Source: Pecten maximus (taxonomy: Eukaryota). Taken from it: a stretch of DNA of 64,000 bases. Within the stretch, counting starts at the first letter, position 1, and each line of letters begins with the position of its first letter. The DNA lies in contig NC_047027.1 of NCBI RefSeq assembly GCF_902652985.1, positions 26,660,001 to 26,724,000 of the forward strand, written 5' to 3'. Below are positions 1-64,000 of the stretch, in pieces. The translations under genes and the position numbers were made by a program. The notes beneath the pieces are model-generated. The model was not told the DNA's origin. It was given only the letters and a program-made list of their open reading frames with translations, and made no database searches.

Positions 1-13697: not shown

Positions 13698-16600
13698 AGA
13701 AAAATATTTATTTCAAAAACATATCTTTAAGATGACTGTCATATTCTGACAATTGGTTAGCCGAATCACTTCGGCTCCAGATGTATTTTCTTTCTGTTTG
13801 TGGGTTTTAAGACTGTCCAAATGACAGATTCTAGACGAAAACAAAATCAACATTGTCATCAATTTGCCGCCTCGAAGAGGTTTCAAATGCGTTGAAACTG
13901 ATATCTTTTCTTGATCTGACAATATAACCTCCACTTGGAGGCCACTGATTCCATTTGACACGTAGGTTATGATGGCGCGTCAATTAATACTACTGTCACT
14001 TCTGCACCTATATGTACACTGACAGATCGAAGGAAATGAGTCGGTACTGTCTGCTGCTCTGCCAACTTCTCCCCAAACCCAGGAACCTCCATACGACTCT
14101 GAGACGGTGTTTCAAATTTCCTTAGCAGAGGAGTCTGCATTTGATTCAACTCATGACCATATTCAGAAGTGCGTATGCTCAGATTCACGGTCTGCCCTTC
14201 TTAGTATGAAGTTCCGTGATTTAAAAAAATATATCTATACTCTGTATTAACAAGATTTTAAAGAAATATCAAATTACTCTCCCCTTGATACCGGGACATG
14301 TCGGTATACGAGGAAATGCGAGAGGCGGCATTGCAGCCATGGGTACTCTTAACAAGCAACCGTCCTCAATGATACTGCCACATACATAATCAAACAGACA
14401 AATTAATATTCCATGCAAGATCATTGGCAGCAGCGGTGGATTCTTGTAACAAACAATAAAATATTCTAATTCATGTCAAATATGGTGCACACCTTCAAAA
14501 ACAAAAACGTCAAAGTGTGGAACGAAATATATTTGTGAACAACTTTTCCAGGTACGGATATGACTCCTTTCCCTACCGTGATATTAGATCTAATTTTCGA
14601 ATATGTGAAAATGATCAATTTTTTAGATAGATAATTATATAGCCATATTTTCCATTGGTTCCATTCTTAACAATCATCTTTCGAAAACATTGAATCTAAC
14701 AAACATTTATGTTTTTGCAAGTTATCTGCACTGTTTTAACCCCTTTTAATATGTAGACGACTTGACCACGTGCCATTAACTCAAACAGTTTCAAAATTCC
14801 AAATAACCAAATCGTTTTAAAATTCCATATACACGCTGCTCAATATTGTTGTGCACAAAATGACGATAGCTGTTCGGAAACATAAGCAATCAATTAGTTC
14901 CAAAAAGAACATAGGGACTACTATTACCCCAACGCACGCCTGTCAAAACATGATAACCCTACACCAAAGGATGTAACAGACCAAATATGGAGCATGCTCT
15001 TTCCTTTTTATGATAGAGTAATCATTCCAAAGAACCTTCAGTAAATTCCCTAATTCGATCCCGACCCTCAGACCCCGCGTGGACCAGACCACCATTCATT
15101 CTGATCCCCTCCTTCATAGGATGCTTATAAACAAATTATATGTACTTAACCCTTATATTCCTTAAGAGGAAGAATGCTTTTAAAGAATTTCACGTTTTCG
15201 TAGGGTGTCCCCCAACACAGATCCAAGGAGACCATATCCAGCGTTAATACACAATTTGTTGTATTTCCCCTACAAGGTTCCGTCCCTCCTGTTGCAATAT
15301 CCAAACCTATCATTGGTACAGAATTGACAATTGCCCTTAGATCGAATAGGGTAACAATACTAACATTCCTACAGAAGAAAGAATTTTAAATATTTGTTCT
15401 ATTTCCCATTTTCCGTCCTGTCCCTGGGGTCCCTGGGGCCGAGGGAGACGGTTTTATACAACATAGATCCCCCTTCAACATAAAATATTTCAAGCCGAAT
15501 TGGAGCCAAATCTTGTCATTCGTTTTGAAGAAATAGTAAATTCACAGAACGTGTTGTCTTATTTGGCTAAATCGTTCTGGTCAAACAAACCGAGTTCCGC
15601 TGCCCCGTAAAACCTTTTGGTTTATATTGTTCAACGTCCTGTTAACAGCCAATGTATTTTAAGGATTAAAAAACGTGACAGACAATGTCCAGACGACAGA
15701 CGACTGACGGCGCGCTACGCATGTGGGTTAATGTTGCATTTATAATTAAAAAGAACAAAAATCGTCATGTTTTATATAAATTCAATATTTAATGATTTCC
15801 CGGTAAGTTCTGTTTGTTTTCTTGATCGGATTTTAATGTTAGGTGTCCAACGTCTTTATCGCGATGTTTTCGTCGGTCCTCCTGTTCTCGCGTGGTCACG
15901 TGACCGGCACGAAGGACTACATTAACACTTGGTCGGTAACTATGGCCAGAGCACCCGACCAACGTATTTTGTCGTACAAACAAATATGATGCACTTATTC
16001 ATCGTGCTAAGAAACCGAGAAAAAGTGCTGTACATTCTTCTATTTATTCAAGTATGGTTACATAACGGCGTTATAAACTGGTGTTAATTGAAGAAGTGCC
16101 GGTTAATTGACTACTTTTTAAGTAATTTTGACGATGTTTGTCATTTTCGTAAGAATGTACAGCACTTTTCGTTGTTCTCATACAATTACCTTCACGCTCT
16201 TACCTGTTTCATAAGTATTGATTTAGGGTAGTCGGGTGCTCTAGGACGATTCATAGAGCAAGTGTTAATGTTCATTCTCCAATATTGGAACTCTTCAGTG
16301 TTTTAAGTATCGAAATCGGCATATAGAAACGAACAAACGTTAATAAACGAATGCAATGGATCGTAATTAATTCAAATAATTATTTACAGATGATTTCCAA
16401 AGACATAAGGTATAGTTAGACGTTTTCGGCTGTACATGCAAGTTTGTAAATTCGACACTGTGATAAAACCACCGTCCTCGTCGTTGCCATGACAGCCGAT
16501 CGAAGCTCCGATCACGAATGCACTGTCAAAGTGACAGTTGAAGTATTTTTCGCAACATGCCGTTTAAACTTAAAATTACATTCACAACTCATATTGATTG

Positions 16601-17429
16601 GGGTTGTTTAATCATACCTGATCAATTGAATTGTAAGAAAACTAACAAAAACACTAAAAAACACAGAATGAAGCCTTCGTGTCAGGCAGTGCAGACGCAA
16701 CGCGGGATCTGTAAACAATGTGACGTCATTGGAATGTACAAGTTGCAACAATGTACAACAATGTATTTTTTACATGAATACACTAATGAGCAACAAAACG
16801 GGACGCAACATTAACCCACATGCGTATGCCATTATCTCAAATCAGCTCTTCAAGTCAGACGTGCATCAAAAAGCATACCAAAATATGCCTTCCAGAATAA
16901 TGTGATACAAAACGTGTAATAACGCCGCATGCAACAAAAACCCTGGTGACACATTATTCAGACACCATTATAAGCAGTTGCATACCCGTACGTGTAATGG
17001 AATCATACTTACCTTGTTTGTTCGCCAGTTGTCCAGTAATTGTTAAATTGGTGAAAATACAGAATCTTCTGAAAAACACATGGTTAATCCTCAAGGTTAT
17101 TTGTAAAACTGATTCATTTTACCGACACGTCACAAACTTAACTTTCAATCAAGGGAGCATGTGGGACGAAAACCAATAATATCGCATGTCACATATCCCA
17201 TACACAAATGATATTTGATTTGGTAAGACTACCTGTTGTAATTCACCTGGGATGGGAGGGGCGGGGCCAAATATGGAAAACAGGGATAAATCCTTAATTC
17301 AGACATCTTTAAATATTTCAAATCGCTACTTACATGTAATGCGTTTGATCAAATATTGACTATATAATAGTTTCCAGGTAATCTAAGTCCAGATTTGGAA
17401 ATGAAATTTGTGAGGCCTCCAGGTTTTTT

Positions 17430-17730
17430 CACTCACTCTTAGCTCTACGGGTCATGCTTGGATCATTTGCAACAAGTTTGGCTATAACTGGCACGAGAAC
17501 ATTTGAAGGAAGTACTTCTTTAAAGAAAGTACATTTCTTCAAACGACCATGGTATGCCTCGACAACCCAACGAGTTTTATAACACGTTCTGTCTTCATTT
17601 GCCTGGAATGTATAAACTTGGGATTTTCCAGCAGGCAGAAAGGATGGCATCTTTGCATCACACCCCATCTCAACAAGAACATCAAGGACATCCCTGAACT
17701 CACGATCAACTATGACATTGTCATGATTTG
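17430..17730 (-). pseudogene. DDE_Tnp_4 (ISL2EU/Harbinger-group) transposase fragment
   Basis: NVIVDREFRDV..MPSFLPAGKSQ..QANEDRTCYKTRWVVEAYHGRLKK resembles the DRGFRD..MP.FL..Q...EAN.SR..TK.RWVVE..NGR.K catalytic C-half. N-terminus missing. Confidence 0.7.
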
Positions 17731-17744
17731 CAAGCAAAAACTTC

Positions 17745-17912
17745 AGCCTTTTATCGGCCAGGGGACAGAATCCAAAGCTTTCCTCACAGGGGTGAACGCT
17801 CAACTAAAGGCCAAAAGTGAGGCATTGTCAAGGGAGACATTAGGAAGAAGAAAGTTGCTAAGAACGAAAAGATCATGCAATGGTGTGCAACAGGTACAAT
17901 TCTTACTCCCGA
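17745..17912. repeat. Dispersed repeat fragment (second diverged copy at ~29530-29690)
   Basis: AACTAAAGGCCAA.AGT....TGTCAAGGGAGACATTAGGAAGA...ATCATGCAAT...CAGGTACA shared by both loci. Confidence 0.7.
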
Positions 17913-19887
17913 GCTCCAGGTCTTTTTTTTCTTTTTTTAAAAAAAAACCTCCCTGCAGATTGCTGTAAATATTATGACAACTTTACTGGTTTTGATTTTT
18001 TTTTTAAATCTTCACCATATATATTTTACATGATGGTCCAAATAATTGCCAAATATTTTGGGTGTACAAGAACCGGAAGTAGTTGTACCAGTTCCGTAAA
18101 AAGTGAACATGGCTTAAAAGCGGCTTAAATATTTAGGTATTTTGGGGTTTAAGACTGTGTAATTTTTCTAATAGATATTTTTGTTGCATAAATGCATCTA
18201 TGATCTGCAGTTAATATCACTCTAGAGAGCTTTGAATCAAAAGAAGTTAAATGTGCGTTATTTTGACTAAAAATGGAACCCTGTCACACTCCCATGTAGG
18301 GTGATATAAAAATGGTCATGGAACAGGCCCCTTGGACCTTTTGAATTTTAAAAATATATTTCATGGGTTGTCTCATATAGTACTACATATACCACCCGGT
18401 AATCATTAAATTGGCTCGTGGGCAAAAATCAATGTCACATGTAACAGGTCCTTTAACAAAATGTATTGTACCCGACTGGAGAAATGGTATCATTTTGTCT
18501 CTGGAGAATGCGTCGGTGAAGTGAACTTAAACTTTTATTTCAATGTAATTGTGTACTTCTTTTGGCAGGGGATGAAGCCCGATCTTGGGTCTCTTTTTCT
18601 GTCAGTTGATACGGCCGAATAGTTGGTCTGTCCTTCTGGTATGGGATGCTGACCAATAGTTGGTATATCCCTCTTCTAGAAGGGGATGCAGCTCAATAAG
18701 GGACTTACAAGGGCAGCTTGAAATTACTTTGGAAGAGGAACTTTTAATGCATATATTGACCATATTTGAGTACATGCAGTTTTTAAATAAATGATTGGTC
18801 TGTCCTCCAGGGCAGGTCCAATATGGAAAATAAATCATTTTTTATTGCTATATTTCTTACGACCTGTTTTCAGTCTTCAATATGGACCAACAGATAAGTT
18901 ACAATTGTTTTTAATGTTCAGTGCTTTAAGACAGACTTTGCTATGAACTTGGAACTAAATTTTGGTTGTAAGAAAATGCTACCTCCCCTAATGGTATTCA
19001 CAGAGGGGGAAAGGCATCAATAGGTGTTTGATGTTTAGGCATGATCACTTGAATACACCTATGGATTTCTTTGTTTCTTTATTAAGAATTAAGACAAAAA
19101 CTTGTTAACGAAATAATACAGTTAGCATATATAGTACGTCTCAAATCCGCATACCTTGACAAGCACTTATATAAACCAACCTGATATGGACTAATAATAT
19201 TAATTTGGCTAGTGTGAATGTAATATACCGTCAGTTAGTCAGAAAGACTGTTGAAATATGTCGTGTGTTCGAAAGGAATGTACATCTATAGCAATACCTC
19301 AAGTGGAATTAGCAATTCATTACAATTCATTGATTAGGGAAAATCAAATGAATATTTTATAGTATCATTTCAATACAACTATAATGGAGGTTAAATTGAA
19401 AAGAGAAGTTTATATAGATATCATTCTTCATAACTATACAGCAGAGATGAAGTAATCCTATACTAACATAGATTTGATAATTGATTTCTGTTTTGGCTCT
19501 ATGTAGCATTGCTATTTATAAAGATGTCTCATCCATTGTTAATATTACCAATCAAACGTTCGGATGGTTTGCAAACCATTTCAAATACACCCACGAAGCT
19601 GTATATAGCTTTTGATTAAATATTGTCTAGAACATAAATGAGCGACGGAAACGGAGGGTGTGAACCCACTGGTACTTCAGAAGAGGGCTCAAAGGGGGAA
19701 AATAGATGAAAGCCCTTAATAGCGCTGCTAAACATGAATAACTGAATACATTTTTGCTGCATATCGGTATTCAGCGAAATTGCGAAAAAGAAAAAAAATA
19801 AGACATAGATTGTGGTGCTAACCTTGGGTCGGAGCGACAAAGGTGAAATATTTGTAAATTATTTTTAATCGCTTCTTGTCAACAACT

Positions 19888-22800
19888 TGTCACTCGTCAC
19901 TCAGGAAGTGTGTCATTAGTGTGTATGTCACTCGTCTGGCGGGCGATGTGGGTCATTAGTTGGTCTGTCACTCGTCTGGCAGGGGATATGGGTCATAAGT
20001 GGGTCTGCCAACCGTCTGGCGGGGGATATGAGTCATTAGTGGGTCTGTCACTCACCTGGCTGGGATGTGGGTCATTAGTGTGTCGGTCACTCGTCTGGCG
20101 AGGGATGTGAGTCATTAGTGGGTATGTCACTCGTCAGGCGGGGAATATGGGTCATTAGAGGGTATTTCACTCGTCTGGCGAGGGATATGAGTCATTAGTG
20201 TGTCTGTCAATCGTCTGGCGGGGGATGTAGGTCATTAGTGAGTCTGTCACTCGTCTGGTGGTAGATGTGGGTCATCAGTGAGTCTGTAACTCGTCTGGTG
20301 GTAGATATGGGTCATTAGAGGGTATGTCACTCGTCTGGCGGGGGATATGGGTCATTAGTGTCTATGTCACTCGTCAGGCGGGAGATATGGGTCATTAGTG
20401 GGTCTGTCACTCGTTTGGCGGGGATCTATGGTATAAGTGGGTTTGTCACTCGTCAAACAGGGGATTTGTGTCATAAGTGTGTCTGTCATCGTGCGGCGGG
20501 GGATGTGGGTCATTAGTGTGTCTGTCATTCGCCTGGTGAGAGATGTGTGTCATTAGTGTGTCTGTCATTCGCCTGGTGAGAGATGTGGGTCATTAGTGTG
20601 TCTGTCACTCGTCTGGCGGGGAATGTGGGTCATCAGTGAGTCTGTAACTCGTCTGGTGGGGGATGTTTGTCATTAGTGAGTCACTCACTCGTCTGGCGGG
20701 GGATGTGTGTCATTAGTGGGTATGCCACTCGTCAGGCGGGGGATGTGATTCATTAGTGGGTCTGTCACTCGTGCGGCGGGGGATGTGTGTCATTAGTGAG
20801 ACTGTCACTCGTCTGGCGGGGATGTGTGTCATTAGTGGGTCTGTCACTCGTCCGGCGGGGGATGTGGGTCATTAGTGGGTCTGTCACTCGTCTGGCGGGG
20901 ATGTGTGTCATTAGTGTGTCTGTCACTCGTCTGGCGGGGATGTGTGTCATTAGTGAGTCTGTCACTCGTCAGGCGGGGATGTGGGTCATTAGTGGGTCTG
21001 TCACTCGTCTGGCGGGGGATATGGGTCATTAGTGTGTCTGTCACTCGTCTGGCGGGGATGTGTGTCATTAGTGAGTCTGTCACTCGTCTGGTGGGATATG
21101 GGTCATTAGTGGGTCTGTCACTCGTCGGCGGGGGATATGGGTCATTAGTGTGTCTGTCACTCGTCTGGCGGGGATGTGTGTCATTAGTGAGTCTGTCACT
21201 TGTCTGGTGGTAGATATGGGTCATTAGTGTGTCTGTAACTCGTCAGGCGGGAGATATGGGTCATTAGTGTGTCTGTCACTCGTTTGAGGGGGTGATGTGT
21301 GTCATGAGAGTGTCTGTCACTCGTCTGGTGGGGATGTGTGTCATAAGTGGGTCTGTCACTCGTCTGGCGGAGATGTGGGTCATTAGTGGGTATGTCACTG
21401 GTCTGGCGGGTGATGTGTGTCATTAGTGGGTCTGTCACTCGTCTGGCGGGGGATATGAGTCATTAGTGGGTCTGTAAATCGTCTGGCGAGGGATGTGGGT
21501 CATTGTGGGTCTGTCACTCGTCTGGTGGTAGATATGGGTCATTAGTGTGTCTGTCACTCGTCAGGCGGGAGATATGGGTCATTAGTGGGTCTGTCACTCG
21601 TCTGGTGGTAGATATGGGTCATTAGTGTGTCTGTAACTCGTCAGGGCGGGAGATGTGTGTCATTAGTGGGTATGTCACTCGTCTGGCTGGGGATATGAGT
21701 CATTAGTGGGTCTGTAAATCGTCTGGCGAGGGATGTGGGTCATTGTGGGTCTGTCACTCGTCTGGTGGTAGATATGGGTCATTAGTGTGTCTGTCACTCG
21801 TCAGGCGGGAGATATGGGTCATTAGTGGGTATGTCACTCGTCTGGCGGGAGATGTATGGTATTAGTGGGTTTGTCACTCGTCAAACAGGGGATTTGTGTC
21901 ATAAGTGTGTCTGTCTCTTGTGCGGCGGGGGATGTATGTCATTAGTGTGTCTGTAACTCGTCAGGCGGGATATATGGGTCATTAGTGGGTCTGTCACTCG
22001 TCTGAAGGGGGATGTGTGTCATTAGTGTGTCTGTCACTCGTCTGAAGGGGGATGTGTGTCATTTGTGTGTCTGTCACTCGTCTGGCGGTAGATATGGGTC
22101 ATTAGTGTGTCTGTAACTCGTCAGGCGGGAGATATGGGTCATTAGTGTGTCTGTCACTCGTCAGGCGGGATATATGGGTCATTAGTGTGTCTGTCACTCG
22201 TCTGAAGGGGGATGTGTGTCATTAGTGTGTCTGTCACTCGTCTGAAGGGGGATGTGTGTCATTTGTGTGTCTGTCACTCGTCTGGCGGTAGATATGGGTC
22301 ATTAGTGTGTCTGTAACTCGTCAGGCGGGAGATATGGGTCATTAGTGTGTCTGTCACTCGTCTGAAGGGGGATGTGTGTCTGTCACTCGTCTGGTGGGGA
22401 TGTGTGTCATAAGTGGGTCTGTCACTCGTCTGGCGGGGATGTGGGTCATTAGTGTGTCTGTCACTCGTCTGGCGGGGATGTGGGTCATTAGTGTGTCTGT
22501 CACTCGTCTGGCGGGTGATGTGTGTCATTAGTGGGTATGTCACTCGTCTGGCGGGGGATACGAGTCATTAGTTGGTATGTCACTCGTCTGGCGGGGGATA
22601 TGGGTCATAAGTGGGTCTGTCACTCGTTAGGCGGGTGATGTGTGTCATTAGTGGGTACGTCACTCGTCTGGCGGGGGATATGAGTCATTAGTGGGTATGT
22701 CACTAGTCTGGCGGGAGATATGGGTCATTAGTGGGAATGTCACTCGTCTGGCGGGGGATATGAGTCATTAGTGTGTCTGTCAATCGTCTGGCGGGGGATG

Positions 22801-22930
22801 TGGGTCATTAGTGGGTCTGTCACTCGTTTGGCGGGGGATGTGTGTCATTAGTGAGTCTGTCACTCGTCTGGTGGTAGATATGGGTCATTAGTGTGTCTGT
22901 CACTCGTCAGGCGGGAGATATGGGTCATTA
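19888..22930. repeat. 40-bp G-rich minisatellite, ~75 units
   Basis: Consensus GTCACTCGTCTGGCGGGGGATGTGGGTCATTAGTGGGTCT. Ends abruptly at the truncated LTR. Confidence 0.95.
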
Positions 22931-23553
22931 GTAGCAACATCCAGCAAAGTAACACCTAACACTCTCTGGCTTGAACTCCCCCTCGAACTGCAACTAACTC
23001 CTTGCACTCCACGAACTCCCTCTCTGAACTGAACTCCCCCTCCGCTCTCGCTTTCACCCCTTTTATACCAAAACCTAACGGAGCGCTACCGGAGCGCTAC
23101 CGGAGCGCCACCGGAGCGCCGGAGCCCTGCCGGAGCCCTGCCGGAGCGGTGCCCACCTGTACCGGAGCCTTCCGCTCCGGTGACTTAAATGTGTAAATAA
23201 CAATGTACATAACACTTAGAAAACAATTAGCCGCGAGTAAATGTTGACCATGTGTAATATAGATGGGGCATCGCTGGAGCTCCCAGACAGGTCCAGCCAT
23301 TTGTAGTGGATAATAGGGATGAGAGGCGATTAATACCTCTCTGACAGGGGCAATAAACATGAACGGGGGCTGGGCAGACGATTACTGCCACGGGCGTGGT
23401 GAATTGATTACTTCACGGGATATCATCCCGACGTGTCCCTCCCATCTAATTACCAACGATCAACAGATTGACGGGCTATTAAAATTCCTAAAGCAAAGAT
23501 GGTATAACAGAAAATCATAGAAAAATACTTCACTAATATAGAAAAATACTACA
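22931..23553 (-). repeat. 3' LTR (terminal 233 bp missing)
   Basis: Aligns to 26306-26745 + 27627-27792 with ~3 substitutions, a CCGGAGC-repeat copy-number difference and one small indel. Confidence 0.9.
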
Positions 23554-23566
23554 CTTCCCCCTCCTT
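23554..23566 (-). promoter_or_regulatory. Polypurine tract
   Basis: Minus strand AAGGAGGGGGAAG immediately before the LTR start TGTAG. Confidence 0.85.
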
Positions 23567-24776
23567 AGAAACACTGAACCTCCACTGTTCAGCTAACCAC
23601 ATTCTCGCTCGTTCTCTCCAAATGATAATGAGCAAAATATGAAATATGTACAGGATATACATGTTGTCTACATAACACATATCAAAAACTCTATAATTAT
23701 CGCACGAAAAGATGGTCAAAATAATTGACCTGAATAAACAACCACTAAATAAAACTACAGCTACACTAAAACACATCGCATGGGCGTGCGTCGATGTTAA
23801 CTACAATAACACATCGCATGGGCGTGGATACCCGTCGATGTTAACCATAATACTAAACTACATAAATCAGCAAAATGTTTATCTTACGATTCTCATATCT
23901 CGGTATTTATACACACCATTCCAGAACATACTGTGCAATTATTAGGGTAACGCACACAACTTATTTATCAATATCAGGAAAATGTATTTCTCAGTTCATG
24001 AATCTACACACGGCTTTCGTAACATACTATTAAATAACTTACACACACTTGCAAAGGTAAACATCCCGAAGGAACAGTTCAGGAGGTAAATGTTTTTTAC
24101 TGTTACTGTTAATAATCCAAAGAATGTCACAGTTTAATGTTGGTAATAATCCAAGGAATGTCACAGTTTAATTTGATAATCCAGATGAATGTCACAGCTT
24201 AATCTAAATAATCCAGAGTCACAGTTTTCAATATCAATCCAAAGGAAAGTTACGGGAATGTCATAATTGTTACTTATTCCGCATTAAGTAGACAGATCTT
24301 CAAGGTAACATTGTGCAAGGTATTTGTTTATTGAGTTTCCTTCTCCGTCTAACACCTCCCGGTGATTCATATCCACTTTCGGGTTCTGTTTCTTGCTCTT
24401 CATTAAACTTGTGTGGTTGAATACGATTTGATGTATCCCTCATTAGCCGCTCTGTATCGTCAAAATCACTACAAGTTGTTGTTTCTTCAGATACATTTGG
24501 CTCCGGTTTACCGATGTCGGGCAATTTTTGGTACCGGTTCCGTTCATCGGCAGTGTTTGACCCGTCATTGGCTACGGGCTTTTTACGATTTTGTGGGCTA
24601 TGGAGTGTTCGGTAATACCTATTGTACCTTATGTGTTTTTCCGTTTCCCGACAAGGGGATCGGATGTTTTCTCTGGTACAGTTGGTTATCCGACTATCCC
24701 CTCTTCACTTAACCGTGTTTGTCCGGCGATTACCTTGTATATTGGTCGTTTAACTGATTCGATCGGACCAAGACCT

Positions 24777-26021
24777 TCATTGTCCAAAACTACAGTTAAA
24801 TATGTCTCGCCGTGCACCACCATCACGTGCATGGTTCCTCCTCGGCCTTTTCCTCGCACTCCACCTATTCCTGGGGAAACGTGGACTGTGGGCTCTCTGT
24901 TCCACGTCCGAAACAACGGACATATTAGGTCTTATAGTAGACTTGTTATATCTCCGTAGTTCTCTCTCATGAATTCGTATGCATTCCTCGTGCATAGCGT
25001 TGGTAACCGCCTCGGTTATACTTCTAGGTTTGGTTCTCCTAACCGCTAAGCGAAACTCTACAGACTCACTACATTTATCTAGAAAAGCCTGGAGTGTATG
25101 TTCTTCCACCAGATCAGGTTTGTCCCGATAGGCTCGCCGGTATAAATCTTCCAGGGCTTGGCCAAAATCTCGAAGTGATTCTCTCTTATTCCGGCGTCGT
25201 AGTTTGGCTTCAGCCACATACTTTTCTTTCATGGCTTTAAATCCAAATCTGTCATCCATTTTTTCCAACAAACGGTTATAGGTACGTTTGCATGACGGTT
25301 GGAGACCGTATACATATGATGCAGCCTGGCCACGTAACGTGCTCAATAACACACGCCTTTTCTGTTCCTCATTCCACATACTCAGTTCGACCAGATTTTC
25401 AAAATATTCAAGGAATTCTGGCCATATATCTGTACTTTTTCCAGTAAAAGTTCTCCGTATTGGGTATTCATGATGCCAAGCTCTCTGGAACGGAAAGTTA
25501 CTGCATTGCGGGCATAGTTTTGCCTGGCGTCCATCAGCGTAAGGCACGTCATCAAGCCACTTCTCGTCTTCTGAATGATGACTGTCGTTATTAAACTCAT
25601 TGTTTTTTCTTGACAGTCCTCTAATTCTGACAATTAGCACGGCTATGATACACAACACCAGACATAAAAGCCCAATATGTCCTGCTTGCCTAGTACGTCG
25701 CTGCAGGGTGTCGAGATTGAACACAATGATACTGGATACATAATCGTAGCTCCAATACACCAAATGCACAGCTAGTCCAGATAGTAATACTATTAGGGAC
25801 AGTGTGCACATCACGAGCGAACAACAATCGTTTGTTGAGCGATCTCGACCGGACATGGTAACTTCTTTCAGTCCTTTATCATGACGGCTCCTATTCAGAG
25901 GAGTTCTAGCCGCCCGATACCTTCCAACTCTAGGTGTGCTGGTGTCACGTGGATAAAATGGCGATCCATCGAATTTTGAATCCGCCAAATGTTCGTTGAT
26001 GAGAGACTTGTCCTGCTCCAT
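24777..26021 (-). CDS. gag: Gag/capsid protein (414 aa from first ATG) with two N-terminal predicted transmembrane helices
   Basis: Ty3/gypsy capsid pattern TFTGKSTDIWPEFLEYFENLVELSMWNEEQKRRVLLSTLRGQA...LLEKMDDRFG...RRRNKRESLRDFGQALEDLYRRAY. ATG 30 nt after PBS. Hydrophobic segments SLVMCTLSLIVLLSGLAVHLVYW and AGHIGLLCLVLCIIAVLIV. Confidence 0.85.
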   Translation of the reverse strand: MEQDKSLINEHLADSKFDGSPFYPRDTSTPRVGRYRAARTPLNRSRHDKGLKEVTMSGRDRSTNDCCSLVMCTLSLIVLLSGLAVHLVYWSYDYVSSIIVFNLDTLQRRTRQAGHIGLLCLVLCIIAVLIVRIRGLSRKNNEFNNDSHHSEDEKWLDDVPYADGRQAKLCPQCSNFPFQRAWHHEYPIRRTFTGKSTDIWPEFLEYFENLVELSMWNEEQKRRVLLSTLRGQAASYVYGLQPSCKRTYNRLLEKMDDRFGFKAMKEKYVAEAKLRRRNKRESLRDFGQALEDLYRRAYRDKPDLVEEHTLQAFLDKCSESVEFRLAVRRTKPRSITEAVTNAMHEECIRIHERELRRYNKSTIRPNMSVVSDVEQRAHSPRFPRNRWSARKRPRRNHARDGGARRDIFNCSFGQ

Positions 26022-26050
26022 AGTAAAAACTGGTGTGAAATGTCTCAACT

Positions 26051-26070
26051 GAATCCCACCGCTGCCACCA
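26051..26070 (-). promoter_or_regulatory. Primer-binding site, tRNA-Leu
   Basis: Minus TGGTGGCAGCGGTGGGATTC, 2 nt after the LTR end, complementary to the metazoan tRNA-Leu 3' end GAATCCCACCGCTGCCA-CCA. Confidence 0.9.
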
Positions 26071-26072
26071 AT

Positions 26073-27792
26073 TGTAGCGAAAATAGCCGGGGAACTATAT
26101 ACTCAAAGTCCCGCAGCCCTCGGTAGGTGTCCTCGAGGTAGCGTCAGACACCCGCCACAATACCCGAGTTTAGAATTAAATAGTGTGGGTCGTCGAGAAA
26201 CACAATTCAACACCGTCGTAAAGTTTCAGTCTATGTATTCAGCAACATCAGCAGTGTACAGGGTATATATAAATGGCAACACCGCTTTCGCTTTCATCAG
26301 CATACGTAGCAACATCCAGCAAAGTAACACCTAACACTCTCTGGCTTGAACTCCCCCTCGAACTGCAACTAACTCCTTGCACTCCACGAACTCCCTCTCT
26401 GAACTGAACTCCCCCTCCGCTCTCGCTTTCACCCCTTTTATACCAAAACCTAACGGAGCGCTACCGGAGCGCTACCGGAGCGCCGGAGCCCTGCCGGAGC
26501 GGTGCCCACCTGTACCGGAGCCTTCCGCTCCGGTGACTTAAATGTGTAAATAACAATGTACATAACACTTAGAAAACAATTAGCCGCGAGTAAATGTTGA
26601 CCATGTGTAATATAGATGGGGCATCGCTGGAGCTCCCAGACAGGTCCTGCCATTTGTAGTGGGTAATAGGGATGAGAGGCGATTAATACCTCTCTGACAG
26701 GGGCAATAAACATGAACGGGGGCTGGGCAGACGATTACTGCCACGTATGGCAAGCCGTTTTAACATTTAATCCCATTTCCTCTTAAGGGGATGTTTTTTC
26801 ACTTAAGTGAAAAAGGAATTTCACTTAAGTGAAAAAAACATAATGCAAATAATTTATTCACCTTAAGGTGAAAAGAATTTCACTTAAGTGAAATTCTTTT
26901 TCACTTAAGTGAAATAAAACATAATGCAAATAAATGTTAAAATCCCTAAAGACAAAAAGTATTTCACTTAAGTGAAAAAAAATTATGTGCAGACATAATG
27001 CAAAATACTTGTCCCTTAAGTGAAATTCTTTTCATCTTAAGGTAAATAAAACTGACCAAATGTCCATAAAGTCACTCTGTCCTCCTATCCACCCCATGGT
27101 ATAATGGAATGAACCCCTTGGACCTGTCAACTAAGATACAGCGTGAGTAAACTTTAACTTTGATACGTTCTTATCACTTATCATAAGGGAAATAAATAAA
27201 ACATAGATTTAATGGAATTAAAACATAAGTGAAAGTAAATCATATGGGAAATAGTATTGATTTTACTAACAACAAATGAAGTAGAGAAAAGGTCTCGAAT
27301 TGGTCAGAAATTAAACACCCAATGCTTGGTCAATAGATGGACTAGTCCATATCTGATTCATGAGAGTGGGTGTCCGATTTACTCAACAGCAGCATTTGCA
27401 TTATGTTTTATTTCACTTAAGTGAAAAAGATTTTCCCTTAAGATGAATAAGATTTATTTCACTTAAGTGAAATTCTTTTTCACTTAAGTGAAATAAAACA
27501 TAATGCAAAAAAAAAGTCTTTTAACCTTAAGGTAAAAAGTATTTCACTTAAGTGAAATAAATTTGAAGCATATTTTACCTTAAGAGGAAATGGGATTAAA
27601 TGTTAAAACGGCTTGCCATAGCCACGGGCGTGGTGAATTGATTACTTCACGGGATATCATCCCGACGTGTCCCTCCCATCTAATTACCAACGGTCAACAG
27701 ATTGACGGGCTATTAAAATTCCTAAAGCAAAGATGGTATAACAGAAAGTAGAAACATAGAAAAATACTTCACTAATATAGAAAAATACTACA
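26073..27792 (-). repeat. 5' LTR (839 bp without insert)
   Basis: TGTAG..CTACA termini. Minus-strand TATA (GGTATAAAAGGGG) near 26432-26443. Confidence 0.9.
26746..27620. mobile_element. 875-bp MITE, IS3EU-like
   Basis: Perfect 43-bp TIRs TATGGCAAGCCGTTTTAACATTTAATCCCATTTCCTCTTAAGG. 6-bp TSD GCCACG (26740-45, 27621-26), confirmed by the empty site in the other LTR. Many subterminal TTCACTTAAGTGAA palindromes. TAY..RTA ends with a 6-bp TSD fit IS3EU. Confidence 0.88.
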
Positions 27793-28560
27793 GTATAGTA
27801 TTAGAGTGAGTATTTGTTTTCTCGTTATACATGTATATGTACATGTAGATATTAAACCAGAGACACATATAAACCAATGATTACATATTATTGTCCTACT
27901 TCACAACATCCTAAGATTTTCCTGATGAGTTTAGAACAATACCGGAAAGAATTCATATTGTATTAGCACGTAAACAGCTACTCGTCTGTCAATACACTCC
28001 ATGCTTTAGTGTGCAGATAAGACGAGTACGTACCTGTGTGCCTATCTTGAACAAATAAAAAATGAAGTGATATCACTTATGAATGTTACAGATTTGAATA
28101 AAAATATATGTTTGACGGGAGCTTATACTTATTATTTCTTATTGCACGTCCAGTGTAATAAAAGAGACTAAATAACAAATTAAAAAAAAAGAAGAGTTTC
28201 TATTTTTTTTATTCCGTATATATGTGTGCATGTCTTTTACTGTTTGGTTCGGTTTTAATAGCTCATGTCGATTTGTTATAATATGTACCGACTATAAATA
28301 AAGTTGGAATTGAATTGAATTGGATTGAACTGTACATTACAATGATACACGAAACATGTATACGTAGGCTAGTAACGTTTACCCTTTCGGAGCCTCAAAT
28401 ATAAACGATAAATCTGGGTCAGGTCTGCGTTTTGTGACAAGGACTTATACACACTGAAAATAGGTCAGATAATAACGTTGTTTTCGTGTGTTTACAGGAT
28501 CGCACAGATCCAGCACGGCAAGGAGGTCATCTTAGCGGAGATTTTCTACTGTAACAAATT

Positions 28561-28780
28561 ATGGCAACTTTTCGAATTCTGAGACTCGGGTTACGGAAAT
28601 CCACAGTATCTGTGTACAGAGGACGCTTTCATCCCACCATTGCTGCTGTTGTTGTAAACAAGGATGGAAAATCCTCGTTAGTGACAAGGCCATTTACAAC
28701 GTCATCAGATAGCGGACATCAACAGTCTACAAACTGGAGGAAATCGGCAGCTTTCTTTGGTGCAGCAGCTGGACTTGTGG
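28561..28780 (+). CDS. SUOX: Sulfite oxidase, first coding exon (mitochondrial targeting presequence)
   Basis: MATFRILRLGLRKSTVSVYRGR.. is an Arg/Ser-rich presequence ending in hydrophobic AAFFGAAAGLV. Donor G|GTAAGT at 28781; phase 1 matches the next exon. Confidence 0.8.
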
Positions 28781-28849
28781 GTAAGTTTCACCCCTGATAA
28801 CTGACAGTTACTGGCGAATCGAATGTACCACATAAATGATATGCTAGAC

Positions 28850-28880
28850 CAGAGACATAGTATATCTATATATGTCTCTG
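28850..28880. mobile_element. 31-bp micro-MITE with 7-bp TSD
   Basis: CAGAGACATA..TATGTCTCTG inverted ends, flanked by GCTAGAC at 28843-49 and 28881-87. Confidence 0.7.
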
Positions 28881-30464
28881 GCTAGACACTGCACTAACGT
28901 ATAACAGTTCTGGAATATTTAATAAAATTAAATTTTTTAAAAAAATCCACACATAATCACCAGGCATGGTATTAGTCCGAATTTTCAAACGATCTTACTT
29001 CGTAGATATTATTATCAACATCAGAACCCATGCACGGGGGTAGGAGTTTGTGTCACTACAATTAATTTACTTGGCAATCATTTATCCTGGACACATGGTT
29101 GTGTCCTGTTTATGAGCAGTATCTTAGTAAATGGATGTACATGTAGATCTACACGTATCTTGGCAGAATGGATGTGTTAATATATAGGTTAGCTGAAGTG
29201 TCAACCTAGAGTTCATGCAGACTGATAGTTTTGGTTTGTATTATTTAACCACAGGTACATGTATACTTACCTCGTCTGTCATTCACTTATTAAAATATAT
29301 ATTGACAGACAATGCTAGCTAGTACAAATTGTACCTGCAATTTAACGTCCTTAGTAGATATTGACAGTTATGGGAATTTAAGGATGGCCCCTGTTGTGTG
29401 CAGGATCGATGCATATATATGTATGTGTGATGAGATCTAGATACACGTGTGTTTTGGGAGACTGTGGTATCTTGTGACAAAACTGCAAAACTGATGCTCA
29501 AGACTTACCATTTTAAAAGACACTGGTATGTTCCAGGTCAGGGGACAGCCTTCCTCATAGGGCAAACACTAAACTAAAGGCCAAGAGTTAAGTAGTGTCA
29601 AGGGAGACATTAGGAAGACAAAAGCTTTTTTTTAAAAAGAAGAGTGAATATTATGAATCATGCAATTCTGGCAGCAGGTACATTACTACCTGTGGACAGT
29701 TATGAAAAGTCCAGGGTTTTACACATTGGAATGTCATTATACCTATCCTGAATTGAATGTGTAAATAGATTCAATAAAAACAATCGTTGTTTCCTTATCT
29801 TAAATTTTTTTATTTTTTTTTTTTTTGAGAAAAATACATCAAAGTCAAAAACACAAACTTATTTTTGATAATAATAACTTGTAAATATTCTGAATATTGT
29901 ATGCAAATTTGCTGAGACATGTACGTATATGTATACCTTTAACATTTACCTGTACCCATGGTATATATACAGGGTTAGACTAGTAGATTATATATAAGTT
30001 GTGTGGTATAATGGGCCAAGATATAAATAGATAAGGGCAAAAAAATAAACAAAAAACAACACAAGATTGTGTTATACCTATATATATGGTATTCGTCGTA
30101 CAGTAAAATGTTATTACGTAATGTCCATTCCTTTATCAGTCAGATGGTAAAAAACTTACACTGTTTACCAACACTACAGATTCCATTGGTGATAAGTATT
30201 TTATCTGGCCAAGGTAAAACATAAAAAAAATGTGTGAAATATCAAAATTGTTAGCAGCGAAGGACCCTGTGGTTTTAAATATGGGCAAGGAGTCTGGTCA
30301 GAATCTTGATAATTTCAATTATACCTTAAGTTAGGTACAGTATACAAATTTAAGAATTCACTGCAGTGTTATTCCAAACACAAAAGTGCAATGATTGTCA
30401 TTTATAATGTCCATGTCATCATGATCAGTTAAAAATATAATTGGTCATTTTACTTCCTGCTTTG

Positions 30465-32707
30465 CAGGGCTCAGATAGAATTTTTAGAACAACTAGGCAC
30501 TGTGCCTAGTAACAATAGTACAAGCACTCGGCACTATTTGAAATCCACTTGGCACCAAATAGCTAACTTGTGATTTCATCTTGTTATAAGTTAAGACTTT
30601 TATATTGTATGTCCTTGTGTGAGTGCATACATCTTATCATGTCTTAATAATATATTTAGTTATAGAAGAAAGAAAACATCACAAAATTATCTTTTGTAAG
30701 TTTTTAATCTCATAGAACCAGTACCTATAAAAAGTGTCAACTAAGTATCTGCAAGATTGGGGCACTCTGTACAATATTAACAGTTCGTGATACTCCAACA
30801 ATGTTATAGGTTTTACATGTACACAGCGCAGTCGGCAAAATCATTTCCGATAGAAAAAGGGCCGACCAGCAGCCTCTTATATTATAGAAGTACAGTTCAT
30901 GATATCTTAAATGTCGGATTTCGTCATCCATTCTTTATGGAATTACCCTTCACCTTTCACCCTCACTTGAGTCGTAAAGAAACTAAACAGGAATACGCTG
31001 CAACCTCAAAAAACACATACGCACTCGCCACACACAATCGTGCATATCGCACGCACAGGAGGCAGTCCATCTGTTAAATGAATCAAACCAACCTAAACCA
31101 AACACTTCAGGGCTCCGATAAACCACTCGTCCACTCGTCTTGCCCGGGTCAAAACAGTCAAGTGCCGAGTGAACTGTTGGGTCAGACTCGTCCTAGTGCC
31201 GAGCAAAAGTTTAGAACACACAGTAATAAAACTGTGTCGAATTGTTACTAATCCAAAGACATTTTTTAAAAAGATTTTAATATCATAATATGTCGATAAG
31301 ATGAACCATACACATACCTTAGGCTAACGTGACATGTGTTTACAAATGACTTCACTAGTACGGGCCGGGTCGTTCAAACGCTTGTAATTTACTAAAGCAT
31401 GCGTCTGATAATAAAGCATCAAAGAGATGCTGTTAACAAACCAGTGCGCATGCGGGCGTTTCTTCACAACTTCCTTTACAACAACGAGCGAGCGGCTCGT
31501 TGATTTCCTTTTCAAAACAAACACTGACGAACGTTAAATGACGGTAATGAGGAAGTCCGACAAACTAGAGATCGAAATGACACAAGTGTTTGGTTTAGGT
31601 TGGTTTGATTCATTTAACAGATGGACTGCCTCCTGTGCGTGCGATATGCACGATTGTGTGTGGCGAGTGCGTATGTGTTTTTTGAGGTTGCAGCGTATTC
31701 CTGTTTAGTTTCTTTACGACTCAAGTGAGGGTGAAAGGTGAAGGGTAATTCCATAAAGAATGGATGACGAAATCCGACATTTAAGATATCATGAACTGTA
31801 CTTCTATAATATAAGAGGCTGCTGGTCGGCCCTTTTTCTATCGGAAATGATTTTGCCGACTGCGCTGTGTACATGTAAAACCTATAACATTGTTGGAGTA
31901 TCACGAACTGTTAATATTGTACAGAGTGCCCCAATCTTGCAGATACTTAGTTGACACTTTTTATAGGTACTGGTTCTATGAGATTAAAAACTTACAAAAG
32001 ATAATTTTGTGATGTTTTCTTTCTTCTATAACTAAATATATTATTAAGACATGATAAGATGTATGCACTCACACAAGGACATACAATATAAAAGTCTTAA
32101 CTTAAAACAAGATGAAATCACAAGTTAGCTATTTGGTGCCAAGTGGATTTCAAATAGTGCCGAGTGCTTGTACTATTGTTACTAGGCACAGTGCCTAGTT
32201 GTTCTAAAAATTCTATCTGAGCCCTGCACTTGTGTCATTTCGATCTCTAGTTTGTCGGACTTCCTCATTACCGTCATTTAACGTTCGTCAGTGTTTGTTT
32301 TGAAAAGGAAATCAACGAGCCGCTCGCTCGTTGTTGTAAAGGAAGTTGTGAAGAAACGCCCGCATGCGCACTGGTTTGTTAACAGCATCTCTTTGATGCT
32401 TTATTATCAGACGCATGCTTTAGTAAATTACAAGCGTTTGAACGACCCGGCCCGTACTAGTGAAGTCATTTGTAAACACATGTCACGTTAGCCTAAGGTA
32501 TGTGTATGGTTCATCTTATCGACATATTATGATATTAAAATCTTTTTAAAAAATGTCTTTGGATTAGTAACAATTCGACACAGTTTTATTACTGTGTGTT
32601 CTAAACTTTTGCTCGGCACTAGGACGAGTCTGACCCAACAGTTCACTCGGCACTTGACTGTTTTGACCCGGGCAAGACGAGTGGACGAGTGGTTTATCGG
32701 AGCCCTG
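30465..32707. mobile_element. hAT-like MITE, outer copy (30465-31107 + 32227-32707), interrupted by an inverted copy of itself
   Basis: Ends CAGGGCTCAGATA / TATCGGAGCCCTG. Flanking direct repeat GCTTTG (30459-64, 32708-13). Confidence 0.88.
31108..32226. mobile_element. hAT-like MITE, intact inner copy (1119 bp), opposite orientation
   Basis: Ends CAGGGCTCCGATA / TATCTGAGCCCTG. TSD CACTT (31103-07, 32227-31). Reverse complement of the outer copy, which explains the duplicated ORFs in the track. Confidence 0.9.
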
Positions 32708-32823
32708 GCTTTGACTTATCTTGATTTTGTATGATCATTTATATATGCTTTTACATAAAAATGTTGAAAAAGCTTCATGAGATTCAGGGTAGACATGAAA
32801 AATGGTTACCATCATCCCAAGTA

Positions 32824-34052
32824 CAGGGATCGACACTAACGGTAGACCGGAGGACCGAGGCCCCTAAAAAACAATGTCGGTCTTCTCGATTCTATTTTTT
32901 GGAGGACCGACGGTCCTCTTAATCTCAGAACCATTTGCTATCCCGCGGATCACAAAATCCACCAAAAAAACCTGAAATCGTGTGCGAAATGTTCATGCTG
33001 AGTTTATTTCTTGACCACGACCGTCGTCGGTAGAACGATGACCTAAACAATCCTGTAGGAAGTATTTCCGGTTGAAGTCAGGTGCGTATTATCATTGCTG
33101 ATAACTGTTTAAAGTCTGAATCATTTGTACGTTTGTAATAAGGGCCCGTGTAAGTCAGTACGCTTCAAGCGTTTGAATAACAGTCTGTATCATTTGTACG
33201 TTTGTAATAAGGGCCCGTGCAAATCAGTACGTTTTGGTAACTATAATATTGTTTTATTTGTTTATTGAAAATATATATGTCAAGAATTCGTAGAAATTGT
33301 TTTGCCTTCATATCATGTATATTTGCCTTATGAATGACGGTATCATGGTTTAAACAGGAGATATATTATCGATTAATGTTCTTTATTCAGAAATCGGAGA
33401 CCCCAAGGGAATGTTCAGTTTTTCAGCGGACAGATGGGCATGAGGTCATCCCAGTTTCCCTTGATTTGCATGAGGACCAAGCTGAGCATGAGGGGGAGGA
33501 AGAGGTAGATGAGGAAGATCTTCAGGAAGGGGCAACATTCACGCCAGATTCCCAGTCTGATGATGAGGATGAGGATCTCTCCAGGAGAGACCTTCTTGCT
33601 CTCCAGCAAAAGTCATACAGACTTTTCATTGAAAACTTAAGAAACTAGTTGAATATGGAATAACAAATACAAAAACTGAAATGAGCATTGTTTTAGTTGT
33701 TTTTTTTTTAAATTCTTTTCCTTTCAGCATATTTCCTCAAGCAATGATCAAGTATGATAGACCACCAAACATGTAATTTACTATGCAAACCATGTTAACT
33801 GCAAAAAATATATTTAAAAATATCTCAAATACAAAAGCTCCAAAATACACCAAAAATGGCCTAGAATGCACCACAGAGCATCTAGAAAAAAAATTTTTCC
33901 GGGGGGGCATGCCCCCGGACCCCCCTAGAAACTTACGACTCGCGCCTTCGGCGCTCGCTGTTCGGGCTCCACAAAATTACATACGGCCCCTTGAATATTT
34001 CTTTTAGGAGCCCTGTGGGCTCCTCTACCATTTCAGTTAGTGTCAAACACTG
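32824..34052 (+). mobile_element. 1229-bp non-autonomous hAT5-like element with possible transposase C-terminal remnant
   Basis: Imperfect TIRs CAGGGATCGACACTAAC / GTTAGTGTCAAACACTG. 5-bp TSD AAGTA (32819-23, 34053-57). Acidic exon-like segment 33391-33648 after TTTATTCAG. Confidence 0.8.
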
Positions 34053-34124
34053 AAGTACCGTTAAAATTTCTGTAGGAGGCTTAGGTGAAGGTTTATTTCC
34101 ATCAGTTATCTATCATTTGAGAAT

Positions 34125-35290
34125 TAACTTTGGTTATCTATAGTAGACTGTTTATGTATTTTACCTTTGGTTATCTTGATAGACTGCCTAACTTTGGTTA
34201 TCTTAATTAGTAGACTGCCTAACTTGGTATTCTTAATAGACTGCGTAACTTTGGTTATCTAGATAGACTGCCTAACTTTGGTATTCTTAATAGACTGCCT
34301 AACTTTGGTATTCTTAATAGACTGCCTAACTTTGGTTATCTAGATAGACTGCCTAACTTTGGTATTCTTAATAGACTGCCTAACTTTGGTATTCTTAATA
34401 GACTGCCTAACTTTGGTATTCTTAATAGACTGCCTAACTTGGGTATTCTTAATAGATTGCCTAACTTTGGTATTCTTAATAGACTGCCTAACTTTGGTAT
34501 TCTTAATAGACTGCCTAACTTTGGTTATCTTGATAGACTGCCTAACTTGGGTATTCTTAATAGACTGCCTAGCTAACTTTGGTTATCTTAATAGACTGCC
34601 TAACTTTGGTATTCTTAATAGACTGCCTAACTTTGGTTATCTAGATAGACTGCCTAACTTTGGTATTCTTAATAGACTGCCTAACTTGGGTATTCTTAAT
34701 AGACTGCCTAACTTTGGTATTCTTAGTAGACTGCCTAACTTGGGTATTCTTAATAGACTGCCTAACTTTGGTTATCTTAATTTGTAGACTGCCTAACTTT
34801 GGTTATCTTAATTTGTAGACTGCCTAACTTTGGTTATCTTAATTAGTAGACTGCCTAACTTTGGTAATCTCAGCAGACTTCTCAACTTTGGGAATCTTAA
34901 TTACCAGGTAGTAGACTGCATTGCTTTGGTTATTTTAATAGACTGCCTAACTTTGGTAATCTTGATAGACTGCCTGACTTTGGTAATCTTGATTGACTTC
35001 CTAACTTTGGAAATCTTAATTAACAGGTAATAGGCTGCCTAACTTTGGTTATCTTGGTAACTGCCTAACTTTGGTTATCTTGGTAACTGCCTAACTTTGG
35101 TTATCTTGGTAACTGCCTAACTTTGGTTATCTTGGTAACTGCCTAACTTTGGTTATCTTGGTAACTGCCTAACTAGGTAATCTTGATAGACTGCCTAACT
35201 TTGGTTATTAATTATCTAACTATATAAGTAGACTGTCTATATATCTAACTTTGGTTATATTAATTAGTAGACTGTCTGACTTGGTTATCT
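34125..35290. repeat. 27-bp minisatellite (TAGACTGCCTAACTTTGGTATTCTTAA), ~40 units
   Basis: Direct reading; a 26-bp variant block lies at ~35040-35170. Confidence 0.95.
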
Positions 35291-35887
35291 TTGTATGTAC
35301 AATTTTTGTATGTCAATACATCATATCAGTATACATCTCACGAGACTTTGGTTGTACGTATGATGCATGTTGAGACTGATACGCAGTTGACCCCAGCACC
35401 GCTGATGATAAAACTTCGATCACCCTCGTCAGCAATATTTATTTTCATTTTTGATGTCCATATCTATATATACTGTCAGAATTTGTATTAGCTTTAACTA
35501 GTCTTTGACAATTAAAAAAAATGGATATTTAAAAAAAAAAAATGTTATCTACAAATAATATATGTGAATCTTTTCATGATTGAGTCAACCTTAATTAATT
35601 TATGTTATTTCTTAAATCCAACTTTTATTTTAGATCCTAGTAGATTTTATATTGAGTTGATGTTAAGTTTACAAGGCTTACACCACTCAGACCCTGACCT
35701 TAACTAGATATGTATACTTTATCTGCCTAGCCTATATATAAAGCTACTTGTCCTCCATATAGACATATCATTGGTGGAGTACTGGATGGGGCCTTCAGCA
35801 CAGGGGATTCGGTTATAATAAATATTACATGTTAATTGTTCTTGTTGAAAATTTCTATGTTTATTTATCTCTGTCATAATTACTTTG

Positions 35888-35929
<42 letters not shown>

Positions 35930-38079
35930 TTTACCATGACCGATACTCCACATCAAGAAGCTAATCATGAATTGATTTACTAATAAAAAATGGTGTTGGT
36001 TTTTTTTTTCAGGGGGGGGAGGGGGGGGGGGGGGGGGGGGGGGGGTGGGGGGGGGGGATCACTTTACCATAAGGTTATGGTAAAATGAAGCCTGTTACCA
36101 TTATATTTTGCTAAAAGAATTTTTTTCACTAGGTCTTAATCAGGTAACTTATTAAGGGGGTAATTTCACCATAATAGTATTTTGACCCCGGGAGTAATTT
36201 CACCATGATTCAAAATACCATGCTACACCAGTAATGATGTTGTGCATGAAAGTTGCTTTTGTCTTTTGACTTATTTTGAAATACAATATATATATGTGTT
36301 TTGTTCAATTTTGCAGTAATTATGTATCGATCCCTTCGAATGACATACAATCATGTCTCCTGTTTGAATGTAGGAGATGAAGGAAGACATTCTGTACAAG
36401 TTGATATACTTTATTTCTTATCCAGGCCATAATGTATAAGCTGTTGAAGATATCTTGACCAAACTTGCAGTATGCCTGTATCACCTGAAGCTCAAGGTCA
36501 AAGATCAAATAAGTGCAATTTTTTCCAAGAGTTTTTATACCTTTTTTACCCACTGACAGAGAGAATCGCTGTCGTTGAATCATTGTGACATTGACCTCAA
36601 GGTCAAAGGTCAAATAAGTGCTAATACCAATTGTCACCACTGAGGAAGGGCATTGTTCTGTCATTGGATTATTGCAACTACAACCTCAAGGTCAAAGGTC
36701 AAATACAGAGTAACTTCTCAAAACTGTCCACCACTTGATACCATTCAAAATGGCATTGTACACCATTAATGTAATAAAAAAACTTCCCAATGCTGATCCC
36801 TCTGAATTCCACATTCTATTTTGATTTTTAGTCCAGAGTGGTTAAGATATACCCAAAATTACCTTTGTAAAGCCTTACCTGAGAGAACCTGACAGGTGTC
36901 TGGCCAACTGACTGTGAAATCAACACCTGTGATATCGATGATTGCGTGTTCATGAACCTTTGTCTTGGGGCATATATGCCATAAGTGTGTATTAGGTAAA
37001 AATTGGTACATAACACTTATGATTAGAGTAAAGCATCAAGATTTGTGTTCTCATCAAAACAGTCAAAATAAAACCAAATGACTATGCATCATGGAAGTGA
37101 TATACAATGTCGTTTGTTTACCAAGAAAACAAGTAGAACTAGATGCCAGAGTTTCGACATCATAATCATAGCATGATATAGGCCCTGGACAGGTTAATTT
37201 CCAAATGATAAGGAAGCTAATAGTAGATAAGGCTTCATTATAAAATGTCAATATCCTGATTTAGGCCACTAGGAACTGATTCATGTTTGAGATTACTGTC
37301 TTATTTTTATTTGTAAACCATAAGTTTAAAATGAATTTAATATTAACTATTGTGCTTATTTAATTAGTTTGATTTTTATGAATTTTGTGTTCTAGGATTT
37401 CATTAACATACATAATATTAACACTGCTTCAGAGATACAAAATGTCATCTATTAATGTTATACCAGATCTATAGCTATCAAAATGGATCACTTCTCTATA
37501 CTGAACCCTCTCTAAACCGACCAAATATTCATATACCTGGCATGATCAGTTTAGGGAAGTTCCTCTTCATCCCTTGACACTATAATACATATAGATATAT
37601 ATATATGGACCATAATTTTGAAAATCGTGCCAAGCCCCTGTGCTTCATCCCCTATATGTGCGAATTTTGTCTGGGTCATAACTTCATCACCATTGGGAAT
37701 ATCTTGATGAAATTTCAGTATACTTGTATTATCTAAAGCCTACATACAATGCACTGCCGTAAGGTCAACCTATTATCAAGGTCAAAGGTCAAAGTGCAGA
37801 TTTTTTTTAACAATATCTTATATGGCAATAACAATTAAAGTGTTAAAGATATGTATCAAATGGAAGTTTCTTTATTGACTTTTATCATCCCACTATGGAA
37901 ATGCACTGTTCTCTACTGTTCTTGGATCATTTTACCATTGTCCTCAAGTCATGTCAAAGGTCAATTGAATGCAATATCAAGGTCCCTTGTTGTGCATAAT
38001 AAAATGGCTGACAGGCATTTTTCACCATTTCTAGAGAAATATTGGATGGAATAGGATGCCTGTTAAATCATATATTGCG

Positions 38080-38350
38080 CTGATTATCCCCATATCAGTG
38101 AAACCGGGGGTCCTATGGGTTTCCTCCCCTGTCCATCTGACTGTTGGTCTGTCTGTCCACTCAATTTTCCCCACTTTTCCTCAGCCATGCTTTAATGGTA
38201 TGTTGGTGAAACTTGGTATGTAACTTCAGTATGAATAGCTAAACAAACTGTAAGGTTCGAGTTTCAGGGTTTTTGGGTTAAGGTCACTGTTACTATTTTT
38301 AGCTGGATTGGGTAGGGAATATGTATTGTTTTAGTAATACCCAGCTTGTT
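38080..38350. mobile_element. Helentron-associated (HINE/pearl-like) non-autonomous repeat; related fragments at ~36430-36710, 37620-37800 and 14900-15550
   Basis: GTCT/GTCC microsatellite after a short head, GAAACTTGGTATG and AAGGTCA(AAGGTCA) motifs, CTTGTT end. Family call is by resemblance only. Confidence 0.5.
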
Positions 38351-38454
38351 AATTCATCTTTAAGTACAACTAACAAACGATCAGTGTGATGGAACTAAAA
38401 CAGATTCATGAAGAAACATGATTTGTAAAATTGGTGTATTATTGATTCTTGTAG

Positions 38455-39980
38455 GTCTGACGTTATATGCCAAGTCCCAGATAGACGCCCAGCTAGCTTC
38501 ATCATCTGAGGAGCGTGAGGCAGGGTCTCTTGTTTCTGGCCTACCCACCTACACTCTTGAAGATGTTGGCAAGCATAAGACAAAGGACACCAGGATCTGG
38601 ATGACCTACAAAAATGGAGTTTATGATGTTACAGAATTTGTGGCAAACCACCCTGGTGGGAGTAAGATCCTGCTGGCAGCCGGTGGGGCCATGGACCCGT
38701 TCTGGAACATGTATGCAGTGCACAAGAACAAAGAAGTATTTTCAATGCTTGAAGAACTTCGTATAGGAAACATCACTGAAATTCCAAAAGAGGAGGAACG
38801 GGATGCAAGCAATCCATATGCTAATGATCCAAAACGACACCCTGCCTTACGGCCAAGTTCCTCAACTCCTTTTAATGCTGAGCCTCCTCTTCAGCTCCTC
38901 CCAGACAATTTTCTTACACCTAATGACCTCTTCTTTGTACGTAATCACCTTCCAGTTCCAGATGTAGATCCAAAGACATACAAGTTAGAAGTTGGAATTG
39001 ACGGAGCCTCTCGAAAGAAGAATATAAATCTCAATGATCTAAAGAATCGATTTCAGAAGAAGTCTGTGGCCTCCATTGTGCAATGTGCTGGTAATCGTCG
39101 TAGTGAAATGGTGAAGATCAAATCAGTTAAGGGACTAAACTGGGGCGCAGCTGCCATAAGTAATGCAGAATGGGCTGGAGTATGTCTCGATGATGTCCTG
39201 AAGTATTCTGGGATTGATATAGACACTGTCGATTGTGATCACATTATTTTTGACGGCTTGGATCAAGACCCAACAGGTTCAACCTATGGAGCGTCTATCC
39301 CGATTGAACTAGCTCGTCGTCTGAAGAAGGACATAATTGTAGCATACGAAATGAATGGAGAAGATATTCCTCGGGACCATGGCTACCCAGTACGAATCGT
39401 TCTTCCTGGAATTGTTGGAGCGAGACAGGTAAAATGGTTGTGCAAAATAACACTGTCAAAAAAGGAGAGTGATTGCCATTGGCAACAGAAGGATTACAAA
39501 GGGTTCCACGCGTCAATCGACTGGCATAATGTTGATTTCAGTACAGTGCCAGCCATTCAGGAACTTCCTGTCAACAGCGCCATCTGTGAGCCAGTTAATG
39601 GATCGAGTCTAGAAGAAGGTTCAACTGATGTGACAGTCAAAGGCTATGCGTGGAGCGGAGGTGGTCGTGGCATCGTCAGAGTCGACGTGACAACAGACGG
39701 GGGAAAGACATGGCATTCTGCAGAACTAAAACACCCAGACCAGCCATTATACAAGACATATGCATGGACACTATGGGAAGCGACAGTCCCACTGCCTGCA
39801 GACAAGAAGGATGTTGAGATTCAATGCAAGGCTGTTGACTCTTCCTATAATGTACAGCCAGATAACGTCGATGGAATCTGGAATCTAAGGGGTGTTCTTA
39901 GTAATGCTTGGTTCAAGGTCAACGTTCAAGTCCCAGGAGAGAAGGAAGAGGCAAAAAAGAAAAAGACATCTTGGTGGTAA
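38455..39980 (+). CDS. SUOX: Sulfite oxidase, main exon (cytochrome b5 haem + Mo-cofactor + dimerisation domains); full protein 581 aa
   Basis: GVYDVTEFVANHPGG (b5); FNAEPP..FFVRNHLPVP; QCAGNRR (Mo-ligating Cys); DHGYPVR; VKGYAWSGGGRGIVRVDV; IWNLRGVLSNAW. Acceptor TTCTTGTAG ending 38454. Confidence 0.97.
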
Positions 39981-40004
39981 ACATCTGACATAAACATCAA
40001 AGGT

Positions 40005-40740
40005 AAACCCCAGAGGTCAAACCATAAGGACAAACCAAATGTTGAAACTGAGAGGTAAAATTATACAGGTCAAATGTCGGAGGTCAAATTATACAGGTCA
40101 ACCCAAAGAGGTCAAATTATACAGGTCAAACACATCAAAACACAGAGGTCAAGTGATCATGACAGGTCAAATCATACACGTCAAACCATACACATCAAAC
40201 CATACACGTCAAACCACAGAGGTCAAATTATACACGTCAAACCACAGAGGTCAAGTGATCATGACAAATTATACACGTCAAACTATACACGTCAAACTAT
40301 ACACGTCAAGTGATGACAAATTATACACGTCAAACCATACATGTCAAGTGATCATGACAAATTATACACGTCAAACCATACACGTCAAGTGATGACAAAT
40401 TATACACGTCAAACCATACACGTCAAGTGATGACAAATTATACACGTCAAACCATACATGTCAAGTGATCATGACAAATTATACACGTCAAACCATACAC
40501 GTCAAGTGATGACAAATTATACACGTCAAACCATACACGTCAAGTGATGACAAATTATACACGTCAAACTATACACGTCAAGTGATGACAAATTATACAC
40601 GTCAAACCATACACGTCAAACTACAGAGGTTAAATTATACACGTCAAACCACAGAGGTTAAACCATGCAACATATATGTAGGTCAAACCATACAACATAG
40701 GTCAAACCATACAACATAGGTCAAACCATACAGGTCAAAA
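40005..40740. repeat. Compound minisatellite in/near the SUOX 3' UTR (AAATTATACACGTCAAACCATACACGTCAAGTGATGAC, ~15-bp subunits)
   Basis: Direct reading; begins ~25 nt after the stop codon. AATAAA at ~40739. Confidence 0.9.
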
Positions 40741-40869
40741 TAAACATGTGACACCATATACACGTTGAATGTTACACTTGAATCTCTCATACAGAATAGA
40801 TCATCCTTAAAATGGAAACTAACAAAACCAAAACAAAATCAAACTCTCCACTTGATGCTGCAGTCTCCC

Positions 40870-42962
40870 AAAATACACACGTACTCACCACACACATCTC
40901 TCATACAGGGTCTGCCATCTTAAATACACACGTACTCACCACACACATCTCTCATACAGGGTCTGCCATCTTAAATACACACGTACTCACCACACACATA
41001 TCACATACAGGGTCTGCCATCTTAAATACACACGTACTCACCACACACATCTCTCATACAGGGTCTGCCATCTTAAATACACACGTACTCACCACACACA
41101 TCTCTCATACAGGGTCTGCCATCTTAAATACACATGTACTCACCACACACATATCACATACAGGGTCTGCCATCTTAAATACACACGTACTCACCACACA
41201 CATATCACATACAGGGTCTGCCATCTTAAATACACACGTACTCACCACACACATCTCTCATACAGGGTTTGCCATCTTAAATACACACGTACTCACCACA
41301 CACATCTCTCATACAGGGTCTGCCATCTTAAATACACACGTACTCACCACACACATCTCTCATACAGGGTCTGCCATCTTAAATACACACGTACTCACCA
41401 CACACATATCACATACAGGGTCTGCCATCTTAAATACACACTCACCACACACATCTCTCATACAGGGTCTGCCATCTTAAATACACACGTACTCACCACA
41501 CACATCTCTCATACAGGGTCTGCCATCTTAAATACACACGTACTCACCACACACATATCACATACAGGGTCTGCCATCTTAAATACACACGTACTCACCA
41601 CACACATATCACATACAGGGTCTGCCATCTTAAATACACATGTACTCACCACACACATATCACATACAGGGTCTGCCATCTTAAATACACACGTACTCGC
41701 CACACACATCTCTCATACAGGGTCTGCCATCTTAAATACACACATACTCGCCACACACATCTCTCATACAGGGTCTGCCATCTTAAATACACACGTACTC
41801 ACCACACACATCTCTCATACAGGGTCTGCCATCTTAAATACACACGTACTCACCACACACATCTCTCATACAGGGTCTGCCATCTTAAATACACACGTAC
41901 TCACCACACACATATCACATACAGGGTCTGCCATCTTAAATACACACGTACTCATCACACACATCTCATACAGGGTCTGCCATCTTAAATACACAGGTAC
42001 TCACCACACACATCTCTCATACAGGGTCTGACATCTTAAATACACACGTACTCACCACACACATCTCTCATACAGGGTCTGCCATCTTAAATACACACGT
42101 ACTCACCACACACATCTCTCATACAGGGTCTAGCTGCCATCTTAAATACACACGTACTCACCACACACATCTCTCATACAGGGTCTAGCTGCCATCTTAA
42201 ATACACACGTACTCACCACACACATCTCTCATACAGGGTCTGCCATCTTAAATACACACGTACTCACCACACCCATATCACATACAGGGTCTGCCATCTT
42301 AAATACACACGTACTCACCACACACATCTCTCATACAGGGTCTGCCATCTTAAATACACACGTACTCACCACACACATCTCTCATACAGGGTCTGCCATC
42401 TTAAATACACACGTACTCACCACACACATCTCTCATACAGGGTCTGCCATCTTAAATACACACGTACTCACCACACACATCTCTCAAAAAGGGTCTGCCA
42501 TCTTAAATACACACGTTCTCACCACACACATCTCTCATACAGGGTCTGCCATCTTAAATACACACGTACTCACCACACACATCTCTCATACAGGGTCTGC
42601 CATCTTAAATACACACGTACTCACCACACACATATCACATACAGGGTCTGCCATCTTAAATACACACGTACTCACCACACACATATCACATACAGGGTCT
42701 GCCATCTTAAATACACACGTTCTCACCACACACATCTCTCATACAGGGTCTGCCATCTTAAATACACACTCACCACACACATCTCTCATACAGGGTCTGC
42801 CATCTTAAATACACACGTACTCACCACACACATCTCTCATACAGGGTCTGCCATCTTAAATACACACATTCTCACCACACACATCTCTCATACAGGGTCT
42901 AGCTGCCATCTTAAATACAAACGTACTCACCACACACATCTCTCATACAGGGTCTGCCATCT
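40870..42962. repeat. 51-bp minisatellite, ~41 units
   Basis: TACACACGTACTCACCACACACATCTCTCATACAGGGTCTGCCATCTTAAA, highly homogeneous. Confidence 0.97.
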
Positions 42963-43400
42963 AAATGACTATTATCAAACCCTCCACTTGATATCATTTT
43001 CACTGGTGGAGGACAAGATGTCGGCTATGAATCCTCTTCTTACTGTCTCTATAAATAGATAATAATTTAATCAGAGTAATTACTTTTTACTTATTTCGCT
43101 AGTAAAAACCTCTGGTTGTTCACTTTGATGGTTAAATCTTAGGACATTCTTACTTTGTTTTAGGATATTTTGATAATGTTATTAGTGTTAATTTTACAGC
43201 TCGATAGTAATGTTAAATATCATCTGGAAAGTATTTCTCTTATAATTAGCTGTACAGTTTATATTGTAAAGTAATTTAACATTGAAAATCAAGTACTCAT
43301 ATATATATATATTTCTGTTTTGAAACAAAAGATAGCAATTTTCATCTGTTGTAAAACTCAATAAGATCATGTTCTCTATCAACTACATATAAAAAGTTTA

Positions 43401-43709
43401 GGGAGCGCAATAGCTCAGACGATTAGTGCGCCGGCCACGTAACCTCAGGTGAAGATCAGAGGTACATGGTTCGACACTCCCTACCCATGTCGGTTTGTGT
43501 TTCTTGGGAAGCTGAGAAACGGGTCGGTCTGTGCTGTTGTGGTTGTGGCCTTGGGCAAGACACTTTACCCTAATTGCTCAGGATGGTATGTGACAGGCCA
43601 GGCCTCCGGTATGTTATTCACTACTGTAGTCACTGACTACTACAAGGAGACCCTGCCTCGAAATGACCCTGGCTGTTCACGGGGTGATAAAACCAGCAAA
43701 CAAGCAAAA
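43401..43709 (+). mobile_element. Full-length tRNA-derived SINE with CORE-like domain
   Basis: Box A TAGCTCAGACGATTAG, box B GGTTCGACACTCC, CORE-like GTGGCCTTGGGCAAGACACTTTACCC, tail GAAATGACCCTGGCTGTT..CAAACAAGCAAA. TSD ~AT(A/G)TAAAAAGTTT on both sides. Confidence 0.85.
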
Positions 43710-45049
43710 ATGTAAAAAGTTTTTATAATTTTTTTTTTTTTTTTTTATTTCAGGGTCAATATCAAAGCAACGCATGGCCTGTTAGCAGAGTTATGTGAAT
43801 GGCCAGATTGACAATGTCCGAAGAGAGTTTTGATGGAGAGTGATCATGTGATATTGATGGTAACAGTTCAACACACCTTATCATACTGTTATTCCTCTCT
43901 GAATGCCTGAAAACATAAAAACCGCATAGACACTATTGAAAGGCCATAGTCATATTTTACGTAAACAAAAATGCTTGTGTATATACAATGTACATGTACA
44001 TACATGTATTAATGGATATGGTCTACTTATTGTTCGGAAGTCGGAATTTCCTTGTTGAATAACATGTACATGATATACTTGTTTTAATCTTTGTATCTTT
44101 TGAATTAACTCATATTGATAAGTTAATGTATATATTATTTCATGGCCTAAATGATCGATAATTTTAAACTACTCAGTATTGTCAATATGTAAGCTCGTAC
44201 CTGTTTTTAGTTATCCAATTAAAACTTATGTATTTGTTAATGATATTTAATTACTTTCTAGATAAACAGTATTTTGACAAGGCAATGTGCTTTAATGAAA
44301 AAAAATATTTAGAATAAAGGTTTAGTATTAGTTTGTGAGTGAAGAATATTTTTTAGACCCAGTGTCTATAAAAATTGTACTTAGCAAGTAATCATTTTTT
44401 TAACATTATTTTTATGAAATATGTATTCCTTTTCATCATATATTAAAGTTTTTCTTTATCAGCATTAAAATTGTTAACACCAAGAACATCCCATTTGTAT
44501 GGACATGCGTCGTAGGTAGACAATTATGTTTTTACGTTAACATATATATTTATTATATAAATAACTAAGTCAGCACTTATTTATGCTTTGCGTCACATCA
44601 AGGCTACGATAGTTGTAATATTAAAGTATAGCTAAAACAAGAAACTTTAAATGAAAAAAACGAAACCAGACACTTTATGTTATATAATGCTTTTCAATGC
44701 AATAACAGTAGAATCATTTGTAATGTATGCAGTTATGGCCAGACGCAGCTTATCCTGGTTAATTTCAGCGGTATAACTATAAATCAATATTTGGACATCA
44801 ATGAAGGCATACCCTATGTGTTTTTTATGGAGGTTGTCTTGATTCAGTATTTTGTATGATGAAAGCATTATGCCAAAATGTGATTATGCGTATTACAGTT
44901 TATGTATATGTATTTTATTATTAGAACAAATATTTTGAATATACTAGTCCATCATTGTGCTAATCTTTGAAAAAAATATTAAAATTGAAAATGTTCACTT
45001 TATTTATAATACATTTTTGAAACAAGTTGTATCAACTTATATTAATCAC

Positions 45050-45212
45050 ACTTGTTGTGGGAAGAAAAAAAGAAAGAAAGAAACCGGAGTACCCAAGGAA
45101 AACCATCGGGCAGGTAACTCCATACCTTTTCACATCCGATCAGGAAAATCTAACCTCTACTGCCAAAGTGAAGGGCAAGTGTACTAGTGTTACCACTGTG
45201 TCACCCCACCAC
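45050..45212 (-). mobile_element. Degenerate MetaSINE fragment
   Basis: GAAACCGGAGTACCCAAGGAAAACCA is the Meta core read in reverse. Confidence 0.55.
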
Positions 45213-46425
45213 CCCTATATTCAAAATACTAAGTTTGTTGATATTTAAGCATGCCAAAAAACAAAACTGAAGGTACTAGAATTCCCAGGGGAAATGTTGA
45301 ACAAAAACAAGAAAGAATTTTTGTTTTTATATTGGATTTTGAAAAAATATGAAGTTAGAATTTTTGTTTTTATATTGGATTTTGAAAAAATATGAAGTTA
45401 ATATTTGAGCTTGCCAAAAAAAACGAACCTTACTAGAATTTTTCAGGGAAATCTTGAACAAAAGAAAAAAGTTTTCGATAAGTCTGGTAATAAAAAAGAT
45501 GGTAGGATTTGTATTGAGGTTGTATTTTTTGCGATATGTTAGAAAAATCATTATTTTGTGCTATTTTAACAAAGGTTGAATATCGATTTATATAATGAAT
45601 TTATATGGCTTACCTATGTAGATAACTTAATGCACTAAATAAAGAACATTTTTTGCATTTTTGTTTACTGGTGATGTTGCTTAAGAATATTGAAAAGATT
45701 TCGAAACTGTAATTTTTTAAACTATTTCACCAACAATTAAATACTACACTTCAGCAGTGAACAAACTTAGATTTATTTACCCGGTATTGATGTAAATATG
45801 TTGTGAATTAATATTCCCAGAATATTAATATACTGATTACTGAGTATGTTGACCTACTAAAGCTTTATATGCTTTAACAGTCCCACATTAACAGGAGACT
45901 ATTGAATTTAAACAAAAGCTGAATCCCTCACGCCAACAGAACACTGACCTTACAGTCGATGAGACGAAGCCTTATTTGCCTAGCAGTAGGTGGAGTCATG
46001 TAGGTGGTAAACCTGTAACTAACTAAATAATCACAAGCTCCATCAGTTGACCATACTGCAAATGTTTTGAGTTAATCGTGGGACATTCAATATCTTTTTG
46101 ATTTCATAATACCTAGTAGCTTTTATTTTTGTCAATATTGGATTATATTTTTTTTTTTTATTTTTAAATTTTATCTTGAAGTAGAATCCGGTCCCTGCGT
46201 TTACTTTTAATGAGAAAAGATTATTATTTATTTTTAAATGCATTCTTCACAACTGCTTGTTTTTGTTTTATTAAAATTTATGACTTATCATTGGCTATTG
46301 ATTGCCTTTGATTTTAAAGATCACAAAGGTCATTGTCAACTAGAACTGATGTGGACTGATGGGTCCTAGAAGGACGAGACAACTGTAGGAGGGATTTTGA
46401 TTAATTGTGGCCTCATTAATGAATC

Positions 46426-46496
46426 TGGCCCGAGTTTCCTCTGGCCCTGACACCATATACCAGACATGGTGTCAGGGTCAGAGGAAACTCGGGCTA
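46426..46496. other. 71-nt near-perfect hairpin (mini-MITE or pre-miRNA-like)
   Basis: GCCCGAGTTTCCTCTGGCCCTGACACCAT - 9-nt loop - ATGGTGTCAGGGTCAGAGGAAACTCGGGC. Confidence 0.75.
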
Positions 46497-47504
46497 TATT
46501 GTATCCAGCTCTTATATCCTGTGTGTCATTGTGCAATCCTTTGAAATAACATGAGCAATTAATAAGGTAATTAGTTATAGTTAGATGACAATAATGTCAG
46601 TCAAAGTTGAATTACTTTTAATTTTTATCCGCTGTATAAAGAATTTGTCACCTTTGGTATGCTTGTCAGACACACATATAAGCTTAAATCACATTTGCCT
46701 GTGCACTCTTCTTACAAAGAGAAATTTCTGACTGAGAATAGATTTAGGATATGCTATTGCTTGAAAATAATATTTGCAATTGCATCTACCTAAAATCCCA
46801 AGAAAAATACAAAAAAAAAAAATAAATAAATATTGTCAAAGTCATGAAATGTTTTATATGATCTGCTGTCTTTTTAGAAGCCCTACATCTTATACAGTTT
46901 CTGATAAGTATTTGTTATACACATTTGTGTAGGAATAAAAATACATGTATATTATCTGAAACTTATTTACTAATTCCTGAACTTTGCATACCTGTACAAA
47001 TAATATTTCATTTAGTATTCCTGTGTTCATATCAGGAATCTTAATTTCGCGGGCCCTGATATCTTATAAGCTGATATCTAAATTGTGTTTGTAGAAGTTT
47101 GTGGTATACAAGATCGAAGAAATCAGAATTATGTGTGAAATTTATTAAGATTTAGTTAAGTTGCACATGAAACATAAAAGGTTGTTATGTACATGTATGG
47201 TTTGTATGCATAGCTGAAATATCATTGGTAAGTTTCAAAGCTAAATTGAGTTTTGTGCTGTGGTGATCCTGTATAGAGTGTGAAGAAGTTGAAATATTCA
47301 AGAATAACAGTTATATTTTATTTTTGCATATGTAACAATGTAAGATCAAAATTAATATCAAACTTGATTTTATAAAAAAGTTCATACTTACAATAATGTA
47401 AGCTTGGCTACATATGGGCATTTATATCACAGTACAGTTGTTCAAGTTGTCTCCCCTTGAACTTAGAAAAGTTGCCAATACATTGTGTTAACTATATATA
47501 AAAG

Positions 47505-48285
47505 TGCTATTGTACAGGGGATTGACATATGTATTGTACAGGGGTTTGTGACCCAGAACATTGACATTGTACTGGGGTTCGTGACCTACAACATTGACAT
47601 TGTACAGGGGTTTGTGACCTACAACATTGACATTGTATTGGGGTTCGTGACCTACAACACTGACATTGTACAGGGGTTTGTGACCTACAACATTGACATT
47701 GTACAGGGGTTTGTGACCAAGAACATTGACATTGTACAGGGGTTTGTGACCTACAACATTGACATTGTACAGGGGTTTGTGACCAAGAACATTGACATTG
47801 TACTGGGGTTTGTTACCTAGAACATTGACATTGTACAGGGGTTTGTGACCAAGAACATTGACATTGTACAGGGGTTTGTGACCTACAACATTGACATTGT
47901 ACATGGGTTTGTGACCAAGAACATTGACATTGTACAGGGGTTTGTGACCTACAACATTGACATTGTACAGAGGTTTGTGTCCTAGAACATTGACATTGTA
48001 CAGGGGTTTGTGACCCAGAACATTGACATTGTACAGGGGTTTGTGACACAGAACATTGACATTGTACAGGGGTTTGTGACCTAGAACATTGACATTGTAC
48101 AGGGGTTTGTGACCTAGAACATTGACATTGTACAGGGGTTTGTGACCTAGAACATTGACATTGTACAGGGGTTTGTGACCTAGAACATTGACATTGTACA
48201 GGGGTTTGTGACTCAGAACATTGACATTGTACAGGGGTTTGTGACTCAGAACATTGACATTGTACAGGGGTTTGTGACCCAGAAT
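47505..48285. repeat. 33-bp minisatellite (AACATTGACATTGTACAGGGGTTTGTGACCTAG), ~23 units
   Basis: Direct reading. Confidence 0.95.
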
Positions 48286-49413
48286 ATCATCATATATACA
48301 ATATTGTATTTGGACCTTTGACTGATTTGACAATTTATAGTGCTTTACCTCTATATATTCGTGTCTAAGTAGAATTCTGATGAGAAGATTTACTGTATCA
48401 ACATTTAGGTATATTAAACAGCATTTTGATTGTTTTGATAAACCACATTTTCCGGAGGCTGTAGCAGCCAAGCTGCAATATTGAAATGTATTCAGAGAGA
48501 TTTGTGTTGTATACCTCAATAATAATGACTTTTCTCTTGAGGGTGAGTGTGTGTGTTTATTGAAATTTTACTGTTTGAAATGTTCATGTAAGCAACATTC
48601 GTTTTAATTTCAATCCATTGTTTTGAAAAAGATTTTGTTTTGCTTTTTCTGATGAATTTAAGGGTAGAATTATAAAAACTGAAAACTGATTTTAAATAGT
48701 TTAAAATTAGGTTGTATTTGATGATGAAATCTTGAAAACTGTTAAAACACTTAACTGGATGACCTTGTTAATGAATGTTTAATGCTGAAGTGAGAAAAAA
48801 AAAATCAATAAAACACTTATAAAAAAAATATTGCTAAAATTGCCTTGTTTATATTTTTTCAAAAATTAAACATAGAGGAATTTTCATTGAATGACTATCC
48901 CGGATTGTCAGTTTAAAAAAAAAAAACGAAATTTGATGTGGTGTGTTTGCCAGGGTCAAGGCCTGATACTGTTGAAAAATCAGCATCATACTGTAGGCCG
49001 GTATTGCGGTAATACAGGTGATAGATGAGAATTTAATTGATATAATCTGGAGACAGTAACAAATTTGACACTGTTTAAACCAGAAGTCGAAAAGTAAAAT
49101 GTAGATTTTGAAGAGCTCCATAGATCAATCTTTAACATCGGCTCCTAACAGAACTCTGTTAAATTAATTTTTCTGTACAATTTTCATTTTCTTAAAATTA
49201 TTTTTCTGTACACTTTTCATTTTTTTAGAAAATACAAATGTAATTATTATTGGCCCAAAATGATTGTGTAGTAAAACAACAAAAATTACAGACATACAAT
49301 TGTAATAAAGAAATCATAATTCAAGCTCATTATCAATTAAACGAGAGAATAACGTAGACAAACATATAGATCTGTATGAAGACTCCTGAAAAGTTACAAA
49401 GAGAATGAGACCA

Positions 49414-49633
49414 GGGCCCAGTTGTTCAGAAGGTGGTTATGTTAGCTTAATCACTTGATTAGTGAATTTCATTTCTCATTAATTGTTGCAAAACCTGTGA
49501 GTATGTCGTCTTTAAATTTGCCAGTTAGAGGAGAATTAAGAATTGTCAAGTTAGTTCTACCAGAAATTATTATATCAGGATTTGAAAAATTTAAAATGTG
49601 ATTAGCTTAATCACCTTTTGAACAACTTGGCCC
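49414..49633. mobile_element. ~220-bp PIF/Harbinger-like MITE
   Basis: TIRs GGGCCCAGTTGTTCAGAAGGTG / CACCTTTTGAACAACTTGGCCC; TSD degenerate. Confidence 0.7.
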
Positions 49634-49699
49634 ATGTGTCCTTGAAAAGTAAGCGTCTTCTGACAAATCTATGTCAAACCTGGTGAAGTCACAGCCTCA

Positions 49700-50340
49700 A
49701 ATGAGAATTTGGGTGGTGAAAACGGAACCACTAAGCATATCTACAAGCATTACACAAGTCTGATTCGTACTTCGGAAGAACATAGAATATTTCCACACGG
49801 GATCTTGATGTCGACCCTAATGGTTTATGATCGACATCTATCTACATCTCGTAACCTTGTGCTGCTATATGTTCTCTGTCAGCAGTCGAGATCTGTCTCG
49901 GAAATCGTCATATTGGGAACAAGTCCTTGAATATCGAATCAACTGGGACATGTAATATCGTATGTAGGGGAAACAGGGATGTTGCTATCAAGGAAGGGAA
50001 CATTGAAATCATCACGGTTATCTTTTACCTTAGTTGATAAAGGCTGTAGTGTCCTTGAATTCCGAGTTCTACAGAGTATGTATGACCTACAATAAAGTCA
50101 ATAAAGATTTTGATATTTAAAGATAACATATCGTCAATATACCTATCGGTGACATTGCACGACTTTTCAAGGTCTCTGTCACCTGGTCTGATAACTTCTT
50201 TATAATCAGAAGTAGCATAGCTTATCATAGTAGGAGGGGCATAGTTTGTTCACATAGGTATTCCAATAATCTATTGGAATATCGTGTTAACAAACTCAAC
50301 AAAGATTTTTTTTTCGATCAGAAAGTCAATAATTCGCACA
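49700..50340 (-). pseudogene. Decayed reverse transcriptase fragment, Penelope-like
   Basis: Minus strand GIPM*TNYAP (GIPMGTNCAP-like, ~50232-50263), RYIDDMLSLN and FNVPFLDSNIP, with stops and frameshifts. Confidence 0.7.
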
Positions 50341-50355
50341 ATTTCATCTTTCATC

Positions 50356-50560
50356 ATGGGTGGTAACACGCATGCCTTTTACTTAGGCGGCCGGGGGTCG
50401 ATTCCCCGATCGGACGTGAAAAGGTATATATATATATATATATATATATGGGGTCACCTGCCAGACCACGCGGGTTTTCCCCCGGGTACTCCGGTTTCCT
50501 CCCACAGAAAGACCCCTCACGCGCTTTAATCCGGGCCAACAAGCGTGATTAGTAGTTAAA
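50356..50560 (+). mobile_element. MetaSINE with internal (TA)n expansion
   Basis: Box B-like GGGTCGATTCCCC and Meta core GGTTTTCCCCCGGGTACTCCGGTTTCCTCCCAC. Confidence 0.75.
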
Positions 50561-50709
50561 TAAGTTAAATTTACATTTTACATTTCAACTGAAAGGAGCC
50601 CTAGACCTTAACTAAATATGCCCCCGTATAATTTATATTTATGTTTGTATATTCTCGTTCGATTTTCTTGTAAAAGAACGTTTTCACTACAGGAGAAAGA
50701 CGTCCTTAA

Positions 50710-51055
50710 AGGGACATTATTTCGTTCGGACATCAGAAAACTTGCACAATTTCTATTGATGAAATTTATGTCCAAATAATGATTATACGAGTGTTTGTGC
50801 CTACAGGTAATGATATTAACGCCGAAATATACAGGGAAAATGCGTATTGTATACAAATACCGTTTGTATTTGCGGTAATTAGCGATACGTCGGGTCGAAT
50901 TAAGAATTTTCAGGACTTAATACTCGAGGAACTTTGGTTTATCTTGAGAGTAAAACTGCCGTATAAATGTATAAATTATAACTTTTACAACAATGTAAAA
51001 TTGTAAATTGTGTAATGTTTACGACCTTAACTTCACTCAAACGAAGGGATGTCCC
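50710..51055. mobile_element. Kolobok-like MITE
   Basis: TTAA-AGGGACAT ... ATGTCCC-TTAA termini (short TIR, TTAA flanks). A lone similar right end ACAGGTCCT-TTAA lies at ~18444-18456. Confidence 0.45.
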
Positions 51056-51477
51056 TTAAGATTAGAACGGGCAATGATAGAGTAAAGTTTAGGAAAATCG
51101 AACGTGTTGGTGAAAGAAACGTTCTTTAGCAAGGGGTGTTCTTGATTGATCGAAATATATTTGGAATTTTCGAAATCCACATTCCGTTAATTCCACTTCT
51201 GGAGTAATTCACGTACATGAATTTTGTAAAAAAGCAATTTTCTTAGTTTACCACTGTTCACATGCATTTGAAATTTAATAGGGACCTACATTAGGTATTT
51301 CATTATTATCATTCATTTTAAACTACAAATACCATTTTTTTGTTACCTCTTTGAGCGTGTTGTTAGCTTTCATAGTCGTATTTTGAATTGGATAAATACA
51401 TCGTCAAATACCCTATTATTGTCTGCATGTTCAATAAATCCATAAATGTATTGCAATAAAATGCATTGGTATACTAC

Positions 51478-51570
51478 GGGCCAATAAATTGAAGTAAGAG
51501 TCGTATTTAATTGTTTACATGACATTACCAGTGACGTAATGTAGAGATATATAATTGACGGGTATAAATG
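51478..51570 (+). promoter_or_regulatory. Putative promoter of the C-type lectin gene
   Basis: CCAAT (51481), TGACGTAA (51532-39) and TATAAA (51563-68) in canonical order, ~150 nt before the ATG. Confidence 0.45.
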
Positions 51571-51718
51571 GTAACTTTTCCGTCTGATATGTCCTTAGCT
51601 GTTAGACGGAACTGACAAGAGAATTCTGATCTTTGAACGAAACCGTTATAATCTAGACTTTATTTTAATGTCAGAATATATCATAATTTACGTGTTTTAC
51701 TAGGGTTTAGGGAGAGAG

Positions 51719-51747
51719 ATGATGGCAGGACGTTTGACGGAATACTG
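51719..51747 (+). CDS. C-type lectin-domain protein, coding exon 1 (MMAGRLTEY)
   Basis: ATG followed by a perfect donor TG|GTAAGT; phase 2 matches the next micro-exon. Confidence 0.55.
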
Positions 51748-51807
51748 GTAAGTACACAAGGGGTGGTCGTTCTTCAGAGTGGTCGTAAACACAGGGACTT
51801 GAGAATT

Positions 51808-51864
51808 AGTTACAGTCTACATGTATTTGGTGCTCTCCCTAGTGTGCGTATAACATTTTGAGAC

Positions 51865-51896
<32 letters not shown>

Positions 51897-52028
51897 GGGG
51901 CTAGATTAAACCCCCCCCCCCCCCCCCCCCCTCCTCCAAAAAAAAAAAACAACAACAAAAAAACAACAAAAAAACGTCTCAAAATGTGCTATACACACTA
52001 GGATATCAAAATACATGTAGACTGTAAC
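51808..52028. repeat. ~220-bp foldback with poly-G/poly-C inner stem
   Basis: GTTACAGTCTACATGTATTT..CATTTTGAGACGT(n)G(n) - CTAGATTAAA - C(n)..A(n)CGTCTCAAAATG..AAATACATGTAGACTGTAAC. Confidence 0.8.
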
Positions 52029-52954
52029 AAATTATCCCCTGTGGTCGTAAATATAGGGGCAACTGTACCAAACAATGCTTGATGTATTGTAACAGACGTA
52101 CGAACTTTAGCTATAGACCACGATGTTATATCTCGACAATTACAGTAATTGTGTTTAGTAGTTTATTGACTTTTCGGTTGGTCATCATAAACATGTACAT
52201 CACATAATACAATCGAAATTGGGTTGGGGATTCGCGGTATTACAGACATATCGTAGAGGATGGGCAATTTGGAAAAAAATATCTTAACTTACTGTAGCAG
52301 CAATCCGAAATTTAGATTATTTTTTTTTAATATCTTATGTTTAATTGTAATTTGACTACCTAGATGGTCGTATTTTATAATATTTACATTTTTGTATACA
52401 TTTAAAGAACCCCGCTCTCATTGTAAAATGGACAAACAAAAATGAAATGTAATTCGTCTTGGGAGCATAGGATCTTGGAAGTTAAAGGGAAGTAGGCCTA
52501 ATGGGGGACAAAATAAGATCCACCAACTAGTTACTATTTAAGTAAATTTAATGGAATGTTAAGTTAAATATAATTTGTTTTAAAGAGCTCTTCTTTCAAT
52601 TCCTTAATACTTATTCTAACTGAAGGGACGCATTCGTTCTCTCTCGTCTTTGGGTTTTGCCATGTATGTCGATTTAACTGTATACATCAAAATCGTGTGT
52701 ACCTTTATACTTTGTTTGGCCCTTGATTAGGCTAGGGTGCCATTCTTACGTCATCATTTATCATTTAGTCTTAGAACTGTATACAGAATCTTCATTAGTC
52801 GAAAAAATCCATGTATCCAAGTATTTTGACGGGCTTTACTAGTTTTTTTCTGGATTATTCGAACATGTTGATATCTATTTGTGTAATAGTGAGTTTACAC
52901 ATATCAGATACATATGAAATTCAGTCATCTTGTGTTATGTCTAGTGTACAAGTG

Positions 52955-53235
52955 TATTTGGTAACTCACACAGACTACGTAAGTTTATTTTGTAACTCAC
53001 ACAGACTACGTAAGATTATTTGGTAACTCACACAGACTACGTAAGATTATTTGGTAACTCACCTAGACTACGTAAGATTATTTGGTAACTCACACAGACT
53101 ACGTAAGATTATTTGGTAACTCACCTAGACTACGTAAGATTATTTGGTAATTCACTTAGACTACGTTAGTTAAATTTTGTTACTCACATAAATTACGTAA
53201 GATTATTTGTTACTCATATAGACTACGTAAGGTCA
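52955..53235. repeat. 31-bp minisatellite (TTATTTGGTAACTCACACAGACTACGTAAGA), ~9 units
   Basis: Direct reading. Confidence 0.9.
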
Positions 53236-54090
53236 GTTGGAATTCACATCAACTCCGTAAGGTCACTTAGTAGCCAGGCTATCTATAGACATCATAGACA
53301 ATAGCCCATGTTCACTTACGCGTCTGGTAGCCATCTGGTTACAAAATGATATGATGGTCGTTACATTAGTCTAGAACTGTACGGTTTACTGTTCTCTACA
53401 ACCTTCGAAATACATCCGTTTTCGCATGACGTTTGTTTTTACGAGAAAATCAAATCCACAAACAGTTTGAAAGCATTGTTTTATTGCCGACGTCAAGCAT
53501 CATCTATTAGTAAGACGTGATAGGTGTTCGGTGATACACCAGACAGTTCTAGCGTCTCCCTCCTCTCTCCTTCAACAAAGTCTTCGACCACGAAGACACC
53601 CACTGGACGCTATGCAAGCTCCGTGGGTATTTAGTTATGCGTCAAATATAAGAGGGAAGGGAAAATGCAGCGACCAGACTGGGATTCGAACCCGCGTCCT
53701 CCAAACTCAAGACAGATCTCCAGCGGAGTTTTAAATGTATACAATTGTACGCGTAAACTTTATTTGAAACATATCAAGATATCTGAATGCGGACTAAATA
53801 ACTCGATTTAAATAGACTATGACAGGAAATAAATTTCCTCTATATACGCATCTAACATCTTTTGTTGAATATTGCTATAGATGTTTTGCTATATTTAATC
53901 ATGCATGCGAACAAAATATAGACATGTTCTTTAGAAATAGAGGATTTAAGTTAAAAATTAAGAAAAAACTAAATTCAAAAAATAAAAATGATCACTTATC
54001 ATTTATTATAAATTTATTATGATAACACGATGTTCATGCGATCATAAATTTACAATTATTTTTTGTACGTCACACAATAAATATTTCCAG

Positions 54091-54137
54091 GGCTATACGA
54101 ATGACCATCACCCTCATCACGCTACAAAAGTCAAAGA
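54091..54137 (+). CDS. C-type lectin-domain protein, 47-nt exon 2 (signal-peptide part, W-AIRMTITLITLQKSK-S)
   Basis: Acceptor TTTCCAG, donor GTGAGT; phase 2 in and phase 1 out, linking the flanking exons without stops. Confidence 0.6.
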
Positions 54138-54142
54138 GTGAG

Positions 54143-54322
54143 TATATCGGGTATAATCGGGTATAATCGGGTTTAATCGGGTATAATCGGGAATAATCGG
54201 GTTAAATCGGGTATAATCGGGTATAATCGGGTTTAATCGGGTTTAATCGGGTATAATCGGGAATAATCGGGTATAATCGGGTTAAATCGGGTATAATCGG
54301 GTATAATCGGGTAAACTCGGTT
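54143..54322. repeat. 10-bp tandem repeat (GTATAATCGG)n, ~18 units
   Basis: Direct reading; starts right after the exon-2 donor. Confidence 0.95.
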
Positions 54323-54641
54323 TTAATAGCTCACTAGAGCTAATGTTCATTTGTTATCATATGTACATGTACCGACTTTAAAAAATGAATTTAATTGAAT
54401 AAAGACCTGAAGTGTTCTCTTTTTTCCAATCGGAAAACCACTCGGGCCTTTTCGTCATATCTTCTGAAACGTGTCAATGTAACGGTAACCATGGTTTCTG
54501 CCATCTTCTATTAGACTACGTTTTAGCTCAACAATCTAAAGTTTATTTTTCTAACCTATTTTGCATTCAAAATTTAGATATTTGTTGATATATTTTTGAT
54601 TCGTGTAATTGATCAAGTGTTTATCATTTGCATTATTTCAG

Positions 54642-54824
54642 GCGCCTATGGTTCTACCACCATTATTTACAACAACCAAACCGGAACCGGAAGTGTGTAT
54701 TATGTTATTCAGAACAAGCATACTTTTGTCAGTGCCTTGGCTGAATGCGAATCAATGGAAAACATGCATCTCGTTCATCTGGAAACGGTGCAGGAACAGA
54801 TCTGGCTCAACACCCAACTGGATG
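54642..54824 (+). CDS. C-type lectin domain, N-terminal half (exon 3)
   Basis: YYVIQNKHTFVSALAECESMENMHLVHLETVQEQIWL matches the CTLD A...C......L..I....EQ.W pattern. Acceptor TTATTTCAG, donor G|GTTTGT, phase 1/1. Confidence 0.8.
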
Positions 54825-55394
54825 GTTTGTCTAGTGATCAATTATATCTAATCAAGGAAGTATACTATATACAAAATAAAATTAACTAAAAACACATTAA
54901 TATAAGTACAATGCTGTATAGTGTTTAATATTCGCGGGATTTTATTTCGCTATATTCACTATTATTAATTATATCGCGAAAATAAATACCCTTCTAATAT
55001 TTAGCAGAAAGTTTACATAGTGGTGTTGTACGAAATTTAATACCAGCGTACAAGTTGAGACTGAGAAATATTAGCCATGTTTCAACACAAGGTAATGTGA
55101 TTATTCGAACGCATCAAACTGTTTGATGTGTGCAATCTTTTAATTTTCAAATAAAGTGATATGTATTTGCTAATAGTCTAATTTAAAGTATTCTAGCGCT
55201 TGCCCGCAAACATTGAAAAGGGGCGAAATCTTACTATCAAGTCCCTTAATTATTTGTCAAAAGATAAACGCTATGGTTGATATTCTTTGTACTTGTGTTT
55301 TATTTTTATAGTGTTTTTTGTTTTGCTTGTTGTTTTTTTTCTCTCTTTTTTCTGTTCTTTTGTATCGGTTGACAGCCATTGTACCATTGTGCAC

Positions 55395-58300
55395 TGTAGG
55401 CGTCGAATACGCCTCGAAATCGTTCCGGCTATCGTAATAATAAATGAGGTCAATTCCATCTTCCTGGCTTCATCTGTGTTTATTATCTTTGACATCAATT
55501 CAACTACATACATGTACAGTACAGGTGTAGTGACTCAATGATAGTTCTACGTAGATAGATTGACTGTAACGAAAAGAAACAGTACTTATTAGACTAATTA
55601 ACTAAGCAACAGTTACTATTATGCCTTATCATCTATAACACATGACGAGTTTGATCTGTAGATGAGATCGAGACAACTCGCCCTCTACTATTCAGTATAC
55701 AATACACATGACTTGACAAGACTAGGACATTTCGGCCCAGAATGAATTTAACCGAACCTGATAAATATAGCAAAATACAATACTATTACGATACTATTAC
55801 TCTTACACATTTATAGCGAGTTAAACAGCAATGAAACAGCAATGTATCAATCATATCATAGCATACAAATACAGCAGAAATCAAGTGATAGACTAGAATG
55901 CACGAGGGACTTGTCGTCTGTCCACGGTTCACTGACATATTTATATATTGGCCGAATTATCCAAAATGACATTATAACATGATGACATGGATTCCTAAAC
56001 AAGCATAAATCATATTCAAATCATTCAACAGTAATTAGTTACCGTATCGTATCCTACGATAGTCCGAACGAATCTTCTCATACTCAAAACATGTGCTGCG
56101 CTTGGATAACGCTATCCCATAATATTCGTCTATACTAAAACCGGAAACCGGATAACCGTATTTTCCGGAATCTTAACAAAATTACCACAAATGAAACTAA
56201 ACAATAAATTCAACATAAAACTAACATTTAGGCCGTAACATACCGGCCCCTTAATCGAGGCTTCAACCGAGATTATCAATTCGCAAAAACGGCCTAATAA
56301 CCATCAAACACATCAATTAAATCATTATGCTTAATCATAAAATAATTACAATTACAAAAGTACATCTGACATTTCAGTTCGAAATGTCCTTTCACTCAAG
56401 CGTTCACCGTATCCATTACTCAATGTCTGACTCGAGCAAGAGCACGAGTTTGGTCACTGGGCGCGTTAACACATTGGAAGGGGTCTTAACCTTCACGAAT
56501 CGCACAATGTCATGTTTGTCTTTCACAACTTCCTGAATCCTACCGGTTATCCACGCATGCCTAGGTGTACTATCAGCGATCAGCACAAGATCTCCAGTCT
56601 GCAAATTGCGTCGTTTCTTCATCCATTTCTGGCGTCCTTGCAGAAGCGGTAAGTATTCCTTGGTCCACCTATTCCAGAAAATATCTGAAAGGTACTGTAT
56701 CTGTCTCCACCTCCTTCTGGCATAGTTATCCGTGGCGACAAATGTTCCAGGTGGGAAATACTCTCCAGGCTGAAGCAATAGCAGATGGTTTGGGGTCAAA
56801 ACCCGTAGGTCAGTTACGTTATCCGATGCTTCAGTTAACGGGCGTCCATTTAAGATAGCCTCTACCTCACAAAAGACTGTCTGAAGTCCTTCGTCATCCA
56901 GTTTCGCATTCTGCTCATGCATAACAGAGTACAACACCTGTCTCACAGACCTAATGAGTCTTTCCCAGACTCCGCCGAAGTGAGAACCGGAGGGAGGATT
57001 GAATTCCCACTGAATGCTACTCTGCAACATGTTATCACGAATTTTGTCTGTGTTCCATTTCTGAATATTTTCCTTCATTTCTCGTTGAGCACCGATAAGG
57101 TTGGTTCCGTTATCCGATCTAATAAATACAGGTTTTCCTCTGCGAGCGATAAATCGTCGAATGGAGTTGATGCAAGAATCTGTATCGAGCGACGCAGCAA
57201 CTTCTAAATGGACCGCACGAGTCACAAGACAGGTAAACAATACCCCATATCGCTTTACCACACTCCTTCCACGTTTCAGTTCAAAGGGTCCGAAGAAGTC
57301 CATCCCAGTTCTGCTGAAAGGAGGCTGATCAGCTGCGAGTCGCTCTGCGGGTAAGTTTGCCATCTTTTGCTCAACACATGGAGCTCTGTATTTCCTACAA
57401 GTCACACATTTGGAAAGAATAGATTTCACCAGAGTGCGAGCACCAACAATCCAATATTTTTCTCGAATGAATGCAAGAACAGTGTTCTTTCCTAAGTGAC
57501 CACATGATCTGTGGGCATCATCCACAACGAGTCTCGATACGACAGGTTCCCTAGGCAACACCACGGGGTGTTTTGCATCATACGAAATTTCAGCTCTTTC
57601 AAGACGACCTCCTACGCGAATGACACCATCTTTAACAAAGGGCTCCATCTTGAATAATTTCGAAGTCTTCTTGAGTTTTCGCGACTGAACACCATTGCCC
57701 TGATGAAGGATCCTGCTTTCGGCTGCGAAGTACTTTCGTTGCTCATACTTAATCAACGCGGCTTCAGCTCGTTCCAGAATATCCACAGACAGGCACGCTG
57801 TACGAAAGTTTTTCTTTCCTTTGAGAAGTCTATCCTGTCTCTCTTTCGACAATGTTAACTTTATTTTCTGGTCGCGTTTCACAGGATCAGATTCTGAACT
57901 GCTGATGTCCTGTTTTATCTGCCGGCTCCTCTCAACAGCTCCCTGCAGGTTGTCCATAGCTCTCATAAGCCATCCAGTAGCCCTCCTAAGCTTATTAAAG
58001 TTGGAGTAATAGTCGAAAAGATTTTCGACACCACTGTTTGTGTCTAAAACAACTGATGTAGCGCACGCAGTCGTCCTTATTTCAGGATCATTCTCTTTAT
58101 CCGTGATCTTAACATCCTTTTCCACAACGGGCCATTCACGTTCGGATTTCCAGAGGAACATTGGTCCACGAGTCCACGAGTCAGGCAACTTCGAAATGCT
58201 CGTTCCTCTTGATGCAACATCAGCTGGATTCTCCTTAGTGTTGATGTAATACCAGTCATCTTCCGACGTAGCTTCGTGGATAAGAGCAATGCGGTTAGCT

Positions 58301-61300
58301 ACGAACGTGTGGAAGCGCAAATTCTTGTTTGCGATATACCTTAAGACTGAAGTGCTGTCGGTCCAAAAGAAGAATCGATCTATGTTGTAATTCAGCTGTT
58401 CTGTCACCATCCTGACCAACTTCACTAGAGAAGAGGCAGCTGTAAGTTCCATCCGGGGTATAGTCACTGCCTTCAGTGGTGCGACTCTCGCCTTCCCGAA
58501 CAAGAACGAGCAGTGGATCTTTCCAGTGACATCAACGAGTCGAAGATAGAATACCATTCCATATCCAATGTCACTTGCATCTGCGAAACCATGAAGTTGA
58601 CAGGAGGTTACCTTGCCGAGGTTTTTCCCTTTGTAACACCGATCAATGGTAACATGCTCTAGTTCAGGTAGCTGAAGCAGCCAATCGGTCCAGTCCTTCA
58701 GATCTTTTCCTGTGATCTCCTCATCCCATCCCTTACCATCCCCACAAAGTCTTTGCAGAATTGACTTGGCCTTAAGAACAAACGGGGATGCAATTCCTAA
58801 AGGATCGTACACTGAGCTGGTTACTGATAGAATACCTCTTCTAGTAACAGGCTTGTCTTTCATCTGAATTTGGAATCCAAGGGAGTCATTCTCCATGAAC
58901 CAATAAACTCCGAGAGCTCTTTCGATAGGTGGCTTACTATCCAGACTCCGCAACTTGACTTCTTGGGCACGATCACCCTCTGGAATAGATTCCACAACCA
59001 CATCACTGTTACTCGTCCATTTGGTAAGTCGGAATCCTCCGGATTTACACATTTGAGTCACATCATGTATAAGACTAATCGCCTTCTTCTCGGTAGCAAC
59101 GGAGGTCAGACAGTCATCGACATACATATTTCTTTTCAGTGTGTCCTGAACTTCTTGGGGAAACCGTTCTTGACTGTCCTCTGCAGTTTTCTGAAGAGCA
59201 AAGTTGCAAACACTGGGAGATGATGAGGCTCCAAACAGGTGAACCGTCATCCTGTAGCTCCTTGGCTCATTCGCAGTATTCCCGTTGGGCCACCAGTAAA
59301 ATCGCAGATAGTCTCTTTCATTTACTGGGACCTTCACCTGATAGAACATTGCTTCAATGTCTCCAATGACAGCCACTGGTTCCTCCCGGAATCGCATCAA
59401 CACACCAAGAAGATTGTTTGTAAGGTCAGGTCCCTGGAGTAAGTTGTCGTTAAGGGAGACACCTTGATATCGCGCAGAGCAATCAAACACCACTCGAATC
59501 TTGTTCTTTTTCTTGTGGTATACACCATGATGAGGAATGTACCAGACCTTTCCTTTGTCAAATCCCACAGGTGCTGGTTCCGCATGACCTTTCTCCAACA
59601 GTGTTTCCATGAAGGTAGTGTAATCTTCTTTGAACTTGGGATCTGCCTTGAACCTGTTCTCAATGCTGCGTAATCTCCGTTTAGCCATTACCGAGTTATC
59701 AGGCAAAATAGTGACCATGTTACGAAATGGCAACGAAACGCAGTAATGTTCTCCATCCTTATAAATAGAGTTTTCAGCCATATCCAAAAATTGTTTGTCC
59801 TCCCTCGAGTTTTCTTTTCTATCGTCAATAAGACGCTCAGGGAAATCGAGGTTCATAGATCTCTTAACCATGTCTTCGATGTCTTCTCCAGACTCATCCT
59901 GAATGTGAACTCTGTTGACTTGTATAGTACCGCTTTCTCGAAGAACATTCCAGACCACCCATCCAAGCTTAGTTCTTGTAGCATGTGGTGATCCACTAGG
60001 GCCTGCAAGTATCTCAATAGGCGAGTAGGCATCTGGTACGTTGCTGCCAATCATCAAACCTATCTCACAGTTAGGCTCAGCTAGTGAAACCTTTGCTAAG
60101 TGTTCCCACCTTGACACCTCTGCTTGTGTTGGGATGTGCTTCTTAGACACGGGCATTTTCTCCTTCGTGAACACTCGCGGAAGATCAATAGCATTTTCCG
60201 AGTCAATGTCACTTACTTGCAGTCCACTGATGGAAAATGTGTTCATGATAAATGGCTCACCCATTGTACTCAGTGTAAGCTGTGTCTTCTTACCTCTAGC
60301 TCCAAGCTGTTTCATAACTGTCTCGGTGCAAAACGAAGCGCTACTACCTGTATCCAAGAATGCGTATGTCTCTATACTATGTGGTTTATCACGCAAGCGA
60401 ATTCTAACTGGGACTATCGCCATGGCACAAGACAAATCCCCCTTTTGATCTTCTTTTGCGATAGCATAACCAGTACTGGCATTCGATACACTAACAACTG
60501 ACGAGCTTTCTTCGTTGTGTAAGATAGATGGATGACTTTTATTGCATATGCCGCACTTGGAACGATTACGGCATCTCTTCGACAAGTGGCCTTTCTTGAG
60601 ACAGCCAAAGCATAATCCCTTTTCTTTAATGAAGTTGACTCTTTCGTTCATAGGTTTGGCAGTTATCTTTTTGCAAGTATCCAGAGAATGGGAAGTAGAA
60701 TCACAGAAGAAACACCTATAATTCGGGGCTGGAGGAGGTACGGTGTCACTGGTGCTCTTAGGTATAGAATCTGTAACAATCTCTGGAACTGCATTGCTGG
60801 AACGTGCAATCTTTGTCTGAGTCTTTGGTCTTGAAGTCCCAGTGGCATTACTTCCATACGTAGGGTCGTTGACTTTCTTAGCCTCTGCCTTCACAAACTT
60901 CATGAAATCTTGGAACCGAACCTTCCTCTTTGCTTCCTTGTACTTGTATACTTGGTTCCTCCATTTATCATGCAGATAGAAGGGTAGTTTGAGCATTAAT
61001 TTCTTAATATTGTCCGAGTAGTCAAGAACGCCATTTGATTCTGTGCCAACTGCATTATCACACTCTACAAGAAACAAAGAGAAGTCATCGAGTGCCTTCG
61101 GGTCTCCAGGACGAATGGTGGGCCAGTCTAATGCTTTCTTGATGAAAGCTGTCGCTATAACTTCCTCATCGCCATAGCGATCCTCCAGCTGACTCATGGC
61201 TGCCTTATAAGCCTTGTCGCCGTTAAGATGGCTGAATCCTGACACCACTTTATGTGCATCTCCGAATGTAAGTTGTTCAAGGTAGTTCATCCTTTCATCG

Positions 61301-63279
61301 TCATCATCAGTGTTGATTACAACTTTCGAGTGAAATTGACGAATAAATCTGCGATATTCTAGAGGATCTCCACTAAACTTCTTTACCTCTGCCACAGGTT
61401 TTCTTAAATGTTGAACTACCGACTGAACTACGGTTTGTGAATGGGACGAATCAACATATTGTTCAGGTAGTGTTCTCGATGACACTTCTGCTACACCAGT
61501 CGTATGCGGTCTAGGTCTATCATATAGGACTGGAGGGGGACTTGCACAAACACTTTCATCTGTAAATCGTACAGGCAATGGTCGCGGCTTAGGGGAGGTA
61601 AATCGCGGTTGCTCGAACGCAAGAGCCTGGTCAACTGAAGCATTAAGATTTTCATTTGAGTCGTACTTGTCGAGTACTCCGCTTCTCGCTTGAGCGACAG
61701 CTATACCGGTATCAAGTTCCAGCTCTTCCTCTTTGAGCTTTAGCGACAACTTAGCTAACTCAATTTCATGTTTCTTTGATAACGCTAGTTTCCTTGTCTC
61801 TAATTCTACCCTAACCTGTTCTTCTTTGATACGTTTCAGAGACGCGTATGAACTGGCAGTACTGGAAACGGATACATTATCATCGGCTTCTGGATCAGTT
61901 TTCTTTATAATGCCTTGGTCTATTTTCTCGCCAGCCACACTCAACTCTTCGGCTACAGATAAAGTGTTCTTACTCAATGTCATAGCACTCCGCGAGGAAA
62001 TGTAGTTCTCAATCCAACTTTTGAATTCTTTCGCAGAACCATAATTCTCATTGAACCTTTGAGCAAACTCATCATGCTCATGGGAAGAGACTTGGGGCAG
62101 CAAAATGTCATACAGTTCCAAATATTTTTCGAACTCACTCATCCACATACTGTATTTTTTACGCACAATATCCAAAGGTTCGTCATCTTCAGTGGCTATT
62201 TCTTTTAAATATCTTTCTGACCTACATAGAGACTTGTATTTTTTGTCAAGCTGTTCCATATTGTACTGCATGCCTTTCTCACTAAATTTTCTGGCCCGTC
62301 CAGAATCTGAATTTAAGTCATACATGTAACCTTCTACAGCTTCTCTGTCTCTAGTAGCCATCTTGTTCCAGATCTGTATCACTTAAAAGCTTGAAGATCA
62401 TACCTCTTACATCTAGGAAGATACGTCAATGAATGTAGGCGTCGAATACGCCTCGAAATCGTTCCGGCTATCGTAATAATAAATGAGGTCAATTCCATCT
62501 TCCTGGCTTCATCTGTGTTTATTATCTTTGACATCAATTCAACTACATACATGTACAGTACAGGTGTAGTGACTCAATGATAGTTCTACGTAGATAGATT
62601 GACTGTAACGAAAAGAAACAGTACTTATTAGACTAATTAACTAAGCAACAGTTACTATTATGCCTTATCATCTATAACACATGACGAGTTTGATCTGTAG
62701 ATGAGATCGAGACAACTCGCCCTCTACTATTCAGTATACAATACACATGACTTGACAAGACTAGGACATTTCGGCCCAGAATGAATTTAACCGAACCTGA
62801 TAAATATAGCAAAATACAATACTATTACGATACTATTACTCTTACACATTTATAGCGAGTTAAACAGCAATGAAACAGCAATGTATCAATCATATCATAG
62901 CATACAAATACAGCAGAAATCAAGTGATAGACTAGAATGCACGAGGGACTTGTCGTCTGTCCACGGTTCACTGACATATTTATATATTGGCCGAATTATC
63001 CAAAATGACATTATAACATGATGACATGGATTCCTAAACAAGCATAAATCATATTCAAATCATTCAACAGTAATTAGTTACCGTATCGTATCCTACGATA
63101 GTCCGAACGAATCTTCTCATACTCAAAACATGTGCTGCGCTTGGATAACGCTATCCCATAATATTCGTCTATACTAAAACCGGAAACCGGATAACCGTAT
63201 TTTCCGGAATCTTAACAAAATTACCACAAATGAAACTAAACAATAAATTCAACATAAAACTAACATTTAGGCCGTAACA
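55395..63279 (-). mobile_element. Full-length, apparently intact BEL/Pao LTR retrotransposon (7885 bp)
   Basis: LTRs 55395-56240 and 62434-63279, both 846 bp, TG..CA, no differences seen by eye. TSD TGCAC (55390-94, 63280-84). PPT-like AGGGGCCGGTA at 56241-56251 (minus). Single uninterrupted ORF. Confidence 0.98.
56416..62361 (-). CDS. BEL/Pao Gag-Pol polyprotein (1981 aa from ATG)
   Basis: Gag KFSGDPLEY; three Cys/His knuckles (CFFC..H..C, CFGC..GH..C, CGIC..HP..LH); protease FLDTGS; RT DIEAMFYQV / YVDD; RNase H HGFADAS; integrase H..GH..CVTC, GMDFFGP, SDNGTN, GVWERLI. Confidence 0.97.
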   Translation of the reverse strand: MATRDREAVEGYMYDLNSDSGRARKFSEKGMQYNMEQLDKKYKSLCRSERYLKEIATEDDEPLDIVRKKYSMWMSEFEKYLELYDILLPQVSSHEHDEFAQRFNENYGSAKEFKSWIENYISSRSAMTLSKNTLSVAEELSVAGEKIDQGIIKKTDPEADDNVSVSSTASSYASLKRIKEEQVRVELETRKLALSKKHEIELAKLSLKLKEEELELDTGIAVAQARSGVLDKYDSNENLNASVDQALAFEQPRFTSPKPRPLPVRFTDESVCASPPPVLYDRPRPHTTGVAEVSSRTLPEQYVDSSHSQTVVQSVVQHLRKPVAEVKKFSGDPLEYRRFIRQFHSKVVINTDDDDERMNYLEQLTFGDAHKVVSGFSHLNGDKAYKAAMSQLEDRYGDEEVIATAFIKKALDWPTIRPGDPKALDDFSLFLVECDNAVGTESNGVLDYSDNIKKLMLKLPFYLHDKWRNQVYKYKEAKRKVRFQDFMKFVKAEAKKVNDPTYGSNATGTSRPKTQTKIARSSNAVPEIVTDSIPKSTSDTVPPPAPNYRCFFCDSTSHSLDTCKKITAKPMNERVNFIKEKGLCFGCLKKGHLSKRCRNRSKCGICNKSHPSILHNEESSSVVSVSNASTGYAIAKEDQKGDLSCAMAIVPVRIRLRDKPHSIETYAFLDTGSSASFCTETVMKQLGARGKKTQLTLSTMGEPFIMNTFSISGLQVSDIDSENAIDLPRVFTKEKMPVSKKHIPTQAEVSRWEHLAKVSLAEPNCEIGLMIGSNVPDAYSPIEILAGPSGSPHATRTKLGWVVWNVLRESGTIQVNRVHIQDESGEDIEDMVKRSMNLDFPERLIDDRKENSREDKQFLDMAENSIYKDGEHYCVSLPFRNMVTILPDNSVMAKRRLRSIENRFKADPKFKEDYTTFMETLLEKGHAEPAPVGFDKGKVWYIPHHGVYHKKKNKIRVVFDCSARYQGVSLNDNLLQGPDLTNNLLGVLMRFREEPVAVIGDIEAMFYQVKVPVNERDYLRFYWWPNGNTANEPRSYRMTVHLFGASSSPSVCNFALQKTAEDSQERFPQEVQDTLKRNMYVDDCLTSVATEKKAISLIHDVTQMCKSGGFRLTKWTSNSDVVVESIPEGDRAQEVKLRSLDSKPPIERALGVYWFMENDSLGFQIQMKDKPVTRRGILSVTSSVYDPLGIASPFVLKAKSILQRLCGDGKGWDEEITGKDLKDWTDWLLQLPELEHVTIDRCYKGKNLGKVTSCQLHGFADASDIGYGMVFYLRLVDVTGKIHCSFLFGKARVAPLKAVTIPRMELTAASSLVKLVRMVTEQLNYNIDRFFFWTDSTSVLRYIANKNLRFHTFVANRIALIHEATSEDDWYYINTKENPADVASRGTSISKLPDSWTRGPMFLWKSEREWPVVEKDVKITDKENDPEIRTTACATSVVLDTNSGVENLFDYYSNFNKLRRATGWLMRAMDNLQGAVERSRQIKQDISSSESDPVKRDQKIKLTLSKERQDRLLKGKKNFRTACLSVDILERAEAALIKYEQRKYFAAESRILHQGNGVQSRKLKKTSKLFKMEPFVKDGVIRVGGRLERAEISYDAKHPVVLPREPVVSRLVVDDAHRSCGHLGKNTVLAFIREKYWIVGARTLVKSILSKCVTCRKYRAPCVEQKMANLPAERLAADQPPFSRTGMDFFGPFELKRGRSVVKRYGVLFTCLVTRAVHLEVAASLDTDSCINSIRRFIARRGKPVFIRSDNGTNLIGAQREMKENIQKWNTDKIRDNMLQSSIQWEFNPPSGSHFGGVWERLIRSVRQVLYSVMHEQNAKLDDEGLQTVFCEVEAILNGRPLTEASDNVTDLRVLTPNHLLLLQPGEYFPPGTFVATDNYARRRWRQIQYLSDIFWNRWTKEYLPLLQGRQKWMKKRRNLQTGDLVLIADSTPRHAWITGRIQEVVKDKHDIVRFVKVKTPSNVLTRPVTKLVLLLESDIE

Positions 63280-63296
63280 TGCACTTTCTCTGACAG

Positions 63297-63521
63297 GTCT
63301 AAATATACCTTTGGACTACTGGGTAGGACTGGATCGACGGGTCAGTGATGATGTTTGGGTGTGGGTTTGGGGGACAGGACAGACCACATCTAATGACATC
63401 CCGTCCAGGTGTTTAGGGTACACAACGGATGGTCATCGTAATGCTATAGCGACCAGTGTTAACGAGCTACGTCAGAGAAGTGGCGAGAATAGCCAGTTTA
63501 ACTACGTCTGTGAACATGACG
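63297..63521 (+). CDS. C-type lectin domain, C-terminal half (exon 4); gene continues downstream
   Basis: YWVGL..WVW..G..C...YVCE. Acceptor TTTCTCTGACAG, donor G|GTACGT; phase 1 joins 54824. Confidence 0.82.
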
Positions 63522-64000
63522 GTACGTTTATAGATATAGAGAATACATATTAAGTGTCAATGTATTCTATTTATCCTGCAATAGTCATCAAAAATAATCA
63601 TTTCGAAGTGAAACGGTATCAACAATAATCCAAATATGTTCGCCTTTTAAACGTTGTTTCACTTTGAAGTAGGCTAGTCAAATTGACGTACGTGCTACAA
63701 TCCCAAAATACAGCTGTTTTTCGTCACTGTCGTTTACATATGCGTGTATATGTATGGTGGGTGTATTCCGACAATGCGGTGGCAATTTAATATTTTCACA
63801 ATATGTAGACTCATACAAAAACACAATAACCGCATACGGTAAATGATTAATCATTATATCAGCTGATAGTCGTAGTGGACCTTGCTTAACACCAATATGA
63901 GTAAAGGGGGTATCCTCACCAAATGGTTAATGATTTGCACAGGCTAATGTAGATTTCAATATCAAATATAGCAGTTTACAGTGTATACATGTCCTACTGA

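Follow-up and report, generated by a model that had tools for sequence, protein, structure and literature searches.

Retrotransposon Gags are regarded as soluble or as reaching membranes through lipid marks. In MLV, glyco-Gag occurs as a minor isoform that crosses the membrane once and has its Gag part in the lumen, made beside the soluble Gag that starts at a downstream AUG, and the accumulation of mouse IAP particles in the ER depends on a hydrophobic Gag N-terminus. IAP is Env-less, and its Gag alone yields particles accumulating in the ER, according to the accessible part of PMC12776083. Non-autonomous LTR elements carrying only gag include TR-GAG of plants (PMC13570524) and BHIKHARI of zebrafish (PMC12006353), and template switching is reported to have given rise to chimeric families in sugar beet. 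In the Drosophila MDG1 group, the accessible text of 10.1101/2025.03.14.642691 describes sORF2, a separate single-pass protein of 60–210 aa with N-out/C-in topology that is often myristoylated. No description of a transmembrane Ty3/gypsy Gag was found in the openly accessible literature searched, and such families may be catalogued in Repbase or subscription journals; the word "transmembrane" occurred 0 times in the main text of PMC6238403 and PMC8556966.

The window, a 64-kb stretch of the Pecten maximus genome, contained a young Ty3/gypsy element without pol, carrying one 414-aa Gag (Table 1). A TG..CA LTR pair, PBS and PPT could be identified, while the lost end of the 3' LTR (~230 bp) was absent from the rest of the window. 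The 20-nt tRNA-Leu PBS, the PPT and the 2.5-kb interior reported in a first-pass annotation of this DNA were confirmed in the sequence, and ARAGORN called tRNA-Leu at three of the four scanned loci. The LTR pair was also present, but with 4 substitutions over 601 aligned bp plus 5-bp and 22-bp indels, instead of the ~3 substitutions first counted. The U5 portion of the 5' LTR was 97% identical to that of a pol-carrying relative (G000:C5:19.32 Mb). The 875-bp insert in this LTR had perfect 43-bp TIRs, TA..TA ends and a 6-bp TSD; compared with the IS3EU ends and TSD length given in the available part of PMC10045372, it can be called IS3EU-like, as judged by its ends only.

Table 1. Features of the pol-less element and the adjoining satellite (window coordinates)
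Feature	Position	Strand	Basis
5' LTR, TG..CA, ~840 bp minus inserted element	26073..27792	-	LTR pair
Non-coding TIR element, 875 bp, inserted in 5' LTR	26746..27620	.	
PBS, 20 nt, tRNA-Leu	26051..26070	-	Complement equals end of tRNA-Leu genes in same genome
gag ORF, 414 aa	24777..26021	-	ORF list, Pfam, structure prediction
Hydrophobic helix 1, ~residues 67-90, predicted membrane-spanning	25752..25823	-	KD 2.4; inside predicted helix 63-100
Hydrophobic helix 2, ~residues 113-131, predicted membrane-spanning, followed by basic residues	25629..25685	-	
Two-lobed Ty3/gypsy capsid domain, ~residues 185-361	24939..25469	-	Predicted structure, Foldseek
Capsid N-half segment, common to second pol-less family, only in pol-less copies	25150..25545	-	
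Pol pre-protease start, broken remnant	24420..24790	-	80-90% identity to pol-carrying partner
Junction piece common to both pol-less families	24300..24400	-	Resembles RNase H/Macro-integrase linker
PPT, 13 purines	23554..23566	-	
3' LTR, truncated, ~230 bp of 3' end gone	22931..23553	-	
40-bp tandem satellite, 76 copies, adjoins truncated LTR, outside element	19904..22932	.	

The Pfam scan of the element revealed no PR, RT, RH or IN domain, as annotated earlier, but the interior is not free of pol: it retains the pre-protease remnant and the linker-like junction piece, both non-catalytic. The junction piece was matched over 132 bp at 69.5% at L045, and at 76–96% at the 13 pol-less loci other than the window copy. 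The frame at 24931–24686, considered as a decayed protease motif, was rejected; it had no Pfam match and aligned to the partner's gag tail and pol spacer. The single intact ORF noted before does exist, but it ends early. Its stop at codon 414 is private to the window copy, the frame continuing into the pol remnant in seven other pol-less copies, and the short end of its Arg-rich C-terminus is this same private break.

The Gag consisted of a disordered N-terminus, a hydrophobic hairpin, a linker, the capsid and a basic tail. Kyte-Doolittle (KD) 19-mer peaks at residue 67 (2.4) and residue 113 (2.9) bore out the two hydrophobic segments that had been recognised ahead of the capsid fold, the second lying inside predicted helix 106–145, and both are conserved in the lineage. 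In the predicted structure, the hairpin helices had pLDDT values of 65–86, spanned 38–40 residues each and were joined by a 5-residue turn, while capsid residues 191–360 exceeded 90; membrane spanning is predicted from hydropathy and modelled helices. Pfam, the predicted structure and Foldseek each revealed a retrotransposon-type capsid fold, with the PNMA2 capsid as the best Foldseek match (8uyo, E 5.8e-5), followed by Arc, dArc1 and Ty3; the Arc and PNMA2 matches reflect the Ty3/gypsy capsid fold in general. A PDB sequence search with the Gag gave no E below 0.49, and only generic retrotransposon Gag clusters were found below 0.9 in the ESM Atlas. A domesticated Gag gene of the Arc/PNMA type was rejected, the element being multicopy, LTR-flanked and mostly broken. 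The window Gag had no CCHC knuckle, as previously stated, and no N-myristoylation motif (the ORF begins MEQ); its loop contained three Arg.

Two helices with KD of at least 1.6 were present in 61 of the 71 homologues having at least 130 residues ahead of the capsid. In the capsid tree, a midpoint-rooted quick search with some long branches, one clade (SH-aLRT 99) comprised 85 rows with two helices in 73, one in 8 and none in 4, and helices occurred in 0/12 rows outside it, although the profile used to collect distant rows contained the hairpin, a bias towards matches that bear TM segments. As the genome searches scored only the best candidates, such counts are lower bounds. Clustering the two-helix Gags at <70% capsid identity yielded 23 clusters. 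Across homologues, the hairpin loop measured 14–37 residues and the linker to the capsid 24–161 residues. The 12-aa flanks held 0.17 and 0.18 K+R per residue and the loop 0.095 (23 clusters), suggesting a modest positive-inside signal, and NxS/T was found in the loops of 2/23 clusters. Since Met was missing between helix 2 and the capsid in the window Gag and in 7/23 clusters, a soluble Gag from an inner start is not general. The RRTR, Cys-Cys and CPQC..HH motifs singled out earlier do occur in this Gag without being conserved over the lineage, CPxC being confined to pol-less copies. The furin-type reading of RRTR was discarded, with R-X-X-R in the loop of only 2/61 two-TM Gags (1/23 clusters).

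The hairpin was also present in four pol-carrying families of the same genome, and a search for longer fused forms revealed one Mytilus gene model, P0092, with hairpin and pol domains; five distant Gags of the same genome had no hairpin helices. On these comparisons, the hairpin was not invented by satellites but is lineage-wide, pol-carrying relatives included, and the earlier idea of a membrane anchor peculiar to the pol-less state did not hold. The hairpin region was under purifying selection in auto1/auto2 (dN/dS 0.49, P=0.012) and in auto3/auto4 (pS 0.85 vs pN 0.33, P=3e-11). The dN/dS comparison proposed for the TM region showed constraint in these deeper pairs, but not between the window and auto1, where the purifying signal was absent (1 synonymous and 6 replacement changes, P=0.68).

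For this non-autonomous element an autonomous partner sharing LTR and PBS had been postulated, and one could be found (L071/L035). Its PBS was the same and its LTRs were 90–97% identical; it encoded a two-TM Gag and, in a separate frame of 1568 aa that overlaps gag, PR-RT-RH-Macro-IN. A TTTAAAC heptamer was located inside the gag/pol overlap of auto1 and auto2, and in both a Macro domain sits between RNase H and integrase. The PR-RT-RH-IN order was present in L035 and L055, and pol was lacking in the window copy. The third ORF of L035, after pol, encodes a C2H2 zinc finger without a hydrophobic segment, and an errantivirus-like env-bearing gypsy was rejected on this ground.

Pol-less copies occurred at 14 loci, representing ~13 sites (the L041 flanks equal those of L040), and belonged to two families. 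Copies with their own TSDs had been anticipated, and exact 4-bp TSDs were found at the sister loci L031, L039, L040 and L042; the partner likewise had a 4-bp TSD. LTR identity was 97–100% at L038, L039, L040 and L042. Gag without enzyme domains thus recurs in several independent insertions of the same layout. Homology was regained directly after the partner's zinc-finger ORF in 5/5 copies of family 1, and at the same point relative to its own partner in 8/9 loci of family 2. Informative sites placed the window with auto1 up to codon 158 (92:1), with the pol-less L040 over codons 159–290 (37:7) and again with auto1 in the pol spacer (35:4; mosaic P=3e-25), with the left breakpoint of the capsid N-half segment near 25533. 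This N-half was matched at ≥85% by 13 loci, every one of them pol-less. The two families are mosaics: each took its ends and hairpin from a different pol-carrying partner, and they have the capsid N-half in common. Such mosaics fit co-packaging alongside helper RNA, and gene conversion between genomic copies could be an alternative source. The first-pass annotation had allowed for a simple internal deletion of pol-carrying copies lacking the helices. Copies with pol do exist, yet the helices are retained in them; the pol-less form itself is an old lineage that recombines, and not the product of a single deletion.

We favour, at a probability of roughly 0.6, the reading that the window element is a satellite copy in whose lineage the Gag hairpin serves as an anchor in an internal membrane, replacing a matrix, and that the enzymes of a relative copy the satellite RNA in shared particles. 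The membrane would probably be the ER. Gag would be inserted co-translationally with both ends cytosolic, and capsids would assemble on the cytosolic face, Gag-Pol being supplied by the partner through a -1 frameshift. The partner protease would then cut the linker of 24–161 residues and free the capsid, co-packaged RNAs would give rise to mosaics by template switching, and integration would follow inside the same cell. Mobilisation by helper enzymes is inferred from the shared ends and the mosaic structure.

The first-pass annotation had instead proposed budding capsids and Env-free cell-to-cell spread. In its lineage-wide form, capsids would bud enveloped from the cell, or the hairpin would join membranes. 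An integral anchor would keep capsids at the membrane, the hairpin is retained over a deep clade, the closest capsid folds are PNMA2 and Arc, and Env-less LTR elements can cross between cells via a small TM protein according to 10.1101/2025.03.14.642691. Against this, ESCRT late-domain motifs occurred in 6/61 two-TM Gags, fewer than the 13.1 ± 3.3 expected from shuffles, and the rarity of R-X-X-R, the missing myristoylation motif and the presence of two helices rather than one point the same way. The short loop is also only weakly amphipathic (15/23 clusters above the shuffle mean, combined z 2.2; z>1.64 in 3/23), no env-like ORF was seen in the partners examined, and the capsid matches are those of the general fold. 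We consider this reading unlikely, and cell-to-cell spread is unsupported. Equally doubtful is its extended version, in which an Env-less Ty3/gypsy lineage including bivalve elements uses the hairpin to envelop and export particles without myristoylated matrix or Env, while long-lived pol-less satellites, having a capsid N-half of their own, travel in the particles and trade ends and hairpin with whichever helper is active.

It is quite improbable that the pol-less copies merely travel as passengers, with helper Gag packaging their RNA while their own Gag decays and the hairpin is useful only to pol-carrying elements. Gag was broken in 11/14 pol-less loci and unbroken through the capsid in only 3/14, so that satellite Gag may be dispensable. 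In addition, the shared capsid N-half of the window and L040 differed by 4 vs 13 changes (dN/dS ~0.9), the hairpin was unconstrained relative to auto1, and in the window copy gag no longer continues into the pol remnant. However, breaks after insertion are expected anyway, and L040, with 100% identical LTRs, keeps a 595-codon open frame. The capsid C-half showed dN/dS of 0.20–0.22 between the two pol-less families at dS ~0.9 (P=5e-8 for the value of 0.22), a signal that could in part stem from unsampled pol-carrying ancestors, and gag and pol remnant share one frame in 10/13 loci with both detected, whereas partners use a -1 frame. Least probable is a helical hairpin that is monotopic or soluble and serves to target lipid droplets or to form an oligomerisation bundle. 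The 38–40-residue predicted helices with their 5-residue turn, the semi-hydrophobic loop of many homologues and the modest charge bias would speak for it; against it stand two uncharged stretches of 19–23 residues with KD 1.6–3.3, conserved spacing and aromatic and basic flanks across the 23 divergent clusters.

Sequencing runs holding part of the stretch numbered 16 of 24 listed, one of them recorded as RNA, and none held half of the words of the stretch. Four runs gave short contigs of mixed variants with a depth of up to ~12 over the gag ORF, which was not taken as evidence of transcription. A clade with a predicted integral-membrane Gag would offer another solution for the site of capsid building and for the onset of envelopment without Env, and one short natural ORF would suffice for a direct test of the hairpin idea. 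The pair of helper and satellite is also a clear animal case of a gag-keeping satellite recombining with two different helpers.

Compared with known systems, the IAP may serve as a working analogy, not a homology: it is a betaretrovirus-derived ERV, and here a Ty3/gypsy element has as its hydrophobic part an internal two-helix hairpin from ~residue 65–95. As in MLV glyco-Gag, an N-terminal part of Gag is predicted to span the membrane; the Met-less linker and the predicted cytosolic capsid set the present Gag apart from that type. With sORF2 and the FAST fusogens, as far as the accessible source describes them, it has in common the Env-less gypsy-type setting, a transmembrane module of small size and basic residues clustered behind the helix, but two helices here stand in-frame with the capsid in place of a short single-pass, often myristoylated ORF. 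The element resembles Ty3/gypsy (Metaviridae) with separate gag and pol frames in its TG..CA LTRs, tRNA PBS, PPT, 4-bp TSD, Arc/PNMA/Ty3-type capsid fold and partner pol order; it differs in the two-helix hydrophobic start of Gag, the Macro domain of auto1 and auto2 and the zinc-finger ORF after pol. TR-GAG and BHIKHARI, in the available portions of their descriptions, likewise have LTRs and gag, lack enzymes and were inserted repeatedly. Here, by comparison, the partner was identified in the same genome, the Gag has a hairpin, most copies read gag into a pol remnant, and two families with a common capsid segment carry ends from different partners.

The sole ORF of the window copy encodes 414 aa, and its hydropathy profile peaks at residue 67 and again at residue 113. 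AlphaFold modelling on a 64-row alignment predicted helices at 63–100 and 106–145 (pLDDT 65–86), then a linker that is disordered, and a capsid modelled with confidence, for which Foldseek gave PNMA2, Arc and dArc capsids as best matches, with Ty3 next. The short Arg-rich C-terminus, previously taken as a Gag feature, is a break in this copy, since the frame ends at codon 414. The LTR pair is near-identical as the first-pass annotation described, with four substitutions in 601 aligned bases plus two small indels rather than about three substitutions. Its tRNA-Leu assignment of the PBS could be confirmed, as the PBS complement, which occurs 25 times in the genome, lay within tRNA-Leu genes at three of four such loci scanned. 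The 5' LTR is interrupted by a TIR element of 875 bp flanked by a 6-bp TSD, and upstream ATGs in the presumed leader may limit gag translation.

Coordinates of the window copy and of further features in the window and in extracted loci
Feature	Locus	Position	Strand	Remark
5' LTR	window	27792-26073	-	
PBS	window	26070-26051	-	20 nt
Interior	window		-	2.5 kb, between PBS and PPT
PPT	window	23566-23554	-	
3' LTR	window	23553-22931	-	cut off by 40-bp satellite, so no TSD readable
TIR element	window	26746-27620		IS3EU-like miniature, internal palindromic subrepeats
Four upstream ATGs	window	26315-26248	-	presumed 5' leader, ahead of gag start
Unbroken ORF, 1988 codons	window	56416-62382	-	presumably BEL/Pao Gag-Pol polyprotein, by its motifs
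Single-exon frame, 522 codons	window	38412-39980	+	presumably sulfite oxidase-like
Partial third LTR	L031	7168-7750		sister copy, element orientation; after 3' LTR, the same 4-bp TSD lying between the two and flanking them
Apparently gag-only LTR element	L067	1-6430		hairpin-less Gag frame, 509 codons; repeat of at least 1453 bp at 99.6% identity; 3.5-kb interior; short pol trace only
Pol with Macro domain between RNase H and integrase	L035	5164-9867		PF01661, E about 1e-28
Pol with Macro domain between RNase H and integrase	L048	4994-8764		PF01661, E about 1e-28
C2H2 ORF after pol	L035	3910-4695		
C2H2 ORF after pol	L072	8061-8834		
C2H2 ORF after pol	L066	1320-2201		

The suspected pol-carrying partner with the same LTR family and PBS was found in auto1 (L035, L036, L071; G000:C5:19.32 Mb), which also encodes a two-helix Gag. 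Its pol, in a separate frame overlapping gag, encodes protease, RT, RNase H, a Macro domain and integrase, and is followed by a C2H2 zinc-finger ORF; the element has a 4-bp TSD, a frame-broken integrase end and an interrupted 3' LTR. The hairpin of two hydrophobic helices was also present in three more pol-carrying families (L048, L055, L062), two of them with a CCHC knuckle. The first-pass annotation had weighed against its reading that other copies might carry pol and lack the helices; pol-carrying relatives do exist but keep the hairpin, which is thus a trait of the autonomous lineage that arose before the loss of pol. The hairpin is absent from five distant Gags of the P. maximus genome. 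The Macro domain was seen in the two closest pol-carrying relatives and is absent from L055, and the post-pol C2H2 ORF (260–290 aa) occurs in hairpin-bearing elements and in one distant hairpin-less gypsy element. A further non-autonomous subfamily (L051, L052, L053, L057, L063; LTRs 99.4–99.9% identical, 4-bp TSDs) has a hairpin Gag with CCHC and PR-RT-RH with the integrase match absent; the L051 pol frame continues into a C2H2 finger.

Compared with auto1, each of the five loci in the window copy's family is missing the same stretch of roughly 5.3 kb, homology resuming just 3' of its zinc-finger ORF, and the nine loci of the second pol-less family are related likewise to auto2, a second partner, eight resuming at the equivalent point. 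All 14 have in common a short junction piece similar to the linker that precedes integrase in the partner. Of the 13 loci in which gag and a pol remnant could both be detected, 10 have the two in one frame, whereas the partners have a -1 gag/pol overlap with a TTTAAAC heptamer; gag is unbroken through the capsid in only 3 of 14. Independent gag-only insertions, as anticipated, are borne out by exact 4-bp TSDs at L031, L039, L040 and L042 (a mismatched one at L038), and LTR identity reaches 97–100% at L038, L039, L040 and L042. L041 is probably an allele of L040, as both have common flanks. In a U5 search of the genome, the best 40 of 113 candidates, which were scored, were all 89–100% identical.

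The window copy is a mosaic. It is 94–99% identical to auto1 over LTR, leader and hairpin, while codons 159 to about 300 are 84–93% identical to the second pol-less family and only 70–77% to either partner; the 5' end of L040, a member of that family, is 92–99% identical to auto2. Quartet sites grouping the window copy with auto1 versus L040 stood at 92:1, then switched to 7:37 (P=3e-25), and in the pol spacer they again favoured auto1, at 35:4. The capsid N-half common to both families matched at least 13 loci at 85% identity or more, all pol-less. Such mosaics are usually due to template switching between co-packaged RNAs, and gene conversion may have produced them instead. Template switching is also invoked for chimeric families in PMC13570524.

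A protein search yielded 68 homologues; wherever an organism was named, they were Mytilus gene models. Two hydrophobic helices were found in 61 of 71 sequences, a set of these homologues, matches of further searches and seven from this genome filtered to at least 130 residues N-terminal to the capsid. Adding the best 150 matches of a representative search gave 143 sequences covering the capsid, of which 46 were set aside and the 97 with a long N-terminus entered a quick midpoint-rooted tree. In it, a clade of 85 rows (SH-aLRT 99) held 73 two-helix, eight one-helix and four helix-less Gags, and helices were absent from all 12 rows outside. The profile for distant homologues contained the hairpin and so biased distant matches towards hairpin-bearing sequences. 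Over 23 non-redundant clusters, the loop spans 14–37 residues with 0.095 K+R per residue versus 0.17 and 0.18 in the flanks, which lends modest support to both hairpin ends being cytosolic. The furin-type R-X-X-R motif noted earlier is not a family feature (2 of 61 two-helix Gags), nor are late motifs (6 of 61 versus 13 expected).

Constraint on the hairpin, proposed earlier as a check, could be seen between partners (auto1/auto2, dN/dS 0.49, P=0.012; auto3/auto4, two further pol-carrying families, P=3e-11) but not in the recent comparison of the window copy with auto1 (one synonymous, six replacement changes). The capsid N-half is strongly constrained between auto1 and auto2 (dN/dS 0.09), with no constraint seen in the recent comparison of the window copy with L040 (4 synonymous, 13 replacement), and constraint on the C-half holds between the two pol-less families (dN/dS 0.20–0.22, P of 5e-8 or less).

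We consider the hairpin an integral-membrane replacement for matrix, with a probability of roughly 0.6. An internal membrane, probably that of the ER, would take up Gag and Gag-Pol so that the capsid faces the cytosol; particles would form there, the linker between hairpin and capsid would be cut by the partner's protease, and the RNA of the satellites would enter the same particles and be copied. Elements that keep only gag are already known, as is recombination between non-autonomous elements. Literature searches outside supplements, Repbase and subscription journals turned up no Ty3/gypsy Gag that carries a two-helix membrane hairpin at its N-terminus, and the interest rests on the hairpin lineage more than on the window copy alone. 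Export and cell-to-cell spread of hairpin-Gag particles have a low probability; the window copy and its relatives carry no positive sign of them, and the hairpin Gag does not fit the pattern of sORF2, a small single-pass TM protein of Env-less Drosophila elements, and the FAST fusogens. For particle formation at the ER, the nearest working analogy to the hairpin lineage would be IAP, whose Gag gives particles in the ER (PMC12776083).

Follow-up and report, generated by a model that had tools for sequence, protein, structure and literature searches.

BEL/Pao retrotransposons comprise the clades BEL, Pao, Tas, Suzu, Sinbad, Dan, Flow, Sparrow and Surcouf, and their insect and nematode members use tRNA-Arg or tRNA-Gly sites. 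Self-priming is documented in other retrotransposons: in Tf1 the RNA's initial 11 bases pair with the primer-binding site (hereafter PBS), and cleavage by RNase H falls between bases 11 and 12 (available text of PMC7175516), and the same self-priming has been proposed for Tj1 (available text of PMC4600332). In plants, self-primers have been predicted for Tcn1 (gypsy) and for TAR, Houba and Osr-1 (copia) from at least 10 bp of LTR complementary to sequence lying 0–5 bp after the 5′ LTR (available text of PMC6317226). Self-priming has so far been described in gypsy chromoviruses and predicted in some copia elements, and the element considered here would extend it to BEL/Pao.

The window, the whole 64-kb stretch of Pecten maximus DNA that was analyzed, contains an intact BEL/Pao element on its minus strand (coordinates in descending order are read along the element). 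The 5′ LTR (62434–63279) and 3′ LTR (55395–56240, an offset of 7039) are each 846 nt, have TG...CA ends and are identical over all 846 nt, and the element is flanked by a 5-bp target-site duplication, GTGCA (63280–63284 on the 5′ side, 55394–55390 on the 3′ side). Between the LTRs lies a single gag-pol ORF (56416–62361) of 1981 residues with no internal stop, in which Pao peptidase A17, DUF1759, RVT_1 (RT), integrase zinc-binding and DUF5641 domains were identified (matches to PF05380 at 6e-46, PF18701, PF03564, PF00078 and PF17921). The features of BEL/Pao membership, a Pao-type protease/RT-RH/integrase polyprotein between TG...CA LTRs and a 5-bp duplication, are present. A polypurine-tract-like motif (PPT, 56241–56252) next to the 3′ LTR is common to many relatives. 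A preliminary description had noted that the element looks recently active; with identical LTRs and an intact ORF, the element is young.

Several other features of the window were noted. On the plus strand an uninterrupted 520-residue ORF (38418–39980), in which cytochrome b5, molybdopterin oxidoreductase and Mo-co dimer regions were recognized as domains, is a sulfite oxidase gene whose coding part is apparently intron-less. A 414-residue ORF on the minus strand (24777–26021), which is hydrophobic in its N-terminal part and gives weak gag-like matches (PNMA/DUF1759), is probably the remnant of another LTR element. Nested inverted repeats (arms of 28 and 39 nt) around G and C runs at 51801–52036 resemble a DNA element of the small, non-autonomous kind, 52919–53238 and 54146–54325 consist of tandem arrays whose units are 31 nt and 10 nt long, and a repeat array at 40812–41480 can be read as a 222-residue ORF.

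The 13 nt directly after the 5′ LTR (62433–62421) do not start with TGG, as the preliminary description had observed, and a TGG-initial leader, the mark of a tRNA-primed PBS, was found in none of the 25 curated LTR/leader sets described below. No tRNA genes were found within the 64-kb window, and an Rfam scan of 62200–63400 returned a single match at chance level (E 2.5).

The 5′ LTR does, however, contain a 479-nt GT-AG intron (63081–62603, minus strand) with the donor GTAACT and a pyrimidine-rich acceptor ending in CAG, and the 3′ LTR carries the same intron at 56042–55564. The intron was named as a candidate from the sequence before region 61800–63400 was compared with four of the 24 listed public runs (X1, X3, X4, and X10). 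The sole joint reported connects 62602 to 63082, skipping 479 nt with GT-AG on the element strand, and it was present in three of the four runs, which represent three separate studies and whose RNA status is presumed. Joint depth was 85.8 in X3, where the intron was without cover, 30.8 in X1 and 2.64 in X4, and all of the junction contigs carry at least 29 nt upstream of the donor. Having GT-AG ends, a pyrimidine tract and exact removal in runs that are RNA by guess, this is a spliceosomal intron. Of the four, X10 alone is recorded as RNA, and its contig, which stops at 62502, links an unspliced LTR to the PPT side. That contig end is a weak hint for the poly(A) site, and a depth step in X1 near 63157–63128 is likewise a weak hint only. 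The sole A[AT]TAAA of the LTR, an AATAAA at 62518–62523 (minus strand) and the probable poly(A) signal, is 79 nt into exon 2; the poly(A) signal lies 3′ of the proposed primer in 20 of the 25 curated sets, so that the repeat needed for strand transfer sits in exon 2. An alternative splice from donor 62971 to acceptor 62513, which gives a 9-nt match and would mend the LTR segment singled out in the preliminary description (see below), was also considered and rejected, as no such joint was reported in the four runs. Runs X1 and X4 additionally contain loose ends at the 3′ end of the LTR (62430–62434) with three different flanks, which show further insertions of the element family in other individuals.

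Joining of the two exons creates the exact reverse complement of the sequence at the PBS position. The last six nucleotides of LTR exon 1 (63087–63082) and the first five of exon 2 (62602–62598) form 11 of 11 Watson-Crick pairs, without wobble, with a PBS core, ATTGACGTATC, located 3 nt past the LTR end (62430–62420), whereas the unspliced LTR offers that position at most six consecutive Watson-Crick pairs. A perfect complement of about 11 nt in the element's own LTR RNA, as in Tf1-type priming, is therefore present only after splicing. No other of the LTR's 1723 GT-AG pairs yields as long a PBS match as the observed intron; when the junction was fixed by the reads none of 20,000 shuffled leaders reached 11 nt, and when all 1723 pairs were left free 4 of 60 did. 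Past a small internal loop, leader bases 62411–62418 can extend the duplex into exon 1 (about 63091–63099), giving an energy of −23.3 kcal/mol for 25 nt. No sequence changes were listed at the junction or in 62430–62420, which two contigs cover. We propose that 63082–63087 and 62598–62602 are the 5′ and 3′ halves of a self-primer that would be cleaved after 62598, by analogy with Tf1. In folding of the window element the junction helix reached a probability of 0.93 only with an RNA start at 63087, and 0–0.24 with upstream starts. A U5 stem-loop beside the PBS is reportedly a requirement of Tf1-type self-priming; the window element has a 6-bp hairpin at the U5 end (62437–62453, minus strand, z −1.9), and such a hairpin is not general, as z values of −1.5 or lower were obtained in only 5 of the 25 curated sets.

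Relatives were collected with a profile of 30 polyproteins, which identified 79 loci in metagenome contigs, and viral contigs yielded none; 22 of the 79 had too little 5′ sequence and the other 57 were scanned with loose filters, at the cost of comparatively weak per-locus nulls (0–6 of 40 for kept matches of 10–13 nt). Curation produced 25 LTR/leader sets, the window element and 24 relatives, with RT identities of 44–84% (median 54%). The own-LTR Watson-Crick core is 11 nt long in 16 sets, 12 nt in four, 13 nt in two, 10 nt in two and 9 nt in one (L055). It is split by an intron in 16 sets and contiguous in nine, and intron length ranges from 77 to 479 nt in the 15 sets holding the intron in one piece. 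The core begins 0–4 nt from the LTR end and is represented by 22 distinct 9-mers, and foreign leaders reached 10 nt in only 8 of 600 tests, all of them between families with the same PBS. The LTR ends of eight sets were fixed by the LTR pair, and all eight have cores of 11–13 nt, with L023 counted at one of two possible ends (5 nt at the CA end, 12 at the TA end); the other 17 ends, positioned with the match as a guide, are less independent. LTRs ending in TA rather than CA occur in L015, L023, L046, L051, and L073. Position 12 pairs in 6 of the 25 sets, about the chance level, indicating that the pairing unit is 11 nt. That the match changes in step with the LTR of each element supports priming by the element's own LTR RNA.

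Pairing that extends upstream of the core was enriched (11 of 25 sets in the top five ranks, p 0.006), which suggests that the RNA reaches upstream of the 11-mer and is not easily squared with transcription beginning exactly there. Of 19 relatives' sets that were folded, 18 gave a helix probability of at least 0.5 if the RNA began at the primer and 10 did so if it included 60 nt upstream, and no TATA box at a fixed distance was found in the relatives. Outside the 25 sets, L028 has a 13-nt split match with an AAG acceptor, and half-matches extend as far as the contig reaches on the donor side in L061 and L063 and on the acceptor side in L013 and L066, the L013 leader being shared by two further loci. 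Five near-copies of curated families (L002, L016, L022, L059, and L073) were not counted in the 25, three loci (L019, L020, and L036) were ambiguous, and 18 of the 57 had no LTR or no placeable LTR end; two of these 18, L021 and L025, possess long stretches on the LTR side and may represent failures. In an RT tree of 80 rows (midpoint root, read without branch support) the intron-less sets occur in several places. One relative, L017, has two GTAAGT donors (849 and 908), both upstream of a single acceptor, and only the second donor completes the PBS complement; alternative splicing could thereby switch the primer off.

We favor, with moderate confidence, the explanation that this BEL/Pao lineage is self-primed in the manner of Tf1 by a primer that host splicing assembles. 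Starting from the exact removal of the LTR intron and a junction complementary to a covarying PBS, the cycle would proceed as follows. Transcription would begin within the 5′ LTR, at 63087 or upstream of it, and the intron nearest the cap would be spliced. The junction would then anneal to the PBS and the RNA would be cleaved after 62598, the probable nuclease being RT's RNase H. The new 3′-OH would prime strong-stop DNA that spans the 3-nt spacer, U5 and, within exon 2, roughly 100 nt of R, and this DNA would transfer to an intron-retaining 3′ LTR, in which case progeny would inherit the intron. Such inheritance means that the 3′ LTR must often stay unspliced, and the unspliced LTR joined to the PPT side in X10 fits this step. 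Were a spliced 3′ LTR to serve as the template, intron-less LTRs would be produced that could still self-prime; the nine contiguous sets scattered on the tree, together with L027, fit intron loss by that path. In L027 the 5′ LTR (1–326) contains an intron acceptor and the 3′ LTR (6694–7103) is intron-less, the two being 88% alike. This contig may document intron loss in genomic DNA, or it may be a recombinant or an assembly chimera. Finally, plus-strand synthesis would recopy the 11-nt primer, keeping the PBS wobble-free and tied to the LTR.

It is feasible, though we regard it as unlikely, that the splice junction primes from a spliced 3′ LTR instead, either that of a co-packaged RNA or, through folding round of the molecule, that of the same RNA. 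In this case the transcription start may lie downstream of the donor, for instance at the TATATAAA box at 62986; the preliminary description had placed this box next to its proposed primer segment, and had missed the intron that encloses both. The best covered spliced contig, that of X3 (depth 85.8), continues into the PPT side, and PBS-side contigs in X3 have a depth of 7.4. As we count it, the sequence of at least 29 nt upstream of the donor in the junction contigs also speaks for this route. However, contigs merge identical LTRs, so the X3 link may reflect either 3′-LTR splicing or a merge in the graph and is not decisive. Furthermore, TATAWAW occurs in only 2 of 15 introns, the nine intron-less sets need no such route, and one spliced and one unspliced 3′ end would be required in every cycle.

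A second alternative is that the pairing of LTR and leader has a structural or regulatory role (in packaging or translation) and that a host RNA, such as a tRNA half, is the primer. Half-tRNA primers are known in copia lineages (available text of PMC6317226). Yet each of the 22 different cores follows its own LTR, and the helix starts within 0–4 nt of the LTR end, which is where priming has to take place, and stops abruptly at 11 bp. Host RNAs, being a fixed set, would not follow such a pattern, and we consider a host primer improbable.

Still less probable in our estimation is that the joint derives from intron-less genomic copies, which would be the active ones, with intron-bearing copies either primed by the RNA of these or dead ends. 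Intron-less LTR DNA does exist in a relative (the 3′ LTR of L027), and in both X3 and X4 the spliced contigs carry one haplotype, which is distinct from the window copy and absent from it. In X1, however, exon 2 is present only in that haplotype, beside both spliced and unspliced contigs, and the window copy, which bears the intron, has identical LTRs and an intact ORF. Sixteen divergent sets retain an intron with canonical signals at the same place, and intron-less copies would themselves imply splicing of the RNA.

The remaining alternative is that of the preliminary description, which proposed as primer a contiguous segment of the unspliced LTR, 62979–62967 (minus strand). Its pairing with 62433–62421 was correctly reported as 13 of 13 positions (11 Watson-Crick and two G-U pairs), at −15.0 kcal/mol, and dinucleotide-shuffled LTRs reached the same energy in only 7 of 1000 trials. 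For 11-, 15-, 18-, and 20-mers the counts were 21, 24, 61, and 161 of 1000, so the 13-mer exceeds chance only modestly, and by an amount that varies with the choice of length. When 25 leaders were compared against the intron interior, the window's own leader ranked first (2 of 200 shuffles), but in the 14 relatives the own leader ranked 2, 4, 6, and then 13–23, with a median of 16 over the 15 introns; most relatives thus retain no equivalent pairing within the intron. The helix has a folding probability of about 0.9 if the RNA began at 62985, a start that would fall inside the TATA box itself, and of 0.0 with starts at 63110 or upstream. In addition, the segment lies within the spliced intron, its two G-U pairs differ from the Watson-Crick cores of the relatives (which core selection imposes), and natural variants at 62971 (X10) and 62433, each in a single contig, break pairs of the helix. 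We consider this segment the least credible primer of all, its pairing being probably incidental though itself a 1-in-100 event in the window element. The broader claim of the preliminary description, that an element lacking a tRNA PBS is primed by RNA of its own LTR, is supported by the covariation; its choice of partner is probably mistaken.

If self-priming by spliced RNA is correct, its scope may be wider than this element. We judge the chances to be even that in a broad BEL/Pao lineage the host spliceosome performs an obligatory primer-making step, in which one intron present in both LTRs is removed from the 5′ copy, where it builds the primer, and kept in the 3′ copy, where it ensures inheritance; splicing that depends on position would then act as a gate on replication, and every 3′-end slip would found an intron-less, Tf1-like family. 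This would represent a natural case of one intron needing different treatment at the two ends of one RNA, and would make host splicing a possible control point of retrotransposition. A primer absent from the DNA would also explain why such elements look PBS-less in standard searches, and it suggests a rule for annotation, to seek an 11-nt PBS complement across LTR splice junctions.

With regard to known systems, the window element shares with the BEL/Pao superfamily its 5-bp target-site duplication and its single gag-pol ORF, in which Pao peptidase A17, DUF1759 and DUF5641 are encoded. A term search for "primer" in the available text of two BEL/Pao surveys (PMC3118150 and PMC6238403) gave no match, and the available text of the Sinbad paper (PMC554778) uses the word for PCR alone. 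Neither self-priming nor an LTR intron in BEL/Pao is mentioned in the available portions of these three or of PMC3601003, PMC6934838, and PMC5445492, and no published account of a spliced BEL/Pao self-primer was found in the literature covered, outside which lie most subscription journals and the Repbase reports. The fungal GalEa copia elements (PMC5445492) and bivalve TRIMs (PMC6934838) resemble the window element in lacking a tRNA PBS, but the substitute proposed for them, in the text available, is a hairpin of the internal region rather than an LTR complement. The layout predicted for plant Tcn1 and TAR is, as far as the available text describes it, common to our nine intron-less sets (one with only 9 bp), whereas the search rule given there accepts contiguous complements only and would miss a primer split by an intron.

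The closest likeness is to Tf1, Tf2 and Tj1 of the Tf1/sushi group (Ty3/gypsy chromoviruses), which likewise have no tRNA PBS and an 11-nt complement of the PBS in their own LTR. The window element differs from that group in its polyprotein, which by its domains is of BEL/Pao and not of gypsy chromovirus type, and from Tf1 in that the complement is split by a spliceosomal intron, as it also is in 15 other curated sets. In addition, the Tf1 complement constitutes the first 11 nt of the RNA, whereas for the window element folding favors such a start, at 63087, and the upstream extension of pairing that is frequent among the sets favors RNA reaching farther upstream. By analogy, the window element appears to work like Tf1 in its priming without being a member of the Tf1/sushi group.
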